In this document: one piece after another, positions 1 through 64,000 of the stretch
Position numbering within the stretch: position 1 is the stretch's first letter
Layout of the letters: the number at the start of each line of letters is the position of its first letter
Source: Candidatus Calditenuis fumarioli
GTDB lineage: Archaea > Thermoproteota > Nitrososphaeria_A > Caldarchaeales > Calditenuaceae
Direction: 5' to 3'
Assembly (NCBI GenBank): GCA_030059665.1
Contig: JANVYR010000001.1
Span: 416,001 to 480,000 of the forward strand
Length of the DNA stretch: 64,000 bases
Notes under the pieces: generated by a model
The model's input: the letters and a program-made list of their open reading frames with translations, nothing else
Told to the model about the DNA's origin: nothing
Database searches by the model: none
Translations under genes and position numbers: made by a program

Positions 1-114
1 TTTGCGCTCGTGGACCCTGTAGAAGGTCGACTGGACCTCGACCGCGTTGAAGCGCTGGACGTACCTCCTCATCGAGACCGGAAAGCCGCAGCAACCCACC
101 AGGACGCCGCCCAT
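1..114 (-). CDS. DUF72-family protein, N-terminal part (runs off window start)
   Basis: Manual translation MGGVLVGCCGFPVSMRRYVQRFNAVEVQSTFYRVHERK resembles the DUF72 N-terminus (GxxGF...F..VEV.STFY). ATG lies 4 nt after the stop of the upstream HTH gene. Confidence 0.75.
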   Translation of the reverse strand, partial: MGGVLVGCCGFPVSMRRYVQRFNAVEVQSTFYRVHERK

Positions 115-117
115 GGC

Positions 118-852
118 TCACCGCACCAGCGACCTGAGCGACTTGATCATGGACTCCACCGAGTCGGCCGTCGAGAGGATTAGCGGGATCCGCTCGATCT
201 CGCTGAGCCTCTTCGCCAGCTCGTCGACCGAGTCGGGCGTCTTGGGCCCGTGAAGCACCACAACCTTAGGCTTGAGGGGGAAGACGCGTATCGCGACCAT
301 GGGTGACCTGCCGGTGGAGACGTTGGTGAAGACCATCGCCCTCATCGAGTTCCGCCCGAAGAGGTTGACGAAGTCGTACGGCCCCAGCTCCGTTATCGCG
401 GAGAGGCTGTCGATCACCGTGTAACCGTAGACGTGCCCCGATATCTCCTCCGGGACCGTGAGCGGGATCCCGAGGACCGCGGAGACAACCTTCTCTGTCT
501 CTACCGGCGCGGGGAACTCCACCATGTCGATGACCGAGTGCTGGAGCCTCAGCGTCCCCTCGAACATCTTGTGGACCACTTTCCCACCGCGTTTGATGTC
601 CAGCTCGATCAGGCTCCTGACGTATCGCCCGACGAAGTTGATCCCCGGAGACCTCCTCTTCCCCTTCTCGTAGTCGCTCAGGACCGGTGAGGATATGCCC
701 ATCGCTGCAGCCACGTCCTTCTGCGTCAGCCCGAAGATCAGCCTCCACTTCCTCATGGTCTTGCCAGGATCGGTCGAGAAGACGATCTCGGCCGCTATCT
801 TGTAGGCGACCTGGTTCACCAGCCAGTCGTCCGCCACCCTCCGCATAGCCAC
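118..852 (-). CDS. XRE-type HTH transcriptional regulator, archaeal COG1709-like
   Basis: N-terminal HTH (LTQKDVAAAMGISSPVLSDYEKG) plus a C-terminal alpha/beta domain with RSPMVAIRV. Confidence 0.8.
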   Translation of the reverse strand: MAMRRVADDWLVNQVAYKIAAEIVFSTDPGKTMRKWRLIFGLTQKDVAAAMGISSPVLSDYEKGKRRSPGINFVGRYVRSLIELDIKRGGKVVHKMFEGTLRLQHSVIDMVEFPAPVETEKVVSAVLGIPLTVPEEISGHVYGYTVIDSLSAITELGPYDFVNLFGRNSMRAMVFTNVSTGRSPMVAIRVFPLKPKVVVLHGPKTPDSVDELAKRLSEIERIPLILSTADSVESMIKSLRSLVR

Positions 853-874
853 GCCCCCGAATTTAGCCCAATGG

Positions 875-880
875 TTAATA
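875..880 (+). promoter_or_regulatory. TATA box of purP pair
   Basis: TTAATA 29 nt upstream of ATG 904 in a GC-rich background. Confidence 0.5.
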
Positions 881-903
881 AGGGATGCGCTGAAGATAGC
901 CGG

Positions 904-1926
904 ATGAATTACGGGAATGGTCTAGGGATGGCTGTTTTCGCGAGCCACAGCGCGCTCCAGCTCGTCCTCGGCGGCGAGGCGCAGGGCGTTCGGGTAGCTC
1001 TCTTCGGCCCCCAGCAGAGCCTGAGGCTGTACCGGCGCTTTCCGGGGATCGGGTGCGAGCTGATCGAGTACTCCGGGCCCGAAACGCTGGAGCGTCTCGC
1101 CGAGCGCGGCTACGTCCTGGTCCCTAACGGGTCGGTGGTGGAGTACGTCGGGCCGGAAACGCTTGCCAGGTCGAGCGTCAGGGTCTTCGGGTCGAGGGAG
1201 CTGCTGAGGGCCGAGGCGAGCCAGAGCCGGAAGATGGAGCTCCTGAGAAGCGCGGGCATCCCGACTCCGAGGACTTACTCTTCTCCGGACGAGATCGATG
1301 GTCCGGTCATCGTCAAGTTCCCCGGAGCCAAGGGCGGCAAGGGATACGAGGTCACCGAGGACCCCGAGAAGGTGAGGGAGCTGCTCCATTGGGCCGTCGA
1401 GAAAAGGCTCGCAGGGAGTCCGGATGAGGTGATGGTTCAGGAGTACCTGATCGGCACCACCCTCTACGCGCACTACTTCCACTCGCCGATCCACGACAGG
1501 ACCGAGATCACCGGCTTCGACATCAGGTACGAGTCCGACGTCGACGGGCTGAGGCGTGCGCCTGTTGACGTGGCCTCGCGTTACTCGCCGACCTTCACCG
1601 TCGTCGGTAACCTTCCGGTCTTCCCGAGGGAGAGGCTGCTGGAGACGTTCCTCGAATACGGGGAGCGCTTCGTCAGCGCGGTGAAGCGAGAGCTCGGAGG
1701 GAAGTTCGCGGGGCCCTTCTGCCTCGAGTGCGTCGTGGACAGGGACCTGAACGTCCTCGCGTTCGAGTTCTCCGGCCGGATCGTCGCGGGCACCAACGTC
1801 TACCTCGTCCACGGAAGCCCGTACCTCGCCCTTTACTTCGGGAGGCCCATGACCGTCGGCGAGAGGGTTGCGCTCGAGCTGAGGGAGGCCCAGGAACGGG
1901 GGGCCCTCGAGGAGGTGCTGACCTGA
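904..1926 (+). CDS. purP: PurP-family ATP-grasp (FAICAR synthetase-type) ligase, copy 1
   Basis: ASHSALQ, VKFPGAKGGKGY, YESDVDG and FEFSGRIVAGTN motifs. Start chosen from TATA spacing (ORF track start 871). Confidence 0.85.
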   Translation: MNYGNGLGMAVFASHSALQLVLGGEAQGVRVALFGPQQSLRLYRRFPGIGCELIEYSGPETLERLAERGYVLVPNGSVVEYVGPETLARSSVRVFGSRELLRAEASQSRKMELLRSAGIPTPRTYSSPDEIDGPVIVKFPGAKGGKGYEVTEDPEKVRELLHWAVEKRLAGSPDEVMVQEYLIGTTLYAHYFHSPIHDRTEITGFDIRYESDVDGLRRAPVDVASRYSPTFTVVGNLPVFPRERLLETFLEYGERFVSAVKRELGGKFAGPFCLECVVDRDLNVLAFEFSGRIVAGTNVYLVHGSPYLALYFGRPMTVGERVALELREAQERGALEEVLT

Positions 1927-1965
1927 GGTTACCGCTTTACCCCAGCGCTGCCGCACTTGACTGCG

Positions 1966-3024
1966 ATGAGGGCGGACTCGGTGGCGTGCGTCGCATCCCA
2001 TTCGGCCCTTGACGTCTTCGACGGGGCGAAGGACGAGGGCTTCGCGACCGTCGCTCTATGCAGGCTGGGCAGGGACGCGATCTACAGGGCTCTGCCCGAA
2101 CTCATAGACCACTACATCGACCTGAAGGATTACCGCGAGATGCTCGACCAACGGGTTCAGGGGAGGCTCCGAGAGCTGGGGAGCGTGGTGGTCCCCAACA
2201 GGAGCATGGCCGTATACGTGGGGTACGAGGGGATAGAGAGGCACCTATCGGTTCCGGTCTTCGGGAACAGGATGATGCTCAGGTGGGAGGAGAGGACCGG
2301 CGAGAAGAACTACTACAGGCTCCTCGATGAGGCGGGCGTCAGGAGGCCCAGGACCTTCCGGGACGTGGACGAGGTCGACAGGCCAGTTATGCTTAAGGTG
2401 CAGGAGGCCGAGCGGACCCAGGAGCGTGCCTTCATCATAGCGACCGATGCGGAGGACCTGAAGCGCAAGGTCCGGAGGGCCCTCGAAACGGGCACCATCA
2501 GCGAGGGGACGCTGAAAGCTGCGGTGATCGAGGAGCTGCTCCTCGGAGCGCACTTCAACGTCAACTTCTTCGCGAGCAGGGTACGGAGGAGGCTCGAGAT
2601 CGTCAGCGTCGACAGGAGGATACAGAGCGACCTCGACGGTTTCCTGAGGCTCACCGCCAGGGAGCAGCTCGAGATCGCAAGGACGCCCTCGATGATCGAG
2701 GTAGGTCACGAGCCCGCAACGCTGAGGGAGAGCCTGCTGAACCAGATCTACGAGATGGGTCAGAGGGTCGTCGAGGCTGCCTCGAGGTTAGAACCGCCGG
2801 GGCTGATCGGGCCCTTCACGCTCCAGCTGATGGTGATGCCGGACCTCTCCGCGGTCGTCTACGACTTCGCACCGAGGATAGGTGGAGGAACCAACGCCCA
2901 CATGGGAACCGGCGGGAACTACTCGAAGCTGTTCCTGAGAAGGGCCGTCTCGATGGGGAGGAGGATCTGCATCGAGCTGAGGGAGGCGAGGGAGCAGGGG
3001 ATGCTCGACGAGGTATTGACGTAG
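1966..3024 (+). CDS. PurP-like ATP-grasp ligase, copy 2
   Basis: ASHSALDVFDGAKDEGF, NRSMAVY, RWEER and RIGGGTN motifs typical of the second PurP cluster. Confidence 0.85.
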   Translation: MRADSVACVASHSALDVFDGAKDEGFATVALCRLGRDAIYRALPELIDHYIDLKDYREMLDQRVQGRLRELGSVVVPNRSMAVYVGYEGIERHLSVPVFGNRMMLRWEERTGEKNYYRLLDEAGVRRPRTFRDVDEVDRPVMLKVQEAERTQERAFIIATDAEDLKRKVRRALETGTISEGTLKAAVIEELLLGAHFNVNFFASRVRRRLEIVSVDRRIQSDLDGFLRLTAREQLEIARTPSMIEVGHEPATLRESLLNQIYEMGQRVVEAASRLEPPGLIGPFTLQLMVMPDLSAVVYDFAPRIGGGTNAHMGTGGNYSKLFLRRAVSMGRRICIELREAREQGMLDEVLT

Positions 3025-3030
3025 CGGCCC

Positions 3031-3396
3031 TCAGAGGAGGGGAAGGGAACCGGTAACCCTGTCAACCATCTCGGACGGCGCTGGTCCTATCCCGAGGGCG
3101 GTCACCGTCCCGGGTTCGAGCTCCGTCAGGCCGGCGTCGGAGACCAGCTCGCACGGGAGCCCGAGGGCCTCGGCCTTTTTCCGCAGTTCCTCAAGCTCCT
3201 CCAGGGACCTCGCCTTCACCACCACCTTCTTCTGGCCCTCGCTGAGCCATCTCTCGACCCAGGCCTGGTGGTAGCGCATGGCCCTGAGCAGCGCCGAGAC
3301 GGAGGCGTGGGCCACCTGGACCGCGGTCTTACCGACGCTCATGCGGAGGTCAACCCTGACAACTATCACCTGCTTGAACCCACGCTCGCCCGTCAA
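3031..3396 (-). CDS. pth2: Peptidyl-tRNA hydrolase, Pth2 type
   Basis: [25 protein letters not shown] and [19 protein letters not shown] motifs. Confidence 0.95.
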
Positions 3397-4265
3397 AGGG
3401 AAACCCTCCTGCTGCCGAACGTCGCTGGCTGGTTGTTGACCTTCACCACCCTGGTTTCACCGTAGGATCCCAGCGCCTCCCTCACCTCATCGACATTCTC
3501 CTCGTAGCAGAGCGCCGCGATCGCAGGTCCGGTCCCCGAGATGGAGCATGCCAGGGCCCCCTTCCTCAGAGCAGCGACGGTGACGTCCGTTCCGTAACCC
3601 AGCGCCGCCGAGTGAACGAGGCCGTTGAGCGTCATAGCCCTGATGTAATCTCCCCTCATCGCCAGCTCGAAGGCCACCTCGACGAGACCCCTGATGGGGA
3701 GCAGGTCCTCGCGCCTGAAGGAGGAGGTGAAGGTCCTCCTGCCCTCGGGGACCGAGATCACCGCCATGAGCCTCTCCTCCAGCTCTGACCTCATCAGGAG
3801 GGCCCTCCTCCGGTTGTCGGTCACCACGAAACCCCCGAGCATGCACGCGGAGGCGTCATCGGCAGCTCCCGTGATTGACGTGCCAGAGCGTATCGAGACC
3901 TCCGAGACCAGGTCGAGCAGCTCCCAGTATCGCGGGACCTCGCCGATGGCGTCGAAGAGGGCCAGCGTGACCGCTGAGGCCGCAGCGCTGGAGCTTTTCA
4001 GCCCCACCGCCACCGGTATCTCCGACTCAACCTCGACCCTGCACCCCTTCCCGGAGAGGGCCTTCCTCTCGGCCACCAACTTGAACGCGGTCCTAGCAAC
4101 GGAGTCGTCCGCCTCCTGACCCCTGCACCTGAACGAGAAGACGCCGTCGTCGGTGAGCTCCACGGTCGCCGCCATCCTCAGATCGATCCCTATGGCCGCG
4201 CCCTTCCCGATCGAGATCGCGTTAACCACCGTCACCGCCCCTTTGACCTCCGCCCTTCCTCTCAT
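3393..4265 (-). CDS. aroK: Archaeal shikimate kinase (GHMP family)
   Basis: GAVTVVNAI...[33 protein letters not shown] and SGTGP motifs. Confidence 0.9.
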
Positions 4266-4438
4266 CCGCGGGTACCGCTGCGGGGCAAGATAGGAGCTTT
4301 ATCCCGATGGGCCTATTCGACGTGAAAGCGGGAGTTTGAGGGCTGACGCGTCGTCTCCTCATAGCACTAGGCGAGCCGCCGTCGTGAGCCATCGAGAGGA
4401 ACAGGAAAAAATAGGGCGTTCGCCGGAACCCGAACCGG

Positions 4439-4536
4439 GCCGGGGTCCCATAGCGGCCATTGGGGCGGCCTGGAGAGCTTGCCTGAAAGCCGCTGCCCCG
4501 TTGAGGGGCGCGCGGGTTCGAGTCCCGCCCCCGGCG
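4439..4536 (+). tRNA. tRNA-Ser(GGA) with 12-nt intron (4476-4487) at position 37/38
   Basis: Acceptor stem GCCGGGG/CCCCGGC, 3-bp D stem, anticodon stem GCGGC/GCCGC, long variable arm, T arm GCGGG-TTCGAGT-CCCGC, discriminator G. The 19-nt anticodon loop folds into a relaxed bulge-helix-bulge. Confidence 0.92.
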
Positions 4537-4610
4537 CTTAAACGGTTTCTGACCTCGAGACGCGGTTTCAGTTACAATCATAAATTGAGAGGGAGGAGTC
4601 CGGAACGCGG

Positions 4611-5507
4611 TTGAGCGGCTCAGCGCAGGCCCCATCCACATCGCTGGTCACCGCGGTTAGGACCTACTTCGTCCTCACGAAGCCCAACGTCTGGTGGCTC
4701 CTCGTCTTCACGGGTATCGGCGGTTACTTCGCCGGATCCTCGGGCACCTTCGACCCGATTACGTTCGCCCTGACCGCTGCATCCCTCAGCGCGGCCTGCG
4801 CAGGTGCCGAGACGGTCGCGAACTACCTCGAGCGGGACATCGACGCGGTCATGACCAGAACCAGGAGGAGGCCCCTGCCCTCGGGGAAGATCACTCCACC
4901 GGAGAGGGCCCTGTACTTCGGCCTCCTGCTCACGGCTACGGGCATCGCCCTCTCGTCCCTGATCAACCTCTACGCCCTGGCATTCACGGTCTTCGGGGTT
5001 CTCGACTACGTGGTGGTCTACGTCATGTTGACAAAGAGGAGGACGCCGCTCAACGTGATCCTCGGCAGCTTCTCGGGCGGCGCGCCTGCGCTGATCGGCT
5101 ACACCGCCGCCACCGGCTTCCCGGACGTCTACGGCTGGCTTCTGGCAGCGCTGGTCGTGCTCTGGATACCCTCACACGTCTGGAGCCTGGCGATGAAGTA
5201 CCGCGAGGACTACAGGAGGGCTGGCGTTCCCATGTTGCCCGTCGTGATCGAGGAGCGGAAGGCCATACGGTGCATCGTCTCGACCGTCGTCCTGCTCGTC
5301 GCCTTCTCCCTCGCCCTGCCCATCGCAAAGCCCTCCCTCGGGCCGCTGTACCTCTCCGTTGCCGCACTGCTGGGAGGGGCTCTGCTCTTCCTCAGCATCA
5401 GGACGGCTCTCAGGCCGACCTTCGAGAACTTCTGGAGGCTCTTCAAGTTCACGAGCCCGTACCTTGCGGTGCTGTTCGCGGCGATAGTCCTGGAGGCCCT
5501 TCTGTGA
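4611..5507 (+). CDS. ctaB: Heme o synthase (protoheme IX farnesyltransferase)
   Basis: LTKP, ERDIDAVMTRTRRRPLPSG, KRRTPLN and YREDYRRAGVPMLPV motifs in a polytopic membrane protein. Confidence 0.93.
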   Translation: MSGSAQAPSTSLVTAVRTYFVLTKPNVWWLLVFTGIGGYFAGSSGTFDPITFALTAASLSAACAGAETVANYLERDIDAVMTRTRRRPLPSGKITPPERALYFGLLLTATGIALSSLINLYALAFTVFGVLDYVVVYVMLTKRRTPLNVILGSFSGGAPALIGYTAATGFPDVYGWLLAALVVLWIPSHVWSLAMKYREDYRRAGVPMLPVVIEERKAIRCIVSTVVLLVAFSLALPIAKPSLGPLYLSVAALLGGALLFLSIRTALRPTFENFWRLFKFTSPYLAVLFAAIVLEALL

Positions 5508-5518
5508 CGTAGTCCGGT

Positions 5519-6136
5519 GTGCATAGGGTTTTGAGTTTGGAGGAACCCCATGAGGCGGGCGAGGTGCTCCTGCTGAAGCCGGAGGCTCTGGACGCGCTGG
5601 TCGAGGCAGGTCTCCTGAGGAGGGAGGACGCGGTGAGGAGCATCGGTCTGAGCGTGAACGGCGACGGCTCGGTCGATGCCCAGGTCCTCGAGGCCGATGG
5701 TGAGACATTCCGTGTTGCCGACAGGGTCAGGTCGGGTCTCGAGCTGCCCTTCAGGCCCTCATCGTTCAGGCTCCTATCGGTGACCTACGACGGACGCGAG
5801 GTCAAGAAGCTGAGATCGCTCATGCTCGAGTCCAACCGCATCCTCGTCGAGGGAGGGCTGCTGCTCCTGAAAGCCGGGCTTCAGAGGGACGAGGTTCCCC
5901 GCTTGCTGCTGACCACCGGTTTCGCGTCCACCGATCCGCAGACCGTCGCGGGGTACCACGTGGGCGTCAAGGTCTGGAAGAGCTACGTGAGGAACCGGTG
6001 CCCGAGGTGCGGCAGCGAGCTCACGATCCCCCTGATCCCGGAGGACAGCACCTCCATCAGGATATGGTCCTTTTACTGCAGCAGCTGCGGTTACGTCTGG
6101 AACTCGGAGGAACCGGTGCTCAGGTACTCGTTCTGA
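5519..6136 (+). CDS. Hypothetical protein with C-terminal zinc ribbon
   Basis: CPRCG...CSSCG at the C-terminus; host-like codon usage. Confidence 0.6.
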   Translation: MHRVLSLEEPHEAGEVLLLKPEALDALVEAGLLRREDAVRSIGLSVNGDGSVDAQVLEADGETFRVADRVRSGLELPFRPSSFRLLSVTYDGREVKKLRSLMLESNRILVEGGLLLLKAGLQRDEVPRLLLTTGFASTDPQTVAGYHVGVKVWKSYVRNRCPRCGSELTIPLIPEDSTSIRIWSFYCSSCGYVWNSEEPVLRYSF

Positions 6137-6734
6137 AGCTCGGCTTACCCACTCCAGACGCGAACGCCTCGGTCGAGGGCATCACTATCGTCCCCTCCTC
6201 GGGATTCCCCAGCTCGACGGTCAGCCCGATGTCGTGGAGGTAGGCGATGAGCGCGCAGGTCATCGCGTCGACCTCGTCAACGGTCAGACTACGCTCCACG
6301 CGGAGCCCCAGCCGGGACGCAACGAGATCCGCGACTTTCTTGTCGGGCCTCCGGCCTCTTCCGACCAGACCCATCGTCCTCTGCGCCCCACGAGGGTAGA
6401 CCTCGATGACCCTCAGGCCCTTCTCCCTGAGGGCTGACGCGATCCGGGACCCCCTCTCGGTCAGCAGCCTCATCGGCCCCATCGTCGGCGGCAATATTGG
6501 GACGCCGAGCCTCCTCACCTCCAGGTCGCACCGCCTCAGGCCCCTCCCGGACCTCGGTGACGTCAGCGGCGCGTCGATCGCAACAGCTTCCGGAGCAGAT
6601 CGAAGTACCAGATCCACGAGCTCTTCGTCTGTCAGCACGCTGTGGAACTCGAGGGAGACACCTACCCTCGCAACGCACACCGCGGTGGGCCGCCTCTCGG
6701 TGCCGCTGAGGTCGATGCCGACGTAGACTCTCAC
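6120..6734 (-). CDS. DUF429 / RNase H-fold predicted nuclease
   Basis: VGIDLSG, VAIDAPL, RRCD, IEVYP and DEVDA motifs. Confidence 0.8.
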   Translation of the reverse strand: MRVYVGIDLSGTERRPTAVCVARVGVSLEFHSVLTDEELVDLVLRSAPEAVAIDAPLTSPRSGRGLRRCDLEVRRLGVPILPPTMGPMRLLTERGSRIASALREKGLRVIEVYPRGAQRTMGLVGRGRRPDKKVADLVASRLGLRVERSLTVDEVDAMTCALIAYLHDIGLTVELGNPEEGTIVMPSTEAFASGVGKPSFRTST

Positions 6735-7819
6735 CTGCGCTCCCCGGTTCCAGCTTCTCCCGGAGGTCTCCTCGAGAGCTGGATCAGCTCCTCGACGTGC
6801 TCGGGCCTCTTCGCGCCGACCAGCGTGCAGTCCGAGGCCGACCTGGCGAACTGGATCAGGTGCTGCGCGAGCGTCATGCCGGGCGGTGGCTTGAGGTTGA
6901 CGCGCCTGAGCAGACGGCCCTCCAGCAGGGGGGCGCTGGTAACCACGACGAGCGAGAGCTTCCTCGCGGCCTCGACGGGTGTGAGGAGCTCGCCTTCGAC
7001 CTCCTGGTTCCTCAGGGTCACTGCCTCCGGCATCGCGACGTTCAGCGGCAGCTGGACGAACCTCAGCCCGTGATTCTTACCGCCGACCGAGAGGGCGCAC
7101 TCGACGGCCCTCTGCAGGTCGAGGTGCTCCTCCGCGTCCCTCTCAACCCTGAGGGAGCTCCAGGTCGCGAGCCCGTACCACCCGATCAACCCCTCGGACC
7201 TCAAATCCTCCAGCTTCGCGAAGGCCTCGGTCAATCTGGCGTACGTCGCCTCCCTCCCGAAGACCGGGACCTGATGCTCCATGACGTTGTGGAGGTAAAC
7301 CACGTCCAGCACCTCGAGGTCTGTGTTGGCCCTGCTCTTCCGGACGCTCCACTCCACGTACCTCGGAGAGATGGAGTGGATGCCGCCCGCGACTTCTGAG
7401 GGGCTGACGACGCCGGCCCTGAAGAGCCTCTCCTCGACGTAGTCGATGAAGGACCTCCTCTCCCGCGAGTCGTGCGTCAGGTAACCGGCTTTGGTGCAGA
7501 CCAGAATTGCTCTCCTCTCTGCGATATTGGATTCCACGAGCCTTCGGATAGCCCTCCCGACCGCTGCCTCCGCCCGCATGAACCTGTAGTTGATCGCTGT
7601 GTCGATCACGTTCACCGCACCCGACGAGACGAGCCTGAAGACCGCCTCCTCCACGAGCGAGTCCGTCGCGTCGTCCGGCTCCCCGAGGTAAGTGCCGATT
7701 CCGAGGCTGCTGATAGACCCGATAGGCGTCTCCCTGTAGTGCCCCTCAGCGACACCCATCCCCCTCGCGAGCTCCGCGAAGGCCCTGGAGGACGAGGCCG
7801 TGAAAGCGCCAGGGATCAT
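6731..7819 (-). CDS. Aldo/keto reductase
   Basis: LGIGTY, IDTAINY, VCTKAGY, DVVYLHN and VQLPLN motifs. Confidence 0.88.
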   Translation of the reverse strand: MIPGAFTASSSRAFAELARGMGVAEGHYRETPIGSISSLGIGTYLGEPDDATDSLVEEAVFRLVSSGAVNVIDTAINYRFMRAEAAVGRAIRRLVESNIAERRAILVCTKAGYLTHDSRERRSFIDYVEERLFRAGVVSPSEVAGGIHSISPRYVEWSVRKSRANTDLEVLDVVYLHNVMEHQVPVFGREATYARLTEAFAKLEDLRSEGLIGWYGLATWSSLRVERDAEEHLDLQRAVECALSVGGKNHGLRFVQLPLNVAMPEAVTLRNQEVEGELLTPVEAARKLSLVVVTSAPLLEGRLLRRVNLKPPPGMTLAQHLIQFARSASDCTLVGAKRPEHVEELIQLSRRPPGEAGTGERR

Positions 7820-7904
7820 GCAGGTCGGCTGCGCCTCGATCTCTTTGGGTTTTCGGCCATGAACCCGAGGCTCCTCCGCGAGCCCTCACGGACCACGTGA
7901 TTCC

Positions 7905-8201
7905 TCATAGTAGGGCGTACTCCTCCCTCGTCCAGGGGTCGAGGATCCGGAGCCTGCCGTACTTGGGCCTCACCGCGAGCAGCACCTTGGCGCCGGAGAC
8001 GCGGGATACCTCGCTGAGCTTCTCGAGCTCCTCGTGCGAGGGCCTGTCGTTGTACTTGCACTCGACCAGAACAGCCTGACCGCCCTTGATGCAGACCAGG
8101 TCAACCGGCTTGCTCCCCGCGGCCCTCACCACCAGCCAACCCCTCGAGGCGAAGAGGTCCCTCACCTCGTACTCTAACCTCCTACCCCTTTTGTAGCTCA
8201 T
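7905..8201 (-). CDS. Hjc-like Holliday junction resolvase / PD-(D/E)xK nuclease, copy 1
   Basis: GRRLEYEV...VVRAAGSKPVDLV...LVECK. Confidence 0.8.
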   Translation of the reverse strand: MSYKRGRRLEYEVRDLFASRGWLVVRAAGSKPVDLVCIKGGQAVLVECKYNDRPSHEELEKLSEVSRVSGAKVLLAVRPKYGRLRILDPWTREEYALL

Positions 8202-8319
8202 CCGAGGACCGTTTTCGCCCGGCGGATATCACGTTTTCCCGAAAACCGTTACAGCTGGATCGGCAGGATGCGGTGATCGCGCGGAACGTAAATTGATCGG
8301 AGGCTCCGAACGCTCTGGG

Positions 8320-9894
8320 ATGCGGTTCGAGGACCTCGTCCTGAGGGCAATCGTCTTCATCGCTGGTGCGGTGGTCATGGTCGTGGAGCTGGCGGGTGGC
8401 AGGGCGATAACCGCGCTCTACGGGAGCTCCGCGGTCGTCTGGGGCGGGGTGATCGGCGTTGTTTTGACCGCGCTCTCCTCGGGCTACTGGATCGGCGGCC
8501 GCCTCTCGGACAGGTTCGACCCGAGGAAGGTGGTGATCGCGATGGCCCTGGTTGGTGGGATCTACGTGACGGCCCTCCCGACCGTGACCGCGCTCGCCTC
8601 ATCCGTATTCAGGTTCGAGCTGCTGGAGGAAAGGATCGGATCGGTCCTGAGCGCTTCGATCGTGACCGGAGTTCCGTCGCTGCTGTTGGGAGCTGTCGTC
8701 CCGGCGGCGGTCAAGCAGATCGGTCAGGGAAGGCAGGAGCTCGGAACGGTCTCTGGTAACGTCTACGCCCTCTCGACGCTCGGCAGCATCGCGGGCACCT
8801 TCGGGACCACATTCTTCCTGTTGCAGTACCTCGAGGTGAACTCGATCTTCCTGCTCTCGGGCCTGACCCTCTCCGCGATCGGTCTTGTGGGAGCCGTCCG
8901 CCACCCGGGGATGCTGAAGGCCGGGGCAATCGCGGTGGTTCTCTCGGTGCTGGTCACCTCCCCTTCCTTCCTGGTCTGCACCTCCGCGTACATCGGTGAC
9001 GTGAAGTACGTCGGCGACTCGGCCTACTCCAGGATCGTCGTGGTCGAGAGGGCTGGCACGAGGCTGCTCTACATCAACGGCCTCCTCCACAGCGGCATGG
9101 TCATCGGCGTCCCCGATTCGCTGCCCTTCGCGTACACCAGGTTGTTCGTTCTGGGTCCCCTCATCAACGGGAAGACCAGGAACGCCACGGCGCTCTTCAT
9201 CGGCGGCGGGGGCTTCTCGGGCCCCAAGTTCTTCGCGAGCCATTACCCAGGAATGAGGATAGTGGCGGTTGAGGTCGACGAGAAGGTGGTGGAGGTGGCC
9301 CGCAGGTTCTTCCACCTCGACGAGTTCAGCGACAGGATAGAGGTCGTCGTCATGGACGGGAGGAGGTATCTGATGGTGACCGATGCGGTTTTCGACGTGG
9401 TGGTGCTCGACGCCTACTCCAAGAACTACATACCGTTCCACCTCGCGACGTCCGAGTTCTTCGGCCTGCTCAGATCGCGGGTCAGGGAGGGTGGCGTGGT
9501 CGTCTCGAACGTAATCGCCTCGCTCGCAGGGCCCACATCGGCCATCCTCTGGGCCTACGTCAGGACCCTCACCCAGCACTTCCCCCACGTCCTGATCGTT
9601 CCCGTCTCGAGCGGTGACCCGTATGACGTTCAGAACGTGATCGTGGTCGCGAGCGATGCCCCACTTCCGGACACCAGGACCCTGCTCGACCGCGCATCGA
9701 CCGATCCCGTTGCGTCCCAGCTGGGGCTCGAGGGGCCCATCTCCAGGGCCTTCGTCCCCTCACACGACCTATCTCAGTTTCCGCTGCTCACCGACGGCTA
9801 CTCGCCCATCGAGAACCTGATGAACCCGGTGACGATGTCCCGCTTCGGGGAGCGTTACACGACCGGCCTCGGATCGCCCTCCCTCTGCGCCTGA
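8320..9894 (+). CDS. Fused membrane domain / spermidine synthase-like SAM-dependent transferase
   Basis: About 7 N-terminal TM segments (MVVELAGGR...YGSS...W), then IGGGG motif I, VEVD and DVVVLDAY. Confidence 0.85.
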   Translation: MRFEDLVLRAIVFIAGAVVMVVELAGGRAITALYGSSAVVWGGVIGVVLTALSSGYWIGGRLSDRFDPRKVVIAMALVGGIYVTALPTVTALASSVFRFELLEERIGSVLSASIVTGVPSLLLGAVVPAAVKQIGQGRQELGTVSGNVYALSTLGSIAGTFGTTFFLLQYLEVNSIFLLSGLTLSAIGLVGAVRHPGMLKAGAIAVVLSVLVTSPSFLVCTSAYIGDVKYVGDSAYSRIVVVERAGTRLLYINGLLHSGMVIGVPDSLPFAYTRLFVLGPLINGKTRNATALFIGGGGFSGPKFFASHYPGMRIVAVEVDEKVVEVARRFFHLDEFSDRIEVVVMDGRRYLMVTDAVFDVVVLDAYSKNYIPFHLATSEFFGLLRSRVREGGVVVSNVIASLAGPTSAILWAYVRTLTQHFPHVLIVPVSSGDPYDVQNVIVVASDAPLPDTRTLLDRASTDPVASQLGLEGPISRAFVPSHDLSQFPLLTDGYSPIENLMNPVTMSRFGERYTTGLGSPSLCA

Positions 9895-9927
9895 ACCCAC
9901 TTCCCGTTACCGACAGGAGAGCCTATA

Positions 9928-10623
9928 TTGACCTCGACAGTTCCGGTTTTGAGGGCCGGTCTGTTGTCCGCCTTAGGATCGCTGGTCGAGCGCCTCCTCG
10001 CGGCCCACGGCATAGTTTACGAGGTCACCAGGAAGGATGGTCTCACCGAGATCAGGTCAGAGAGGGTAGTCGCCAGGTTCTCGGCCGACGGAGGGTTCTC
10101 GGTCTCGTTCCGTGACGGCACCGAGCTGCGCGGAGCCGGCCTTGTGGTGGAGGAGGGTGTGGCGACGGTGAAGGTCTCCGAGGGCGGCCTGAGCTTCGAC
10201 TATGCCCACTTCCTGCCGCACATAGAGAAGTGCTCGACGCTGCACGGCCACACGGCCACGGTCTCCGTCGACGTCACAGGTCCCAAGAGGACCGAGGGGT
10301 ACGTGATGGACTTCGGCGTCCTGAAGCGATTGGTGAAGTCGGTGATAGACGAGCTGGACCACAGGATTGTCATCTCGCCGAAGTACGTCAGGGACGTCCG
10401 GGACGGCAGGTACCTGATCTCCTTCGATGGACTGGGCGGGAGCTACGACCTCTGGGTCCCCCAGTCGAGGGTGGCCCTGATCGAGGGCGACTCGACGGTC
10501 GAGAACATATCGGCCCACATAGCCCGCAGGCTGATCGAGTCGATCCCTGTAAGGCCCGTGCTGGTCAGGGTGACCGTGAGCGAGGGCGTGGGGAAGTACG
10601 CGGTAGCGGAGCTTCTGCGATGA
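9928..10623 (+). CDS. queD: 6-carboxytetrahydropterin synthase with N-terminal extension
   Basis: FDYAH, CSTLHGH, VMDFG, LDH and STVEN motifs start only after about 85 residues. Confidence 0.85.
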   Translation: MTSTVPVLRAGLLSALGSLVERLLAAHGIVYEVTRKDGLTEIRSERVVARFSADGGFSVSFRDGTELRGAGLVVEEGVATVKVSEGGLSFDYAHFLPHIEKCSTLHGHTATVSVDVTGPKRTEGYVMDFGVLKRLVKSVIDELDHRIVISPKYVRDVRDGRYLISFDGLGGSYDLWVPQSRVALIEGDSTVENISAHIARRLIESIPVRPVLVRVTVSEGVGKYAVAELLR

Positions 10624-11279
10624 GCTCCGTCAGCAGGCTCGGATACCTAGTGCTGCTATCGGGTGGGATCGACTCGGCTACGGCTCTCTACCTCGTCAGA
10701 AGGAACGCCGCGAGGTGCTCGACCCTCTCGATCCTCTACCACCGGAGGAACAGGCGCGAGGCTGAGGCTGCGAGGGCGATCGCCGAGGCGGCGGGCGTCG
10801 AGGAGCACGTAGAGCTCGACCTGGGATTCCTTCGCGAGGCGGTGGACTTGGGCGCCCAGATCAGGGCAGAGGTCGAGAGCCACGGTGCACCGCTCACCCT
10901 CATCCCCTTCAGGAACCTCGTCTTCTACTCCGTCGGCTGCTACTGCGCCTGGATAAGGGGTCTTGACAGGGTCGTTGCGGGCCACAACGCCGAGGACTCG
11001 CAGCTCTTCCCCGACGTCGGCCGGAACCTTCTGAGCAGCTTCAACGAACTGGTCGGGTCGATGCTGCCGTGGCGCAGGGTTGAGGTCGAGGCCCCTCTGA
11101 TGGGCTTGAGCAAGCTGGAGGTCGTTAGGCTGGCTCTGGAGCTCGGGGTGCCGCTCGAACTCACCTGGAGCTGCTGGAAGGAGGGCGAAGTCCACTGCGG
11201 CGTCTGCGAGGGATGCAGGAAGAGGAAGGAGGTCTTCAGGGAGCTGGGCATCAGGGACAGGACAGAGTACGCCGAGTGA
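10620..11279 (+). CDS. queC: 7-cyano-7-deazaguanine (preQ0) synthase
   Basis: LLSGGIDS, IPFRN and WSC...HCGVCEGC motifs. ATG overlaps the queD stop (ATGA). Confidence 0.92.
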   Translation: MSSVSRLGYLVLLSGGIDSATALYLVRRNAARCSTLSILYHRRNRREAEAARAIAEAAGVEEHVELDLGFLREAVDLGAQIRAEVESHGAPLTLIPFRNLVFYSVGCYCAWIRGLDRVVAGHNAEDSQLFPDVGRNLLSSFNELVGSMLPWRRVEVEAPLMGLSKLEVVRLALELGVPLELTWSCWKEGEVHCGVCEGCRKRKEVFRELGIRDRTEYAE

Positions 11280-11289
11280 GGTCGAGTCG

Positions 11290-12759
11290 TCAGGTGGGCC
11301 TCAGCAACCTCACCTTCCTGACCCTCACGGAGGGGCCTCCGAACCACACGGGTATCGCCTGCATGGGCTCACCCTTGCCGCAGTAGCCCGCGGTCATCTC
11401 CAGGTCCTTGCCTACTGCGTCGATGGAGGAGTAGAGGCCCTTCGTCGTTATCTCGAGGATCGGTTTGTAAACTGGCTCAGCGAGACGGCCGTTCCTGATC
11501 AGGTACGCCTCGACGCCCGTGTAGCGCTGGTTCCACCTCTTGTCGTCGATGTTCCACTCGGAGTAGGTCTTGATGTAGACGCCGAAGGAGATGCCCTCGA
11601 TCAGCTCCTCAAGCGAGTGGTCGCCTGGCTTCATGTAGGTGTTCGCCATCCTCACGATGGGCTCCCGGTCGTAGGCGCTCGCCCTAGATGCGCCGTTGCT
11701 CTTGGTTCCGAGGACGGCCGCGGTCTCCCGGTTCTGGAGGAGCTCCCTCAGCACGCCCCGCTCGATCAGAACCCTCTCCCTCGCCTTGACGCCCTCCTCG
11801 TCGTAGAGGTAGAAGCCGTAGGAGCCCGGAAGCGTGGGGTCGTCGACGACCGTGACCGCATCGGATCCTATCCTGGTACCCAGGAGGTCCGGCTTGATGT
11901 AGGTCTCGCCGGCCTGAGCCGCCTCCCTTCCGAGCATCCTATCGGCCTCTCCGGGATGGCCCGCCGATTCGTGGCAGATCAACCCGACCACCTCTGGTCC
12001 GAGGACGACGTCCATCTCACCCTCAGGAGGCGCAATGCCCTTCCGGAGAACCAGGCCAACGGCCTCCGCGTCCTCCCTCAGGTAGTCGTCGAGCCTCCAC
12101 CTCTCGAACCCCTCCCACCCCCTGGACTCCCCTAGGTCCTTGTGCCTGAAGATCGACCTGCCGTCGGAGGCGAGCTGGTAGAAGAAGCTGATTGCGACCC
12201 TAGGGATCCAGGAGTAGACGTCGGCACCGTCAGAATTGATGACGTGCTTCTCCGTGTGGCCGCAGGTGAGGCCGATGAACCTAGATGGCGCCTCCACCCC
12301 CGAACTCCGGGCCCCCTCAAGCAGCCCCTGATCAGCGGCCCTCAGCGCCTCCACCCTGTCCTGGACGTCGACGTGCTCGAACCTCACCCTCGGCCTGACC
12401 AGCACTTTGTCTTTCCCGAGGTTTTCCTCGCTCATCTCAATGGGCCTCTTCACGAGCCTCGCCGATGCCCTTGCCAGCGCCACAGCCCTCTCGACGGCGT
12501 TCCTCACCGAGTTCTGCTTCAGCCTGTTGGTGGACGCGAACCCCATCGCGCCGTTGACGATGACCCTGACGGCGATGCCCGAGTTGACCGAGCTTCCTCC
12601 AGCGACGGGGAAACCGTTCCTGAGGCTCACCTCCTCGTGGTAGTCGAGCTGATACCTCGCCTCAGCGTAGCTCGCGCCGAGCGAAAGGGCCTTCTCGACC
12701 GCCGACCTCAGTAGGTCCTCCGGAGTCCCTCCGCGCTCCTCCTCTCCACGTCTCGCCAC
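11290..12759 (-). CDS. tldD: TldD-family metalloprotease
   Basis: HESAGHPGEAD metal motif, VVDDPT...YDEEG and RMANTY. Start position uncertain. Confidence 0.9.
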   Translation of the reverse strand: MARRGEEERGGTPEDLLRSAVEKALSLGASYAEARYQLDYHEEVSLRNGFPVAGGSSVNSGIAVRVIVNGAMGFASTNRLKQNSVRNAVERAVALARASARLVKRPIEMSEENLGKDKVLVRPRVRFEHVDVQDRVEALRAADQGLLEGARSSGVEAPSRFIGLTCGHTEKHVINSDGADVYSWIPRVAISFFYQLASDGRSIFRHKDLGESRGWEGFERWRLDDYLREDAEAVGLVLRKGIAPPEGEMDVVLGPEVVGLICHESAGHPGEADRMLGREAAQAGETYIKPDLLGTRIGSDAVTVVDDPTLPGSYGFYLYDEEGVKARERVLIERGVLRELLQNRETAAVLGTKSNGASRASAYDREPIVRMANTYMKPGDHSLEELIEGISFGVYIKTYSEWNIDDKRWNQRYTGVEAYLIRNGRLAEPVYKPILEITTKGLYSSIDAVGKDLEMTAGYCGKGEPMQAIPVWFGGPSVRVRKVRLLRPT

Positions 12760-13019
12760 CCCGAGCTCACCTCTTCCGCCATCCTCCTCGCGGTCTCAGT
12801 TATGGACTTTGCCCTCTCCAGCATCTCGGAGAGCTCTGGCCTGAGGTCGTCGGGAAGCTCGGGGTCCTTGAGGGCGTCCAATAGCGCGGCCGTCAGCTCC
12901 TCCGCCTTCGATTGGACGAAGTCGAGCCTCGATCCCGACCTGAGGAAAGACTCCAGGAGCTTGATCGTCTCGCGCGCCTCCTCGACGAGCCCCGTTAAAC
13001 TCTTCGCCCGTTCCGGCAT
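12708..13019 (-). CDS. Hypothetical helical protein
   Basis: 103 aa amphipathic helical pattern with host-like codons; overlaps the tldD start. Confidence 0.55.
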   Translation of the reverse strand: MPERAKSLTGLVEEARETIKLLESFLRSGSRLDFVQSKAEELTAALLDALKDPELPDDLRPELSEMLERAKSITETARRMAEEVSSGWRDVERRSAEGLRRTY

Positions 13020-13143
13020 CCTCGTCCATCAACTGGAGAGATCACCGTGTAATATGGATTCCCGGACCAACCGGCCCTTGCAGCAGGACGCACCTACATA
13101 TCGGCTGAAGCGGTGTTGTCTCAGGATGCGGGAAGGATTCCCG

Positions 13144-13875
13144 ATGGGCCTGGGGAGGGAGGAGCTCTACGCGATGCTGTACGAGTGCGTGGCGAGGTCG
13201 CCCGGTTTCCCCTCCCTCAAGGCGAAGGTCCTCGAGGTGGTGATGAGGAGGCCCTACGTCACGCAGCAGGAGCTCGCAGCAGCCCTGAACCTCACTCCGG
13301 GTCAGGCGCTGATCGCCCTCAGGTCCGTCAGGTTGTGGTGCCATGAGGTCGAGACTGAGGTGAGGCTCTCCCGCAGGATAACGCCGATCTACCGGAGGGG
13401 TGCCATAGGAGGGACCTTCGACAACCTTCACTTGGGCCACTTGGCGCTCCTGAACGCGGCCTTCAGGTCGGCGGAGCGCGTCTTCATCGGCCTAACCACC
13501 GACGACTTCGTCTCCTCAGTTGGGAAGCGCGGCGTCGCGCCCTACCAGGAGAGGAGGGAGGAGCTCGAGAGGGTGCTGGAGCGGTGGGGTTGGCTGAGCA
13601 GGGCCGAGATAGGAGCGCTCTCCGATGAGCTCGGGCCGCCAGCGGAGGATCCGTCGTTCGACGTCATCATCGGAAGCCCCTTCACGCTCGCCAACTGCCT
13701 CAAAGTCAACGCCGTCAGGATCGAGCGCGGCCTGCCGCCGATCGCTGTGGAGTTATCGCCGATGGTCCTGGCCGAGGACGGGTTGCCCCTCTCGAGCACG
13801 AGGATAAGGGCCGGGGAGGTGGACAGGTATGGGAGGCTCACAGGATCCCGAGCACGAGGAGGACCAACAGCGTGA
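13144..13875 (+). CDS. coaD: Phosphopantetheine adenylyltransferase (archaeal type) with N-terminal winged-HTH-like domain
   Basis: GGTFDNLHLGH, IGLTTDDF and LSSTRIRAGEVDRYG motifs, preceded by KVLEVVMRRPYVTQQELAAALNLTPGQALIALRSV. Start is ATG 13144 or 13126. Confidence 0.85.
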   Translation: MGLGREELYAMLYECVARSPGFPSLKAKVLEVVMRRPYVTQQELAAALNLTPGQALIALRSVRLWCHEVETEVRLSRRITPIYRRGAIGGTFDNLHLGHLALLNAAFRSAERVFIGLTTDDFVSSVGKRGVAPYQERREELERVLERWGWLSRAEIGALSDELGPPAEDPSFDVIIGSPFTLANCLKVNAVRIERGLPPIAVELSPMVLAEDGLPLSSTRIRAGEVDRYGRLTGSRARGGPTA

Positions 13876-14740
13876 CCGAGGCCGCCGAGAAGGCCCAGAG
13901 TCCGCTCGAGCCCGTCAGCCTCTTCATCGCCCAGACCGAGTAAACGACGAGCCAGAGCCAGGACGCGACCGACGCCGCGATCGAGACGGGATCCCGGCTG
14001 ATCGGAGGATAGAACCTGTAGGAGACAAGGGAGTCGTACGTTATCAGGTCGTATTTCGCCATCACGAGCTCCGCGTCGCCGATCGTTGTTATCTCGAGCC
14101 CTTTCCTGACGCTGACGTCGGACAGCCTCACGACCGGTCTGATAGAGCCCGGTTCTCCCGATCCGTTTCGAAGGGCTTCATCCCCTCCCTCGACGAACGC
14201 TGTGACGCGTTCGGCCCTCAGGATCAGGGCCTCTCCCTCGACGGTCACGTTTCCCTGCTGGACCAGCACGTAGGTCACGTTCTCGAGCTTAAGTCCCGTG
14301 AGCTCGAACCCTACCACATAGACGTCCCTCTCCGGGAGGGCTACGTTGTACGCGAGCAGGAATGCGGATGCGATGCCGACCGCGACGGTTGCATGGAGGA
14401 CGGCGCTCACCAGCTGCGCCGAGAAGCCCCGGGTGGGTTTGCTGACGTAAACGATCGTCGCCAAAACGAACATGGTGACGACCGTGCCGATGACGACGTA
14501 TCCCAGCCCGGAGAACGCAACGTCCCTCGGAGACGTGAACGGGAAGTAGACGCCGCTCAAGACCCCGTTGAAGGGGTTGATCCACCTGGTCTTCACGGTC
14601 AGGGAGTAGACGTAGGAAAGGGTCGCGACCGCCGATGTTAGCCCGAAGACGAGGAAGGCCCTCCTCATCCTGACCCCGACCTCGAGCTCCGACGCGAGCC
14701 TCCTGGGGTCGAGCACCCCGATGATCTCCGTCCATCGCAT
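13838..14740 (-). CDS. Polytopic membrane protein (Yip1-like topology with an inserted soluble domain)
   Basis: Several TM segments; ATG overlaps the nth stop (ATGA). Confidence 0.55.
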   Translation of the reverse strand: MRWTEIIGVLDPRRLASELEVGVRMRRAFLVFGLTSAVATLSYVYSLTVKTRWINPFNGVLSGVYFPFTSPRDVAFSGLGYVVIGTVVTMFVLATIVYVSKPTRGFSAQLVSAVLHATVAVGIASAFLLAYNVALPERDVYVVGFELTGLKLENVTYVLVQQGNVTVEGEALILRAERVTAFVEGGDEALRNGSGEPGSIRPVVRLSDVSVRKGLEITTIGDAELVMAKYDLITYDSLVSYRFYPPISRDPVSIAASVASWLWLVVYSVWAMKRLTGSSGLWAFSAASVTLLVLLVLGIL

Positions 14741-15465
14741 CAACTGCCGCCAGCCGCCCGACGATAATAACCGCACAGGTCAGAGAGGACGCAACGGTCG
14801 CAGAGGGGCCTCCTGCTCCTGCAGACGGAGCGGCCGTGGGCTATCAGGAGGAGGTGGGCCTCGTACCTCGTCCCGGGTGGGAAGACCTCCTCGAGCCTGC
14901 TTTTGATGCGCTCGTAACTCTCCCGCTCACCGACGAGACCGAGCCTCTGGGCTACTCTCCTGACGTGGGTGTCGACCGGTATAGTGTCGAGAGTTCCGGT
15001 GCTCGAGAGGAGGACGTCGACCGTCTTCGGGCCTATGCCCTTGACCCTCAGAAGCGCTTCCCTCGCCGCGTCCGGTCCGCTCTCCAGGAGGCCTTTGAGG
15101 TCGGGATCTCCAAGCCTCAGCGCCAGCGCAGCGAGCTCCCTTATGGCCCGGGCCTTGGCATCCGCGAGGCCCGCAACCCTGATCGCACGGGCTATCCTCC
15201 TGAGGCCTGCCCTCACGAGGGCCTCGGGGGTCAAACCGACCGACCGCTCCAGCTCGGAGTAGGCCCTCATCGCTGCCTTATCGGTCGAGTTCTGAGAGAG
15301 GATCGTCGCCACGAGGACCCTGAAGGGGGAGCCGGTGGTCAGGTTGACGTAGCTCGAGACGAAGTCCTCCATTTTCAGCCTGTGAGCGCGCCTGAGCCTC
15401 TCGAGGACCTCCTTTCCCAGATCGCCCCCACCCTTGATGGCCCCGCCTATCCCCTCCCCGCTCAC
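14740..15465 (-). CDS. nth: Endonuclease III
   Basis: ILSQNSTD, HhH LLRVKGIGPKT, PVDTHV and 4Fe-4S motif CRSRRPLCDRCVLSDLC. Start uncertain (up to 15507). Confidence 0.92.
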   Translation of the reverse strand: MSGEGIGGAIKGGGDLGKEVLERLRRAHRLKMEDFVSSYVNLTTGSPFRVLVATILSQNSTDKAAMRAYSELERSVGLTPEALVRAGLRRIARAIRVAGLADAKARAIRELAALALRLGDPDLKGLLESGPDAAREALLRVKGIGPKTVDVLLSSTGTLDTIPVDTHVRRVAQRLGLVGERESYERIKSRLEEVFPPGTRYEAHLLLIAHGRSVCRSRRPLCDRCVLSDLCGYYRRAAGGS

Positions 15466-15543
15466 CCGCCTAGGGCCGCTCGCTCCCCAGATGAACCCTA
15501 CCGTCACAACGGTTTATGACCGGAGGGTTTCACGGTTTACTAG

Positions 15544-15972
15544 ATGTCGTCCTCGCCCAAGAGGCTCGAGAGGTCAGATCGGAACAGGGTCATAGCTGGC
15601 CTCTTCGGCGGCCTCGGCGAGTACCTGAACGTCGACCCCAACATCCTGCGGCTTGCGGGGGTCGCCCTCCTGATCGTCGCGCCAGCGGTGACGGTCCTGC
15701 TCTACACCATAGGCGTCCTCCTCGTTCCCAAGTCTGGCGGGAAGCCCTACATCGGACCCGAGATCGAGATGTCAGCTGTAGGACCAGCGATAGTGGGCGT
15801 CGTGCTGGTGTTCCTGGGGACAGCGTTGATGTCGCCGTTCCTCGCAGCGGCCGGAATCTGGTTCTCCCCCATAACGATCAGGACCACGCTCCTCACCGTC
15901 TCGTTCGCTGCCGGTGCGCTCCTCTTCCTCATCGGAGCCGTGATCCTACTCACGCACCTCAGGAGGCTCTGA
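15544..15972 (+). CDS. PspC-domain membrane protein
   Basis: RLERSDRNRVIAGLFGGLGEYLNVDPNILRL plus TM segments. Confidence 0.85.
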   Translation: MSSSPKRLERSDRNRVIAGLFGGLGEYLNVDPNILRLAGVALLIVAPAVTVLLYTIGVLLVPKSGGKPYIGPEIEMSAVGPAIVGVVLVFLGTALMSPFLAAAGIWFSPITIRTTLLTVSFAAGALLFLIGAVILLTHLRRL

Positions 15973-15984
15973 GGCCCGAGCGGC

Positions 15985-16446
15985 TCACTCCACTGGCGTC
16001 CTCCTCTCCTTCGGTATCTGCGGGTGGACCTTCCCGTCCCTCGAGACCTTCCCGCTCCCCGCGAAGAGCGGTCCGTGTCGGGCCACCACGAAGCTCGCCT
16101 CGGGATCCGCTCCGAGCTCCGAGATGTCTATCGGTTGACCGGACGCCCACCTCTCGAGCTGCGCGGCGTTGAGCTCGACCACGTTCCTCCTCAACCTCGG
16201 ACCGAACAGCTGGGATCCCTCGACGGAGAGGTAGAGGCCGAACTTGGTCCGCTTGAGGACGTAGAGACCCAGAGCCTCCACCTTCCCGATCCGCTGCGCC
16301 GTCTCGTACGCCTCCCTGGTGACAGCCCTTACCTTGCCCTCGGAGGCCTCGACGAGGACGAGGTCCTGCGGAATCTCGTCAATCCCGAACTCCCTCTCCA
16401 GCAGCTCCAGCAGGGCCTTCCGGTCAGACCGATCGAGGACCTTCAC
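15985..16446 (-). CDS. NIP7/PUA-like RNA-binding partner of NOL1/NOP2 methyltransferase
   Basis: GLY...LSVEGSQLFGP...NVVEL...W..G pattern; 4-nt overlap with the methyltransferase gene. Confidence 0.7.
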   Translation of the reverse strand: MKVLDRSDRKALLELLEREFGIDEIPQDLVLVEASEGKVRAVTREAYETAQRIGKVEALGLYVLKRTKFGLYLSVEGSQLFGPRLRRNVVELNAAQLERWASGQPIDISELGADPEASFVVARHGPLFAGSGKVSRDGKVHPQIPKERRTPVE

Positions 16447-17390
16447 CGCGTCTCACCCTTCTCGATCAGCGCGACGAAGAAGCCCTCGCCGCCGTTGTCG
16501 TAGGGATAGCACTTGAAGCACTTGGCTACCTCGGGGTCGAACCGGATTCCGCTCCACTCCTCCAGGGGCCGCCTGACCTTGAGGCCCTCTGGTCTGAACT
16601 CGAGCACCCTCGCACCAGACCTCCTGCTCAGGAGCTCTGACACAACCCACTCGTTCTCGAGAGGGTGTATGGTGCACGTAGAGTACACGACCCTGCCCCC
16701 TGGGGACGTCGCGTCGTAGGCGGAGAGCAGAAGGGAGAGCTGGAGGACCCTGACGCGCTCCGTTATCCCGTGGGAGTAATTCTTTGCGGCCGCCCAGTCC
16801 TTCATCACGATCCCCAGCGAGCTGCAGGGGACGTCGCAGAGCACCCTGTCGAAGCTCTCCCTCATCCTCTTCCCGAAGTACCGGCCGTCCTTCAGCGTGA
16901 CCACGCAGTTCATCACGCCCCAGCGCTGAAGGTTCGAGATCAAGGGTCTGATCCGCTCGGTCGAGGCGTCGTTGGCGACTAGGACACCCGAGTTCTCCAT
17001 CAGCTGGGCGATCTGGGTCGACTTGCTCCCGGGCGCAGCGCATAGGTCGAGCACCCTCTCTCCCGGCCTCGGGTCAAGGGCCTCAACCGGGACCATCGAT
17101 ATCGGCCCCTGGATGTAGATCAGGCCGAAGAGGTGGGGGACCGTAGCTCCGAGCTCCTCACGCTCGGCCCTGTTCGCCCTGTACGCGTGCCTCGCCCAGG
17201 ATATCCGTTCCACCTCCCAACCCCTCTCCCTTAGGAACGAGACTATCACCTCCTCTGGGAGCTTCAGCGTGTTGACCCTGAACGTCTCCGGCAGCGGTCT
17301 CGTCATCGCATCGAGGTACAGGTCGACGTCCACGTCCGGGAGGCTCTGGAGGAGGGCCAACAGATCCTCCGATACCGGAATCCTGCTCAC
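16443..17390 (-). CDS. RsmB/NOL1/NOP2 RNA m5C methyltransferase
   Basis: VLDLCAAPGSKS, DRVLCDVPCS and YSTCT motifs. Confidence 0.92.
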   Translation of the reverse strand: MSRIPVSEDLLALLQSLPDVDVDLYLDAMTRPLPETFRVNTLKLPEEVIVSFLRERGWEVERISWARHAYRANRAEREELGATVPHLFGLIYIQGPISMVPVEALDPRPGERVLDLCAAPGSKSTQIAQLMENSGVLVANDASTERIRPLISNLQRWGVMNCVVTLKDGRYFGKRMRESFDRVLCDVPCSSLGIVMKDWAAAKNYSHGITERVRVLQLSLLLSAYDATSPGGRVVYSTCTIHPLENEWVVSELLSRRSGARVLEFRPEGLKVRRPLEEWSGIRFDPEVAKCFKCYPYDNGGEGFFVALIEKGETR

Positions 17391-18019
17391 TTCAGAACCT
17401 CACCCGTCGAGGCGTACCAGAGGAGGAGGTCCAGTTCCTCAGGACTCATCCCTAGCTCTCCGGAGAGCGCCAGGAACCTCTGCTCCAGCTCGAGGTAGGT
17501 CCGGCGGGTCAGTGACCTCGGAACCCTCTCGATGGCTCCCAGCACCTCCATCCAGCGGAGAACGTGTCTGTCGAGGACCGCGATTCCGGTGAAGCCGACG
17601 TTCCTCATGAAGTGAGAGGCCTCCTTCAGCCCGAAGCCCCAGACCCTCTCCACCAGCGCGTCCCTCACCGATCCCGTCTCCCCCTGCAGGAGGGCGACCA
17701 GCACCGCTGGTTCTCCTCTGAGAAGACGTCTGTTCAGGACGAGGTAACGAGCCTTCCGGACGTGGAACCTTATGCCGTTCCTCCTCATCACCTCCGCGAC
17801 CTCCGAGGCCCGACCCGAGAGGAGGAGGCCTGAGGCTTTCAGCTCGTCGATCGCCCTGAGCGCCGCCTTAGCTTTGGACTGGGGCGTCATGACGCAGAAG
17901 GCCAGCTCCTCGAAGAGCCTGAAGGGGTCGCTCCTGTCGACGGACCGGAACTCCGCGATCCTCCGCTCGATCAGCCCCCGCACCTCCTCGTACGCCCTCA
18001 GCAATCGCTCCAGGGCCAT
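17387..18019 (-). CDS. ogg: 8-oxoguanine DNA glycosylase/AP lyase (archaeal Ogg type)
   Basis: FEELAFCVMTPQS, IRFH..KARY, GFGLKEASHFMRNVG and LDRH motifs. Confidence 0.9.
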   Translation of the reverse strand: MALERLLRAYEEVRGLIERRIAEFRSVDRSDPFRLFEELAFCVMTPQSKAKAALRAIDELKASGLLLSGRASEVAEVMRRNGIRFHVRKARYLVLNRRLLRGEPAVLVALLQGETGSVRDALVERVWGFGLKEASHFMRNVGFTGIAVLDRHVLRWMEVLGAIERVPRSLTRRTYLELEQRFLALSGELGMSPEELDLLLWYASTGEVLK

Positions 18020-18066
18020 CCGGAGCTAAGTGATGCGCTTGACTTTTAGCACTGACACCGGGCCGG

Positions 18067-19506
18067 TCAGGACTGCCTCAGCAGCCTCCCCAGCTTCGTC
18101 CTGGTCGTGCCGAGCGTCATCGTGCCGGGGTCTATCACCCTGAAGGTGATCGGCAGCCTCCCAACCGCCTTCCCCCACGCGAGGACGTTCCCGGGAGGAA
18201 GGTTAGGCAAAATGGACCTGAGTGTCTCCGGGTCGATCTCCAGGTTTCGGGCCAGGTGCTCTATGTCGGACCCGTTCCTGATGTTGAACATGAAGACGTT
18301 GTCGGCCTGACGGTAGATCAGCGCCGGGATCGAGTCGGGCTGGTTGGTTATCAGGACGGTCGATATCCCTATGTGCCTCATCCTCGTGATGACGTCCTCC
18401 CAGTAGGTCTCCCTCAGGTAAAGGTGGGCCTCCTCCGCGAACAGGACGATCGGGTCGATCTCGTCGTTGAACAGGAGCTCCTTCATCCTGCTCAGCAGGA
18501 ACTCGACGAAGACCCGCCTCTGGATCGATCCGAGCCTGCTCATGTCGAAGACCACCAGCGCACCTCTGTCAGGCGGGAAGAGGGAGGTGAGGTCGACCTC
18601 CAGTTCCTCCTGATCGGAGTCCGTGAAGATGCCCGTGGACTCGAGCGTCAGCAGCCTGTTGGCGACCGCATCGCGGACCGACTCGTTCATCGGTACCGAC
18701 TGGACGGCCCTCATCAGATTCGGGAAGGTGAGGGCCCTCCTCCTGCGGAGGTCCCTGACCAGCCTCAGCAGCTCCCTCAAACTCGTCTGTGGGAGGCCCA
18801 AAGCGTACGTCATGACGTCGGCCAGGACCTCGTCCGACATGGAGGCCAGCGGGACCTGGAAGTTCACGCCGGGAGCGAGCACGGTCATCAGATCCGAGAC
18901 GTGGCTGGGTTCGCCGTCCCTCCGCCTGCCGAGCGAAACGTACTCTCCGTTCACGTCGAGCACCACCACGTTGCACCCGGCCCTCGCGAGCTCAGACGAC
19001 AGGACCTTCGCCAGGTGGGACTTCCCCGATTCCTTCCTTCCGACTATGAGGGTGACGCTTCCCTCAACGCTCGTGGCGTCGATCACCACGCCCTCGCCCA
19101 CCCTAACAGGCACCTTCGGTGGTGGAATCACCGTCCTGAGCAGGTCGCTCACCTCGACCCTCCTCACCCGGGACGCGTACCTGGAGGGAAGCCAGAGCCT
19201 GTTGGGGTCGACGCCGTTGACCCTCCTGACCTTCGCCACCACGACCCTTGAGTCCCTGATCGACCTGACGACCGATTCGATCTCGATCGGGTCCAGCCGC
19301 TCGGTCACCTCAACGGATCCACTCGAAAGGTCCCTCAGGATGTCCTCCATCAGCCCCGGAACGTCGGCGTACTCCACGTCTATCACCTGGAGCAGGATCT
19401 TCCGGTCGCTCTCCTCCACGACCAGGTAGTCCCCGAGCGAGAGGTCTGAGTCCCACGAGAGCGCGAGCAGCTCCACCTTGTCGCCCGACTTCCTGAAGAG
19501 CCTCAT
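18067..19506 (-). CDS. HerA-family ATPase/translocase
   Basis: N-terminal HAS-barrel-like region, Walker A GRKESGKS, LDVNGEY and Walker B LFAEEAH. Confidence 0.85.
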   Translation of the reverse strand: MRLFRKSGDKVELLALSWDSDLSLGDYLVVEESDRKILLQVIDVEYADVPGLMEDILRDLSSGSVEVTERLDPIEIESVVRSIRDSRVVVAKVRRVNGVDPNRLWLPSRYASRVRRVEVSDLLRTVIPPPKVPVRVGEGVVIDATSVEGSVTLIVGRKESGKSHLAKVLSSELARAGCNVVVLDVNGEYVSLGRRRDGEPSHVSDLMTVLAPGVNFQVPLASMSDEVLADVMTYALGLPQTSLRELLRLVRDLRRRRALTFPNLMRAVQSVPMNESVRDAVANRLLTLESTGIFTDSDQEELEVDLTSLFPPDRGALVVFDMSRLGSIQRRVFVEFLLSRMKELLFNDEIDPIVLFAEEAHLYLRETYWEDVITRMRHIGISTVLITNQPDSIPALIYRQADNVFMFNIRNGSDIEHLARNLEIDPETLRSILPNLPPGNVLAWGKAVGRLPITFRVIDPGTMTLGTTRTKLGRLLRQS

Positions 19507-20465
19507 CTCCCATCGAACGGTGAGAGGACCGCGGCCCTCACGTCGACCTCCTCGTGCACCCTCAGCCCGTACCTCCTCTCGAGGACCGATTTGATCGCGG
19601 CGATCTCGGCCCAGCTGTGCCTCGAGAAGGCGTGGGCGACCGTGAGCGTCTCAGGGTAACCGGAGATCAGCGCGTCGCTCGCCACGACGTCCGAGAGCGC
19701 ATCGATCCACCGGTCCGCCGGGAAGACGTCCGCCCTGAAGGCGATGCCGCCTTTCTCGAGGCGGGCAACTGTCACTCCGACCTCTCCACCTGGGTACGGA
19801 AGGAGCTGGGCCCTCCTCGCCAGGAGCGCCACCCTCTCCGCCTTTCCGAGCAAGTGCCCGAGGTGGGCGGCGAGGACGCTGTTCTTCGCTATTCCGATCA
19901 CGGACGTGCCGTCCGTTGAAAGCGGGAGCTCTGGCACCCTCGTTAGCGGCATGTCGAGGAGGAGAACGGATTCGGGAGCCTCCCTTGAGACCAGCTTCTG
20001 GACGAGCGACTCGAACCTCCTCAGCTCGACGAGCGCCACGGAATCCGTGGAGGAGGGCTGCACGACGCTCGCCAGCTTCGGCAGCGGCCCCACCACCCTG
20101 ACCCGCATCGAGCTGCCCGATCTGATTACCACCGCAGCCTTCAGCGAGAGGAGCGGCCTCCCTCCCGCGAACCCGAGCTGGACGACGGAGCCGTCGACCG
20201 CGACCAACCTCCTCCGCGTCCCGGGAGCTATCGCGGCCGGCTCTAGGTCACCATCCTGCACAACTTGCCCAAGGATCGCCGCCTCGTCATCCAGATCCTG
20301 ATCGGCTTCCTGACCGTTCAGGAAGAGAACGCCCGTCGGGTCTCTCGAGGCCCTTTTGAGCTCGTCCACCCACAACTCCGCGATACTTTTAAATAAGTGC
20401 CATGAGACATCGAAGGTGTTGAGGCGAAGCAACTCGGTAGCCATGCTCACTCCGCCCACCATCAA
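19503..20465 (-). CDS. NurA-family nuclease
   Basis: VAVDGS, LLLD, GIAKNS and GYPETLTVAH motifs; 4-nt overlap with the HerA gene. Confidence 0.8.
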   Translation of the reverse strand: MMVGGVSMATELLRLNTFDVSWHLFKSIAELWVDELKRASRDPTGVLFLNGQEADQDLDDEAAILGQVVQDGDLEPAAIAPGTRRRLVAVDGSVVQLGFAGGRPLLSLKAAVVIRSGSSMRVRVVGPLPKLASVVQPSSTDSVALVELRRFESLVQKLVSREAPESVLLLDMPLTRVPELPLSTDGTSVIGIAKNSVLAAHLGHLLGKAERVALLARRAQLLPYPGGEVGVTVARLEKGGIAFRADVFPADRWIDALSDVVASDALISGYPETLTVAHAFSRHSWAEIAAIKSVLERRYGLRVHEEVDVRAAVLSPFDGR

Positions 20466-20485
20466 AGGAAATTGCTGGCTATTTA

Positions 20486-20992
20486 ATGTTGCGCAGGTTG
20501 GTCAACATGAATCAGGATAATTCAACAAACAGGGTGAAGGTGAGGCTCAACGTCCGGGGCGTCGAGGTCGAGATAGAGGCGCCCGTGGATCAGCTCGAGG
20601 AGAGCGTGAGGAGGGTCATGGCAGCGCTCGGCGAGGCGGAGGCCAGACAGGAGAGGCCGGCGCAGGAGGTCAGGAGGCAGCTCACGTGCAGGCAGGTGGT
20701 CGAGCGCCTCGTCTCCGAGGGTTACTTCCGGGAGCCGCGGACCCTCTCGGACGTCTACCAGGAGGTCAAGAGGCGGGGGTACGGCTTCGACGCTACCGCA
20801 GTGGCGCACGTTCTCCTCGAGCTGGTGAGGGAGGAGGTGCTCGACAGAGACGGATCGCCGAGGAGGTACCTTTACAGGGAGAAGAGGCGCATCGAGGCGA
20901 AGGGGTTTCCCGAGACAGGAAGCGACCAGCTCACCCTGCCTGCTGCCGAGGAGAGAAGCGCTCGATCAGATACCGCATCCCCATCGGGGTGA
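20486..20992 (+). CDS. Small winged-HTH protein A
   Basis: C-terminal LVSEGYFREPRTLSDVYQEV...VAHVLLELVREEVLDR. A start at ATG 20509-frame was not verified, so the track start is kept. Confidence 0.65.
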   Translation: MLRRLVNMNQDNSTNRVKVRLNVRGVEVEIEAPVDQLEESVRRVMAALGEAEARQERPAQEVRRQLTCRQVVERLVSEGYFREPRTLSDVYQEVKRRGYGFDATAVAHVLLELVREEVLDRDGSPRRYLYREKRRIEAKGFPETGSDQLTLPAAEERSARSDTASPSG

Positions 20993-21434
20993 CCTCGTAG
21001 TCTCCCCTCTCGAGCCTCCTCACGAAACCGCTCTTCCGCAACTCGCTCAGAGCTCCCGTCAGAGTCCCCCTCTTCAGCCCGAGGCCCTCCGAGAGCTCGC
21101 GGAGGTTGGTGGAGCTCGACTGCCTCCTGCCGAGCAGGTGCTCGACCCTTCTCAGCGCTAGGTAAAGGAGGACCTGGTCGGGAGCGGGCAGTCCGTGCGC
21201 CGTGGGTCTGAACGCGAACCCGATGGACTCGTCGAAGACGACGTGCTCCTTCACCGACTCGAGGAACTCGGGCACGCTCACGTCCACGCTCAGCGCCCTC
21301 GCCAGGGAGTAGGCCGGAACCACCTTCTCCACGAACTCGTGGACCGCCCTGATGACCGACGTGACGTCGCCCTCCACCGAGAACTCAACGCCCTCATGCC
21401 TAAGGGTGACCTTGAGCGTGTCCTTCGAGGACAA
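20931..21434 (-). CDS. Small winged-HTH protein B
   Basis: TNLRELSEGLGLKRGTLTGALSELRKSGFVRRLERGDYEV. Confidence 0.7.
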   Translation of the reverse strand: MSSKDTLKVTLRHEGVEFSVEGDVTSVIRAVHEFVEKVVPAYSLARALSVDVSVPEFLESVKEHVVFDESIGFAFRPTAHGLPAPDQVLLYLALRRVEHLLGRRQSSSTNLRELSEGLGLKRGTLTGALSELRKSGFVRRLERGDYEVTPMGMRYLIERFSPRQQAG

Positions 21435-21531
21435 ACCGAACTGAAGGGTGACAAGACGTATTTGAGGGTACGCAGCTCAGCCGACGCTCCCGGGTGACGC
21501 TTATCATCGAGAGCTGGTAGACGACCGCAGG

Positions 21532-22911
21532 ATGAGCTCACCGGCGATCTACGAACATCTGCTCCTGCTGGCGGTGGCCGCTGTCGTCGTCTTCCCGAAC
21601 CAGCTTCCATATCCTCCACTGGATACGACGCCCTCCGCGGTCTCTTCACCGGCCGTCAACGTCCTCGTCATGGCGCTTCCGACGGAGCGGGCCGTTGTGG
21701 TCTACGAGATCGATTCAGGATCCCTCTGGAGAATAGGACTGGGCTTCGTTCCGGAGGGGGTCGTCTCGTCGGGCGACAGGGCGCTTGCCTACTCGAGGAT
21801 CCAGCAGAAGGCGGCGCTCCTCGACCTCCGGGCTAGGGCCGTCCTAAGGGAGATCGACGTCCGGGTGGAGGCTGCCTGGCCTGCAGCGAACGGCTTCCTC
21901 GTCCACGACGGCCTCAAGCTGATCGTCCTCAGCCCCGACGGAGAGATCGTCAGGGACTTCAAAACCGGTTATGCCGGATCGCCCTGGTCCGGTAGTGCTA
22001 AGGGGAACGCTTTCTGGTTCGTTGAGGAGGACCTCGTGACGCTGAACCTCCTCGACCTGAGTACTGGTCAGATCAGGCAGGTCTACAAACACAACGATAA
22101 GATAACAGCGGTTCTCGCGCTCACCGAAAACAGTGCAGCCATCTCCTCGAAGGGCTACATGGGTATCATTAGGTCCGACGGGACGCGGAGGGACCTCAAG
22201 ATCCCATATCAGGTCTCAGAGGCGACGTTTCTGTTCCCCGCGAAAGCAGGGAGGGTCGTCTTCGTCGACTTGATCCATCGCGTCGTGGGGATCATCGGTG
22301 AGGACCTCGCGGAACATAGGGTGGTCGAGAGGTTGACGTTCGCCCTCGCCTCACCTGCGCCGTCAAAGCTCTACGTCCTCGACCCATCGGCGAAGACGCT
22401 GGACCTATTCGACCTCACGTTCGAGCCCGAGATCAGGGAGGCGCGCTTCCTCGTCACCGGGAAGTCCACGGTCAGGGTCGAGGCCGTCGTGGTGGACCTG
22501 GACAAGGACGCGGAACCGGGGTTCCCGCAGGTAGTCGTCGAGGACAGTAAGGGCACGAGGACGATAGTTCCGATGAGGGCCCTCCCCGACAGCAGGTACT
22601 CGGCGGACGTGGACCTGAGCGACCTGCGGGGAACGGCGACCGTCAGGGTCGTCGTGAGGGACGAGGAGGGGCACGTCGCCCAGAGCAAAGAGTACAGGGT
22701 AGAGGTGGAGGCAGGCGAGATCAAGACGACGACTGGACTCACCGTCACAAACACAGTCACTAGCCCTGCCCAAACCGGTAGGGAGACCCAGCAGCTGCTG
22801 TTGTCCTCGGTCGAGCTGACCTTCTTCCTCGTCCTGGTGGGCGCCCTCGTCCTCGTGGCACTCAGGGCCCGCAGAACCGGAAGGTCACGCGCCAGGAAGA
22901 GAAAGGCTTAA
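21532..22911 (+). CDS. Membrane-anchored surface protein (beta-propeller-like plus Ig-like domain)
   Basis: N-terminal hydrophobic signal, repeated short beta strands, Thr-rich linker, C-terminal TM helix and basic tail. Confidence 0.6.
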   Translation: MSSPAIYEHLLLLAVAAVVVFPNQLPYPPLDTTPSAVSSPAVNVLVMALPTERAVVVYEIDSGSLWRIGLGFVPEGVVSSGDRALAYSRIQQKAALLDLRARAVLREIDVRVEAAWPAANGFLVHDGLKLIVLSPDGEIVRDFKTGYAGSPWSGSAKGNAFWFVEEDLVTLNLLDLSTGQIRQVYKHNDKITAVLALTENSAAISSKGYMGIIRSDGTRRDLKIPYQVSEATFLFPAKAGRVVFVDLIHRVVGIIGEDLAEHRVVERLTFALASPAPSKLYVLDPSAKTLDLFDLTFEPEIREARFLVTGKSTVRVEAVVVDLDKDAEPGFPQVVVEDSKGTRTIVPMRALPDSRYSADVDLSDLRGTATVRVVVRDEEGHVAQSKEYRVEVEAGEIKTTTGLTVTNTVTSPAQTGRETQQLLLSSVELTFFLVLVGALVLVALRARRTGRSRARKRKA

Positions 22912-22938
22912 CGGGGTATTGACTTCCCAACGTATGGA

Positions 22939-24945
22939 ATGCCAGCTCACAGGCTGCTCTGGTCCCCCAGCGAGGATGACGTTGAGGACGCCAACATCAC
23001 CAAATTCATCGAGTTCGTGGTCAGGCGAAGGGGCATAGAGCTGGGAGGCTACTTCGACCTTTACGACTGGTCGGTCTCGGAGATACCAGAGTTCTGGAGG
23101 GAGGTCTGGGACTTCGTCGGCGTCATCTCCTCCGAGGGTTACACCGCGGTCGTCGACGACCTGAAGAAGTTCCCCGGTGCGAGGTGGTTCGTCGGAGCGA
23201 AGCTGAACTTCGCGGAGAACCTGATGAGGTACGGCGACGAGCGGACCGCGATCGTCTTCAGGGACGAGACCGGTGAGAGGAGGGAGTACACCTACCGGGA
23301 CGCCCACCTCGAGGTCGCCCGCTTCAGGGAGTACCTGAAGGAGATCGGCGTCGGACCAGGAGACAGGGTTGTGTCCTACATGCCGAACGTGCCCGAGACG
23401 GTCTTCGCCATGCTCGCAGCCACAAGCCTCGGGGCCGCTTGGTCCTCCACCGGAACCGAGCTCGGGCCCACAGCGGTGATCGACAGGCTGGGACAGCTGG
23501 AGCCGAAGGTCATGATCACCGTGGACCAGTCTGTTTACAAGGGCAGGATAACGGACGTCAGGCAGAACGCGGCGAAGATCGCCGGGTCCATCCCCTCGCT
23601 CGAGGCGGTCCTCGTCGTGGAGAGGTTCCGGGAGAGGGCCGACGTCTCATCGATTCCGAAGGCCGTCAGCGCCTCGGACGTCCTCTCCGGCAAGGGCGAG
23701 GCCGAGAGCGTCAGATTCGAGCAGGTGGAGGCCAACAGTCCGGTTTACGTCATGTTCTCCTCGGGGACCACCGGGAAGCCCAAGTGCATGGTCCAGAGCG
23801 TCGCCGGAGTCCTGGTGAACCACCTGAAGGAGCTCGTCCTGCACACGGATCTGAAAAGGGAGGACGCGCTGCTTTACATCACATCGCCGAGCTGGATGAT
23901 GTGGAACTGGATGACCAGCTCGCTGGCCGTGGGCTCCGAGCTCGTGCTCTTCGACGGCAACCCGCTGTACCCTGACTGGAAAACGATCTGGCGCATCGTG
24001 GAGGAGGAGGGAGTGACGGTGTTCGGTTGCAGCGCCAGCTACGTCTACGCCATCAAAGGCGCCAACGCGGAGCCCGGAAGGGAGTTCGACCTCTGGAGGT
24101 TGAGGGAAATCTCCCAGACCGGGTCGCCCCTCTCGGCGGACGGCTTCGCCTGGGTATACGAGCACGTCAAGTCCGACCTCTGGTTCAACTCGATCTCCGG
24201 CGGCACCGACATCAACGGCTGCTTCCTCGCGGGTAGCCCGACGCTTCCCGTCTACGCCGGGGAGCTCCAGGCCCCTGCTCTCGGGATGAAGGTGAAGGCT
24301 TACGACGAGATGGGGAACGAGGTCTACGACAGGGAGGGCGAGCTGGTCTGCGAGGCTCCTTCGCCCTCGATGCCGATCTACTTCTGGAACGACCCTGATT
24401 ACAGGAGGTACGTGGAGACCTACTTCGAGTTCTACCGCAGGGTGGGGAAGAACGTCTGGAGGCACGGCGACTGGATAACGATCTACTCGGACACGAGGAG
24501 CGCGGTCATCCACGGGAGGTCGGACGCCACCCTGAAGGTCTCGGGCGTCAGGATCGGTACCGCTGAGATCTACCGGGTGGTGGAGAGGTTCCCCGAGGTC
24601 GCTGACAGCCTGGTAGCATCGCTCGACCTGGAAGGCGAAACGGTCGTCGTACTCTTCGTCAAGATGCGGGAGGGTAAGGAGCTGACGGAGGACCTCGCGG
24701 ATCGGATCAGGAGGGCTCTGAGGGAGGAGGCTTCGCCGAGGCACGTGCCGCACTACGTCGTCGCAGCACCCGACATACCGTACACCTTCAACCTGAAGAA
24801 GGTCGAGATTGCGGTTACGAACCTCCTCAACGGCAGGCCCGTAACGAACAGGGAGGCTATCGTGAACGCGGAGGTCCTGGAGTTCTACGAGAGGTTCGCG
24901 CAGGATTTGAGGAGGAAGCTGACGGAGTCCGGGAAGAGAGGTTAG
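22939..24945 (+). CDS. Acetoacetate-CoA ligase
   Basis: LW.PS...NIT.F, WFVGAKLNFAENL, MFSSGTTGKPKC, SISGGTDI and GRSDATL motifs. Confidence 0.88.
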   Translation: MPAHRLLWSPSEDDVEDANITKFIEFVVRRRGIELGGYFDLYDWSVSEIPEFWREVWDFVGVISSEGYTAVVDDLKKFPGARWFVGAKLNFAENLMRYGDERTAIVFRDETGERREYTYRDAHLEVARFREYLKEIGVGPGDRVVSYMPNVPETVFAMLAATSLGAAWSSTGTELGPTAVIDRLGQLEPKVMITVDQSVYKGRITDVRQNAAKIAGSIPSLEAVLVVERFRERADVSSIPKAVSASDVLSGKGEAESVRFEQVEANSPVYVMFSSGTTGKPKCMVQSVAGVLVNHLKELVLHTDLKREDALLYITSPSWMMWNWMTSSLAVGSELVLFDGNPLYPDWKTIWRIVEEEGVTVFGCSASYVYAIKGANAEPGREFDLWRLREISQTGSPLSADGFAWVYEHVKSDLWFNSISGGTDINGCFLAGSPTLPVYAGELQAPALGMKVKAYDEMGNEVYDREGELVCEAPSPSMPIYFWNDPDYRRYVETYFEFYRRVGKNVWRHGDWITIYSDTRSAVIHGRSDATLKVSGVRIGTAEIYRVVERFPEVADSLVASLDLEGETVVVLFVKMREGKELTEDLADRIRRALREEASPRHVPHYVVAAPDIPYTFNLKKVEIAVTNLLNGRPVTNREAIVNAEVLEFYERFAQDLRRKLTESGKRG

Positions 24946-25343
24946 GGGGCCGGCTCGAAGCCCTCTATATCCAATATCGAACCGACCCTCTTCTGCCTGA
25001 ACCTCACCCTGACCCTCATACCTTCCCTCGGATCGCCCTCGCCGAGATACCGGTGCAGAAGGCCGCCGCCGAAACCGTCGAAGGACACGAAGGCCAGCAC
25101 CTCACCGCCTCCGTACCTGGTCCAGGTGACGACCCTGCCCTCATTGGTGACCTCGACGTGCTCGACCTTGCCGTCTATGCAGTGGGGACAGAACGCGAAG
25201 GGCGGGACGTACGACCTCGAGCAGGCCCTGCACCTCGACCCCCTCAGCACGCCGTTTCGGAGGCCCTCGAGGAAGACCGAGAGCGCGAAGCCCGCAGGGT
25301 ACTCGTAGGGGTTCTCTATCGAGTGCCTGAACTCCCCTGCCAT
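24942..25343 (-). CDS. DUF35 (Zn-ribbon/OB-fold acyl-CoA-binding) protein B
   Basis: GSRCRACSRSYVPP...CPHC plus OB fold. ATG at 25343 with a GGGG RBS-like run. Confidence 0.85.
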   Translation of the reverse strand: MAGEFRHSIENPYEYPAGFALSVFLEGLRNGVLRGSRCRACSRSYVPPFAFCPHCIDGKVEHVEVTNEGRVVTWTRYGGGEVLAFVSFDGFGGGLLHRYLGEGDPREGMRVRVRFRQKRVGSILDIEGFEPAP

Positions 25344-25348
25344 CCCCC

Positions 25349-26008
25349 TCACCCCCGCAAAGGTGCGAAGTAGAGCACGTCGGTGATGCTCCCCGTCCTC
25401 TCCTCCTTCGGTTTCCAGACCGGCCTCACCTTCATCCCGATCTCGATCTCGGAGGGTTCGACCTCGCCGAGCCTGTGGAGGATGCCTGCGGCGTGGGCCA
25501 CCGTTGAGCTGTTGGGCCTGATGACCTTCGTGCCCTCGAACCAGATCACCGCTATGGGCTCCGGTCTCGGCAGCCTCACCTTGGGGTTCGTGCCGATGTG
25601 GGCGATCGAGTAGGTGGCGACCTCGCCCTCGCCGCTGTGCTCGATCCACTCGTCGACCCTCCTGAAGCACCACTCGCAGAAGGTCCTGGGAGGTATCAGG
25701 ACCCTGCCGCAGCCGGTGCACCTCGTCCCCACGAACTTGCCCTCCCTCAGCCCCTGGAGGAACCTCGTCATGGCAATACCGGTGCTCCTCCTGTACCGGT
25801 AGTCGAGCAGGTATGGCGTGACCAGCAGCTCCGCAGGGAGCTCGAACTCGGTCCTGCCCCTCACCTCCTGCAACGCCTTCGTCCAGGCCCCCTCCCTGCC
25901 GTCGCCCACCTCGGCGACCGCTCTGGAGAGGAGCTCCGCGAGCGGCCCATCGAGCCCGGACAGGGTTTCCGGAGCGAACCTGACGAGCCTGGCCCTCATC
26001 TCCTGCAC
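25349..26008 (-). CDS. DUF35 (Zn-ribbon/OB-fold) protein A with N-terminal extension
   Basis: GTRCTGCGRVLIPPRTFCEWC plus OB fold. Confidence 0.85.
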   Translation of the reverse strand: MQEMRARLVRFAPETLSGLDGPLAELLSRAVAEVGDGREGAWTKALQEVRGRTEFELPAELLVTPYLLDYRYRRSTGIAMTRFLQGLREGKFVGTRCTGCGRVLIPPRTFCEWCFRRVDEWIEHSGEGEVATYSIAHIGTNPKVRLPRPEPIAVIWFEGTKVIRPNSSTVAHAAGILHRLGEVEPSEIEIGMKVRPVWKPKEERTGSITDVLYFAPLRG

Positions 26009-27150
26009 ACCACCACCGTGCCCACCTGCATCAGGTCACCCCACGCCTGAGCCACGCCCACATATGCGTTCGGGACCTGCCTCTTCCCCGCACGCCCGGA
26101 GAGCTGCCAGTAAAGCTCGGCGACCTTCATCAGCCCCGCTGCCGCGATGGGGTTGCCGACGCCGAGTAGGCCTCCGGAGGGCGATGCCGGATGGTCGCCG
26201 TCCCTGTGGAGCTGGCCCTCTTTCAGCAGCTTCGGTGCCAGCCCTGGCCTCCCGAGAAGCCCGTCCAGGTGATGGAGCTCCTTGTACGTGAACGGGTCGT
26301 AGGGCTCCCAGACGTCGACCTCCTTCAGCGGATTGACTATCCCCGCCATCCGGTAGGCCCTCTGCGCCGCGAGATAGACGTAGTACGGGAAGGCGAGGTC
26401 CCTGTTCGTCCAGTACTGGGAATCGAGGCACGTTGCCACACCGTCGATCCAGACCGGCGTGTCGGTGAGCTTCCTCGCCTCCTGCTCCGACGCGAGAAGG
26501 ATTGCGACCGCTCCGTCCGATGTGGGGCTGATGTCGAGCCTGTTCACAGGCCAGACCATCACCTCCGAGTTGAGCACGTCCTGGACGGTTATCCTCGCAC
26601 CGAGCTGGGCATGGGGGTGGTCGAGGGCGTTCGCCTTGTTCTTCACGGCCACCTCCGCGATGAGCTCCTTCGTCAGGTTGTGGGCCTCCATGTACCTCCT
26701 CATCTCGAGCGCGAAAATCCAGATCAGGTTCGGTCCGAGGGGTTGCTCGATCACCGGCTCGAAGATCGTCTGGAAGAGCTTCTGGGCGTGCGGGTACGGA
26801 GGGCTCATCTTCTCCCAAGCCACCACCAGGAGCGTGTCGAAGAGGCCTGAGGCGACGTGGTACCAGCCAGCGACCGCTGCGGCCACACCGCTCCCTCCTC
26901 CGACGAAGACGCGGGTGATGGGCTTGCCGATGGCCCCAGCCGCCTCGTTCGCGATCGAGACCTTGTCGTGGTAGCCGTCGAAGGCGTCGGGCGCCGAGGC
27001 GCACAGGACCCCGTCGACGTACCTGATCGAGAGGGATCCCACGTCGTCGAGGCACCTCTTCACGGCCTCCCTGATCATCTCCGGCGACGAGTGGGGGAGC
27101 ATCGACCTGAAGTCGGTCATCCCAGCACCGACTATCGCGACCCTCCTCAC
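25996..27150 (-). CDS. Thiolase-fold protein A (SCP2/Ltp2-like, no nucleophilic Cys)
   Basis: Thiolase fold: RVFVGGGSG where CASG is expected, ISPTSDGA, YDPF and GGLLGVGNP. Confidence 0.85.
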   Translation of the reverse strand: MRRVAIVGAGMTDFRSMLPHSSPEMIREAVKRCLDDVGSLSIRYVDGVLCASAPDAFDGYHDKVSIANEAAGAIGKPITRVFVGGGSGVAAAVAGWYHVASGLFDTLLVVAWEKMSPPYPHAQKLFQTIFEPVIEQPLGPNLIWIFALEMRRYMEAHNLTKELIAEVAVKNKANALDHPHAQLGARITVQDVLNSEVMVWPVNRLDISPTSDGAVAILLASEQEARKLTDTPVWIDGVATCLDSQYWTNRDLAFPYYVYLAAQRAYRMAGIVNPLKEVDVWEPYDPFTYKELHHLDGLLGRPGLAPKLLKEGQLHRDGDHPASPSGGLLGVGNPIAAAGLMKVAELYWQLSGRAGKRQVPNAYVGVAQAWGDLMQVGTVVVCRR

Positions 27151-28304
27151 GCCGCATCACCTGTCCTGAGGAAGGCGAGCGTCCCCGAATCGGATATCTC
27201 CGAGTGGAGGGACCCCACTATCGCGGCCCTCGCTCCCCTCACCTGGACCCTGCCGGCCTCGCCCCTGAGCTGCCTGACCGCGCCGACGAAGGCCCTCGCG
27301 CCGGAGGAGTTGAGGGAGTTCCCGTTCCCGATGCACCCACCCGAGGGATTGAGGGGGAGGGTCGATCCGGGATCGAGCTCGCCGGCCCTAAGCATCCTGA
27401 CGGCCTCTCCATCCGAGCCGAGCATGGCGGAGAGGAACTGGAGCTCCTGGTGCGCGGAGAACTCGGTGAACTCGATGAGGTCCACGGCCCTGATCGGGTT
27501 GGTGCCGATCGCGCTCCTCACCCGGTCCAGCGCAGCTCCGACCCACTCCATCTTGCCCCAGCTCCTCATCCACTGATGCGCCGCAGAGGTGGTTCCCGAG
27601 CTCCAGACCATGGCGAGCTCCACCGCCCGGTCAGAGCGTCTCCCCCACTTCTCGGTTCCGAGCACGACCACCGCGACGTAGTCCGAGAAACGGGCGACGT
27701 GCCTCCGCCTAAGCGGCTCGTAAAGGAACGGGTCCTCCTCCAGCTGCTCTGCGGTCACCTCCTCACCGTAGGGGCCTCCGGAGAGCGCCGCGTTCCTCGA
27801 GTTCTTCGCCGCGACGGAGGAGAGGTCGTGGGTTGTGCATCCGGAAGACCTAAGGAAGGCCCTCGCGTCAAGTCCCAACAGGACGTAGGGGTCGGCGAGG
27901 AGGGGCCTGAGGCAGTGCGGGTCGAGTGAAGACCTCAGCACGTCGTTGTAGTTCTCGATCTCTGATGGCCTGGCGTGGGACTCGACCACCGCGAGCTCCA
28001 TCATCCCCGACCTCAGGGCCATGTACGCGTGGAAGAGGGCCTCGAGGAAGTCGCCAGCCACGAGCATGTTGAACTTCAGCCTCGTCCCTACCTGATCGGG
28101 AGTGTATTCATCCGCAATCGATATCCCTTCGACGAAGTCCTGCTCGGCGGAGAAGAGGCCCTCGACCTCATCCGGCTCGACGCCCGCGTCAGCGTAGGCC
28201 CTGACCGCAGCCTCGAAGGTCGCCTCCCTGAAGTCGAGCTCCCTCATCGAAGTCGAGGGAGGAAGTCCCCCCACCCCGAGAACGTATACCTTGTTGAACC
28301 CCAT
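27147..28304 (-). CDS. Thiolase-fold protein B (degenerate)
   Basis: Thiolase fold without recognisable catalytic residues (LVAGDF, TEFS, NPSGGCIGNGN). Confidence 0.8.
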   Translation of the reverse strand: MGFNKVYVLGVGGLPPSTSMRELDFREATFEAAVRAYADAGVEPDEVEGLFSAEQDFVEGISIADEYTPDQVGTRLKFNMLVAGDFLEALFHAYMALRSGMMELAVVESHARPSEIENYNDVLRSSLDPHCLRPLLADPYVLLGLDARAFLRSSGCTTHDLSSVAAKNSRNAALSGGPYGEEVTAEQLEEDPFLYEPLRRRHVARFSDYVAVVVLGTEKWGRRSDRAVELAMVWSSGTTSAAHQWMRSWGKMEWVGAALDRVRSAIGTNPIRAVDLIEFTEFSAHQELQFLSAMLGSDGEAVRMLRAGELDPGSTLPLNPSGGCIGNGNSLNSSGARAFVGAVRQLRGEAGRVQVRGARAAIVGSLHSEISDSGTLAFLRTGDAA

Positions 28305-28482
28305 TGCAACTTCTCTTAGCGTCTATCGATTAAAAGTTTGTGCGGTGTCCGCGTGCTGTAACGCGTCTCATCTCACGGCGTTCCGCTCTCCTCCGAAACC
28401 CCATTCCAGTAGGTGAGGGTTGACGGCCCGATTTCCATCGGACGGTTTTCGAGGGACACAAGGTGATGCAAGGAATCGTCGC

Positions 28483-29652
28483 TCAGTAGGACTTCGGCAG
28501 ACCCAGGACGTGGGTCCCGATGTAGCCGAGGATGAGCTCGTTGGTGACCGGCGCGGTCTTGAAGAGGCGCAGGATCGGGTAGAGCGTGATCAGGTCGGTC
28601 CCGAGCTCGAAGGCGTAGCCCCCGAACGCCTGCATGGCGACGTCCAGAGCCTCAAGCCCTGCCTCCGACGCGAGCAGCTTGGCAGCGTTGGCCAGCTCCA
28701 GTCCCTTGCCTGACCGGTCGTGGAGCGCCGCGGCGGCGTAGACCATCGAACGGGCCGCCTCGAGGTGGGCGAAGGCCCTCGCCATCGGGAACTGCAGGCC
28801 CTGGTGCGAGCCGATCGGGACGTCGAAGACCCTCCTAGTCTTCGCGTACTCGACGGCCTTGCTCAGGGCGAAATCGCCCAGACCAACGGAGATCGCGGCG
28901 ATCATCAGCCTCTCGACGTTCAACCCCTCGAACAACGTCCTGTAACCCTCCCCCTCCCTCCCTATCAGCTGGTCGCTCGATGCCCTGACCGAGTCGAGGT
29001 AGACCGCGTACTGCCACTCGGGCCCTTTCATGTCTATGTCGAGGGGCTCCATCCTGATGCCGGGGTCCGAGGTCTCAAGGACGAAAAGGGAGATCCCGTA
29101 CCTCTTGTCGCCCACCTCGTCGTACCTCTTCGTCCTCGCCACGAGCAGCATGTAGTCCGACTCCCTCGCGCCGCTGATGAAGACCTTCTGGCCGGTGATG
29201 ACGTAGCCGTCGCCGTCCCTCCTCGCCAGCGTCGAGATCCGCCAGGTGTTCGAGCCGGCCTCAGGCTCTGTCAGGGCGAAGCTCATGCGCCTCCCCTCCG
29301 TGCACGTCGGCGTGACGAAACGCCTGATCTGCTCCTCCGTCCCAGCGGAGAGGACGATGTGCCTGCTGAAGTGGGTGACGAGGAACTGCAGCACCGGCAA
29401 ACCCTCCAGCGCCAGCGCCTCCTGCGTCAGCACCGCGCCCCTCAGCCCGAACCCCGATCCGCCGTACCTCTCCGGGACGCCAACCCCTGTCAGGCCCTGC
29501 CTCCTCATCTCCTCCCAGAGCTCATCCGGCGGCTCCCTCCTCCTCCACTTCTCGAGCCAGTAGGACCTCCCGAAAACCCTCGCGACCGACCTGGCGGTCT
29601 TCAGCAGAAGGCCCTCCTCATCGGTGAGCGTCTCGTGCAGCGGTATCCGCAA
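28483..29652 (-). CDS. Acyl-CoA dehydrogenase (IVD/LCAD-type catalytic Glu position)
   Basis: FALTEPEAGS, GQKVFIS, LNVERL, RRVFDVPIGSHQ and QAFGGY motifs. Confidence 0.92.
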   Translation of the reverse strand: MRIPLHETLTDEEGLLLKTARSVARVFGRSYWLEKWRRREPPDELWEEMRRQGLTGVGVPERYGGSGFGLRGAVLTQEALALEGLPVLQFLVTHFSRHIVLSAGTEEQIRRFVTPTCTEGRRMSFALTEPEAGSNTWRISTLARRDGDGYVITGQKVFISGARESDYMLLVARTKRYDEVGDKRYGISLFVLETSDPGIRMEPLDIDMKGPEWQYAVYLDSVRASSDQLIGREGEGYRTLFEGLNVERLMIAAISVGLGDFALSKAVEYAKTRRVFDVPIGSHQGLQFPMARAFAHLEAARSMVYAAAALHDRSGKGLELANAAKLLASEAGLEALDVAMQAFGGYAFELGTDLITLYPILRLFKTAPVTNELILGYIGTHVLGLPKSY

Positions 29653-29671
29653 ACTTCGACTCCCCCTTTGA

Positions 29672-30646
29672 TCAGTGGGCGGCCGACTTCCTTATCGCGT
29701 TTGCTATCCGGTCCTTGTTGGGGAGGTACAGGTGCTCGTGGACCAGAGGGTAGGGCGTGTCGTAACCGGTCACCCTCAGTATGGGCGCCTCGAGGCTGTA
29801 GATCTCCCGTTCCGCGATGGTGGCGGCGATCTCCGCGCCGAACCCTGACGTCTTCTGGGCCTCGTGGACGATCACCGGCCTCCCGGTCTTCCTGACCGAC
29901 CTCGAGATCGCCTCCCAGTCGTAGGGTATCAGGCTCCTCAGGTCTATCACCTCAACGGATATCCCCTCCTTCTCGACCTCCTCCGCGGCAGCGACCGCGT
30001 CGTAGACCGTGGCCCCGTAGGTGATCACCGTGACGTCACTGCCCTCCCTGACCAGCCTCGCCTTCCCTATCGGGACGGTGTATTCCCCATCCGGTACGTC
30101 CTCCTTCAGCGAGTGGTAGAGCCTCTTCGGCTCGAAGAAGATCACGGGGTCGTCGTCGCGTATCGCGGAGATCAGCAGCCCCTTTGCGTCGGAGGGGGTG
30201 GAGGGAACGACGACCTTCAGCCCTGCCGTGTTGGTGAAGTAGGACTCCGGGCTCTGGGAGTGGTACATCCCTCCCCTGACGCCTCCACCGACGGGAGCCC
30301 TGATCACGAGAGGTGCAGCGTAGTGGCCCGCGTTCCGGTACCTGAACTTGGCGACGTTCGAGACCAGCTGCTCGAAGCCCCCGAAGATGAAGTCGGAGAA
30401 CTGGATCTCGGCCACCGGCCTCATCCCGTTCGCAGCCAACCCGAGGGCGACGCCGATTATCGCGGACTCCGAGAGGGGAGTGTCCATGACGCGCTTGGGC
30501 CCGAACTCGACGAGGAGGCCCTCCGTGCAACGGAAGACGCCGCCGTTGACGCCCACGTCCTCGCCCAGCACAACGACCCTCTCGTCCCGCCTCATCTCGT
30601 ATCTGAGGGCCTCGTTTATCGCCTTCGCGAAGGTCAGGACCGTCAT
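29672..30646 (-). CDS. 2-oxoacid dehydrogenase E1 beta subunit
   Basis: LGEDVG..GGVFR, DTPLSE, EIQFSDF, HSQSPE and FFEPK motifs. Confidence 0.93.
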
Positions 30647-31737
30647 CCGCGCATCACCCTCTCCATCCTGAGCTGCTGCCGAAACTCCTCCATCTGCTCC
30701 CTCAGCTGCGGCGTCGGCTCCGCGTAGACGTCCTCGAAGATCACCATCGGGTCGAGTCCGGGCTTGGCGAGCGCCTTCTCTACCTCCGCGGAGACAAGCG
30801 CCTCCACCTCCGCCCAGAGCGCCTTGTCTTCCTCCTCCCCCATCACGTTCTTGGAGATCAGGTAGGACCTCATCCTCTCGATCGGATCCCTCTCCATCCA
30901 GTACCTGACCTCCTCCTCGGACCTGTACCTCTTCGGGTCGTCGCTGGTGGTGTGGGCACCGAGCCTGTACGTCACCGCCTCTATCAGCACCGGATCGCCG
31001 CCTTCCCTGACCTCCTCGAAGACGGACCTCGAGACGAGGTACATCGCGATCGCGTCGTTGCCGTCAACCCGGTATCCGCTGAGGCCGTAGGCTATCGCCT
31101 TCTGAGCTATGGTCGCTGCGCCCGTCTGCCTGCTGACGTGCGTCGAGATCGCGTACTGGTTGTTCAGGCAGATGAAGACGATGGGAGGCTTGTAGACGCT
31201 GGCGAAGTTGATCCCCTCGTGGAAGTCTCCCTTCGAGGTCGCACCGTCGCCGAAGTAGGTGACCGCGAGCCTCCGCTCTCCCCTGATCTTGAAGGCAAGC
31301 GCGTATCCCACCGCTACGGGTATCTGCGTAGCGACGGGCGTCGGAGCGGGGACGATGTTGAACCTGCTGTCGCCGAAGACGGCGAACTCGTGGCCCTTCA
31401 GCGGATCGTCGACCGTGTTCAGCTGCCTGTCCAGTATCTCCGAGATCGGTACTCCCCTGGTCAGGTAAACTCCCAGCTCCCTGTAGGACGGGAAGACCAC
31501 GTCCTCGGGCCGCAGCGCCAGAGCGGAACCGACCATCGCCGCCTCCTCGCCCAACGACTCGGCGTAGAGGGCAACCTTTCCCATCCTCTGTAATCGGAGG
31601 AGGTACCTGTCGAGGGCCCTCGTGAGCACGAGCAACCTGTACATCCTCATCAGGAGCTCCCTCTCGAGTCCGAGGTCCTCCGGGTCCGGGGGCCTTCTCT
31701 TACCCAGAATTGTAATGAATTCCCACCACCCCCTCAA
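30643..31737 (-). CDS. 2-oxoacid dehydrogenase E1 alpha subunit (branched-chain/pyruvate type)
   Basis: PSYRELG, TPP motif [22 protein letters not shown] and HTTSDDP. TTG at 31737 gives 364 aa. Confidence 0.92.
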
Positions 31738-31936
31738 TCCGTAAAATGCGAATTCCCAGAGATAACCCTTCTCCCGTGAACAGTTGTCGTGTAAGGAAAT
31801 GGTGGCTGGTACGATCGTACAAGCGTTTTCCTTCGGGCTGAAATCCGCGTAACGGGAATACGGGGATATTGCGCGAAGCTGGCCGGATCCGGTGCACCGG
31901 CAGACGCTAATAGCCGTCGGACGGGCCCGGGGTGCG

Positions 31937-32677
31937 ATGCTGCTCGACAGGCTGAGACCCGGGAGGGGGGACAGGAAGATAGCGTCGCTTGAGGTCAAGC
32001 TCAACCGCTCCCTCACCGCGGTCAGCGCCAGCATCACTCGGCTGAGCAAGAAGTACTCCGAGCTGGAGCTGAAGGGGAAGGAGCTGTTCGATCGGTGCGT
32101 CGAGGCCCTCTCGTCCGGTGACGAGGAGCACGCCAGGATCTACGCCGACGAGATCATCGCGTTGAGGAGGCTCGCGAAGATCATCATGAGCAAGCTGATA
32201 CTGCTGGAGCAGGTCAAGGTCCGGCTTGAGACCGTGATGGAGCTGACGGAGGTGCTGGGCCTCCTCTCGTCCCTGAGGGGGGTGGTTCAGGTCGTCGCGA
32301 GGGAGCTCAGCTCGGTTACCCCTGAGGTCTCGGTGGCTCTGAACCAGCTCTCCGAGGACCTCGAGTCGCTGGTCACCACTACGTCCGCCGCGGTCCCCTC
32401 GCCCGCGCCCCAGCAGATGACGCTCGACGGCGAGGCGGAGGAGGTGCTGGAGATGGCCAAAAAGCTCGCGGCGGAGAGGGTGAGGATGTCGTTCCCGGAG
32501 GTTCCGGTGATGTCCGACAGGGAGAGGGCCGTTTACGAGCTGGTGACCTCTGCAGGTGACTCCCAGGCGCTGGACATAGAGGAGCTCTCGAAGGTCCTCG
32601 GTCTCAGCGTTGAGGAGGTCGAGGAGGTCCTGGAATCTCTTGCGAACAAGGGGTTGATCGAGGTCTCCTATGCGTGA
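31937..32677 (+). CDS. cdvB: ESCRT-III-like cell division protein CdvB
   Basis: Snf7-like helical core (ARIYADEI..LRR), MIM2-like RMSFPEVP and C-terminal winged helix. Confidence 0.82.
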   Translation: MLLDRLRPGRGDRKIASLEVKLNRSLTAVSASITRLSKKYSELELKGKELFDRCVEALSSGDEEHARIYADEIIALRRLAKIIMSKLILLEQVKVRLETVMELTEVLGLLSSLRGVVQVVARELSSVTPEVSVALNQLSEDLESLVTTTSAAVPSPAPQQMTLDGEAEEVLEMAKKLAAERVRMSFPEVPVMSDRERAVYELVTSAGDSQALDIEELSKVLGLSVEEVEEVLESLANKGLIEVSYA

Positions 32678-32680
32678 ACG

Positions 32681-33796
32681 TCAGGGCGCGCCGAATCGGG
32701 CGTTCCACTCCTCGAACATCCTCACGCTCTCCCTGCTGATGGAGGGTCTCCTTCTACCCATTGCCCTCCTGATGTCGGCCATCGTTATCTCCGGCGGCTC
32801 CTCCAGCCCCTCCTCGAACATCTTCTTCACCGCCTCAAGTTGGGCGTCGAGGCAGACCGAGAAGATGTCGTGCGGCGAGTAGCCCTCCATCTCCTCCGCC
32901 AGACGATTGAGGTCCAGGTCCCTCGAGGTCCTCAGCTTCGAGAGGTAGTGCTCCAGGATCCTGCGCCGCTCCTCGAGGCCCGGCGGCGGTATGTAGATCC
33001 GCTTCTGGAACCTCCGTATGAAGGGCTCGTCCAGGAGCCACGGTTTGTTGGTCGCAGCCATCAGGAAGAGGAAGGACCTGTTGAACTTCGTGAGGATTCC
33101 GTCCATCTCCGAGAGGAGCTGGTTCCTCACCCTCGCCTCTCCCCCCACCTCGACCTGGCGGTGGACCGTCAGCCAATCGACCTCGTCGATGAAGACTATC
33201 ACCGGCTTCCCCGACACGGCCTCGCTCCTGGCGGTGCTGAAGACGCGCTGGAGGTTCTTCTCGCTCTCGCCGAGCCACTTGGACATGATCTTCGCAGCAT
33301 CGATCACGTGGAGCTTCGCGTCCGCCTCGTTGGCCGTCGCAGCCACCATCAGCGTCTTCCCGCAACCCGGAGGCCCGAACAGGAGTATCCCGGTCGGCCA
33401 TCCGAGGGGGTAGAGGTCCGGCCTTTTCGAGGGATAGATTATGCTCTGACGGAGGGATTCCTTGACCGACTCGAGCCCGACGACGTCGTCCCAGCGAACC
33501 GGTGGTCTCGAGTCGAGAAACGCCGGCAACGCGTTCGATTTCTCCTTGGCCTCTGGCTCTTCCTGCGTAGCTCGGGCCTCGCCGTCCTCCTGGAGCTCCT
33601 TCAGGCGTCTGGTGTAGGCCGCTATCCGCTCCCTGTAGACCTCCCGGTTGACGGGGCTGTCGCTCAGCTCCACCAGCTTGACCAGGAGACCGATCACCTC
33701 CCTGTACGCCTTTATGGCCTCGGCCTTGGACCCTGCCTTGTCCAGCATGATGGCCCTCCTGGCCTTGCTTGCTGCGAGCCGCTCGAGCTCGTTCAT
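32681..33796 (-). CDS. cdvC: Vps4-like AAA ATPase CdvC
   Basis: MIT domain, GPPGCGKT, IMSKWLGESEK, FIDEVD, AATNKPW and RRFQKRIY motifs. Confidence 0.9.
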   Translation of the reverse strand: MNELERLAASKARRAIMLDKAGSKAEAIKAYREVIGLLVKLVELSDSPVNREVYRERIAAYTRRLKELQEDGEARATQEEPEAKEKSNALPAFLDSRPPVRWDDVVGLESVKESLRQSIIYPSKRPDLYPLGWPTGILLFGPPGCGKTLMVAATANEADAKLHVIDAAKIMSKWLGESEKNLQRVFSTARSEAVSGKPVIVFIDEVDWLTVHRQVEVGGEARVRNQLLSEMDGILTKFNRSFLFLMAATNKPWLLDEPFIRRFQKRIYIPPPGLEERRRILEHYLSKLRTSRDLDLNRLAEEMEGYSPHDIFSVCLDAQLEAVKKMFEEGLEEPPEITMADIRRAMGRRRPSISRESVRMFEEWNARFGAP

Positions 33797-33905
33797 CGGT
33801 CTGGGATCTGAGAGGCCTCAAATGATCAGTGTGTCAACGCAGGCGCGTTCTGTAATGAGCAGGGTATTACCAAGAACCTCGTGAGGGATCACCGCTGCGC
33901 TCTCC

Positions 33906-34301
33906 TCAGGTCTCCTGCTCCTCGAACTGTTTGCCCATGTGGGCGTAGATCGCCAGCTTGAGGACCTTGAGGCTGAGCGTGGCGCACTTGACCCTGACTG
34001 GACTCAGCTGAACTCCGAGCATCTCGATGACGTCGTCCCTCCCCAGCTTCCTCGCGTCCTCCAAGCTCATCCCCTTGATCCGCTCGGTCAGCATCGAAGC
34101 GGATGCCTGGCTGATCGCACACCCCTTTCCCTTGAACCGGACGTCGACGATCCGGTCGCCCTCGATCTTCAGGTGCATCTCCACCACGTCGCCGCAAAGG
34201 GGGTTCGAGTCCTTCGCCCTGACCGTAGCGTCCGGGAGGTCGCCGTAGTTCCTGGGGTTCCTGTAGTGATCGAGGATGATCTCGATCTCCGGTGACGTCA
34301 C
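33906..34301 (-). CDS. IscU/SufU-type Fe-S scaffold protein
   Basis: HYRNPRN, NPLCGD, GCAISQASAS and RVKCA motifs. Confidence 0.9.
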   Translation of the reverse strand: MTSPEIEIILDHYRNPRNYGDLPDATVRAKDSNPLCGDVVEMHLKIEGDRIVDVRFKGKGCAISQASASMLTERIKGMSLEDARKLGRDDVIEMLGVQLSPVRVKCATLSLKVLKLAIYAHMGKQFEEQET

Positions 34302-34365
34302 GTGATCACTGTGACCGGCCCGTCGATAAAGCTGTTTCCCGGGAACGCGGCTGGTTGGGGAAGGC

Positions 34366-35922
34366 TCACCTCTTCGGCGAGACCTCGAGCTCGAGATCGA
34401 ACTGCTGGCAGATCTTGTGGACCCTCCTCTGCAGCTTCTTCACGTAAACCCTCATCTGCTCCGGAGGTATCTCGAGCCTCACCGTGCCACCCGAGACCCT
34501 CAGGTCGTAGCCCTCGATGTACCTCCCTATGACCCGGTCGAGCAGCGCCCTGACCCTGCTGTCGCCGTGGTCCTCGTGCTCCTCGCCCCCCACCGGAACG
34601 ATGAACGTCCTCTCGCCGAAGACGTACATCTCGTACTCGACCTCTCCGGTGAAGAGGTTCCTGACCTGAATCGTGGGCCTCGCGAGGTCGGCCCTCTTCA
34701 TCCCCCTAGGAACCCGTACCGAGACCTCGAGGACGTAGACCTTCGCCACCTCGCCGGCCTTCATGAAGATGACCGTGTCCACGATCGAGGGGACGACGCC
34801 TATGTCGACCCTGTTCGCAATCCGCTGGATCGCGTCTATCGGCGACGTCGCGTGCACCACTCCCACCATCCCTATGCCCGCGAGCCTCAGATCGATGAAG
34901 AGCTGGAAGTCCTCGTCGTCCCTCATCTCGTCGAAGACCGTGTAGTCGGGCCTGCTGAGTAGCAGGACGTCGTGGAGCTCGCCCTCGCCGGATGCGCTCT
35001 TCGAGTACTGCGTGATCTCGTCTGAGAGCATCAGGTCCCTCGGGCTCTCGATCGTCTTGACCACCTTCCCCAGCGACCTGTAGTGCTCGGCCAGCGCCTG
35101 CGCGAAGGTGGACTTGCCCATGCCTGGACCGCCGGCGATGAGGATGCCCTCGGCCCTGCTGACGAGCCTCTCCCTCAACACGTCGGGCAGCTCGTACTCC
35201 TCCAATCTCTTCCTGACGATCGGCCTGACCACGGTCACCTCGAGCCCGTCGCTCAGCGGCGGCCTGGTAACCACGACCCTGTACTCGCCGTACTGGAGGA
35301 TGAGGGTGTTCTCCCTCTGGACCTCTATGAAGGACGTCCGGGAGAGGTCGTCGTGAACCCTCTGGAGGAGGTCCAGGACGAACAGCTCCAGGCTCTCCCT
35401 CCTCACCGGTTCCTCCGAGATCTCGACGAAGCTCCAATTGCCAGGCGTGCCGACCTTCACTCGCGGCCTGACGCCCTCCTTCAGGTGGAGCGACATCACG
35501 TTCCCCGTGAAGATCCTGTCCAGCTCCCACTCGCCCCTGATCCTCACCCTGATCACGTCCGCACCCAACGCCTCGCAGACCTTCTGCGCAAATGGGTCCG
35601 CGGTGAGGACCGAGGCGCCAGTCCTCAGCGCCAGCTCCGCGAGCGCCTCGAACTGGTCGCCAGCTGACTCATCGCCAATGAGCTCCACCGGTATTCCCCT
35701 CTCGGCGCAGATCCTTCTCAGCCTCGCGAGCTCCCGGACCGCTACGTCGTCGCCCCTCCTCAACCGCTCCCTGATGTCCCTCATGATCCTCCGGTGGATG
35801 AGTATCCTTCCGGAGACCCCGCCTGACTCGACGAATTCGGCTGCCGCACCCGTTATCAGGGACAGCTCGTCCACGATTACGTCCGGCACTTCCTCTCTCT
35901 TCGCGTACTTCGTGCGTTGCAT
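34366..35922 (-). CDS. PIN-domain ATPase with KH domain (PINA-like)
   Basis: MSLHLKEG, GGPGMGKSTFAQALA, LLSRPDYTVFDEMR and DMRLAG-like region; degenerate N-terminal PIN domain. Confidence 0.88.
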   Translation of the reverse strand: MQRTKYAKREEVPDVIVDELSLITGAAAEFVESGGVSGRILIHRRIMRDIRERLRRGDDVAVRELARLRRICAERGIPVELIGDESAGDQFEALAELALRTGASVLTADPFAQKVCEALGADVIRVRIRGEWELDRIFTGNVMSLHLKEGVRPRVKVGTPGNWSFVEISEEPVRRESLELFVLDLLQRVHDDLSRTSFIEVQRENTLILQYGEYRVVVTRPPLSDGLEVTVVRPIVRKRLEEYELPDVLRERLVSRAEGILIAGGPGMGKSTFAQALAEHYRSLGKVVKTIESPRDLMLSDEITQYSKSASGEGELHDVLLLSRPDYTVFDEMRDDEDFQLFIDLRLAGIGMVGVVHATSPIDAIQRIANRVDIGVVPSIVDTVIFMKAGEVAKVYVLEVSVRVPRGMKRADLARPTIQVRNLFTGEVEYEMYVFGERTFIVPVGGEEHEDHGDSRVRALLDRVIGRYIEGYDLRVSGGTVRLEIPPEQMRVYVKKLQRRVHKICQQFDLELEVSPKR

Positions 35923-36014
35923 CTATTCAACATGCGCCCGGCAGGGGTTCCCGGCCCCGGTCTGGCCAAGAAGACTTATAGGTCAACGCCGAGCAGGTCT
36001 TGTCAGGATTGGCC

Positions 36015-36128
36015 ATGATTTCGGTCGCGTCGGTCGACAACGAGTGTCCCCGTTGCCATGCGGACCTCCCCGAGAAGGCACACCGGTGCCCGAGGTGCGG
36101 GCTCTGCGTCACCTGCTCAAGCCAGTGA
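36015..36128 (+). CDS. 37-aa Cys-rich zinc-finger micro-protein
   Basis: Manual translation MISVASVDNECPRCHADLPEKAHRCPRCGLCVTCSSQ; TTATA box at 35976-35980. Confidence 0.6.
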   Translation: MISVASVDNECPRCHADLPEKAHRCPRCGLCVTCSSQ

Positions 36129-36833
36129 GACCGGCAGGTCGTCCGAGAGGAGCACGACCGCTCCGTCCCTCCTCAGCCCTATGCTGACCGCCCTGACCTC
36201 AACTCCCCTCTCAGCGGACCTCCTCAGAAGCCCAGCCAGCTCCGGGTCGCACGGCTCGCATGGTCTGAAGCGCCTGCACAATGGATGTGCCGCGACGAAC
36301 GCGACGATCGACCGCACGCCTTTCGCCGCGAGCCGCTCCAGCGCCATCAGGTGCCTCCTACCCCTAACGCTGGGTACGTCGGGGTACATGCAGGTGCCAG
36401 AACCGTCGTGGAAGACCGCGGATTTCAGCTCCAAGTATCCCCTCCCGTCGGAGGCCGAGGCGATCTCGTAGTCGAGCCGGACGCCCATGACGCTGACCTC
36501 CCTCCTCGCCAGCTTCCACCCGGAGAGCCAACGTATCAGGTCGGACTCCCAGGCGACCTCGAAGGACCTCGCCTGCAAGTACGGGTCGGTCAGGGCCGCA
36601 TCGCCTTCGGTCACCGCGACGCCAACCAGCACCCCGGAAGTCCTCCTGCGCTCCCAGCCTCTACGCTCGACGTACAGGACCTCCGCACCGGGGACCAGCA
36701 GGTCACCCAATTTCCCCGTGTTCCTGTTGTGCAGCAGGACCTCCCTCCCGGCCGTCGAAACCCTGACCGCGAACCTGTTCACCCTCTCGATGAGGACGCC
36801 GTTCTTCAGCTCGAGCTCGAGGAGTCGTCTCAA
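36117..36833 (-). CDS. sfsA: SfsA-family DNA/RNA nuclease
   Basis: ERVNRF, HNRNTGKLGDLL, RLDY, YLELKS, YPDVPSVRGRRHL motifs. TTG start at 36833. Confidence 0.88.
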   Translation of the reverse strand: MRRLLELELKNGVLIERVNRFAVRVSTAGREVLLHNRNTGKLGDLLVPGAEVLYVERRGWERRRTSGVLVGVAVTEGDAALTDPYLQARSFEVAWESDLIRWLSGWKLARREVSVMGVRLDYEIASASDGRGYLELKSAVFHDGSGTCMYPDVPSVRGRRHLMALERLAAKGVRSIVAFVAAHPLCRRFRPCEPCDPELAGLLRRSAERGVEVRAVSIGLRRDGAVVLLSDDLPVSLA

Positions 36834-36930
36834 CCCACGTCCCTTACACCTTCGCTGTTGGGCCCGTAAGTATAACGGTGACCGAGGCGCCCTACGCCTC
36901 CCCGCGAAACACCGGGATGACCCTCCGCGG

Positions 36931-37857
36931 TCAGAGGAGCGAGGCCCCAATTAGCAGGTAGAGCGCGTATCCTGCGATCCCAACGACGAGGAGCCTGGCC
37001 GAGTGACGCCGGAGCAGAACGGCGTACAGCGCACCGAACGCGGAGTAGAGCGCAACTGCCCAGAGCTCTTCAGCGGGAACGGCTGATCCCGTTGCGACGA
37101 GACCCAGGCCGATCACGAGCGACGACTGGAGGACGTTCTCTCCGGAGAGGAGCGAGAGCCCCATCGACGCGTTCCCCCTGGCCGTCCAGAGGAAGGCGAC
37201 CAGGACCTCCACCAGGCACGTCGCCAACGGCGATAGCAGAAGCCCGTAGGCCAGCGGGTTGCCGGTGACGACGACGGAGTCGAGGAAGGCATCGGCCGCC
37301 CAGACCATCAGGAGTGAAGAGGAGGCGGTTTGAAGTGCGACCAGCGCCGTGCTCCTGCGACCAGCCAACCTCTTGAGGTATGAGGCCTCGGCTTCCATCA
37401 GCTCCCCCGGCTCCCTCAATATACTGCGTCCCACCAGCACGAAGGCCAGCAAATAGAAGGATCCCAAGGCGAAGAGGAAAGCGGGGCTGCTGAGGAAGGG
37501 AGTCAGGAGCGCAGGCAGCATCAGAACCGAGAACCGGAGATAGGTCCTCGATACCTTCCTCGGGGTTTCTGGGTCCTTCAGGAAGAGCCCGACGATGGGT
37601 GCGCCGATCAGGAGCGTGATCGAGGGCGCTGCCACTACGCTCGTGATACCGACCTCCCGCGCGGCCGCTGCCTCATGGAACGGGCTAACGACGGCTATGA
37701 TCAGCTCAGGTAGCGCCGTTAGAGCTGCTGCGAGGAGCGAACCGGTCGCAAACCTGGTCAGCCCCAACCTCTCGCCGAGTGCCTCGACGCCGTTCACGAA
37801 GGCGAGGGCCGATGCCAGGAGCATCGCTATCGAAGCTCCCAGCTCTGATGGGATCAC
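36931..37857 (-). CDS. Sodium/calcium exchanger-family membrane protein
   Basis: Two alpha-repeats (LAAALTALPELII; LLSPLATCLVE...GEN). Confidence 0.75.
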   Translation of the reverse strand: MIPSELGASIAMLLASALAFVNGVEALGERLGLTRFATGSLLAAALTALPELIIAVVSPFHEAAAAREVGITSVVAAPSITLLIGAPIVGLFLKDPETPRKVSRTYLRFSVLMLPALLTPFLSSPAFLFALGSFYLLAFVLVGRSILREPGELMEAEASYLKRLAGRRSTALVALQTASSSLLMVWAADAFLDSVVVTGNPLAYGLLLSPLATCLVEVLVAFLWTARGNASMGLSLLSGENVLQSSLVIGLGLVATGSAVPAEELWAVALYSAFGALYAVLLRRHSARLLVVGIAGYALYLLIGASLL

Positions 37858-37895
37858 GCTGGCATGTTAGCCGCGAAAAATCGTAATAAACCTAT

Positions 37896-38801
37896 TCAGA
37901 CCAGCCAGGCTGCGGTGAAGCCGAGCAGCGAGGTCGCTGCGCTCCAAAGGACCACCCGTGCCACGGACCTCCAGCCCACGAGGTGGGGCGTTAACAGCGG
38001 TAGCAGCGCGGCCGAAGCCAGGACGTAGTGCGAGACGCTCGTCGGCACCGAAAGCAGGAGGAAGATCCACATGGTCAGCGACGACCCAACGGCTGCCGAC
38101 GCGATTCCCTGGGGAGGCATCCGGGCGACCCTCTCAGCGATGAAGTCCCACATGGCCTTGCCGGGTAACAGGACGCCGAGCGTCCAGAAGATTGCCACGA
38201 CCGCGTGCGCCACCGGCCAACCCCACCCGCTCACGAGCGATGCGAGGAAGCCCATGTTGTTCCCCGCGACGGAATAGGTAAGCGCGAAGGAGGCGACGTA
38301 GATCGATGCGCGGTTGATGGCGTCAACGGTCAGGACGTCGAGCCTCCTGAAGAGCTGTTTGACGAGGGCGTAGAGGGAGATCGAGATCGAGGCAGCGATG
38401 AAGGGCCCCGCCACCCAGCCCATCAGCAGGTATGCGACACCCGATGGGTTGATCGGAGCCCCCGACCTCAGGACCCAGCCCATCATCGTCATGACGAGAA
38501 CGTGCGAGTAGCTCACTGGAGTCGAGGTCAGGCTCCCCGCGATGAGCAGCAGGAGTGTTATCAGGAGCACGGTTGTCAGGTCGAGGCGCGATGCCCCCTC
38601 CGAGAAGATGGCCGTGTGGGTGACCCCTCTCCCGCCGATCACGGTTCCCAAGAGACCTCCCAGCAGCACCGCGGCCGCTGACCTCCGCGCGCCCATTCCG
38701 GAGCGGGTGAGGCTGACGATCAGGGAGCCTGTGCTCCACCCGTGCGTGAAGGCCACCGAGGCCGCGAGGACCGCCTCCAGGAGGGTTTGGTCTGAGAACA
38801 T
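37896..38801 (-). CDS. PiT-family inorganic phosphate transporter
   Basis: FTHGWST, TPVSYSH, GNNMG and PTSVSH repeats. Confidence 0.8.
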   Translation of the reverse strand: MFSDQTLLEAVLAASVAFTHGWSTGSLIVSLTRSGMGARRSAAAVLLGGLLGTVIGGRGVTHTAIFSEGASRLDLTTVLLITLLLLIAGSLTSTPVSYSHVLVMTMMGWVLRSGAPINPSGVAYLLMGWVAGPFIAASISISLYALVKQLFRRLDVLTVDAINRASIYVASFALTYSVAGNNMGFLASLVSGWGWPVAHAVVAIFWTLGVLLPGKAMWDFIAERVARMPPQGIASAAVGSSLTMWIFLLLSVPTSVSHYVLASAALLPLLTPHLVGWRSVARVVLWSAATSLLGFTAAWLV

Positions 38802-38802
38802 G

Positions 38803-39480
38803 TCAGCCGTAGCTCACCGCGATGACGTTCAGCAGCACGTCGCTCGAGTCCTCGGCCGCGTCGCAGACGCTGTCCAGGAGCAGAACGAACTCCCGCATGA
38901 GCACGAAGTCCGCAGGGTTCATGCTCCCCTTCCTCTCGAAGAGGCCCCTGATGGCGTCGTCCTTGTGCTCGTCCGCCTCCTCCTCCCACTCCTCGACGAC
39001 GTGCAGCTCCTCCAGCGCTATCTTCCTGCCAGCGGCCATGTTCCTCAGCACCGAGAGGAGCGAGTCGATGCACTGGGACTGACAGTGAAGGAGCTTCTGC
39101 AGCGGCTCTGACCTGAGGAGCGGGACGAAGTCGACTCCCGAAACGGCAGCCAGGTAGAGGAGCCTCCCTGCGTCCTTCGAGTAGTCAGCTATCTTGTCCA
39201 TCCTCTCCACGAGCTCGAGGAGCAGCTCTCTGACGTTCGCGAGGAAGCTGCCCCGCGAGATCTCCTCCGACAGCCTCCTCCGCGTGAAGTCGGCCCGCGC
39301 CTCGCGCTCCATCAGCTCCCTGTAGGCCTCCGAGATCTCCGACTCGCGACCTTCGACCAGGCCCTCGATCAGATCCCTCAGCGCCGCAGCTGTTAGGGCC
39401 ACCTCCTGGCCGTAGCTCAGGATTCCGGAGAGGACCTCGTTCTCGCGCCTCGTGAACGATCCCAGCAGCCGCCGGATCAA
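38803..39480 (-). CDS. DUF47/PhoU-like phosphate transport regulator
   Basis: E..AD repeats (MEREARAD; EEEADEH), MDKIAD and CDAAEDSSD; upstream of PiT. Confidence 0.85.
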   Translation of the reverse strand: MIRRLLGSFTRRENEVLSGILSYGQEVALTAAALRDLIEGLVEGRESEISEAYRELMEREARADFTRRRLSEEISRGSFLANVRELLLELVERMDKIADYSKDAGRLLYLAAVSGVDFVPLLRSEPLQKLLHCQSQCIDSLLSVLRNMAAGRKIALEELHVVEEWEEEADEHKDDAIRGLFERKGSMNPADFVLMREFVLLLDSVCDAAEDSSDVLLNVIAVSYG

Positions 39481-39629
39481 CTCCGTCTGTCGGGTGACCT
39501 TGATCGAGTCCGGTTAATAGGCGAGAGTCCGTCAACGGAGGGCTCGTCGACTTGCGGCGGTAAAACTCGGTGAGCTCGTCCCGTGGCGCAGAGCTTAACG
39601 TTTTCAACGGACGCCGAGGGGGTGGTCGC

Positions 39630-40070
39630 GTGCCCAGAAGGCCCAGGGATTTCTTCAGCAGGCGTTACAGGCACCGCATCGGTTACGAGGGAGAGTACTA
39701 CCTGATCCGGAAGCTCAACGACCTGAAAAGGCCCGGTTACTGCGCGGTCAGGACGCCCGGCAGCGGTACCGGAAAGCTGAGCGTGAAGCCGGACATACTC
39801 GCCGTGGACGGAGGCGAGCTCTGCGCGATCGAGGTCAAGTCCACCAACAAGAGGGAGGTCTACATAGGCAGGGAGCAGCTGGAGCGGTTGCTGGCCTTCA
39901 CCTGTCTCTTCGTGGTCCGGTGTCCGTCCTGCGGTCACGAGATACGCCCGAAACCTTTGGTCGCGGTCCGGTTCCTCAACAGGGGCTGGGTCATCCGGGA
40001 GGTGGAGGAAGTAAGGGAGGGAATCACGGTCAGGGCGGAGGAGGTGGGCGATGGTGATCGCTCAGGGTAA
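39630..40070 (+). CDS. Hjc-like Holliday junction resolvase, copy 2, with CxxC insertion
   Basis: GYEGE...AVRTPGSG...KPDILAV...IEVKST; CPSCG insert. GTG 39630 chosen as start. Confidence 0.78.
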   Translation: MPRRPRDFFSRRYRHRIGYEGEYYLIRKLNDLKRPGYCAVRTPGSGTGKLSVKPDILAVDGGELCAIEVKSTNKREVYIGREQLERLLAFTCLFVVRCPSCGHEIRPKPLVAVRFLNRGWVIREVEEVREGITVRAEEVGDGDRSG

Positions 40071-40809
40071 GAGGGTCCTGATAGCGGGAGCGACCTCGGA
40101 GATAGGAGCCGAGACGGCCAGGCTGCTCGCGAGGGAGGGCGCCGACCTCATGCTCGTCTCCCGGCGCAGGGAGGTGCTCGAGAGGCTCTCGTCGGAGTGT
40201 GCTGAAGCCGGACGAAAAGTGATCTCGCTGCCGTTGGACCTCACCCACCCCTCTTCCGTCTCGAGGCTGAGGTCGGAGGTCGAAGGGAGGTTCGGGAAAC
40301 TCGACGCGCTGGTCAGCTACGTCGGTTACCCCTTCGATCCCAACCTGTGGTACAGGAGCGTGGAGGAGCTGACGGAGGAGGAGCTCAGAACGGTCTTCGA
40401 GGTGGACTTCTTCGCCAACTTCAGGCTGGTCAGAGCTCTTCTCCCCCTCCTCCGCGGAGGCGTTTTGATCCTCACGTCCTCCACGCCGGCCCTCTCCTGG
40501 TACAGGTACGGTTCGGCCTACTCGATGGCGAAGATCGCGGTTGTGGGTCTGGTCAGGGCGGTCGCAGCGGAGTACCGACGGCTCGGCGTGAGGGCCTACG
40601 CCTTGGCCCTCGGCAACATCAGGACGGGCCCCACCTACGGCGGCATGAGCGAGGAGGAGCGGCGGGCTTTAGCAGAAGAGTCACCGATGGGGAGATGGGG
40701 TGAGCCGGTCGAGGTGGCGCGGGTCGTCCTCGCCCTGATCTCCGACCTCTTCAGCTTCGTCAACGGGCAGGTCATCGTCGTCGACGGCGGCACCTTAATG
40801 CTCGGCTGA
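40051..40809 (+). CDS. SDR-family oxidoreductase
   Basis: GATSEIG, YSMAK (YxxxK) and VNGQVIVVDGG motifs. Confidence 0.9.
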   Translation: MVIAQGKRVLIAGATSEIGAETARLLAREGADLMLVSRRREVLERLSSECAEAGRKVISLPLDLTHPSSVSRLRSEVEGRFGKLDALVSYVGYPFDPNLWYRSVEELTEEELRTVFEVDFFANFRLVRALLPLLRGGVLILTSSTPALSWYRYGSAYSMAKIAVVGLVRAVAAEYRRLGVRAYALALGNIRTGPTYGGMSEEERRALAEESPMGRWGEPVEVARVVLALISDLFSFVNGQVIVVDGGTLMLG

Positions 40810-40864
40810 GCCAGCCGCAAAGAAACTAAAAACTTGGTCGTCGCGAGGGGTCGGTGGATAGGTC

Positions 40865-41329
40865 TTGATCGAGAAGAAGTCGGCTGGTGCGGTGATCTTC
40901 AACGAGACGCTCGGCGAGCGGTACTACCTGCTACTGCTGTACGACGCAGGTCACTGGGACTTCCCCAAAGGAGGGATAGAGGAGGGCGAGACCGAGCTGG
41001 ACGCCGTGAGGAGGGAGGTCAGGGAGGAGACAGGGATAACGGACCTGAAGCTGATAGAGGGCTTCCGTCAGACGATATCGTACCAGTTCAGGAGTCAGGA
41101 GGGCGAGATCAACAAGACCGTCGTCTTCTACCTCGCCAGCACCTCCACCTTCAAGGTGAGGCTCAGTCATGAGCACAAGGCCTACGCCTGGCTGAAGTAC
41201 GAGGACGCGCTGGAGCAGCTGACCTACGACACGGCCAGGTCCGTGCTGAGGGTCGCCCACAAATTCCTCGAGGGCCTGTCCAGGACAAAGGTCAATGAGG
41301 GGCAGAAGACCAGCACCGCGAAGTGGTGA
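40865..41329 (+). CDS. NUDIX hydrolase (Ap4A hydrolase-like)
   Basis: WDFPKG plus Nudix box GGIEEGETELDAVRREVREETG; LSHEH. Confidence 0.9.
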   Translation: MIEKKSAGAVIFNETLGERYYLLLLYDAGHWDFPKGGIEEGETELDAVRREVREETGITDLKLIEGFRQTISYQFRSQEGEINKTVVFYLASTSTFKVRLSHEHKAYAWLKYEDALEQLTYDTARSVLRVAHKFLEGLSRTKVNEGQKTSTAKW

Positions 41330-41338
41330 GGTGCGGAG

Positions 41339-43069
41339 ATGAGCAGGCGTGCGGAGATGCGGGCCTTAGCGACCTTCACGATCGCGGCGATGCTCCTGAC
41401 CGCGCTCCTAATGGTCCAGCTCGGATACGCCCAGACGACTGACCTGCAGCTCAAGGTGGTCGATTACAACGGCAACCCAGTCGGCAACGTCGAGGTCGTC
41501 CTGACCAACTCCACGCTCAGGAGGACCTTCAGGTCGACCAGCGCCGGCATCGCCACCTTCAGGGGCCTCTCACCCGGAGAGTACAACGTTCAGGTCTCGA
41601 TCGATGGGGTTCTGGTCGCGAACGAGACCGTCCGGGTCCCGCATGAGGGCGAGAGGATCGTGAGGCTTGCGGTTGCGTCCCTGGCGGTGAAGGTGCTCGA
41701 CGCAGAAGGGCGTGGAGCGAAGGGGGTGACCGTTCAGGTCAGGTCGTCCACCGGAAAGATCGAGCGCTCAGCGACCACCTCCGACGAGGGATCCTCAAGC
41801 TTCAGCAATTTGCCGCTCTCGACGCTGCGAGATGTTGGATCCTACAACGTCACCGTAAGGGTGATGAACGCGACGGTGCTGAGCGTCAACGTCGATCACG
41901 CTCCCCTCAACAGGACGCTGGAGCTGATAGCGCCGCTCGTGAGGTTGGGGTTCGAGGTGCTCGACCTCGGAGGGGAACCGGTAAACGACGTCGAGCTGAG
42001 GATCTCCGCCAGCGGGGTCCTCTTCTCCTCAACCGTCAGGGATGGCAAGGCGGCCTTCTCGGGCGTCCCCACGTCCTCTGTTGTCGGCTCCTATCAGGTC
42101 GTCGCTTCCAAGACTTACAGCGGCAGGAAGCTGACCGTTCTCTCCTCCACACTGAGCGTCTCGGAGTCGGTCAACACCACCCTTGTGGCGAACGTCGCCG
42201 ACCTCCAGGCGCTTCTCCTCGCGGACGGTGAAGACCCTGTCAGGGGAGCTGCGGTCACGGTCGTCTCGACCTCGGGTGTCAGGATTGCCACCGGGACCAC
42301 CGATGCGTCGGGAAGGGTCGTCTTCGAGGACCTCCCGGTAAGCTCGCTTACCGAGGTCGGGCCGCTCGAAGTCAGGGTCTCCCTCCAGGGCAAATCGTTG
42401 CTGAACAGCACCGTGCAGCTAACGGGCCCGATCGAGGACCTGAAGCTGGAACTCCGGAGAAGGGACGTCTCCATCAGGCTGGTCAAGCCCGACGGCTCGC
42501 CCCTCGAGGGAGCGACGATGGAGCTCACGGAACCCGGGACCAACAGGAAGGTCTCCGTCGGCACCGGCGCTGACGGGGTAGCGAGGTTCCGCGTCCTTCC
42601 GGTAAGGGCCCAGGTCAGCGTGCTCTACAAGGGCATCTTGGTCCACTCGGAAACCCTCGACTTCTCCTCCGCACCAGAGGCGTTGAGGGTCAACGGCGTC
42701 TCGATGCCAGTGAACCTCGAGTACCGGGACTGGACCGGTGCCCCGCTCAGGGGCCTCCGTGCGAGGGTCTGGTACGAGGGCCAGGAGCTTCCGGTCGAGG
42801 TCAGGGACGGCACCGTGAGCTTCGTGATGCCTGTGCGGGGAACGGCTATCGTTGAGGTCTCCCTCGGAGGACAGTTCCTGGAGCGGCGCGAGCTCAAGAT
42901 CGACGAACCCACGAACCTGACCATCTACGTCAGGGGCCTCCAGGTCGGCGGAGACGTCGTGCCTCCAGAGGTCATCGGAACCGCAGGGGCCGTCGCCCTC
43001 TCCGCGGTTCTCCTGGCGCTCGGCGTTCTGATCTACGTCAGGACCGTCAAGTCCCTGCGGAGGAGTTGA
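41339..43069 (+). CDS. Secreted, C-terminally anchored protein with about six carboxypeptidase-regulatory-like beta-sandwich repeats
   Basis: Signal peptide; repeats of the form L.V.V.D..G.P..G..V; C-terminal TM helix and basic tail. Confidence 0.75.
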   Translation: MSRRAEMRALATFTIAAMLLTALLMVQLGYAQTTDLQLKVVDYNGNPVGNVEVVLTNSTLRRTFRSTSAGIATFRGLSPGEYNVQVSIDGVLVANETVRVPHEGERIVRLAVASLAVKVLDAEGRGAKGVTVQVRSSTGKIERSATTSDEGSSSFSNLPLSTLRDVGSYNVTVRVMNATVLSVNVDHAPLNRTLELIAPLVRLGFEVLDLGGEPVNDVELRISASGVLFSSTVRDGKAAFSGVPTSSVVGSYQVVASKTYSGRKLTVLSSTLSVSESVNTTLVANVADLQALLLADGEDPVRGAAVTVVSTSGVRIATGTTDASGRVVFEDLPVSSLTEVGPLEVRVSLQGKSLLNSTVQLTGPIEDLKLELRRRDVSIRLVKPDGSPLEGATMELTEPGTNRKVSVGTGADGVARFRVLPVRAQVSVLYKGILVHSETLDFSSAPEALRVNGVSMPVNLEYRDWTGAPLRGLRARVWYEGQELPVEVRDGTVSFVMPVRGTAIVEVSLGGQFLERRELKIDEPTNLTIYVRGLQVGGDVVPPEVIGTAGAVALSAVLLALGVLIYVRTVKSLRRS

Positions 43070-43967
43070 GGACCTTCTCGTACAGCTCAAGGTACATTTT
43101 GCTAACGACGCGGTAATCGAACCGTCTCACCAGCTCCTTCCCCCTCCTCACCAACCTCTCCCTCTCGTCCTCGAGCCTCCTGAAGGCCTCCACCCAGCTT
43201 TCGACTGTGGGTTCGGTCAGAAGTAGCGCGTCCCTGAAGGGCGTGAAGGCGGGGAGCTCGTTCGCGATGACAGGGCAGCCGGAGGCCCAGGCTTCGAGCA
43301 TCACGCTCGGCATCCCCTCCCACACCGATGTTATCATGAGGCAAGTGGCCGACTTCATGTGGGATATCACGACCTCCCACGGAGCCAGCTCCTCCACCCC
43401 GAAGGCCTTGTACCTGACCCCGAGCCTCCTAACCACCGCTGAGAACAACCTGTAGTTCTTGATGGGATCGTTCCGGCCGACGAAGAGGACGTAGCTCTCG
43501 CCCGAGGGCCTGATCCGCTCGATCGCGCTCAGGTCCGTCATGTTGGGTATCCAGAGCCACCCGCGCCTCTCGGCCTCGAGCTTCATCACCGAGGTGTAAG
43601 CGGCCGTCTTCGACCTGAAGGCCCTGAGGCCGAGGTCCATCAGGTCCGTCAGCCGACCGTACTTCCGCCTGAACTCGGCCTCGCCGCCGTGAACAGTGAC
43701 GACCCCGCGCTCCGCGCCGAGGAGAGCCGGGAATAGCTTCGGCGAGTGCAGGTGGACTAGGTCGTATTTCCTCAGGAGAGGTGCCGAGAAAAGGGCGAGG
43801 GAGAGCGAGCCCGTCTTCGGGAGGCGGAGGTGTGGGACGTTGCCGGAGTGGAGCACCGAGACCTCGACCCCCAGCTCCCTCAGACCACGCTCCAGCAGCA
43901 TCACGTGCCGGCCCGATCCGCTGCCGCCGCCGTAGGTGTAGTTCACCAATGCGACCCTCAACCCCAA
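43047..43967 (-). CDS. Glycosyltransferase family 4
   Basis: DLVHLH, LFVGR and [21 protein letters not shown] motifs. Confidence 0.88.
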
Positions 43968-44113
43968 CCTCTGCCCTCCGTTGCGTTCATGCCTCTACCC
44001 CTGGCATTGTGCCGTCGCCTGACATACCTGTGGTTCCACGGGCACGTAAACCGGTGTTTTCGGAGCGCCCGACGTCAAACGGTTTATCACTAAGGAAGAG
44101 AGCGGAGATCAGG

Positions 44114-44530
44114 ATGTCGGCGGAGGGAGGGACGCAGCAGGGGCAGAAGACGGTGTGGGGGATAGTCCACATCTACTCGTCCTACAACAACATACTGATC
44201 ACGGTCACCGACATCACCGGCAGCGAGACGATCGCGAAGGCCAGCGGGGGCATGTTCGTCACCGGAGGGAGGATGGAGGCCTCTCCGTACGCGGCGATGA
44301 GGGTGGCCAGCTACGTGATGGAGATAGCCAAGGCAAAGGGCATCAATGCGGTCCACATCCGGGTCAGGGCTCCAGGCGGTGTGAAGTCGAAGACTCCAGG
44401 GCCCGGAACGCAGGCTGCCATCAGGACCATCGCGAGGTCCGGTGTGATGATCGGCAGGATCGAGGACGTTACCCCGATACCGCACGACAGCGTCAGGAAG
44501 AAGGGAGGAAGGCGGGGAAGGAGGGTCTGA
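44114..44530 (+). CDS. rps11: 30S ribosomal protein S11 (uS11)
   Basis: [35 protein letters not shown] and [10 protein letters not shown] motifs. Confidence 0.97.
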
Positions 44531-44581
44531 CGAACTGGTTCTGTGCAAGCTAATATTGTCAGAGCCGGAAGTTCAAATGCG

Positions 44582-45076
44582 ATGGTACGGACTTTGCGAT
44601 TGGTGCTGATAGCGGTGGTTGTGATCGTCGTCGCGGCGGTCGGAGGGGCCCTTGCGATCGGTTCGCAGCCCGTCGCGGAGGACGTGGCGGTACGGGTCGG
44701 GTCCAAGACCGCCGGGATCTTCCTCAACCTCAGGAACAACGGCCTGCTACCCGACTGCGTAGTGGGAGTCGATGTGTACGGTGAGGGAAAGGAGGGCCGG
44801 GTCCAGCTGACGGCGGAGCTCCACACCACGGTGATGGAGGGGAACGTGATGAGGATGGTCAAGGTGGATCGCGTCTGCGTCGGCCCCCTATCGGTCGTCA
44901 AGATGAGGGGCGCTGAGGGCGAGGGCTACCACGTGATGGTCTTCGGCGACGTCGAGAAGGTTTCGGTCTTCCACGTCTACCTGAAGCTCGAGAGCGGGAA
45001 GGTCGTGCACTTCCACGTCATGGCCACTGAGGGCTCTCAGATGGGGGGCATGCACGAATCCCATAGCCACGGCTGA
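44582..45076 (+). CDS. PCu(A)C copper chaperone
   Basis: Signal anchor, ELHTTVMEGNVMRM, GYHVM and His/Met-rich tail. Confidence 0.88.
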   Translation: MVRTLRLVLIAVVVIVVAAVGGALAIGSQPVAEDVAVRVGSKTAGIFLNLRNNGLLPDCVVGVDVYGEGKEGRVQLTAELHTTVMEGNVMRMVKVDRVCVGPLSVVKMRGAEGEGYHVMVFGDVEKVSVFHVYLKLESGKVVHFHVMATEGSQMGGMHESHSHG

Positions 45077-45218
45077 TACCCGCCAGACCCTTTCATTTTT
45101 CCACCGATACGTTTGTCATCAGATCTCCGTCAGGCTAAGAGCGCGCAACAGGCACCAAGATCCCACCAGAATTGTTACCATCGCAAGAGGAGATAGAGAT
45201 GTGGTCCCGGGAGGGGGA

Positions 45219-45350
45219 GTGAGGGTTGTCACACAGGCAGTTTTAATGAGCCAAAGTGAAGCGGAACTGATCTCAGAGATAAAGGGTTTCGTCTTCCATC
45301 CCGACTTCTATCCTGAGTTCACCCGGATCTTAGCGGGTGTGGAGCCTTAA
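45219..45350 (+). CDS. Possible 43-aa small ORF with atypical codon usage
   Basis: GGAGGGGGA RBS then GTG; MRVVTQAVLMSQSEAELISEIKGFVFHPDFYPEFTRILAGVEP. Confidence 0.3.
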   Translation: MRVVTQAVLMSQSEAELISEIKGFVFHPDFYPEFTRILAGVEP

Positions 45351-45387
45351 ATCTCGGCGGCACCAGTGGGCTCGAGGGTGATGTGCC

Positions 45388-47064
45388 CTCGCGAAGTGGA
45401 TAGTCTGCGGGGCCTGGCCGTACATCAACGCCGTGCCGCACCTCGGTACGCTTATAGGGTGTGAGCTTTCAGCGGACGTCTTCGCGAGGTACATGAGGTC
45501 GAAGGGCGACAAGGTCCTCTTCGTCAGCGGATCGGACGAGCACGGAACGCCGCTGGAGCTCCAGGCCATCAAGGAGGGCGTCAGGCCTGAGGAGCTGACC
45601 GACAGGATGCACGCGATCGTCAAGGAACTCTTCAACAGGTTCGACATATCATTCGACAACTACACAAGGACCCACTCCAGGACGCACATCGAGTTCGTCC
45701 AGCGCTTCTTCCTCGAGCTCTACCGGAAGGGATACGTCTTCAGGAGGACGATCGAGCAGCTCTACTGCGAACGCGACCGGATCTTCCTGCCGGACAGGTT
45801 CGTCGTCGGCGTCTGCCCCTACTGCGGCTACGAGAGGGCCAGGGGTGACCAGTGCGAGAACTGCGGAAGGGTCCTGGACCCGCTCGATCTGAGGATGCCG
45901 AGGTGCGCGGTCTGCGGCTCCGAGCCCGTCGTCCGGTCGACGGACCACTACTTCTTCGACCTGCCCGCATTCGAGGAGAGGATAAGGTCGTGGATCGCTT
46001 CCAACGACAGGTTCCCCGAGTCGGTGAGGAACTTCTCGATCGGGTGGATCGGCGAGGGCCTCAGGCCCAGGTCCATCACGAGGGACAACAGGTGGGGGAT
46101 ACCTGCGCCCTTCCCAGGTGCGGAGGGGAAGACGATATACGTCTGGTTCGAGGCGGTCCTGGGCTACATCACCGCGAGCATCGAGTGGGCCGAGCTCAAG
46201 GGCGAGCCCGAGCTGTGGAGGGAGTTCTGGTACGACAAGGAGGCGCGGAGCGTCTACTTCATCGGCAAGGACAACATCCCGTTCCACACCGTCATCCTCC
46301 CGGCGCTGCTGATGGCCTACGACGAGGAGCTGGTACTGCCCTGGAACGTGCTGGCGACGGAGTACCTCACCTTCGAGGGGAAGAAGTTCTCGAAGAGCGC
46401 TGGAGTCGGCATCTGGCTCGACGAGGCGCTGGAGATCCTCGGACCAGACTACTGGAGGTTCTATTTGGTGAAGATCAGGCCCGAGACCGCGGACTCCAAC
46501 TTCACGGCCGCCCACTTCAGGGACGTCATCAACGACGAGCTCAACGACATCCTCGGGAACTTCGTCCACAGGGTCCTGACCTTCGTTCACAGGCACTTCG
46601 AGGGCAAGGTCCCTGAGCCCGGAGAGCTGGATCCGCAGGACCTCGAGCTGCTGGAGGCGGTGAGGGGAACGGCGGAGGAGTTCGAGAGGGGCCTCGTCAC
46701 CAACAGGTTCAGGAGCTCGGTGAACGCCCTGCTTGAGCTGGCCAGGAGAGGGAACGTGTACCTGAACTCGAGGGAGCCCTGGAGGGTGGTGCGGTTAGAT
46801 CGGGCCTCTGCGTCGAGGACGATGTACGTCTCCACCCAGGTGGCCTACGCCGTCTCGGTCCTGCTGGAGCCCATCACCCCGAGGGCTTCGGAGGCTCTCA
46901 GGAGGACCTTCAACCTCCCACCGGAGATGTGGACGGTCAGGGCGTTACTCGAGGGAAAGCGCGTGGAGCCGGGTCATGCGATCACCCAGCCGTCCCCACC
47001 GTTCTCCCGCATGCCGGATCAGGTTTACGAGCTGATCAGGTCCAAGGGAGGACCCGCGGGCTGA
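45388..47064 (+). CDS. metG: Methionyl-tRNA synthetase (start codon non-canonical or obscured)
   Basis: AWPYINAVPHLG, SGSDEHGTP, Zn knuckles CPYC/CENC/CAVC, YVWFEA, GKDNIPFH and KFSKS motifs. Confidence 0.93.
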   Translation, partial: LAKWIVCGAWPYINAVPHLGTLIGCELSADVFARYMRSKGDKVLFVSGSDEHGTPLELQAIKEGVRPEELTDRMHAIVKELFNRFDISFDNYTRTHSRTHIEFVQRFFLELYRKGYVFRRTIEQLYCERDRIFLPDRFVVGVCPYCGYERARGDQCENCGRVLDPLDLRMPRCAVCGSEPVVRSTDHYFFDLPAFEERIRSWIASNDRFPESVRNFSIGWIGEGLRPRSITRDNRWGIPAPFPGAEGKTIYVWFEAVLGYITASIEWAELKGEPELWREFWYDKEARSVYFIGKDNIPFHTVILPALLMAYDEELVLPWNVLATEYLTFEGKKFSKSAGVGIWLDEALEILGPDYWRFYLVKIRPETADSNFTAAHFRDVINDELNDILGNFVHRVLTFVHRHFEGKVPEPGELDPQDLELLEAVRGTAEEFERGLVTNRFRSSVNALLELARRGNVYLNSREPWRVVRLDRASASRTMYVSTQVAYAVSVLLEPITPRASEALRRTFNLPPEMWTVRALLEGKRVEPGHAITQPSPPFSRMPDQVYELIRSKGGPAG

Positions 47065-47108
47065 GTCGTCTCATTACGTTTAAGTTCAGTCGCAATGCAG
47101 GTGGCCGC

Positions 47109-47714
47109 GTGAAGCGGTACGAGCTTCCCCAGCTTCCGTATGCCTACAACGCGCTGGAGCCCTACATCATCGAGGAGATAATGAGGCTGCACCACACGAA
47201 GCACCACCAGGCCTACGTCAACGGCGCCAACGCGGCCCTCGAGAAGATCGAGAAGGCCTCCAGGGGCGAGCTCCAGATCGACGTAAGGGCCGTGCTGAGG
47301 GACCTGAGCTTCAACCTCGACGGACACAAGCTCCACTCGATCTTCTGGCCCAACATGGCTCCCCCCGGAAAGGGAGGTGGTAAGCCCGGCGGTGCGATAG
47401 CCGACAAGATCAACGCTGAGTTCGGGAGCTTCGAGAACTTCAAGAAGCTCTTCAGCGACGCAGCGAAGACCGTCGAGGGCGTCGGCTGGGCCCTGCTGCT
47501 CTACGACCCGGAGGTGGACAGGCTCGTGCTGACGCAGATCGAGAAGCAGAACCTGATGCACCTGGCCGAGCTGCCGATATTGCTGGCGGTCGACGTCTGG
47601 GAGCACGCCTATTACCTCCAGTACAAGAACGACAGGGCGAGCTACGTCGACAACTGGTGGAACGTGGTCAACTGGGACGACGTCGAGAAGAGGTTCAGCA
47701 AGGTCAGGCGGTGA
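47109..47714 (+). CDS. sod: Fe/Mn superoxide dismutase
   Basis: LPYAYNALEP, HHTKHHQAYVN, GHKLHSIFW and DVWEHAYYLQY motifs. Confidence 0.96.
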   Translation: MKRYELPQLPYAYNALEPYIIEEIMRLHHTKHHQAYVNGANAALEKIEKASRGELQIDVRAVLRDLSFNLDGHKLHSIFWPNMAPPGKGGGKPGGAIADKINAEFGSFENFKKLFSDAAKTVEGVGWALLLYDPEVDRLVLTQIEKQNLMHLAELPILLAVDVWEHAYYLQYKNDRASYVDNWWNVVNWDDVEKRFSKVRR

Positions 47715-47720
47715 ATCGGC

Positions 47721-48215
47721 TCAGCCGTACATCGACTTCGCGGCCGTCTCGTCCCTCGTCTTGACCGCTTTTATCAGCATCTCCAGGACCTCTGAAATGG
47801 CTTTCTGGTAGGCCAGCAGGGCCTTCGCTGCCTCGCTGAGCGTCACCATCCCCAGCAACCTGCCATCTAGGTCCACCACCGGAAGCCTCCTGAAGCCGTG
47901 ACTCAGCATCAGCGCCACCGCCTCCTCGATCGGCGAGTCCGGGCTGACCGCGATCACCGGGTAGCTCATCACCTCACCGACCTTCGTCTTAGAGTGGTCC
48001 AGTCCCGTCGCGAGCACCCTCACCACGAAGTCCCTCTCGGTCACTATCCCCACGAGCTTCCCGTCGCGCTCCACGAGGAGGCTTCCCACGCCCAACCGGT
48101 CCATCATGATGCATGCCTCCCGCACGGTCCTGTCGGCGCCGATCACGTTAATCGCCGGTATCATCACGTCCCTCACCCTTATCTTGGGGACCTCCTCCAC
48201 GCCTCCCAACCCCAT
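47721..48215 (-). CDS. Tandem CBS-domain protein
   Basis: Two CBS motifs (VGIVTERD; RRLPVVD). Confidence 0.85.
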   Translation of the reverse strand: MGLGGVEEVPKIRVRDVMIPAINVIGADRTVREACIMMDRLGVGSLLVERDGKLVGIVTERDFVVRVLATGLDHSKTKVGEVMSYPVIAVSPDSPIEEAVALMLSHGFRRLPVVDLDGRLLGMVTLSEAAKALLAYQKAISEVLEMLIKAVKTRDETAAKSMYG

Positions 48216-49228
48216 CACCCTCCGAAGGTGTACATCGGCCTGACGTGGGAAGGAACCCGATGCCGACGGAGGAGCGACTCCACGCCCTCGAACTTGTTCC
48301 AGAAGGCAGACCTGATGAAGGCCTCGATCTCCTCGTCCGTTGCCCCTCCCCTCAGCAGGGGCTTGAGGTCGTACTCGGCGGTGCTGAACATGCACGGAAC
48401 GAGCTTCCCGTCGGCCTTCAGCCTCACCCTGTCGCAGTCGGAGCAGAAGGGCCTTGTCATCGAGGTGATCACGCCTATCGTGCCGGGTGCGCCGTCAGCG
48501 AAGCGGTAGTTCACCGATGTTGACCCCGGCTCCCTCTCCAGCGGCACCAGCGCGTACCGCTCCTGAATGGTCCTGACGATCTCGTCGCCGCTCACGACAA
48601 GATCGGGCCTCCAGAGGCGCTCGCCGTCGAAGGGCATGTACTCGATGAACCGGACGCTGATCCCGGTCCTGCGGGCCAGTTCAGCGAAGTCGAGGACCTC
48701 GTCGTCGTTGCACCCACGGGTGATGACGACGTTCACCTTCACTGGCGAGAGCCCCACCTCAATGGCCCTCCTGATGCCCCTGACCACCTTCTCGAAGACG
48801 CCTGGAACCCCGACGATCTGCTCGTACCTCTCGGGCTTCAGGCTGTGAAGGCTCACCGTGACGCCGCTCAGCCCGGCCCGCTTGAGGCGCTCAGCCATCT
48901 CCTCGAGCAGGTAGCCGTTTGTCGTCATCGAGACGCTCTCGATCCCCTCGATCGACGAGAGGATCTCCACCAGCCTCTCTATCCCCCTCCTCATCAGCGG
49001 CTCGCCGCCGGTGAGCCGGACCTTGCTCACGCCCATCCTCGCGAAGATCCTCGCAACCCTCCCTATCTCCTCGAAGGTGAGGAGCTCGCTCCTGTCCAGC
49101 CACACGGGGTTCCTCGGCATGCAGAAGCTGCACCGGAAGTTGCAGCGATCGGTGACGGAGATCCTCAGCTTCCGCGCCACCCTCCCGAACCGGTCGATCA
49201 GCGGCGCCAGCTCACCCAGCCCGGACAC
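48215..49228 (-). CDS. moaA: GTP 3',8-cyclase
   Basis: LRISVTDRCNFRCSFC, FIEYMP and FCSDCDRVRLKADGKLVPC motifs. Confidence 0.95.
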   Translation of the reverse strand: MSGLGELAPLIDRFGRVARKLRISVTDRCNFRCSFCMPRNPVWLDRSELLTFEEIGRVARIFARMGVSKVRLTGGEPLMRRGIERLVEILSSIEGIESVSMTTNGYLLEEMAERLKRAGLSGVTVSLHSLKPERYEQIVGVPGVFEKVVRGIRRAIEVGLSPVKVNVVITRGCNDDEVLDFAELARRTGISVRFIEYMPFDGERLWRPDLVVSGDEIVRTIQERYALVPLEREPGSTSVNYRFADGAPGTIGVITSMTRPFCSDCDRVRLKADGKLVPCMFSTAEYDLKPLLRGGATDEEIEAFIRSAFWNKFEGVESLLRRHRVPSHVRPMYTFGG

Positions 49229-49270
49229 CTCTGGCGTGAAACTCTCACAACATGTGATAAATCTGTGCTG

Positions 49271-49891
49271 TCAACGCTTCATGACGTCTATGCCGAGCCT
49301 CTCCCTCAACGCCTTCGCGATCTCGGCCCTGACCTCCCGCAGCTCGCCGTCCGCAGCTATCCTGATCATCTTGCCCTCACCGCAGAGCTCGAGGTAGACC
49401 GATCTGACCCGCTGGAGGACGTCGACGTCCTCGAAGGCCCGGAGCCTCGATGCCTTCTTCCTCCTGAGACCGGTGCTCGGGTCGACGTCGAGGTAGAGGG
49501 TCAGGTCCGGCATCGGACAGTGCCTGTTCAGGAGCTCGACCCAGGTCCTGTCGCCGGTGAGCGCACCCTGATACGCTATCGACGAGAAGAGGTAGCGGTC
49601 AGAGACGACGACGTACCCCGACCTCAGCTTGGGCTCCAGGAACCTCCTCACGTGGTAGAGCCTGTCGGCGGCGAAGAGCAGCGCGTCCATCTCTGGGCCA
49701 ACGCTCCCTCGCTCGATCATCCTCCTCAGCAGCCTCCCGACCGGCCCGTCCGTCGGCTCCCTAGTGTAGACCGCCCTGTAGCCTCGGCTCCTGAGCCTCC
49801 TCACCAGCCAGAGGGCGTTGACCGTCTTACCCGCGCCGTCGATCCCCTCGATTGCGATCAGGTAGCCCCGAGTCATCAGCGACTTCCCCAA
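49271..49891 (-). CDS. tmk: Thymidylate kinase
   Basis: IEGIDGAGKT, TREP, LFAADR and DRYLFSSIAYQ motifs. Confidence 0.94.
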   Translation of the reverse strand: MGKSLMTRGYLIAIEGIDGAGKTVNALWLVRRLRSRGYRAVYTREPTDGPVGRLLRRMIERGSVGPEMDALLFAADRLYHVRRFLEPKLRSGYVVVSDRYLFSSIAYQGALTGDRTWVELLNRHCPMPDLTLYLDVDPSTGLRRKKASRLRAFEDVDVLQRVRSVYLELCGEGKMIRIAADGELREVRAEIAKALRERLGIDVMKR

Positions 49892-50075
49892 CCGGTTCTG
49901 ACGACCTCAACAATAAGGTGAGCTGCGGGTCGATCGCTCCGGTGGACGGGGTGCCGAGCAGGTAAGCCCAAGCGAGCGTCCGAGACCGTCGGCCTTCGAG
50001 CTCAAGGAGCTCCAGGTCGTGACGAACTGATGCGATGAAGCCCCTCTCAGTTTAAGAGCCTCCGATCAGAGGAAG

Positions 50076-50669
50076 ATGCGGATGGCGAGCATCCGCTTCG
50101 GTAAATTCGTGCTGCCCGGACAGAGGCTCGGGGTCGTCGAGGAGTACCTGCCCGGCTCGGGAGTGAAGGCGCTGAAGTCCGGCCACCTGATAGCGACCTT
50201 CGCAGGATACGCCGAGTTCGACGCGAGGAACCACGTGGTCTCCGTCAGGCCCATCAGGAGCGTCAGGAAGCCGGCGGTAGGAGACACGGTCCTCGCGATG
50301 GTGAGGGAGATACAGGAGAAGGTGATCTGGTCGGACATACTGACCATCGTCGGGTCCAAGCTGACCACCTCCTACAGCGGAGCCCTCCTCAGGAAGGGCC
50401 AGGGACTTGACTACGTTCCGGGAGACCTCTACCTCGCCAAGGTCGTGGACGACCTCAACGGGATATACACGCTCTCCGTCGAGGGGAAGGAGCTGGGTCT
50501 GGTCCAGGCCTTCTGCGACCTCTGCGGTCGGCCCCTCACGCTCAAGCTGAACCACCTGGAGTGCAGGGAGTGCAGGCGCGCCTACCGGAAGAAGATCTCT
50601 GTCCACTACCAGCGCCAGGATTGGCTTAAAAGCGTCCCGCTGGAGACGTGGGCGATGAGGGGGTCGTGA
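50076..50669 (+). CDS. csl4: Exosome complex RNA-binding protein Csl4
   Basis: VLPGQRLGVVEEY, S1 domain, LGLVQAFC..CG zinc ribbon and KKIS; adjacent to rpo11. Confidence 0.85.
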   Translation: MRMASIRFGKFVLPGQRLGVVEEYLPGSGVKALKSGHLIATFAGYAEFDARNHVVSVRPIRSVRKPAVGDTVLAMVREIQEKVIWSDILTIVGSKLTTSYSGALLRKGQGLDYVPGDLYLAKVVDDLNGIYTLSVEGKELGLVQAFCDLCGRPLTLKLNHLECRECRRAYRKKISVHYQRQDWLKSVPLETWAMRGS

Positions 50670-50676
50670 TACGCCG

Positions 50677-50976
50677 ATGAGGGCCACAGTGATCGAGCGG
50701 TCGCGAAATCACCTCGTTCTAGAGGTGGAGGGCTTCGACTTCAGCGTCCTCGACTCGCTGCAGGAGGTCCTGAACTCCATGGAGGAGGTCGAGTATGCCG
50801 GGACCTCGGTCGTCCATCCTCTGTTCCCTAAGCTGAGGTTCGTGCTGAGGGTGAAGGAGGGGCGCGATGTGACCGAGGTGCTCTTCGAGGGGATCCGCAG
50901 GCTGAAATCGACCGCGTCCGAGATGGTCGGCATCCTCTCCCAGGCGCTGTCCAAGACGCAGACCGCAAAGAGCTGA
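50677..50976 (+). CDS. rpo11: RNA polymerase subunit Rpo11 (L)
   Basis: LVLEVEG...EEVEYAG..VVHPL pattern; conserved csl4-rpoL order. Confidence 0.82.
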   Translation: MRATVIERSRNHLVLEVEGFDFSVLDSLQEVLNSMEEVEYAGTSVVHPLFPKLRFVLRVKEGRDVTEVLFEGIRRLKSTASEMVGILSQALSKTQTAKS

Positions 50977-50980
50977 GGAT

Positions 50981-51940
50981 TCATCTGCCGAAGTGGGACC
51001 ACCCGAGCTCCGGTACCTGGACGACCGCTCCGTCCTGAACCCTCCAGACGCCGCGGCCCTCAACCACCCTGCCGATCACTATGAGCTCGCAGCCCACTGA
51101 TGCCAGCTCCTCCCTCAGCTGCCGTTCGTTCGAGGGATCGAACGTGATGATCAGCTCGTACTCCTCCCCTCCTCCGAGGACGAGCCTCTCCGGGTCGAGG
51201 CCGTGGGCAAGGGCGTAGCGCGTCACCTCATCGTCGACCGGTAGCCTTTCGATCAGGTAGCCGAGGCCGCTATTCCTCGACATGTCGTACAGAGACCTCG
51301 CCAGGCCGTCGCTCGAGTCGATCATCGCCGTCGCGTACCGGGACGCAACCGCACCGGCCTCGATCCTCGCTACGGGCCAAAGGAAGGACCTCCTCAGGGC
51401 CTCCCACGAATGGTCCAAGTCTCGGGTCAAGATCGAGTGGAGCCCCGCAGCGGCCCTCCCGAAGGTCCCCGTCACGCCGATCAGGTCGCCCGGTCTCGAT
51501 CCACCGCGGGGGACCGGCCTCTCGGCCTCCCCGAGCGCGAAGACCCCCAACACCAGGTCCCTGCAGGAGTTGGTGTCGCCGCCCGCGACCATCACCGAGT
51601 ACCTGTCGCGCGCCATCTCGATGCCGCTCCAGATCCGCTTGAGCTCGTCGAGCTCCATCTCCGGGGGCAGGCCCATCTCCACAAACACGAGGACCGGCCT
51701 CGCACCGGTCGCTGCCAGGTCGCTGAGCGATGCGGTCACCGCCTTCCACCCTACGCTCTCCATCGGAGCCCCAGGCGGGACGTCGGTGCTGCCGACGAGC
51801 ATGTCTCCCGTGACCACGACCCTTCCCCGTGGCAGGTAGTCGACGCCGTCGTCGCCCGGCCTCAGGTGACCTCCGGCGAAGGAGAGCCGCGGGATCAGGT
51901 AGTCCAGGATCGCCCGCTCGCCGACCTCGGACAGCCTCAA
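50981..51940 (-). CDS. thiL: Thiamine-monophosphate kinase
   Basis: GERAIL, PGDDG, TGDML, SLSDLAATGA, GGDTN and IDSSDGL motifs. Confidence 0.92.
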   Translation of the reverse strand: MRLSEVGERAILDYLIPRLSFAGGHLRPGDDGVDYLPRGRVVVTGDMLVGSTDVPPGAPMESVGWKAVTASLSDLAATGARPVLVFVEMGLPPEMELDELKRIWSGIEMARDRYSVMVAGGDTNSCRDLVLGVFALGEAERPVPRGGSRPGDLIGVTGTFGRAAAGLHSILTRDLDHSWEALRRSFLWPVARIEAGAVASRYATAMIDSSDGLARSLYDMSRNSGLGYLIERLPVDDEVTRYALAHGLDPERLVLGGGEEYELIITFDPSNERQLREELASVGCELIVIGRVVEGRGVWRVQDGAVVQVPELGWSHFGR

Positions 51941-51995
51941 CGACCATCACGTCCCATCAGCATGTGTTAAGGGTGATATCGCCAACCACGGAGAT

Positions 51996-52045
51996 TGTTA
52001 CGTAACATACGTAAGATATTTAAGCGGTAAACGGTTAAATACGTA
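51996..52045. promoter_or_regulatory. Candidate operator: perfect palindrome TGTTACGTAACA plus two more TACGTA copies in the thiL/pok divergent promoter region
   Basis: TACGTA at 51999, 52008 and 52040, interleaved with TATA-like TTTAAG and TTAAAT. Confidence 0.55.
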
Positions 52046-52059
52046 CCACTATATACTGG

Positions 52060-52944
52060 GTGAGGTTGCGCCTGAAAAGGCAGGAGGAGCTGGCGATCCC
52101 CTCGCACGTCACCGGCTTCTTCGTCCCGAGGTGGGCGAGCGATCCGCTTGAGACCGGTTCGGTGGGCGCGGGGCTGGTACTGGAACCCGGGATCTCCTTC
52201 GGCTACAGGCGCTCCGGGAGGAGCTCGGTCAGGCTGAACGGTCAGGAGTTCCGGTCCGTGGCCTTGATGGGGCTCCTGCCTCAGGGGATCGAGGTCCGGG
52301 TCAGGTCCGAGCTCCCGGTCGGTGCGGGGTACGCGATGAGCGCATCGCTCGCTCTGGCGTGCTCCATCTCAGCGGAGCTTGCGGCCGGAGGGCTCGACCT
52401 GCTCGGGGCCTTCAGGAGGGCCCACGTCGCGGAGGTACGGGCGATGACGGGCCTGGGCGACGTGCTCGCGCTGCACGGAGGCCGTGGGCTAGTGGTCCGC
52501 CTGAAGCCCGGCGCTCCGGGGATCGGTGAGGTCCAGGTGATAGACGTGCCGGAGGACGTGGTCGTCGTGAGCGCGGTCCTCGGAAGCATGTCGACGACGG
52601 AGATGCTGACGAGGTACGCTGACAGGATCAGGCACCACGGCTCGGAGGCCTTCAGACGGTTCCTCTCCGACCCATCCCTCGAGAGGTTCCTGGAGTGCTC
52701 GCGGGACTTCGCCAGGGGCGTCGGCTTCCTCACGCCGGATCTGGAGGAGCGCGTCCTGCCCATCCGTGACCTGCTCCTCGGTTACTCGGTGAAGAAGCGC
52801 GTCCTCTTCGCGGTAACGCCTCTCAAGCACCTGGAAGAGGTCGCATCGCACCTCTCCTCCGAGTTCGGCCAGGTTAGGGTCCAGAGGGTGGGTGACGGGA
52901 CTTGGTTGAGATACCTCGAAGCCATCCTCGCTATCGCTCGCTGA
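52060..52944 (+). CDS. pok: Pantoate kinase
   Basis: PSHVTGFF, TGSVGAG, LPVGAGYAMSAS, AHVAEV and TGLGDV motifs (GHMP family). Confidence 0.88.
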   Translation: MRLRLKRQEELAIPSHVTGFFVPRWASDPLETGSVGAGLVLEPGISFGYRRSGRSSVRLNGQEFRSVALMGLLPQGIEVRVRSELPVGAGYAMSASLALACSISAELAAGGLDLLGAFRRAHVAEVRAMTGLGDVLALHGGRGLVVRLKPGAPGIGEVQVIDVPEDVVVVSAVLGSMSTTEMLTRYADRIRHHGSEAFRRFLSDPSLERFLECSRDFARGVGFLTPDLEERVLPIRDLLLGYSVKKRVLFAVTPLKHLEEVASHLSSEFGQVRVQRVGDGTWLRYLEAILAIAR

Positions 52945-53678
52945 TGGAGAGGGAGCGGATCGTCAAGGGTCTGACCTCGGGGATCGTGGTCCCTGAGGGG
53001 TTGCTGGCCCACGGCAGGGGCGAGGCACTCGACTACCTTCTGGGGGAGGAGACGACGCCGGTCGCGATGGAGGCGATCAAGGCCGCGGCGGCCCTTCTGC
53101 TTCTCTCCCGGAGACCCGTGATATCCGTCAACGGAAACGCTGCAGCGCTGGTGGGAGAGGAGCTGGTGAGGCTATCGAGGGAGCTGGGCGCACCGCTCGA
53201 GGTCAACCTGTTCTACCGATCGGCCGATCGAATCCGGAGGATAAAGGAGCACCTGCTCTCCCTCGGCGCGGAGGAGGTCCTGACCGCCGAGGAGGACCTG
53301 GTAGAGGTCCCCGGACTCGAGAGCGCCCGGCGCCTGGTCAGCAGGAGGGGCATCTACTCGGCCGACACGGTGCTCGTCATGATGGAGGACGGCGACCGGA
53401 CCGAGAAGCTCGTGGCCATGGGAAAGAAGGTGATCGCGGTGGACCTGAACCCGCTCTCGAGGACGGCGAGGGCCGCGACCATCACGATCGTCGACAACGT
53501 CACCAGGTGCATACCTCTGCTGAGGGAGCGCGTTGCCGAGATGAGGCGGCTCAGCAGGGAGGAGCTGGATTCGATCGTCCGGGGCTTCGACAACCAGCGG
53601 AACCTGAGGGAGTCGATCGCCCTGATCTCGAAAAGGCTGGCACGCCTCTCGGGTTATGAGGAGCCGCTCTCGGACTGA
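52902..53678 (+). CDS. pps: 4-phosphopantoate--beta-alanine ligase
   Basis: IPRSHPRYRSL, AHGRGEALDYLLGE, ISVNGN, EDGDR and DLNPLSRTA motifs. Confidence 0.92.
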   Translation: MVEIPRSHPRYRSLMERERIVKGLTSGIVVPEGLLAHGRGEALDYLLGEETTPVAMEAIKAAAALLLLSRRPVISVNGNAAALVGEELVRLSRELGAPLEVNLFYRSADRIRRIKEHLLSLGAEEVLTAEEDLVEVPGLESARRLVSRRGIYSADTVLVMMEDGDRTEKLVAMGKKVIAVDLNPLSRTARAATITIVDNVTRCIPLLRERVAEMRRLSREELDSIVRGFDNQRNLRESIALISKRLARLSGYEEPLSD

Positions 53679-53681
53679 GGT

Positions 53682-54554
53682 GTGTCGGGCCTGACGGAGA
53701 AGCTTACCGCTCGGGACGTGATCCGGATGAAGGCGAAGGGCAGGCGCATCGCGATGATCACCGCCTACGACTACCCCACCGCGAGGCTCGCGGACGAAGC
53801 AGGCGTTGACGTGATACTGGTGGGAGACTCGGCGGCCATGGTCGTGCTCGGCATGAAAGACACGAGGTTCATCGGGATGGAGGAGATGCTGGTCTTCTGC
53901 AGGGCCGTCAGCCGAGCGGTGAGCAGGGCCCTCGTGGTGGGAGACATGCCGTTCATGAGCTACCAGGCCTCCACCGAGCAGGCGGTCCTGAACGCGGGTC
54001 GGATGGTGAGGGAGGGAGGCGTCGACGCGGTGAAGATCGAGGGCGGCCGGGAGTACGCGGACGTCGTGAGGGCCATCGTGAGGGCCGGGATTCCCGTGAT
54101 GGGCCACGTCGGGATGACCCCGCAGTCGGCAGCTTCCTCAACCGGCTTCAGGCTTCGTGGCAAGACCGCTGAGGAGGCCGAAGCGATAGTGCGCGATGCG
54201 GAGGAGATCGCCAGAGCGGGGGCCTTCTCGATCGTGCTGGAGTTCACCACCGCGGAGGTGGCAGAGTACCTCTCCGAGACCCTCGAGATACCGGTTATAG
54301 GCGTCGGAGCGGGGCCTCGATGCGACGGCCAGGTCCTGGTGCTGCACGACGTGCTCGGCCTCTACGAGAACTCTCCACCCTTCGCGAAGAGGTACGCCGA
54401 CCTGAGGTCAGAGGTCCTCGGCGCGATCAGACGGTACGTCGAGGAGGTCCGGAGCGGCGCCTTCCCTGACGAAGGTAGGTTCTGGAGGATGGGAGACGAG
54501 GAGAGGGAGGAGCTGAGGAGGAGGCTGGCGCGGAGAGAGGGCGGCGCCGGTTGA
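53682..54554 (+). CDS. panB: Ketopantoate hydroxymethyltransferase
   Basis: TAYDY, ILVGDS, DMPFMSY, AVKIEGG, GHVGMTPQ and DGQVLV motifs. Confidence 0.95.
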   Translation: MSGLTEKLTARDVIRMKAKGRRIAMITAYDYPTARLADEAGVDVILVGDSAAMVVLGMKDTRFIGMEEMLVFCRAVSRAVSRALVVGDMPFMSYQASTEQAVLNAGRMVREGGVDAVKIEGGREYADVVRAIVRAGIPVMGHVGMTPQSAASSTGFRLRGKTAEEAEAIVRDAEEIARAGAFSIVLEFTTAEVAEYLSETLEIPVIGVGAGPRCDGQVLVLHDVLGLYENSPPFAKRYADLRSEVLGAIRRYVEEVRSGAFPDEGRFWRMGDEEREELRRRLARREGGAG

Positions 54555-55441
54555 GCGTCACGCGGATCGCGAGGGGCGTCTACCTGATCGACACCGCGCC
54601 CCAGGTCCTACCAAGGGCCGTCGCATGCTACCTGGTCCGGGGTGAGAGGGGGGCTGCGCTCATCGATGTGGGTTACAGGTCGACCCACCCCCAGGTCCTC
54701 TCGGCCCTCAGACAACTCGGAGTCGGCTCGCGGGATCTCAAATGGGTCGTTCTGACGCACGTTCACCTCGACCACTGCGGCGCCGTCGCGGAGGTCCTCG
54801 AGAGGCATCCCGGAGCGAACGTCCTCGTCCACCAGAGGGGCAGGAGGCACCTCGTCTCACCGGAGAAGTTGATCGAGTCTGCCAGGTCCCTCTTCGGCGA
54901 CGAGGCCCTGCGCAGAATGGGAGGCCTTGGGTCGGTTCCCGAGGAGCGGGTGTGGATAGCGGAGGAGGACGGCGAGCTCGACCTCGGAGGCGTCTTCCTG
55001 AGGACCTTTGGGACACCTGGTCACGCTCCGCATCACGTCTCGGTCCTGATAGAGCCACACCGATACGTCGTCACCGGCGATGCGGTCTCCAGCAGGGGAC
55101 CGAGGTTTCCCGAGCCTTTACCCGACACGGCCCCTCCTCAGTTCAGCTACGACGACGCGGTCAACAGCGTCAAGAGGATCTACGAGCACGGGCCGCGCCT
55201 TCTGCTCCTCTCCCACTACGGCCCTTACCTGGCCCATGAGGGAGGTGCCGATGAGGAGCTGGAGCTCCTGAGGGGGTGGGTGGAGAGGGTTAGGGCCCTC
55301 AAGGCCAGCGGACTGGATCCGTTCGCGATGACAGAGTTGATCGCCAAAGAGATTGAGACGAGGAGCCGGTCCACGCTGGACACGGTCGCGAGAGGCGCGG
55401 TGCTGATGTCGGTTCTGGGCGTCTACCTCGCGCTCCCCTGA
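54551..55441 (+). CDS. Metallo-beta-lactamase-fold hydrolase
   Basis: THVHLDHCG, TPGHAPHH, GD and SHYG motifs; TTGA overlap with panB. Confidence 0.88.
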   Translation: MSVTRIARGVYLIDTAPQVLPRAVACYLVRGERGAALIDVGYRSTHPQVLSALRQLGVGSRDLKWVVLTHVHLDHCGAVAEVLERHPGANVLVHQRGRRHLVSPEKLIESARSLFGDEALRRMGGLGSVPEERVWIAEEDGELDLGGVFLRTFGTPGHAPHHVSVLIEPHRYVVTGDAVSSRGPRFPEPLPDTAPPQFSYDDAVNSVKRIYEHGPRLLLLSHYGPYLAHEGGADEELELLRGWVERVRALKASGLDPFAMTELIAKEIETRSRSTLDTVARGAVLMSVLGVYLALP

Positions 55442-55578
55442 ACCGCTCTCCTCTTCAGCTCCTCCGCCCTGCTCGTCAGTTTCTCCTTGAGCTGCTGAAT
55501 CCTCTCCTCCACGAACCTCGACAGCTCCTCGAAGGCCCTGCTCAGCTCGGCCTCGGCGCTCACGACCTCCCCTTGCAT
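55423..55578 (-). CDS. 51-aa coiled-coil small protein
   Basis: Manual translation MQGEVVSAEAELSRAFEELSRFVEERIQQLKEKLTSRAEELKRRAVQGSAR; strongly host-like codons. Confidence 0.55.
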   Translation of the reverse strand: MQGEVVSAEAELSRAFEELSRFVEERIQQLKEKLTSRAEELKRRAVQGSAR

Positions 55579-55588
55579 CGGGTTTGAT

Positions 55589-55834
55589 TTAATCCTGCTG
55601 ATCTCGGGGTAGCATGCGCCTCAGCGCCAGCAGCACAAAGAGCAGGAGGGGCAGGGCGAGGAGGAGGATCAGAGGAAGATGCTGGCCGTCGGTGACGATG
55701 ATCGGAACCGGCCCGATCAGTATGATCCCGAATCCCCTCACCTCGGCGCCGCTGGCAGCGAGGAGCGCGATCAGCGCGATGACCCCCGAAAGGATCAGAA
55801 CGAATCCCAGAGCGACTAAAACTCCAGCCCTCAT
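55589..55834 (-). CDS. DUF131-family small membrane protein, copy 2
   Basis: GIILIGPVPII motif between TM helices. Confidence 0.72.
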   Translation of the reverse strand: MRAGVLVALGFVLILSGVIALIALLAASGAEVRGFGIILIGPVPIIVTDGQHLPLILLLALPLLLFVLLALRRMLPRDQQD

Positions 55835-55835
55835 C

Positions 55836-56090
55836 TCAACTCAGCAACGCGTAAAGGAAGAGGAGCAGGGCAGCGGCCGCCAGGAGGAACGCCACCAGCG
55901 CAACCCTCGCACCTCCCCTCACCACCAGCGGTATCGGCCCCAGCAGCAGAACGACGATCCCCCGAGACCTCCGGTCGCCGGCTCCAGCGGTCGAAAGGGC
56001 CCCCAGGAGCACCAGCAAGAAACCCGTCGCTATCAGGACTAGCGCGGCAACGAGGATCGCGGCGAACTCGAGCGGGTTGAGGGGCGTCAT
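55836..56090 (-). CDS. DUF131-family small membrane protein, copy 1
   Basis: GIVVLLLGPIPLV motif; ATG overlaps the upstream stop. Confidence 0.7.
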   Translation of the reverse strand: MTPLNPLEFAAILVAALVLIATGFLLVLLGALSTAGAGDRRSRGIVVLLLGPIPLVVRGGARVALVAFLLAAAALLLFLYALLS

Positions 56091-56566
56091 GCCTTCTCGA
56101 GCACCGCGAACGTCCCCAGCAACCCGATCTTCAGGTCCAGCACCTTGAAGGGAACCCTTTCGGTCAAAGCCTTCCTGATCCTGCGCCTGAGCCCTATCGA
56201 GAGAGGGCCTGTCCGCTGGAAGACGACGCACCTCCCTCCATGCCTCAGCAAACGGTAGGCCTCGTTGATCAGCTCCTTCTTCCCCAGCACCTCTCCCAGA
56301 GCATTCAGGATCAACGCTGCGTCGAACGTCGAAGGCGCGAGCTCCGGGTTGTGTTCTATGACGGGCGAGTAGACGACCTCAACGTTCGCGAACCCCGATA
56401 GCGCTCTCCGGGCGGTCTCGGCCTTCGCCTCGGAGTTGGTCAGTATCAGCAGCCGGCCGCGCTTTCCGATGCTGGTGAGTAGCCTCCGCGGAACTTCCGG
56501 ACCGTCGAACCCGAATTGGACCACCCTCGTCCCTTCGCTGAGGTTGAGGGTGGCGAGGAGGTCCAC
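56087..56566 (-). CDS. Class I SAM-dependent methyltransferase-like protein (degenerate motif I)
   Basis: VVQFGFDGP where motif I is expected, FDAALI and EAYRLLRHGG. Confidence 0.6.
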   Translation of the reverse strand: MDLLATLNLSEGTRVVQFGFDGPEVPRRLLTSIGKRGRLLILTNSEAKAETARRALSGFANVEVVYSPVIEHNPELAPSTFDAALILNALGEVLGKKELINEAYRLLRHGGRCVVFQRTGPLSIGLRRRIRKALTERVPFKVLDLKIGLLGTFAVLEKA

Positions 56567-56570
56567 GCTC

Positions 56571-57008
56571 TCACCCCATCGGCCTCACCTGGTTGACGGG
56601 GACCGAGATCGGGAACGGGTAGGAGCTCTCGAGGAGCTCGAGCGTCACCTCCTTCCTCATCCGGTCAACCCTCGTCACCTTGCCCGTGAAGCCCTTGAAG
56701 GGCCCCGCGATCACCTCGACCGTCATCCCCTCGGAGATCGTCTCGATCAGCGGCCTCTCCACCAGGTGCTTCGAGACCTCGCTGACGTCCACCTGAACGG
56801 GCGCCCTGGACTTGACGTGTCTGACGTCCCGGACCAGCTCCGCAACTACCTCCCTCTCCGTCCCCTCGACGAAGACGAAGCCCCTCAGCGTCGGCAGAAC
56901 GACTATCGCGTGGACGTTCCTCGATGACTCAGGTATCCTCCCCTCGATCATGACGGCCACGTTCCTCTCGTGACCCGCGGTGGTCCTGATCGCGAACAGC
57001 TTGCCCAT
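56571..57008 (-). CDS. spt5: Transcription elongation factor Spt5
   Basis: FAIRTTAGHE, GFVFVE and KOW motif VEVIAGPFKG. Confidence 0.93.
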   Translation of the reverse strand: MGKLFAIRTTAGHERNVAVMIEGRIPESSRNVHAIVVLPTLRGFVFVEGTEREVVAELVRDVRHVKSRAPVQVDVSEVSKHLVERPLIETISEGMTVEVIAGPFKGFTGKVTRVDRMRKEVTLELLESSYPFPISVPVNQVRPMG

Positions 57009-57098
57009 TCCCCTCTCCCTGACCCTAACCCTCACTCTTAAATTCTCTTAAAAGGGAAGCGGTTGGAACAGCCAAGCTGGACCTGTTGTGTGGCGGCG

Positions 57099-57266
57099 TC
57101 ACCCGAGAACCGCGAGGAAGACGAACCTCACGATCATGGAGATCAGGCCCAGAACGGCTATCCCGATCAGCACTATCCTACCGAGGACGGAGTACTCCTC
57201 CCAGGTCGGCTTCCTGGAGACCCTGAAGAGGACGACGACCGACCTCGCGAACTCCCTGATGCCCAT
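57099..57266 (-). CDS. secE: Protein translocase subunit SecE/Sec61-gamma (55 aa; absent from ORF track)
   Basis: MGIREFARSVVVLFRVSRKPTWEEYSVLGRIVLIGIAVLGLISMIVRFVFLAVLG; directly upstream of spt5. Confidence 0.9.
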   Translation of the reverse strand: MGIREFARSVVVLFRVSRKPTWEEYSVLGRIVLIGIAVLGLISMIVRFVFLAVLG

Positions 57267-57315
57267 TCCCGGCTTCAGCTCACAGATCTGCGGTATATTT
57301 GGTTGAGGTGCGGTG

Positions 57316-58293
57316 TCAGTAGACGGCGTACGGCGCCACGAACCTGTCCAGGTGCCGAATCCTCTTCGCGGGGTGCGGGTGCGTGCTGAAGAGGTCCGCC
57401 AGCGCGCTGACCTTCATCCTCCTGAAGCTCTCCACGGCCTGGTCGAGGTCGATCGACGGGTCGATAGCGGCCTCGGGGTCCGAGATGAAGAACATCTTCA
57501 GCGTCTCGTGCTTGACCCTCGCGGACGGCGGGAGCCTGCCGCTCAGCGCCATTATCCTGACGAGGGCCCGCTGGAGCTTCCGCGCGCCATCGGGGACCAC
57601 CATTGCGGCGTGCGAATCTGCGTAGTACTCCCGGAGCCTGCTCATCAGGAAGACGAAGATGTTGAAGACGAAGCTCAGCACCATCAGCGCTATCCCGGTC
57701 AGGACGGCGTAGGCGGGTCCGCCGTTGCGCCTGCCTCCTGCACCGAAGAGGCCGGAGAGGTAGAGGCTGTAGCCGATGTAGTAGATCACCGCAGGTATCA
57801 GGCTGATCATCAGCATCACCATCACGTCCCTGTGCTTCAGGTGACCCACCTCGTGCGCAAGGACCGCCTCGAGCTCGTCCCTCGGCATCCTCCGGAGAAT
57901 CCCCCGCGTAACGGCGACCATCGGGCCGGTGAGCGGGCTACCGTAGGCGAAGGCGTTCGGGAGATCGATCTCGGCCACCATCACCTTCGGCTCCCTGCTT
58001 AGGCCGCTCCTCCTCGCCAGCTCCCTAACCGACTCGTAGAGCCAGGACTCGGACACAGGGTCTGCAGGCCGCACGTGATAGACCGCGTTGATCATGTACG
58101 GTCCGAAGAGCCACTGGAGGACGTTGATGGCCACCACCGTCGCGAACATCAGGTAGACGTACGATACCGGGAGGCCCAGGTAGAGCATGATGGCCGTGAG
58201 GATCAGCGTCGCGAGCCCCACCACTGCGAACCATACCCCGACCATCGTGAACCTCAGCTTAGCCAGCGAGACCCTGGCAACCTCGGTCGCCAA
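57316..58293 (-). CDS. htpX: HtpX-type zinc metalloprotease (M48)
   Basis: PNAFAYG, AHEVGHLKHRD and SRLREYYAD motifs; STHPHP. Confidence 0.93.
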   Translation of the reverse strand: MATEVARVSLAKLRFTMVGVWFAVVGLATLILTAIMLYLGLPVSYVYLMFATVVAINVLQWLFGPYMINAVYHVRPADPVSESWLYESVRELARRSGLSREPKVMVAEIDLPNAFAYGSPLTGPMVAVTRGILRRMPRDELEAVLAHEVGHLKHRDVMVMLMISLIPAVIYYIGYSLYLSGLFGAGGRRNGGPAYAVLTGIALMVLSFVFNIFVFLMSRLREYYADSHAAMVVPDGARKLQRALVRIMALSGRLPPSARVKHETLKMFFISDPEAAIDPSIDLDQAVESFRRMKVSALADLFSTHPHPAKRIRHLDRFVAPYAVY

Positions 58294-58449
58294 CCGGCAT
58301 CACCGTCCTCGTAGTCCCCGAGCCTGCGTATTAGAATTAAGCGTGCCACCGAGCTCCGGTTATGAAATCCTAAATTAGTGGGTCTCAGCATAACAGTCAT
58401 TCCCGCGGATAGCTGGACTGGCACGGGCTTCGGCGGACCTATTGAAGAG

Positions 58450-58521
58450 AGCCCGGGGCGGGACTCGAACCCGCGTGAAGCGGCTCTGCAGGCCGCCGCC
58501 TCGCCGCTCGGCCACCCGGGC
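58450..58521 (-). tRNA. tRNA-Cys(GCA), intron-less
   Basis: GCCCGGG/CCCGGGC acceptor stem, anticodon loop CT-GCA-GA, T arm GCGGG-TTCGAGT-CCCGC, discriminator U. Confidence 0.95.
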
Positions 58522-58545
58522 CCCTCACCACACCTCAGACACTCG

Positions 58546-58552
58546 ATAAAAA
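58546..58552 (-). promoter_or_regulatory. TATA box of tRNA-Cys
   Basis: TTTTTAT on the minus strand about 30 nt upstream of the tRNA 5' end. Confidence 0.55.
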
Positions 58553-58709
58553 CGTGAGGTTGACGGATTGGCGTCCCAAAGCCCTCCCTCCACAGGCCTC
58601 GGGTCCGAAGGTGACGATTTCGCGTCCATGCCCACGGAATATAGCCGTGAGATGGACGAGCCCGACACGTTGATATACTGTTCCGATGACGGCGTAGCCG
58701 CAATGGTCG

Positions 58710-60113
58710 GTGGTCGTCTTTGGGCTCGTGCGCGATGAAACCGCCTTCTCGGTGAGCCGACTCGAGCGCTCCCCGGATCTGCTGTCGCTTCTGAAGGCCC
58801 TTCGTGAAGAACACGAGGACGTGGTTCTGCTGGAGTCGGCCGAAGGGCCCAGGCCGCTGGCGGAGTACAGCTTCCTCGCCTTCGATCCGAGAGCGGTGAT
58901 CGAGGTCGGTCATGACTCCGTCACGAGGGTCTACGTTGAGGGCCAGCTGGTGGAGGAGCTCGAGGGCGATCCGCTGGAGCACCTCAAGGCGCTCACGAAG
59001 CCCGTGCTGCCCCAGCAGGTGACCCCGAGGCTCGCGGGAGGCGCGATAGGCTTCGTCTCATACGATGCGGCGTTCGTCTGGAACGAGTGCGAGGTCTCCC
59101 GACGGGACTCAGGGTTCCCGCTGATGAGGTTCGGGATCTTCGAGAAGGTCGTGGTCGTGGACCACGTAACGGGGACGGCTTACCTCTGCAATTTGGGTGA
59201 CAGTGGCCGCGTTGACGGGCTGGAGAGGGCTCTCAGGGAGGCCGCGAACAGCGACGGTCTGGAGCTCGGAGACCCGGGCTGCGAGGTCGTGGGTCACGGA
59301 TCCGACAGGGACCGCTTTTTGCGCGCCGTCGAGGAGGCTAAGGACCACATAGCTCGTGGCGACGTCTTCCAGGTGGTGATCTCCAGGAGGGTGGAGCTGC
59401 GGGTCACCGGTGACCTGCTCGGTTTCTACGCCGCCCTCAGGAGGATCAACCCTTCTCCGTACATGTACCTACTGAGGTTGGGAGATGTGGAACTTGCCGG
59501 TTCGAGCCCGGAGATGCTTGTGCGCGTCGAGGGCAGGAGGGTGACGACCTTCCCGATCGCGGGGACGAGGAGGAGGGAGAGGGATCCCGTGGCGGAGGAG
59601 ATCTCGGACGCTCAGCTTCTCTCGGACGAGAAGGAGCTGGCGGAGCACGTGATGCTCGTGGACCTCGCCCGGAACGACCTGGGGAGGGTCTCGGTACCAG
59701 GGAGCGTCAACGTGGCGGAGCTGATGAGGCTCATGAAGTACAGCCACGTTAAGCACCTCGTCTCACGCGTTGAGGGGACGCTCAGGGAGGGGCTGGGGCC
59801 GCTGGACGCCTTCGTCTCCGTCTTCCCCGCGGGGACCGTGACGGGCGCACCGAAGCTGAGGGCGATGGAGATCATCGACGAGCTGGAGCCTGATCCCCGG
59901 GGCCCGTATGCCGGTGCGGTGGGATACATCTCGTTCAACGGATGCGCGGACTTCGCGATCGCGATCAGGACGCTCTTCAGGAAGGGCGATATCGCGTTCG
60001 TTCAGGCAGGCGCTGGGATCGTGTGGGACTCGGATCCCGAGCGGGAGTACCTCGAGACGGAGGCGAAGCTCATGGCCCTGCTGGAGGCCGCGAAGGGGGT
60101 GATGCGCGGTTGA
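58710..60113 (+). CDS. trpE: Anthranilate synthase component I
   Basis: LLESAEG, GDVFQVVISRR, NPSPYMY, FPIAGTR, EHVMLVDLARND and FPAGTVTGAPK motifs. Confidence 0.95.
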   Translation: MVVFGLVRDETAFSVSRLERSPDLLSLLKALREEHEDVVLLESAEGPRPLAEYSFLAFDPRAVIEVGHDSVTRVYVEGQLVEELEGDPLEHLKALTKPVLPQQVTPRLAGGAIGFVSYDAAFVWNECEVSRRDSGFPLMRFGIFEKVVVVDHVTGTAYLCNLGDSGRVDGLERALREAANSDGLELGDPGCEVVGHGSDRDRFLRAVEEAKDHIARGDVFQVVISRRVELRVTGDLLGFYAALRRINPSPYMYLLRLGDVELAGSSPEMLVRVEGRRVTTFPIAGTRRRERDPVAEEISDAQLLSDEKELAEHVMLVDLARNDLGRVSVPGSVNVAELMRLMKYSHVKHLVSRVEGTLREGLGPLDAFVSVFPAGTVTGAPKLRAMEIIDELEPDPRGPYAGAVGYISFNGCADFAIAIRTLFRKGDIAFVQAGAGIVWDSDPEREYLETEAKLMALLEAAKGVMRG

Positions 60114-60694
60114 GGGTCCTGATTCTGGACAACTACGACTCCTTCGTCTGGAACGTCGCCGATTACCTCGGCAAGCTGGGTGCCGAGCCGGTCGTGGTGA
60201 GGAGCACGAAGGTAACGATCGAGCAGATCCGCGCGATGCGTCCCGACAGGATCGTTCTCTCGCCGGGTCCTGGGCACCCCTCGGAGAGGAGGTTCACCGG
60301 CGTCTCGGAGGAGGTCGTGAGGGAACTGGCGAGAGAGGTTCCGACGCTCGGGATCTGCCTCGGGATGCAGCTGATCGCTTACGCGCTGGGAGGCGAGGTC
60401 GTGAGGGCCAGGAGGGTCGTCCACGGGAAGGCCTCGCTCGTCTCCCACGACGGCAGGGGAATCTTCAGGGGCCTCGAGAACCCGATCGTCGTCGGCAGGT
60501 ACCACTCCCTGGTCGTTAGGGAAGAGACGGTTCCGGGGGAGCTGGAGGTCTGCGCGAGGGACCTGCAGGACGGCGAGGTGATGGCGATCAGGCACAGGAG
60601 CTGGCCGCTCGTCGGCGTCCAGTTCCACCCCGAGTCGATCCTGACGCGGAGCGGGCTCGAGCTTCTCAGGAACTTCCTGAGGGGTGAGACCTGA
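60110..60694 (+). CDS. trpG: Anthranilate synthase component II
   Basis: DNYDSF, LSPGPGHP, LGICLG, RYHSL and QFHPES motifs. Confidence 0.95.
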   Translation: MRVLILDNYDSFVWNVADYLGKLGAEPVVVRSTKVTIEQIRAMRPDRIVLSPGPGHPSERRFTGVSEEVVRELAREVPTLGICLGMQLIAYALGGEVVRARRVVHGKASLVSHDGRGIFRGLENPIVVGRYHSLVVREETVPGELEVCARDLQDGEVMAIRHRSWPLVGVQFHPESILTRSGLELLRNFLRGET

Positions 60695-61732
60695 GTGATC
60701 GTCAGGGCGATCGACAAGCTGGTGAACGGGTTGGAGCTGACGCCTGAGGAGGCGTTCGCCTGCGCTGCGGAGATGGCCGACGGTGTGGCCACACCCGCGC
60801 AAACGGCGGCGTTCCTGACGGCCCTCAGGATCAGAGGGGAGAGCCCTGAGGTCCTCGCGGCCATGGCGAAGGCGATGAGGGAGAGGGCGATTCGGGTGAG
60901 AGCTGGGGACGAGGCGATAGACACGTGCGGAACCGGAGGCGATGCCGTGAAGACCCTCAACGCCAGCACGCTCGCGGGGATCGTGGTGGCTGCTGCCGGC
61001 GGAAGGGTCGCGAAGCACGGCAACAGGTCCTACACCGGTCACACGGGGAGCGCAGACCTGCTGGAGGAGCTCGGGGTCAGAATAGACGTGGGACCTGAGG
61101 TGGTGGAGAAGTGCATCGTCTCAACCGGGTTCGGCTTCATGCTGGCCACGGTCTACCATCCATCGATGAGGAACGTCTCCGGAGTCAGGCGCGAGATAGG
61201 CATCAGGACCGCCTTCAACCTGCTCGGCCCCCTCACGAATCCAGCGATGGTGAGGAGGCAGGCGGTCGGCGTCCCGAGCGCTGATCTGGTCCTGAAGATC
61301 TGCAGAGCCCTCATGCACCTCGGCCACGAGCGCGCCGCGGTCTACCATGGGCTCGCGGGGATAGACGAGGTGTCGCCGTGCTCTCCCACGGAGGTCGCTT
61401 GGCTCGAAGAGGGAGAGGTCAGGAGGGAGGTCCTCAGACCCGAGGACTTCGGCATCGAGCGGGAGAGCCCCGAGAGGCTGATCGTCCGGAGCAGGGAGGA
61501 GGCCGTGAGGAGGGCGAAGGGCGTCCTTTCGGGCTCGGTCAAGAGGGACGATCCGGACGTCAAGCTGGTGGTCTGCAACGCAGCCATGGCGCTCGTCGTG
61601 GCCGGCCTCGCTGACGACCTGAAGTACGGTGCGGAGACGGCGTGGGAGGTGCTCTCTTCGGGTCGGGCCCTTTCGCTCACGAGGGAGATCGTGCGGGTGA
61701 CGGGCGGTGACCCATCGCGGCTCGAGTCCTGA
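60695..61732 (+). CDS. trpD: Anthranilate phosphoribosyltransferase
   Basis: DTCGTGGD, NASTL, KHGNRS, RTAFNLLGPLTNP and DE motifs. Confidence 0.95.
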   Translation: MIVRAIDKLVNGLELTPEEAFACAAEMADGVATPAQTAAFLTALRIRGESPEVLAAMAKAMRERAIRVRAGDEAIDTCGTGGDAVKTLNASTLAGIVVAAAGGRVAKHGNRSYTGHTGSADLLEELGVRIDVGPEVVEKCIVSTGFGFMLATVYHPSMRNVSGVRREIGIRTAFNLLGPLTNPAMVRRQAVGVPSADLVLKICRALMHLGHERAAVYHGLAGIDEVSPCSPTEVAWLEEGEVRREVLRPEDFGIERESPERLIVRSREEAVRRAKGVLSGSVKRDDPDVKLVVCNAAMALVVAGLADDLKYGAETAWEVLSSGRALSLTREIVRVTGGDPSRLES

Positions 61733-62516
61733 CCGGGTCTCGTTCCTGGAGAAGGCCTGCGCCGACGCGATGAGGAGGGTCTCGTCTGGTTACTACCGAG
61801 CGGACGGCGACAACCCACCATCACGCGGTAGGTCCGGGAGGAGCCTCCTGAGGTCTCTCGTCAGTCCCGTCTCGGTCATCGCCGAGATCAAGCCCAGATC
61901 ACCGGTTGCTGGCAAGCTCAGGGAGGTGGAGGACGTGGTGTCGCTGGTCAGGGAGATGGTCTCGGGTGGTGCGGATGCGTTCTCAGTTCTGACGGATCCC
62001 GACAACTTCGGCGGACGCGCCGAGCACCTCAGGGAGGTCTCGTCTCTGGGAGTGTCGACGCTGATGAAGGACTTCGTGGTCTCCGCGGAGCAGCTGGAGT
62101 TCGCCGCGGCCTCGGGAGCCAGCGCGGTGCTGCTGATTCTCAGGGCCTTCAAACTGGGACTCACAAGCTTCGAACTCCGTGACGCGGTGCGGGCTGCCCA
62201 CGACCTCGGTTTGGAGGTGCTCCTGGAGGTTTACAGGCCCGAGGACGTGAGAGAGGTGTTGGCGTACGACGCTGACGTGATAGGCGTCAACTCGAGGGAC
62301 CTCGAGGACCTGAGCCTGAGCCTCGGAAGGGCGAGGAACCTGCTCGCGATGATACCCGAGGGCGAGAGGTGGAGGGTGGTGGTCGAGAGCGGGATAAGGT
62401 CGCACGAGGACGTCAAACCCTTCCTCGAGATGGGGGTGAACAAGTTCCTCGTCGGGACGGCCATCATGTCGTCAGGCGACGTGGCATCCGCGATCAGGAG
62501 GATAAAGGGTGGTTGA
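61707..62516 (+). CDS. trpC: Indole-3-glycerol-phosphate synthase
   Basis: IAEIKPRSP, SVLTD, LMKDF, GVNSRDL and VVESGI motifs. Confidence 0.92.
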   Translation: MTHRGSSPDRVSFLEKACADAMRRVSSGYYRADGDNPPSRGRSGRSLLRSLVSPVSVIAEIKPRSPVAGKLREVEDVVSLVREMVSGGADAFSVLTDPDNFGGRAEHLREVSSLGVSTLMKDFVVSAEQLEFAAASGASAVLLILRAFKLGLTSFELRDAVRAAHDLGLEVLLEVYRPEDVREVLAYDADVIGVNSRDLEDLSLSLGRARNLLAMIPEGERWRVVVESGIRSHEDVKPFLEMGVNKFLVGTAIMSSGDVASAIRRIKGG

Positions 62517-63123
62517 GGTGCGGCTCTTCGTGAAGGTCTGCGGCGTCACCAGGCCCGAGGACGTCATCACGGCCGCCAGGGCTGGTGCTGATGCCTTCGG
62601 GATCGTCGTCGGCTTCCCCAACTCTCCGAGGAACCTCCCGGTGGCCGCTGCGAGGGACCTCGTGAGGAAAGCTCCGGAGGACATCTCGCCGATACTCGTG
62701 CTGAACGGCTCCGACCTGCGGTTCGCTGAGGAGGCGTGCTCCATCATCGAGCCCTACGGCGTCCAGCTCTACGGGACGAACGATCCGGATCCCGTGAGGG
62801 CCATCGGCGTGAAGATGGTCATCAGGCCCGTGACCCCGGACGAGCTCTCCGTTCCCGACGGCTTCGATGCGGTGCTGCTGGACCAGAGCAGGGGAACTGG
62901 GAGGGCGCTGGACGTTGAGGTCTGCGCGAGATATGTCAGGAGCTCGAGGCTGCCGGTGATCGTCGCCGGCGGGCTCAACCCGACGAACGTCGCTGACGTC
63001 GTCAGAAGGATGAGACCTTTCGGCGTAGACGCGTCCTCTGGGCTCGAGTCGTCGCCGGGCGTGAAGGACCCCCTGAAGGTCACGGAGTTCGTGAGGAGGG
63101 CTCGGGAGGCCCATGAAGGCTAA
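62509..63123 (+). CDS. trpF: Phosphoribosylanthranilate isomerase
   Basis: [26 protein letters not shown] and GVDASSGLE motifs. Confidence 0.93.
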
Positions 63124-64000
63124 GGGCTGGTTCGGGCGTTTCGGAGGCCGCTTCGTCCCGGAGACGCTGATGGAGGCACTGGAGGAGCTGGAGCAGAGCT
63201 ACCTGCGGCTGAAGGAGAGCGAGGAGTTCAGGAGGGAGCTCGACCACCTCCTCAGGACCTACGCCGGTAGGCCGACGCCGCTCTACTTCGCCCGGAATTT
63301 GACGAGGATGCTCGGCGGCGCGAAGATCTACCTCAAGCGCGAGGACCTCCTCCACGGCGGTGCCCACAAGATCAACAACGCCCTCGGGCAGGCGCTGCTC
63401 GCACGGCACATGGGGAGGCGGAGGGTGATTGCGGAGACAGGTGCGGGACAGCACGGAGTCGCAACGGCGATGGCCTGCGCGGCCCTCGGTCTCGAGTGCA
63501 GGGTCTACATGGGCGAGCTGGACGCTAGAAGGCAGGCAGCGAACGTGATGCGGATGAGGCTCCTCGGAGCAGAGGTCGTCGAGGTCAGGTCTGGAACGAG
63601 GACGCTGAAGGACGCGATAAACGAGGCGATCAGGGACTGGGTGACCAACGTCCAGACGACCTACTACCTCCTCGGGTCCTGCGTCGGCCCACACCCATAC
63701 CCGACGATCGTGAGGGACTTCCAGTCGGTGATAGGGAGGGAGTGCAGGGAGCAGGTGCTGGAGGCGGAGGGGAGGCTGCCGGACTACGTGATCGCCTGCG
63801 TCGGCGGAGGCAGCAACGCCATCGGGATCTTCCATCCCTTCCTGGACGACCCCGTCAGGCTCATCGGCGTCGAGGCGGGAGGTAGGGGAGAATCGCTCGG
63901 GGAGCACGCGGCGTCCCTCGTCAGGGGCTCGGAGGGCGTCCTCCACGGGGCTTACACCTACGTCCTCCAGGACGAGCACGGTCAGATCGCTGACACCTGG
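63113..64000 (+). CDS. trpB: Tryptophan synthase beta subunit, TrpB1 type (runs off window end)
   Basis: [39 protein letters not shown] and [10 protein letters not shown] motifs. Confidence 0.95.

Follow-up and report, generated by a model that had tools for sequence, protein, structure and literature searches.

Introduction

Phosphopantetheine adenylyltransferase (PPAT), the product of coaD, converts 4'-phosphopantetheine and ATP into dephospho-CoA. NadR and BirA are precedents for regulators that join a helix-turn-helix (HTH) domain to an enzyme. Among such proteins, RbkR, in which a winged HTH (wHTH) domain is followed by a CTP-dependent riboflavin kinase, has the same order as the protein described here, with the HTH-type domain at the N-terminus and the cofactor-pathway enzyme behind it; NadR, BirA and ThiR can be compared with it by analogy. 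RbkR reads DNA through the polar residues Ser38-Ser41 of helix 3 and through its wing (PMC5397151). The operators of RbkR are palindromic and lie upstream of the genes of the pathway and, in 36 genomes, apparently also upstream of rbkR's own transcription unit (PMC5397151).

Described archaeal PPATs of the type of PAB0944 (Pyrococcus abyssi), TK2128 (Thermococcus kodakarensis) and 3do8 (Archaeoglobus fulgidus) are proteins of about 150-170 aa that begin a few residues ahead of the GGTFD motif. PPAT is also found joined to a second module, as in PPAT-DUF359 (the archaeal DPCK, arCOG04076; PMC6650551) and in PPAT-NTPase (PF01931), where the partners are C-terminal enzymes. Rosetta-stone reasoning takes a PPAT fusion as a hint of a functional link (PMC6650551). 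As for control of the pathway, archaeal CoA synthesis is known to be regulated only by feedback inhibition of ketopantoate reductase (PMC6650551), and no control is known at PPAT.

In this study, we analyzed a stretch of 64,000 nucleotides of Candidatus Calditenuis fumarioli (contig JANVYR010000001.1, positions 416,001 to 480,000), hereafter the window. Its coaD gene codes for a PPAT with about 80 more N-terminal residues than the enzymes named above, and these residues make up a separate helical domain. Unlike the partners in PPAT-DUF359 and PPAT-NTPase, the additional module is small, non-enzymatic and N-terminal, and it belongs to no Pfam family. An initial annotation took the domain for a winged HTH and proposed a DNA-binding, CoA-sensing regulator. 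It also held that archaeal CoaD is normally a single-domain protein, which is only roughly true given that PPAT-NTPase and PPAT-DUF359 fusions are common (PMC6650551). Our results confirm that the fusion is real. On balance, the N-terminal domain is probably an HTH-derived, non-DNA-binding module with a structural or regulatory role in PPAT.

Results

The coaD gene and its catalytic domain

The reading frame is open on the + strand from ATG 13126 or ATG 13144 to the stop at 13875 (Table 1), and residue numbers are counted throughout from ATG 13144. The archaeal PPAT model NF001985 matches residues 84-234 with 142.9 bits (cut-off 104), and PF01467 matches with 54 bits (threshold 21). The predicted structure superimposes on the Archaeoglobus PPAT homologue 3do8_B over 122 residues (Z 17.9, rmsd 1.7), and Foldseek finds a match for the catalytic domain at E 1.4e-8. 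In alignment A1, residues G90, T91, F92, D93, H96, G98 and H99 of the nucleotide-binding motif are invariant; in the wider alignments A3 and A7 all of them except D93 are still so. Within the SSTRIR motif, R220 and R222 are invariant, while S217 and I221 are nearly invariant. In profile, in the HxGH and ISxTRIR motifs and in fold, the catalytic domain is like those of PAB0944, TK2128 and 3do8, and this part of the protein is an ordinary member of the archaeal PPATs.

The 1.57-Mb genome (91% complete) contains only two other PF01467 genes and, because these read as RibL-like and NMNAT-like, the ORF is considered the only PPAT of the genome. The remaining CoA pathway was also found, including pok-pps-panB (52060-54554), coaBC and a gene for a DUF359-type DPCK. 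The gene is predicted to code for the housekeeping PPAT and is the sole candidate in the genome for this step.

Table 1. Features of the coaD locus, in positions of the window.
Feature	Position	Strand	Description
Full ORF	13126..13875	+	249 aa from ATG 13126; HTH-like N-terminal domain plus PPAT
Second in-frame ATG	13144	+	243-aa product; start used in the initial annotation
TATA-like box TACATAT	13095..13101	+	About 28 nt before ATG 13126; read from the sequence
N-terminal domain	13126..13386	+	Residues 1-81; from the AlphaFold2 model, conservation and dN/dS
Three-helix HTH-like core	13207..13329	+	Residues 22-62; the hydrophobic helix 52-62 takes the place of the recognition helix
Acidic connecting helix	13339..13377	+	Residues 66-78, E-V-E-x-E conserved; occupies the place of a wing and runs into Rossmann strand 1
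PPAT catalytic domain	13390..13845	+	Residues 83-234; from NF001985, 3do8_B and Foldseek
GGTFDNLHLGH	13408..13440	+	Nucleotide-binding (H/T)xGH motif
SSTRIR	13792..13809	+	C-terminal motif of the nucleotidyltransferase fold
Divergent 103-aa helical ORF	12708..13019	-	Shares a 106-nt intergenic region with coaD; conserved neighbour

Two in-frame start codons precede the domain, and ATG 13126 is more likely to be used than ATG 13144. The database protein P0002 begins at the position equal to 13126, and the orthologues start 10 residues ahead of a conserved RE[ED]L, exactly matching this codon. Relatives have TAATAC or TAATAT at an equal distance from the start (L001/L002 and L013/L014). The spacing of the TATA-like box suggests a leaderless mRNA in which the N-terminal domain would be contained.

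In other archaea, plain PPATs of about 160 aa function with no extension (PMC6650551), and the N-terminal region might be seen as a functionless passenger, or its start as mis-called, with the true start of the enzyme near residue 80. However, we consider this highly improbable. The TATA-like box stands ahead of ATG 13126, in relatives too; the region adopts a high-confidence predicted fold, and the extension is kept across the class. Moreover, the region is constrained to a similar degree as the enzyme: in eight informative close pairs, dN/dS is 0.04-0.27 for the N-terminal domain and 0.05-0.29 for the catalytic domain. Homologues that share the extension can be aligned from their first residues on, and no internal Met is conserved, M34 included. 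The start alignment, the dN/dS values and the lack of a conserved internal Met effectively exclude a downstream start of translation, which the initial annotation had named as one of the findings that would overturn its reading. The N-terminal domain is translated and under purifying selection.

The divergent ORF upstream of coaD has a TATA-like box of its own, TAATAT at 13050-13055, and overlaps the start of tldD by 52 nt. A similar ORF of 105 aa occupies the same place in relatives (L006-L009), and neither Pfam nor NCBIfam returned a match for the ORF of the window. At the other end, a convergent gene on the - strand (13838-14776) overlaps the last 38 nt of coaD and codes for a predicted membrane protein of 312 aa without family; it is kept at the same place in relatives, followed by the gene for endonuclease III.

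Fold of the N-terminal domain

The full-length AlphaFold2 model, built on a 23-row alignment, reaches a pLDDT of 94 and a pTM of 0.90, with pLDDT values of 94-97 in the N-terminal domain. It predicts five helices (5-17, 22-35, 41-48, 52-62 and 66-78), after which Rossmann strand 1 begins. The HTH pattern noticed in the initial annotation, which includes KVLEVVMRRPYVTQQELAAALNLTPGQALIALRSV at residues 28-62, corresponds to a three-helix HTH-like core. The winged part of that description does not stand: no beta-hairpin wing follows helix 3 in the model, where a 3-residue bridge (63-65) leads into helix 66-78. As modelled, the domain resembles an HTH preceded by one extra helix and lacks a wing.

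Profile searches also place the domain at the margin of known HTH families. HTH_24 was matched at residues 28-54 (query 1-85) below its Pfam gathering threshold (20.6 bits versus 21.9, E 3.3e-4). Weak matches to the same family were found in 8 of 25 family members (E 1.7e-4 to 0.1), and none was seen over threshold. In an exhaustive profile search, the profile of the domain matched classical repeated HTH_24 proteins at E 3e-9. When PDB sequences were compared with the profile of alignment A6, nothing meaningful appeared, the top match being a designed repeat protein (E 0.036). Pfam and NCBIfam hold no family either for the domain or for the stand-alone homologues described below.

Structural comparisons gave a similar picture. 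The isolated domain found no PDB match at E <= 0.001 with Foldseek (best about 1). A wide VIA-align search returned weak fold matches with Z 4.5-5.5, among them Lrp/AsnC, IclR, DeoR, sigma region 4, ScpB and ESCRT-II, and the best value, 5.5, is no higher than a common helical arrangement can give. Nearly all of these weak neighbours are HTH or winged-helix proteins that act as DNA-binding regulators. The NadR structure 8x7f aligns with the catalytic domain only. In a shape search of the ESM Atlas, models of eukaryotic CoA synthase align from residue 1 or 4, with a TM-score that does not exceed the one obtained with just the catalytic domain. Altogether, three of the four testable wHTH features are missing, namely a score over threshold, the wing and the DNA-reading residues, and the domain should not be classified as a DNA-binding domain of the wHTH type. 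The domain family is undescribed, and its fusion makes the protein a novel form of a familiar enzyme.

When folded alone, with the same 8 homologues, the domain keeps its helices with a pLDDT of only 74. The higher pLDDT in the full-length model suggests that the domain is stabilized by contact with the enzyme. A rigid packing of the domain on the enzyme is predicted, and not a tethered DNA-binding domain.

Residue conservation and charge

The chemistry of the domain was examined in 29 fused sequences. All of them (100%) have hydrophobic residues at positions 55-59 of helix 3, 76% have an acidic residue at position 54 (E54 here) and 52% have one at position 61, and the only invariant basic residue is R63. 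Helix 5-17 is as hydrophobic as helix 52-62. From this pattern, residues 55-59 would be buried. The first 80 residues contain about three conserved basic positions (17, 26 and 63) and at least seven conserved acidic ones. In the connecting helix, all 29 sequences have an acidic residue at E68 and at E72, and 97% have one at position 71. A caveat of the initial annotation, that the recognition helix is hydrophobic and possibly vestigial, turns out to be the better reading.

Net charge of the N-terminal domain ranges from -9 to 0 in the 22 sequences outside the genus and from 0 to +4 in the 7 within it; the domain is net acidic, or at most neutral, in 22 of 29 sequences and basic only in this genus. 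Within the genus, the pI is 7.0-9.7, or 9.4-10.4 when the boundaries are shifted slightly and a partly different set of sequences is used. The basic pI is a local feature of this genus, with its 62% GC. The catalytic domain is mostly basic, and the two domains are complementary in charge.

These properties bear directly on the idea that the protein is a bifunctional enzyme-repressor, in which the HTH would bind operators of CoA genes, such as the TACGTAA boxes of pok, while PPAT would sense CoA, dephospho-CoA or ATP. The HTH_24-like core, the fact that the nearest folds are HTH regulators and the basic character of the domain in this genus are what would be expected of such a protein. However, the canonical DNA-reading positions, here residues 55-59 with E54 beside them, are hydrophobic or acidic class-wide, unlike their counterparts Ser38-Ser41 of RbkR (PMC5397151). 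The absence of the beta2-beta3 wing that RbkR possesses, the net acidic character of the domain in most genera and the predicted rigid packing also count against it, as do the stand-alone homologues, which stop after a helix 3 that reads PLGEALVILYEL.

Operator-like boxes at the pok promoter

Only one good candidate for an operator came to light, at the pok promoter. In the thiL/pok intergenic region (51941-52059), the tandem palindromic boxes TTACGTAAC-A-TACGTAAG occupy positions 51998-52015, and a third TACGTA at 52040-52045 overlaps TTAAATA, the TATA-like element of pok. This three-box cluster (51998-52046) is unique in the genome. Upstream of pok, TACGTAA boxes recur in three of the four genera of the family, g1 (7/7), g2 (3/3) and g4 (1/1), and are absent in g3. 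An assignment of the boxes to thiL, the divergent neighbour in this genome, was rejected, since g2 keeps them at pok without an adjoining thiL. The three-box element makes a good candidate for the operator of pok-pps-panB.

An element that is palindromic, conserved at pok in g1, g2 and g4, unique in the genome and travelling with pok rather than with thiL counts in favor of the enzyme-repressor. So does the literature searched, as it gives no transcriptional regulator of archaeal CoA synthesis, only the feedback on ketopantoate reductase (PMC6650551). Nevertheless, the link to PPAT is missing. We found no TACGTA boxes near coaD, coaBC or the DPCK gene, and the region upstream of coaD has neither a palindrome nor a motif in common with the pok promoter or with other CoA genes; RbkR, in contrast, has operators that apparently include its own unit. 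In addition, the helix-3 type of g3 is that of g2 and g4, yet g3 is devoid of boxes, and the subclades of g1 differ in helix 3, yet all of them keep the boxes. Because boxes and helix 3 do not co-vary, no tie can be drawn between the pok boxes and the N-terminal domain.

Taken together, the lack of a wing, the hydrophobic and acidic helix 3, the acidic or neutral domain outside the genus, the lack of an operator at its own promoter and the missing covariation with the pok boxes speak against the DNA-binding, CoA-sensing regulator that was first proposed, and we judge the enzyme-repressor to be unlikely. The protein is not to be filed as a regulator of the RbkR/NadR type. Binding in a non-canonical manner, by which PPAT would repress pok-pps-panB through the boxes at 51998-52015 and 52040-52045 in response to CoA or dephospho-CoA, is quite unlikely. 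If true, this would be the first case of a transcriptional regulator for archaeal coenzyme A synthesis.

Distribution of the fusion

The distribution across genomes, one of the checks put forward with the initial annotation, shows that the fusion is class-wide. The profile of the N-terminal domain was found in 73 of the 76 genomes of the Caldarchaeales-type order/class, in all 43 high-quality genomes and in 15/15 genera; the close relatives of the window genome belong to Calditenuaceae. The matching open frames of this class are mostly 240-300 aa long, and the PPAT motifs come directly after the domain in 30/30 orthologous loci inspected. In longer proteins with the domain, the sole architecture found is the domain plus PF01467. 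Outside the class, no fusion was found in a phylum sample of 401 genomes. A 245-aa open frame of genome G394 was rejected as a candidate, being a HAD hydrolase with chance similarity. Public records annotate the fusion proteins simply as PPAT, and our literature search found no paper mentioning the fusion. Caldarchaeales genomes have one match to the domain each, save two, and to judge from these matches no stand-alone copy is left in this order.

Stand-alone homologues in Bathyarchaeia

In the same 401-genome sample, the domain also occurs as a stand-alone ORF of about 74 aa (profile E values from 1e-13 to 1e-23). It was found in 25/27 genomes of family f14, in 4/9 of f18 and in four smaller families; none was found in the 61 genomes of f5 or in most other families of the sample. 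Public names place these proteins (e.g., P0076-P0079) in Bathyarchaeia. In databases, 1,645 clusters match the stand-alone protein at E <= 1e-3, and the top 120 do so with at least 76% identity; the annotation is 'hypothetical' or consists of inconsistent automatic names (S25, TFE, riboflavin kinase).

The stand-alone proteins are homologous to residues ~3-64 of the fused domain, with identities of 40-44% to the N-terminal domains of other Caldarchaeales families and of 29% to that of the window. Their sequence contains LWPILVETVH, and they end directly after helix 3, without the acidic connecting helix. They are unfused and do not adjoin coaD: the PPATs of the genomes that bear them are plain 160-aa proteins encoded elsewhere, not beside the orphan gene. 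When the complex between a 74-aa protein of Bathyarchaeia and the PPAT encoded in its own genome was predicted (alignments A6 and A7), the score was 0.00, which is no verdict and counts as evidence neither way.

Gene neighbourhoods offer a different perspective. A gene for Rpb5/RpoH lies within about 4 kb of the orphan gene in 11/12 Bathyarchaeia loci (L056-L067, e.g., L059:4081-4305) and is convergent where adjacent; the Rpb5/RpoH gene of those loci has an Mrr_cat-like domain at its N-terminus. Upstream of the orphan gene, f18 and f32 have a thiolase-DUF35 pair on the same strand.

This proximity raises the question of whether the domain is an adaptor to a partner outside CoA synthesis, for instance the transcription machinery, in the manner of a TFE-alpha-like extended winged helix, with PPAT merely as its carrier or tethered to it. 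The strong conservation of the stand-alone proteins, the extra N-terminal helix, which is the layout of an 'extended' HTH, and the name TFIIE alpha among some JGI automatic names would fit an adaptor as well as the neighbouring Rpb5/RpoH gene does. However, the directly adjacent RpoH genes are convergent and form no operon, and the proximity may be inherited synteny. The automatic names disagree with one another, and no TFIIE_alpha Pfam match is listed at E <= 0.1. TFE, Rpo13 and RNA polymerase chains are absent among the top fold matches listed, although this proves nothing. Furthermore, with no stand-alone copy in Caldarchaeales, the function in this order has to be compatible with a domain that is always joined to PPAT. 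We find an adaptor of this kind distinctly unlikely.

Discussion

The results of our study are best accounted for by a PPAT that has gained an HTH-derived module which probably does not bind DNA. The first 80 residues or so would form a compact five-helix domain on a degenerate HTH_24-like core that appears to have lost both the wing and the polar DNA-reading surface. Most likely, the domain packs on the catalytic domain and acts by protein contacts, and binding to an operator is probably not among its functions. This reading is based on the hydrophobic, core-like helix 3, the charge complementarity of the two domains and the higher confidence of the model that includes the enzyme (pTM 0.90). 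Possible roles include stability of the enzyme at high temperature, its oligomeric state, docking of a partner or allosteric control of PPAT. As for its origin, the domain probably goes back to a small protein that stood alone in the Bathyarchaeia/Caldarchaeia lineage and was joined to PPAT in the common ancestor of the Caldarchaeales-type class. On the other hand, several observations count against a module without DNA binding: the fold is HTH-like and its neighbours are mostly DNA-binding regulators, the domain is mildly basic in this genus, there are precedents of enzyme-HTH regulators, and the conserved operator-like element at pok has no assigned binder.

A constrained extra domain on the only PPAT of a whole archaeal class is relevant beyond this locus. 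Because the same domain is fused to PPAT, the orphan family of Bathyarchaeia gains its first functional lead, toward PPAT and CoA metabolism. The case also calls for caution in annotation, as the fusion of an HTH-like sequence signature to an enzyme is not sufficient to identify a protein as a regulator. With regard to regulation at the level of the enzyme, the full-length protein and a version with residues 1-81 deleted are a concrete pair of constructs.

Two further PPAT arrangements were noticed along the way. In a genome of Bathyarchaeia (G392; L068:818-2235), the gene for a plain PPAT of 160 aa shares 4 nt with the end of a 312-aa ORF, whose sequence suggests a GHMP-type pantoate kinase and hence a pok-coaD operon in that lineage. 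The metagenomic protein P0043 (229 aa) consists of a plain N-terminal PPAT and a C-terminal extension of about 85 aa that contains GELYGYRMQKLYENKFGHISLRLVYYHLSRGVKEGIF. Pfam found no match for this extension at E <= 1; by eye, it may be a PadR-like winged helix, and the protein may represent a PPAT/HTH-like fusion in the opposite order.

Follow-up and report, generated by a model that had tools for sequence, protein, structure and literature searches.

Carbon-carbon cleavage by a thiolase fold without a nucleophilic cysteine is represented by two systems of known structure, each with a DUF35 partner: the steroid C3 side-chain retro-aldolase TcLtp2-ChsH2(DUF35) of Thermomonospora curvata (PDB 6ok1) and the bile-acid C5 side-chain aldolase CtSal-CtShy(DUF35) of Comamonas testosteroni (PDB 9myr), with which we group the trypanosomal SLP (YDCF) for comparison. 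Ltp2 and Sal carry a glycine at the nucleophile position, and the tyrosine that opens the xDxF motif serves as their essential catalytic base (PMC12329534). For the actinobacterial Ltp3/Ltp4, an aldol-lyase function on C24-branched sterol side chains has been proposed (Wilbrink et al. 2012, as cited in PMC10832528). DUF35 proteins also accompany archaeal acetoacetyl-CoA thiolases, as in the thiolase/HMG-CoA synthase/DUF35 complex (PDB 6esq) and the KT/DUF35 pair of S. acidocaldarius (Saci_1121/1120).

A four-gene cassette and its flanks

A 64,000-nt stretch of the genome of the hot-spring archaeon Candidatus Calditenuis fumarioli (hereafter the window) carries on its minus strand the genes E1alpha-E1beta-ACAD and, after a gap of 178 nt, a cassette of four genes, thlB-thlA-DUF35-DUF35. 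The thiolase-fold genes thlB (27147..28304, 385 aa; PF22691, 3.8e-18) and thlA (25996..27150, 384 aa), the latter encoding the probable catalytic subunit, overlap by 4 nt (GTGA). The junction between thlA and DUF35-A (25349..26008, 219 aa; PF12172 and PF01796) is an ATGA overlap, or one of 13 nt with a GTG start, and a 5-nt spacer, with a Shine-Dalgarno-like run (GGTGAGG), separates DUF35-A from its short zinc-ribbon/OB paralogue DUF35-B (24942..25343, 133 aa; PF12172, 2e-10). The tight packing of the four genes, described in the initial annotation, is thus seen in the DNA itself. Based on the 178-nt gap and a TATA-like box in it (TTTTAA, 28330..28335, minus strand, 26-31 nt 5' of the thlB ATG), the cassette probably has a promoter of its own.

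The flanking genes encode the enzymes initially named, as domain and profile matches agree. E1alpha, a 2-oxoacid dehydrogenase subunit of the branched-chain type (30643..~31737, start codon uncertain; PF00676, 2.4e-84; TIGR03181, 405 bits), overlaps E1beta (29672..30646; PF02779 and PF02780; NF006667, 318 bits) by 4 nt, and is covered by two RNA-library contigs (699 and 729 nt, at least 99% identity; weak evidence). The only E2 of the genome lies elsewhere, adjoined by a second E1beta copy. The acyl-CoA dehydrogenase (ACAD, 28483..29652) has three ACAD Pfam domains. On the plus strand, a bona fide-looking acetoacetate-CoA ligase (22939..24945) converges on the cassette, its 3' end sharing 4 nt with that of DUF35-B; it scores above the cut-offs of both NF002937 (837 bits, cut-off 639) and TIGR01217 (778 bits, cut-off 521). 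A gene for an HBD/ECH fusion lies ~2 kb upstream of the window.

Active-site residues and subunit composition

HMMER alignment to solved thiolases (7yvy, 4yzo, 6esq) places Gly85 of thlA at the nucleophilic cysteine, Tyr284 (YDPF) at the histidine of HDxF and Asn333 (GNP) at the histidine of GHP, and a WGD loop is found at 370-372. In thlB the corresponding positions hold Ala83 (VAGDF), TEFS and GNGN. The loss of the cysteine from both proteins and the substitutions of the other motifs, noted at first reading, are therefore all upheld. Among 47 orthologous pairs from many phyla, no conserved cysteine was found in either protein, and the thlA motifs GGG(T/S)G, EPYDPFxYKEL and GVGNPIAAAG show little or no variation; these replacements are thus family traits and not chance. 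About 40% of thlA positions are at least 90% conserved across phyla, and the four active-site loops are precisely where conservation is extreme, in archaea and bacteria alike. In thlB, Asp85 and an acidic loop (EDFxEGxSIxDEYTPDQ) are invariant, while its own active-site positions differ among orthologues, so that the proposed division into a catalytic A and a structural B subunit seems reasonable. The thlA-thlB pair is predicted to be incapable of ordinary thiolase chemistry. In profile space, thlA belongs with NF004721 (PRK06065; 567 bits, cut-off 455) and thlB matches NF004722 (PRK06066) at 258 bits, below its cut-off of 516; among the next-best matches, thlA to PRK08313 (237 bits) and thlB to PRK07937 (75 bits) are far under their cut-offs (514 and 419).

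DUF35-A consists of an N-terminal extension of ~70 aa, a Cys4 zinc ribbon and an OB fold, its nearest solved chain being SSO2064 (3irb, 5.5e-14). Its four cysteines are kept in 32-36 of 36 orthologues, and those of DUF35-B, which is 35% identical to it, in 25-28 of 28. Solved thiolase-fold/DUF35 complexes offer a precedent for a physical association, and one actinobacterial contig carries a natural thlA-DUF35-A fusion. The four genes would accordingly encode a single enzyme complex, and the four subunits initially proposed fit the two DUF35 partners, the kept gene order and this fusion.

Distribution and the likely reaction

At least 588 species genomes, archaeal and bacterial, keep the cassette in the same gene order, and thlA is 62-65% identical between the two domains; this speaks for an active site that works and is under constraint. 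Yet public annotation of thlA goes no further than "thiolase domain-containing protein", and we found no paper in the literature characterising the family. Across 80 related loci, the commonest neighbour is an ACAD (23 loci, counted within 10 kb), which directly adjoins the cassette in Caldarchaeales, Sulfolobales and Archaeoglobi. An acyl-CoA mutase is found near 16 of the 80, with 13 of 17 mutase genes of the B12-dependent isobutyryl-CoA type (Phe/Gln). An AMP-forming acyl-CoA ligase also recurs; ligases are present at 10-14 loci, ECH at 7, HBD and ETF at 5 each, and a CoA-transferase at 4. No MaoC domain was found near the cassette and no hydratase is among its regular neighbours; aldehyde-handling genes are rare, the one case being an aldehyde:ferredoxin oxidoreductase gene directly 5' of the cassette on a Freyarchaeota contig. 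Orthologues of the acetoacetate-CoA ligase (55-75% identity) adjoin ACAD and cassette at eight loci of Caldarchaeales, Nitrososphaerota and Geothermarchaeales. Sulfolobales share the layout ligase / ACAD-thlB-thlA-DUF35-DUF35, but the ligase there, at 26-30% identity, is no orthologue of acetoacetate-CoA ligase. This suggests that the ligase acts at the entry to the pathway, supplying the ACAD, and does not take up the lyase product, contrary to the initial suggestion that the complex feeds the ligase. The S. acidocaldarius locus appears to be saci_2230-2235, reported as a co-regulated set with lower levels on xylose than on NZ-amine (peptides) and higher levels under nutrient excess (PMC11486757; 10.1101/2021.07.28.454237).

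We favour, with middling confidence, a tyrosine-dependent, cysteine-free C-C lyase acting on a short, probably branched, acyl-CoA; chemistry and substrate class are what we infer from sequence, an aldolase-like route being the most likely. The acyl-CoA would be made by an acyl-CoA ligase or, at the Calditenuis locus, by the branched-chain 2-oxoacid E1, and oxidised to the enoyl-CoA by the adjacent ACAD; a hydratase encoded elsewhere (such as the HBD/ECH fusion) would then add water. In a thlA-thlB heterodimer with one DUF35 zinc-ribbon/OB protein per subunit, thlA would be the catalytic subunit, having no cysteine for acyl-enzyme formation, while thlB, whose own pocket is not conserved, would contribute the invariant acidic loop and Asp85. 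The 3-hydroxyl of a C4-C5, probably branched, 3-hydroxyacyl-CoA would lose its proton to Tyr284, and the thioester enolate would be stabilised by Asn333 and by backbone amides, with release of acetyl- or propionyl-CoA and a small aldehyde or ketone. Such a lyase is supported by the presence in thlA of both hallmarks of Ltp2 and Sal, Gly85 and Tyr284, and by the lineage being a shown specialist in branched-chain amino acids (PMC12979851). It is weakened by the absence from thlA of the residues that serve the known aldolases as acid, and by the scarcity of hydratase, MaoC and aldehyde genes around the cassette. By profile, the true archaeal thiolase 7yvy (6.7e-63) is a closer match to thlA than Sal (3.6e-32) or Ltp2 (1.5e-28) is, and the Tyr/Gly likeness may thus be convergent.

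The same proximity would suit a cysteine-independent "thiolase" that cleaves or condenses a 3-oxoacyl-CoA (acetoacetyl- or 2-methylacetoacetyl-CoA) without an acyl-enzyme, perhaps through CoA or water attacking the 3-oxo group directly. In several bacterial phyla, the cassette fills the expected thiolase slot beside isobutyryl-CoA mutase, ACAD, ETF and HBD, and an acetoacetate-CoA ligase or CoA-transferase adjoins it at other loci; of these neighbours, HBD, the acetoacetate-CoA ligase and the CoA-transferases would fit a 3-oxoacyl-CoA better than a 3-hydroxyacyl-CoA substrate. We nevertheless regard this as unlikely: none of the four catalytic residues of a thiolase is retained, thiolysis without the nucleophilic cysteine has no known precedent, and nothing forces it, with classical cysteine thiolases elsewhere in all five bacterial genomes checked and in that of Calditenuis.

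Other acyl-CoA chemistry on the same fold (decarboxylation of a malonyl-type CoA ester, enoyl-CoA hydration with cleavage, or isomerisation) seems quite unlikely. The Cys-less relative TbSLP has weak malonyl-CoA decarboxylase activity, and an asparagine in place of the GHP histidine is reminiscent of the His/Asn pair with which decarboxylating condensing enzymes stabilise the enolate; the many invariant Asp/Glu of thlB could activate water, and a separate hydratase is not a regular neighbour. However, neither are carboxylases, and the mutases beside the cassette belong to the non-carboxylated (Phe/Gln) type and not to the methylmalonyl-CoA mutases.

The initial annotation took the complex for a non-orthologous HMG-CoA lyase closing leucine catabolism, HMG-CoA giving acetoacetate and acetyl-CoA and the adjacent ligase re-activating acetoacetate. 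HMG-CoA is, like the Ltp2 substrate, a tertiary 3-hydroxyacyl-CoA; the set of E1alpha/beta, ACAD and high-scoring acetoacetate-CoA ligase is kept around the cassette across Caldarchaeales-like genomes, and CoA-transferases, potential acetoacetate activators, flank it at four other loci. In the published Calditenuis pathway, BLASTp was needed to name an HMGCL and an MCCC (PMC12979851). Classical HMG-CoA lyase was indeed not found in the genome, as had been anticipated, but its absence is uninformative, since it is missing from every one of the 121 genomes sampled in the phylum, 95 of which lack the cassette. In one bacterium, a true HMG-CoA lyase and the cassette occur together. The expected methylcrotonyl-CoA carboxylase is also missing, because no biotin carboxylase was found in the genome (91% complete), which holds only an orphan carboxyltransferase; there is then no known step from 3-methylcrotonyl-CoA to HMG-CoA. 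In hundreds of species with non-leucine flanks the cassette is nearly unchanged, leucine context being missing at most loci and isobutyryl-CoA-type mutases forming the strongest specific link, and the Sulfolobales ligase again speaks against the proposal. The alternative substrate initially suggested, 3-hydroxyisovaleryl-CoA, is a viable candidate; its cleavage would give acetone, a product of no use to the ligase. The cassette is thus not the exit step of the canonical leucine pathway in this genome, and an HMG-CoA lyase function is rather improbable. A pair without any catalysis of its own, serving the neighbouring acyl-CoA enzymes as scaffold or regulator, would agree with the loss of every thiolase catalytic residue and with DUF35 proteins being known scaffolds, but is very improbable given the extreme conservation of the thlA active-site loops and a cassette that stays constant while its partner enzymes change from genome to genome.

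Comparison with known systems

HMG-CoA lyase itself, a metal-dependent HMGL-like TIM-barrel (PF00682 / NF004283) of unrelated fold, shares with the cassette only the proposed reaction type, from a tertiary 3-hydroxyacyl-CoA to a ketone and acetyl-CoA, and HMG-CoA as substrate is without support here. The archaeal thiolases (7yvy, 6esq, 4yzo) are the nearest solved sequences and have the fold, the DUF35 partnership and the public annotation "acetyl-CoA acetyltransferase" in common with the cassette; yet they are shown thiolases that keep Cys, HDCF/HDAF and GHP, all replaced in thlA and thlB. Ltp3/Ltp4, as far as the cited account goes, resemble thlA/thlB in being neighbouring but distinct thiolase-fold "lipid-transfer" genes proposed to work jointly, in a retro-aldol release of propionyl-CoA that is chemistry of the HMG-CoA-lyase kind, but they belong to sterol degradation and their support is genetic only.

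Sal and SLP share with thlA the glycine at the nucleophile position and the tyrosine base of a YDxx motif, and with the cassette a DUF35 partner, which in the known system shapes the cleft. In Sal, however, the required acid is Cys304 of YDCY, where thlA has Pro286, the GHP position holds Gln instead of Asn, and the enzyme is a homodimer of a separate clade. Ltp2 likewise has the thiolase fold, the Gly for Cys replacement and an obligatory DUF35 partner; its YDHF and the YDPF of thlA both begin with tyrosine, and acyl-CoA ligase and ACAD come before it in its pathway, as in the cassette context. Its acid Tyr344 aligns at the GHP histidine, that is with Asn333 in thlA and Asn329 in thlB, and its His296 with a proline of thlA. 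The cassette has neither the steroid context nor the MaoC hydratase fusion of Ltp2, and its profile match to it is weak (1.5e-28). It is outside both the Ltp2 and the Sal clades, and where Ltp2 is a homodimer it combines two different thiolase-fold subunits with two different DUF35 proteins.

Organization, active sites and conservation of the cassette

The cassette consists of four minus-strand genes, encoding two thiolase-fold proteins, thlB (27147-28304) and thlA (25996-27150), and two DUF35 proteins, DUF35-A (25349-26008) and DUF35-B (24942-25343). As read from the DNA, thlB and thlA overlap by GTGA, thlA and DUF35-A by ATGA (or by 13 nt with a GTG start), and a 5-nt purine-rich spacer precedes DUF35-B. 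On the same strand lie E1alpha (30643 to approximately 31737), E1beta (29672-30646) and an acyl-CoA dehydrogenase (ACAD, 28483-29652), and an acetoacetate-CoA ligase gene on the plus strand (22939-24945; 837 bits for a cut-off of 639, and 778 for a cut-off of 521) is convergent with the cassette. Since a gap of 178 nt separates ACAD from thlB, and a TTTTAA box is found 26-31 nt upstream of the thlB ATG, the four genes are probably transcribed as a unit separate from the adjoining E1alpha-E1beta-ACAD unit. In one metatranscriptome, long contigs cover E1alpha/beta and a single 165-nt contig of depth 2 falls inside thlA, but such contigs cannot rank genes and the RNA library may contain DNA. The two DUF35 genes are translationally coupled in the cassette, and a thlA-DUF35 fusion is known elsewhere. 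A complex prediction for thlA, thlB and DUF35-B (partner thlB) scored 0.95, against 0.77 for a control in which thlA was replaced, so that the score is non-specific.

Two further features of the surroundings are kept in a related Caldarchaeales contig (L012). A 459-aa ORF (21532-22911, plus strand) with an N-terminal hydrophobic segment, a C-terminal membrane anchor, a basic tail and no Pfam match has a 457-aa counterpart there in the same place, adjoining the ligase gene. Directly upstream of E1alpha (31892-33796), a CdvB-like ESCRT-III gene (plus strand) and a Vps4/CdvC gene (MIT and AAA domains, minus strand) stand tail to tail, a neighbourhood also found in L012.

The initial annotation had described both thiolases as lacking the nucleophilic cysteine, and HMMER alignments to the solved archaeal thiolases 7yvy, 4yzo and 6esq and to a canonical paralogue bear this out: Gly85 of thlA and Ala83 of thlB occupy its place at the end of N-beta3. 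Its reading of the remaining motifs was equally accurate, as in thlA Tyr284 (YDPF) replaces the His of HDxF and Asn333 (GNP) that of GHP, and thlB carries TEF-S and GNGN at the HDCF/HDAF and GHP positions, respectively. Both proteins thus differ from SCP2/archaeal-type thiolases (EC 2.3.1.9/2.3.1.16), with the Cys, HDCF/HDAF and GHP His all replaced. The canonical paralogue from the same genome (contig C1, 689899-691074) retains Cys, HDCF and GHP, and the alignment can therefore detect these residues where they are present.

A pattern scan recovered a thlB relative in at least 588 species-representative genomes, and the order thlB-thlA-DUF35-DUF35 recurs among the 80 loci that we examined, being found in Caldarchaeales, Bathyarchaeia, Archaeoglobi, Asgard archaea, Methanomassiliicoccales, Chloroflexota, Planctomycetota, Actinomycetota, Armatimonadota, Thermodesulfobacteriota and further groups. 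Sulfolobales also carry the cassette. thlA of this archaeon is 62-65% identical to bacterial or Asgard members, and across 47 orthologues there is little or no variation in the motifs GGG(T/S)G, EPYDPFxYKEL, PSGGLLGVGNPIAAAG and QAWGDLMQ, no Cys is conserved, and the nucleophile position is Gly in every sequence. In thlB this position is variable (S/T/A/C/G), the Tyr/His position varies between D, S and T, and the GHP position holds N 20 times, Y 15 times and H 7 times among the 47 orthologues; Asp85 and the EDFxEGxSIxDEYTPDQ loop, however, do not vary. The Cys4 zinc ribbon is retained in both DUF35 families, and thlA is fused to the first DUF35 in one actinobacterial contig. By this distribution and conservation, the two thiolase-fold genes belong to a family and are not a decayed pair. 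Insertions between the two thiolase genes were observed twice, a small glyoxalase/VOC-family gene between thlB and the thlA-DUF35 fusion of the actinobacterial contig (L014, 2988-3362), and a PIN-domain toxin-antitoxin pair in Thermoflexus (L007).

With 567.5 bits for a cut-off of 455, thlA is a member of NCBIfam NF004721 (PRK06065), and thlB, whose best model NF004722 (PRK06066) gives 258 bits, below the cut-off of 516, appears on this sub-threshold match to be a divergent orthologue of the PRK06066 family. Sulfolobus acidocaldarius is the one control genome above the PRK06065/PRK06066 cut-offs. Both families are named solely "thiolase domain-containing protein", with no function attached, and no characterisation of a two-thiolase/two-DUF35 cassette was found in the literature on DUF35, thiolase-fold aldolases and isobutyryl-CoA mutase.

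Genomic neighbourhood across lineages

Genes surrounding the 80 loci were grouped by clustering, and the clusters that recurred were annotated. ACAD was the most frequent (23 loci), followed by the acyl-CoA mutase large subunit (16), AMP-forming ligases (10-14), MeaB (8), the B12-binding subunit (7), ECH (7), HBD (5), ETF alpha and ETF beta (5 each) and a CoA-transferase (4). Between ligase and ACAD, a place considered for a MaoC hydratase, the 184-aa gene proved to encode a methyltransferase. When aligned to the methylmalonyl-CoA mutase of P. shermanii and to 2-hydroxyisobutyryl-CoA mutase, 13 of 17 neighbouring mutase genes have Phe for Tyr89 and Gln for Arg207, the signature of isobutyryl-CoA mutase, and the methylmalonyl-type genes lie more distant from the cassette than those of the Phe/Gln type. 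Tight operons of the form MeaB-mutase-B12-thlB-thlA-DUF35-DUF35 and ETF-ACAD-(FeS proteins)-mutase-B12-cassette are found in Planctomycetota and Thermodesulfobacteriota. The only B12 acyl-CoA mutase of the genome studied here (contig C3, 95438-97219) is of the Phe/Gln isobutyryl-CoA type and not a methylmalonyl-CoA mutase, and a small B12-binding subunit is divergently adjacent to it (both in L125, 8988-11219).

The layout in Sulfolobales is a ligase next to ACAD-thlB-thlA-DUF35-DUF35. The control search named S. acidocaldarius as a cassette holder, and its set apparently corresponds to saci_2230-2235, locus tags that we infer from gene order. These genes are reported to fall together on xylose relative to NZ-amine, and to rise when nutrients are in excess (PMC11486757; 10.1101/2021.07.28.454237). 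Together with the neighbour counts and the Sulfolobales layout, this regulation indicates that the unit conserved across lineages is ligase, ACAD and cassette, serving short-/branched-chain acyl-CoA catabolism fed by amino acids. Being present, co-regulated and peptide-responsive in this genetically tractable organism, the cassette is directly accessible to functional tests.

In a Freyarchaeota contig (L010), an aldehyde:ferredoxin oxidoreductase gene (7938-9779) immediately precedes the cassette in the same orientation, with three AMP-forming ligase genes further upstream. This was the only case of an adjacent aldehyde-handling enzyme among the loci examined.

Candidate reactions

We regard a cysteine-free, Tyr-based C-C lyase complex as the best reading of the cassette, with confidence evenly balanced. 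To this extent the initial interpretation is supported; its assignment to HMG-CoA is not, as detailed below.

A rather unlikely alternative is that the cassette universally replaces thiolase as a cysteine-independent enzyme cleaving 3-oxoacyl-CoA. Acetoacetyl-CoA or 2-methylacetoacetyl-CoA would then be cleaved or formed without an acyl-enzyme intermediate, the Tyr/Asn/Asp site of thlA acting together with the acidic loop of thlB. This would account for a cassette that, in archaea and bacteria alike, stands where a thiolase would be expected, next to isobutyryl-CoA mutase, ACAD, ETF, HBD, acetoacetate-CoA ligase and CoA-transferases, and the genomic context favours this reading, since HBD, the ligase and the CoA-transferases all point to acetoacetyl-CoA. 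A role forced by the loss of classical thiolases was rejected, as all five bacterial holders that we checked have two or three each, and the genome studied here likewise keeps such enzymes. Gene content does not compel a thiolase role for the cassette, nor that of a lyase. Some other acyl-CoA chemistry on the thiolase fold is unlikely.

Cleavage of HMG-CoA, proposed initially as a non-orthologous replacement in leucine catabolism, seems quite unlikely. With two copies each of E1alpha and E1beta and a single E2, the genome (1.57 Mb, 91% complete) matches the description of Calditenuis, which has been shown to specialise in branched-chain amino acids (PMC12979851). A classical HMG-CoA lyase (NF004283) was, as expected under this proposal, not found in it (best 90 bits for a cut-off of 246), and its HMGL-like hits are isopropylmalate/homocitrate synthase-like. 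Yet this absence carries no weight, because no such lyase turned up in any of the 121 genomes sampled from the phylum, only 26 of which have the cassette; it was accordingly rejected as a marker of cassette holders. In bacteria, one of five holders combines a true HMG-CoA lyase with the cassette. The HMGL-like TIM-barrel domain (PF00682) is absent from both thlA and thlB. The methylcrotonyl-CoA carboxylase expected by the same proposal is not supported, as no biotin carboxylase was found in the genome (PF02786 matches carbamoyl-phosphate synthase only and PF02785 nothing), which has one orphan carboxyltransferase; the genome therefore lacks the standard conversion of 3-methylcrotonyl-CoA to HMG-CoA. 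Nor does the ligase seem to be fed by acetoacetate from the cassette: orthologues of acetoacetate-CoA ligase fill this place in Caldarchaeales-like lineages only, and a different acyl-CoA synthetase does so elsewhere, so that an entry enzyme fits better than an acetoacetate consumer. The cassette may belong to a carboxylase-free leucine route, in which 3-hydroxyisovaleryl-CoA would be cleaved to acetone and acetyl-CoA. As regards a possible acetone carboxylase, three TGA and one TAA interrupt a Hydantoinase_B-family match of 504 bits elsewhere in this genome (contig C1, 195564-197099), so that the gene is broken or the frame is at fault.

A dead scaffold, finally, is very improbable. The cassette is ancient, strongly conserved and widespread. 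Thousands of database entries label its thiolase genes "acetyl-CoA acetyltransferase", which neither protein can be. As a result, a thiolase that does not exist is counted, and the real reaction missed, when the metabolism of uncultured thermophiles and anaerobes is reconstructed; the branched-chain amino-acid model published for the lineage of this archaeon is an example. Finding the reaction could also fill gaps in the breakdown of leucine or valine by archaea.

Comparison with known thiolase-fold aldolases

Two other thiolase-fold genes of the genome deviate from the canonical pattern. A third Cys-less paralogue (contig C1, 36139-37329; L105, 8140-9330) has QGG at the nucleophile position, YDDF and GQA, and is flanked on one side by an E1beta/E2 pair and on the other by a molybdenum hydroxylase resembling the alpha subunit of glyceraldehyde/aldehyde dehydrogenase, with no adjoining DUF35 gene; it looks like a candidate Sal-like single-subunit aldolase beside an aldehyde oxidoreductase. 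Outside the window, the thiolase gene of the HMG-CoA synthase-thiolase-DUF35 (mevalonate) operon (contig C1, 820413-821579; L107, 6414-7580) reads VECGEASG, with Glu at the nucleophilic Cys position and a Cys two residues upstream, and has HDSF for HDCF with GHP retained. The mevalonate-pathway "thiolase" of this lineage may thus be non-canonical too, and the question is then which enzyme provides acetoacetyl-CoA.

In the characterised aldolases Ltp2 and Sal, the lost nucleophile is Gly and HDCF corresponds to YDHF and YDCY, respectively; the base of Ltp2 is Tyr294 and its acid Tyr344, and the catalytic residues of Sal are Tyr302 and Cys304 (PMC12329534). thlA resembles both in having Gly at the nucleophile position and a base Tyr, Gly85 and Tyr284 matching the Gly and Tyr294 of Ltp2 and being invariant in the thlA family, with YDPF aligned to HDAF of 7yvy, whereas thlB is without this combination. 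The acids are not shared. Tyr344 of Ltp2 (GEAYI) aligns to Asn329 of thlB, the GHP-His position and equivalent of thlA Asn333, so that both subunits have Asn, and the YDC(Y/F) of Sal and SLP with its essential acid Cys304 is absent, thlA having Pro286, kept in 46 of 47 orthologues. The thlA-family profile matches the true archaeal thiolase 7yvy best (6.7e-63), ahead of Sal (3.6e-32) and Ltp2 (1.5e-28). Both proteins miss the PRK08313 cut-off of 514 (thlA 237.5 bits, thlB 101), and thlB reaches 75 bits with PRK07937, below its cut-off of 419. The cassette thus plausibly works like the Ltp2/Sal aldolases, sharing their Gly and base Tyr, yet on residues and profiles it belongs to neither clade, since its acids differ and it is nearest to true thiolases; the Tyr/Gly likeness of thlA may be convergent. 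Identifying its reaction would add a third active-site type to those of the thiolase-fold lyases.
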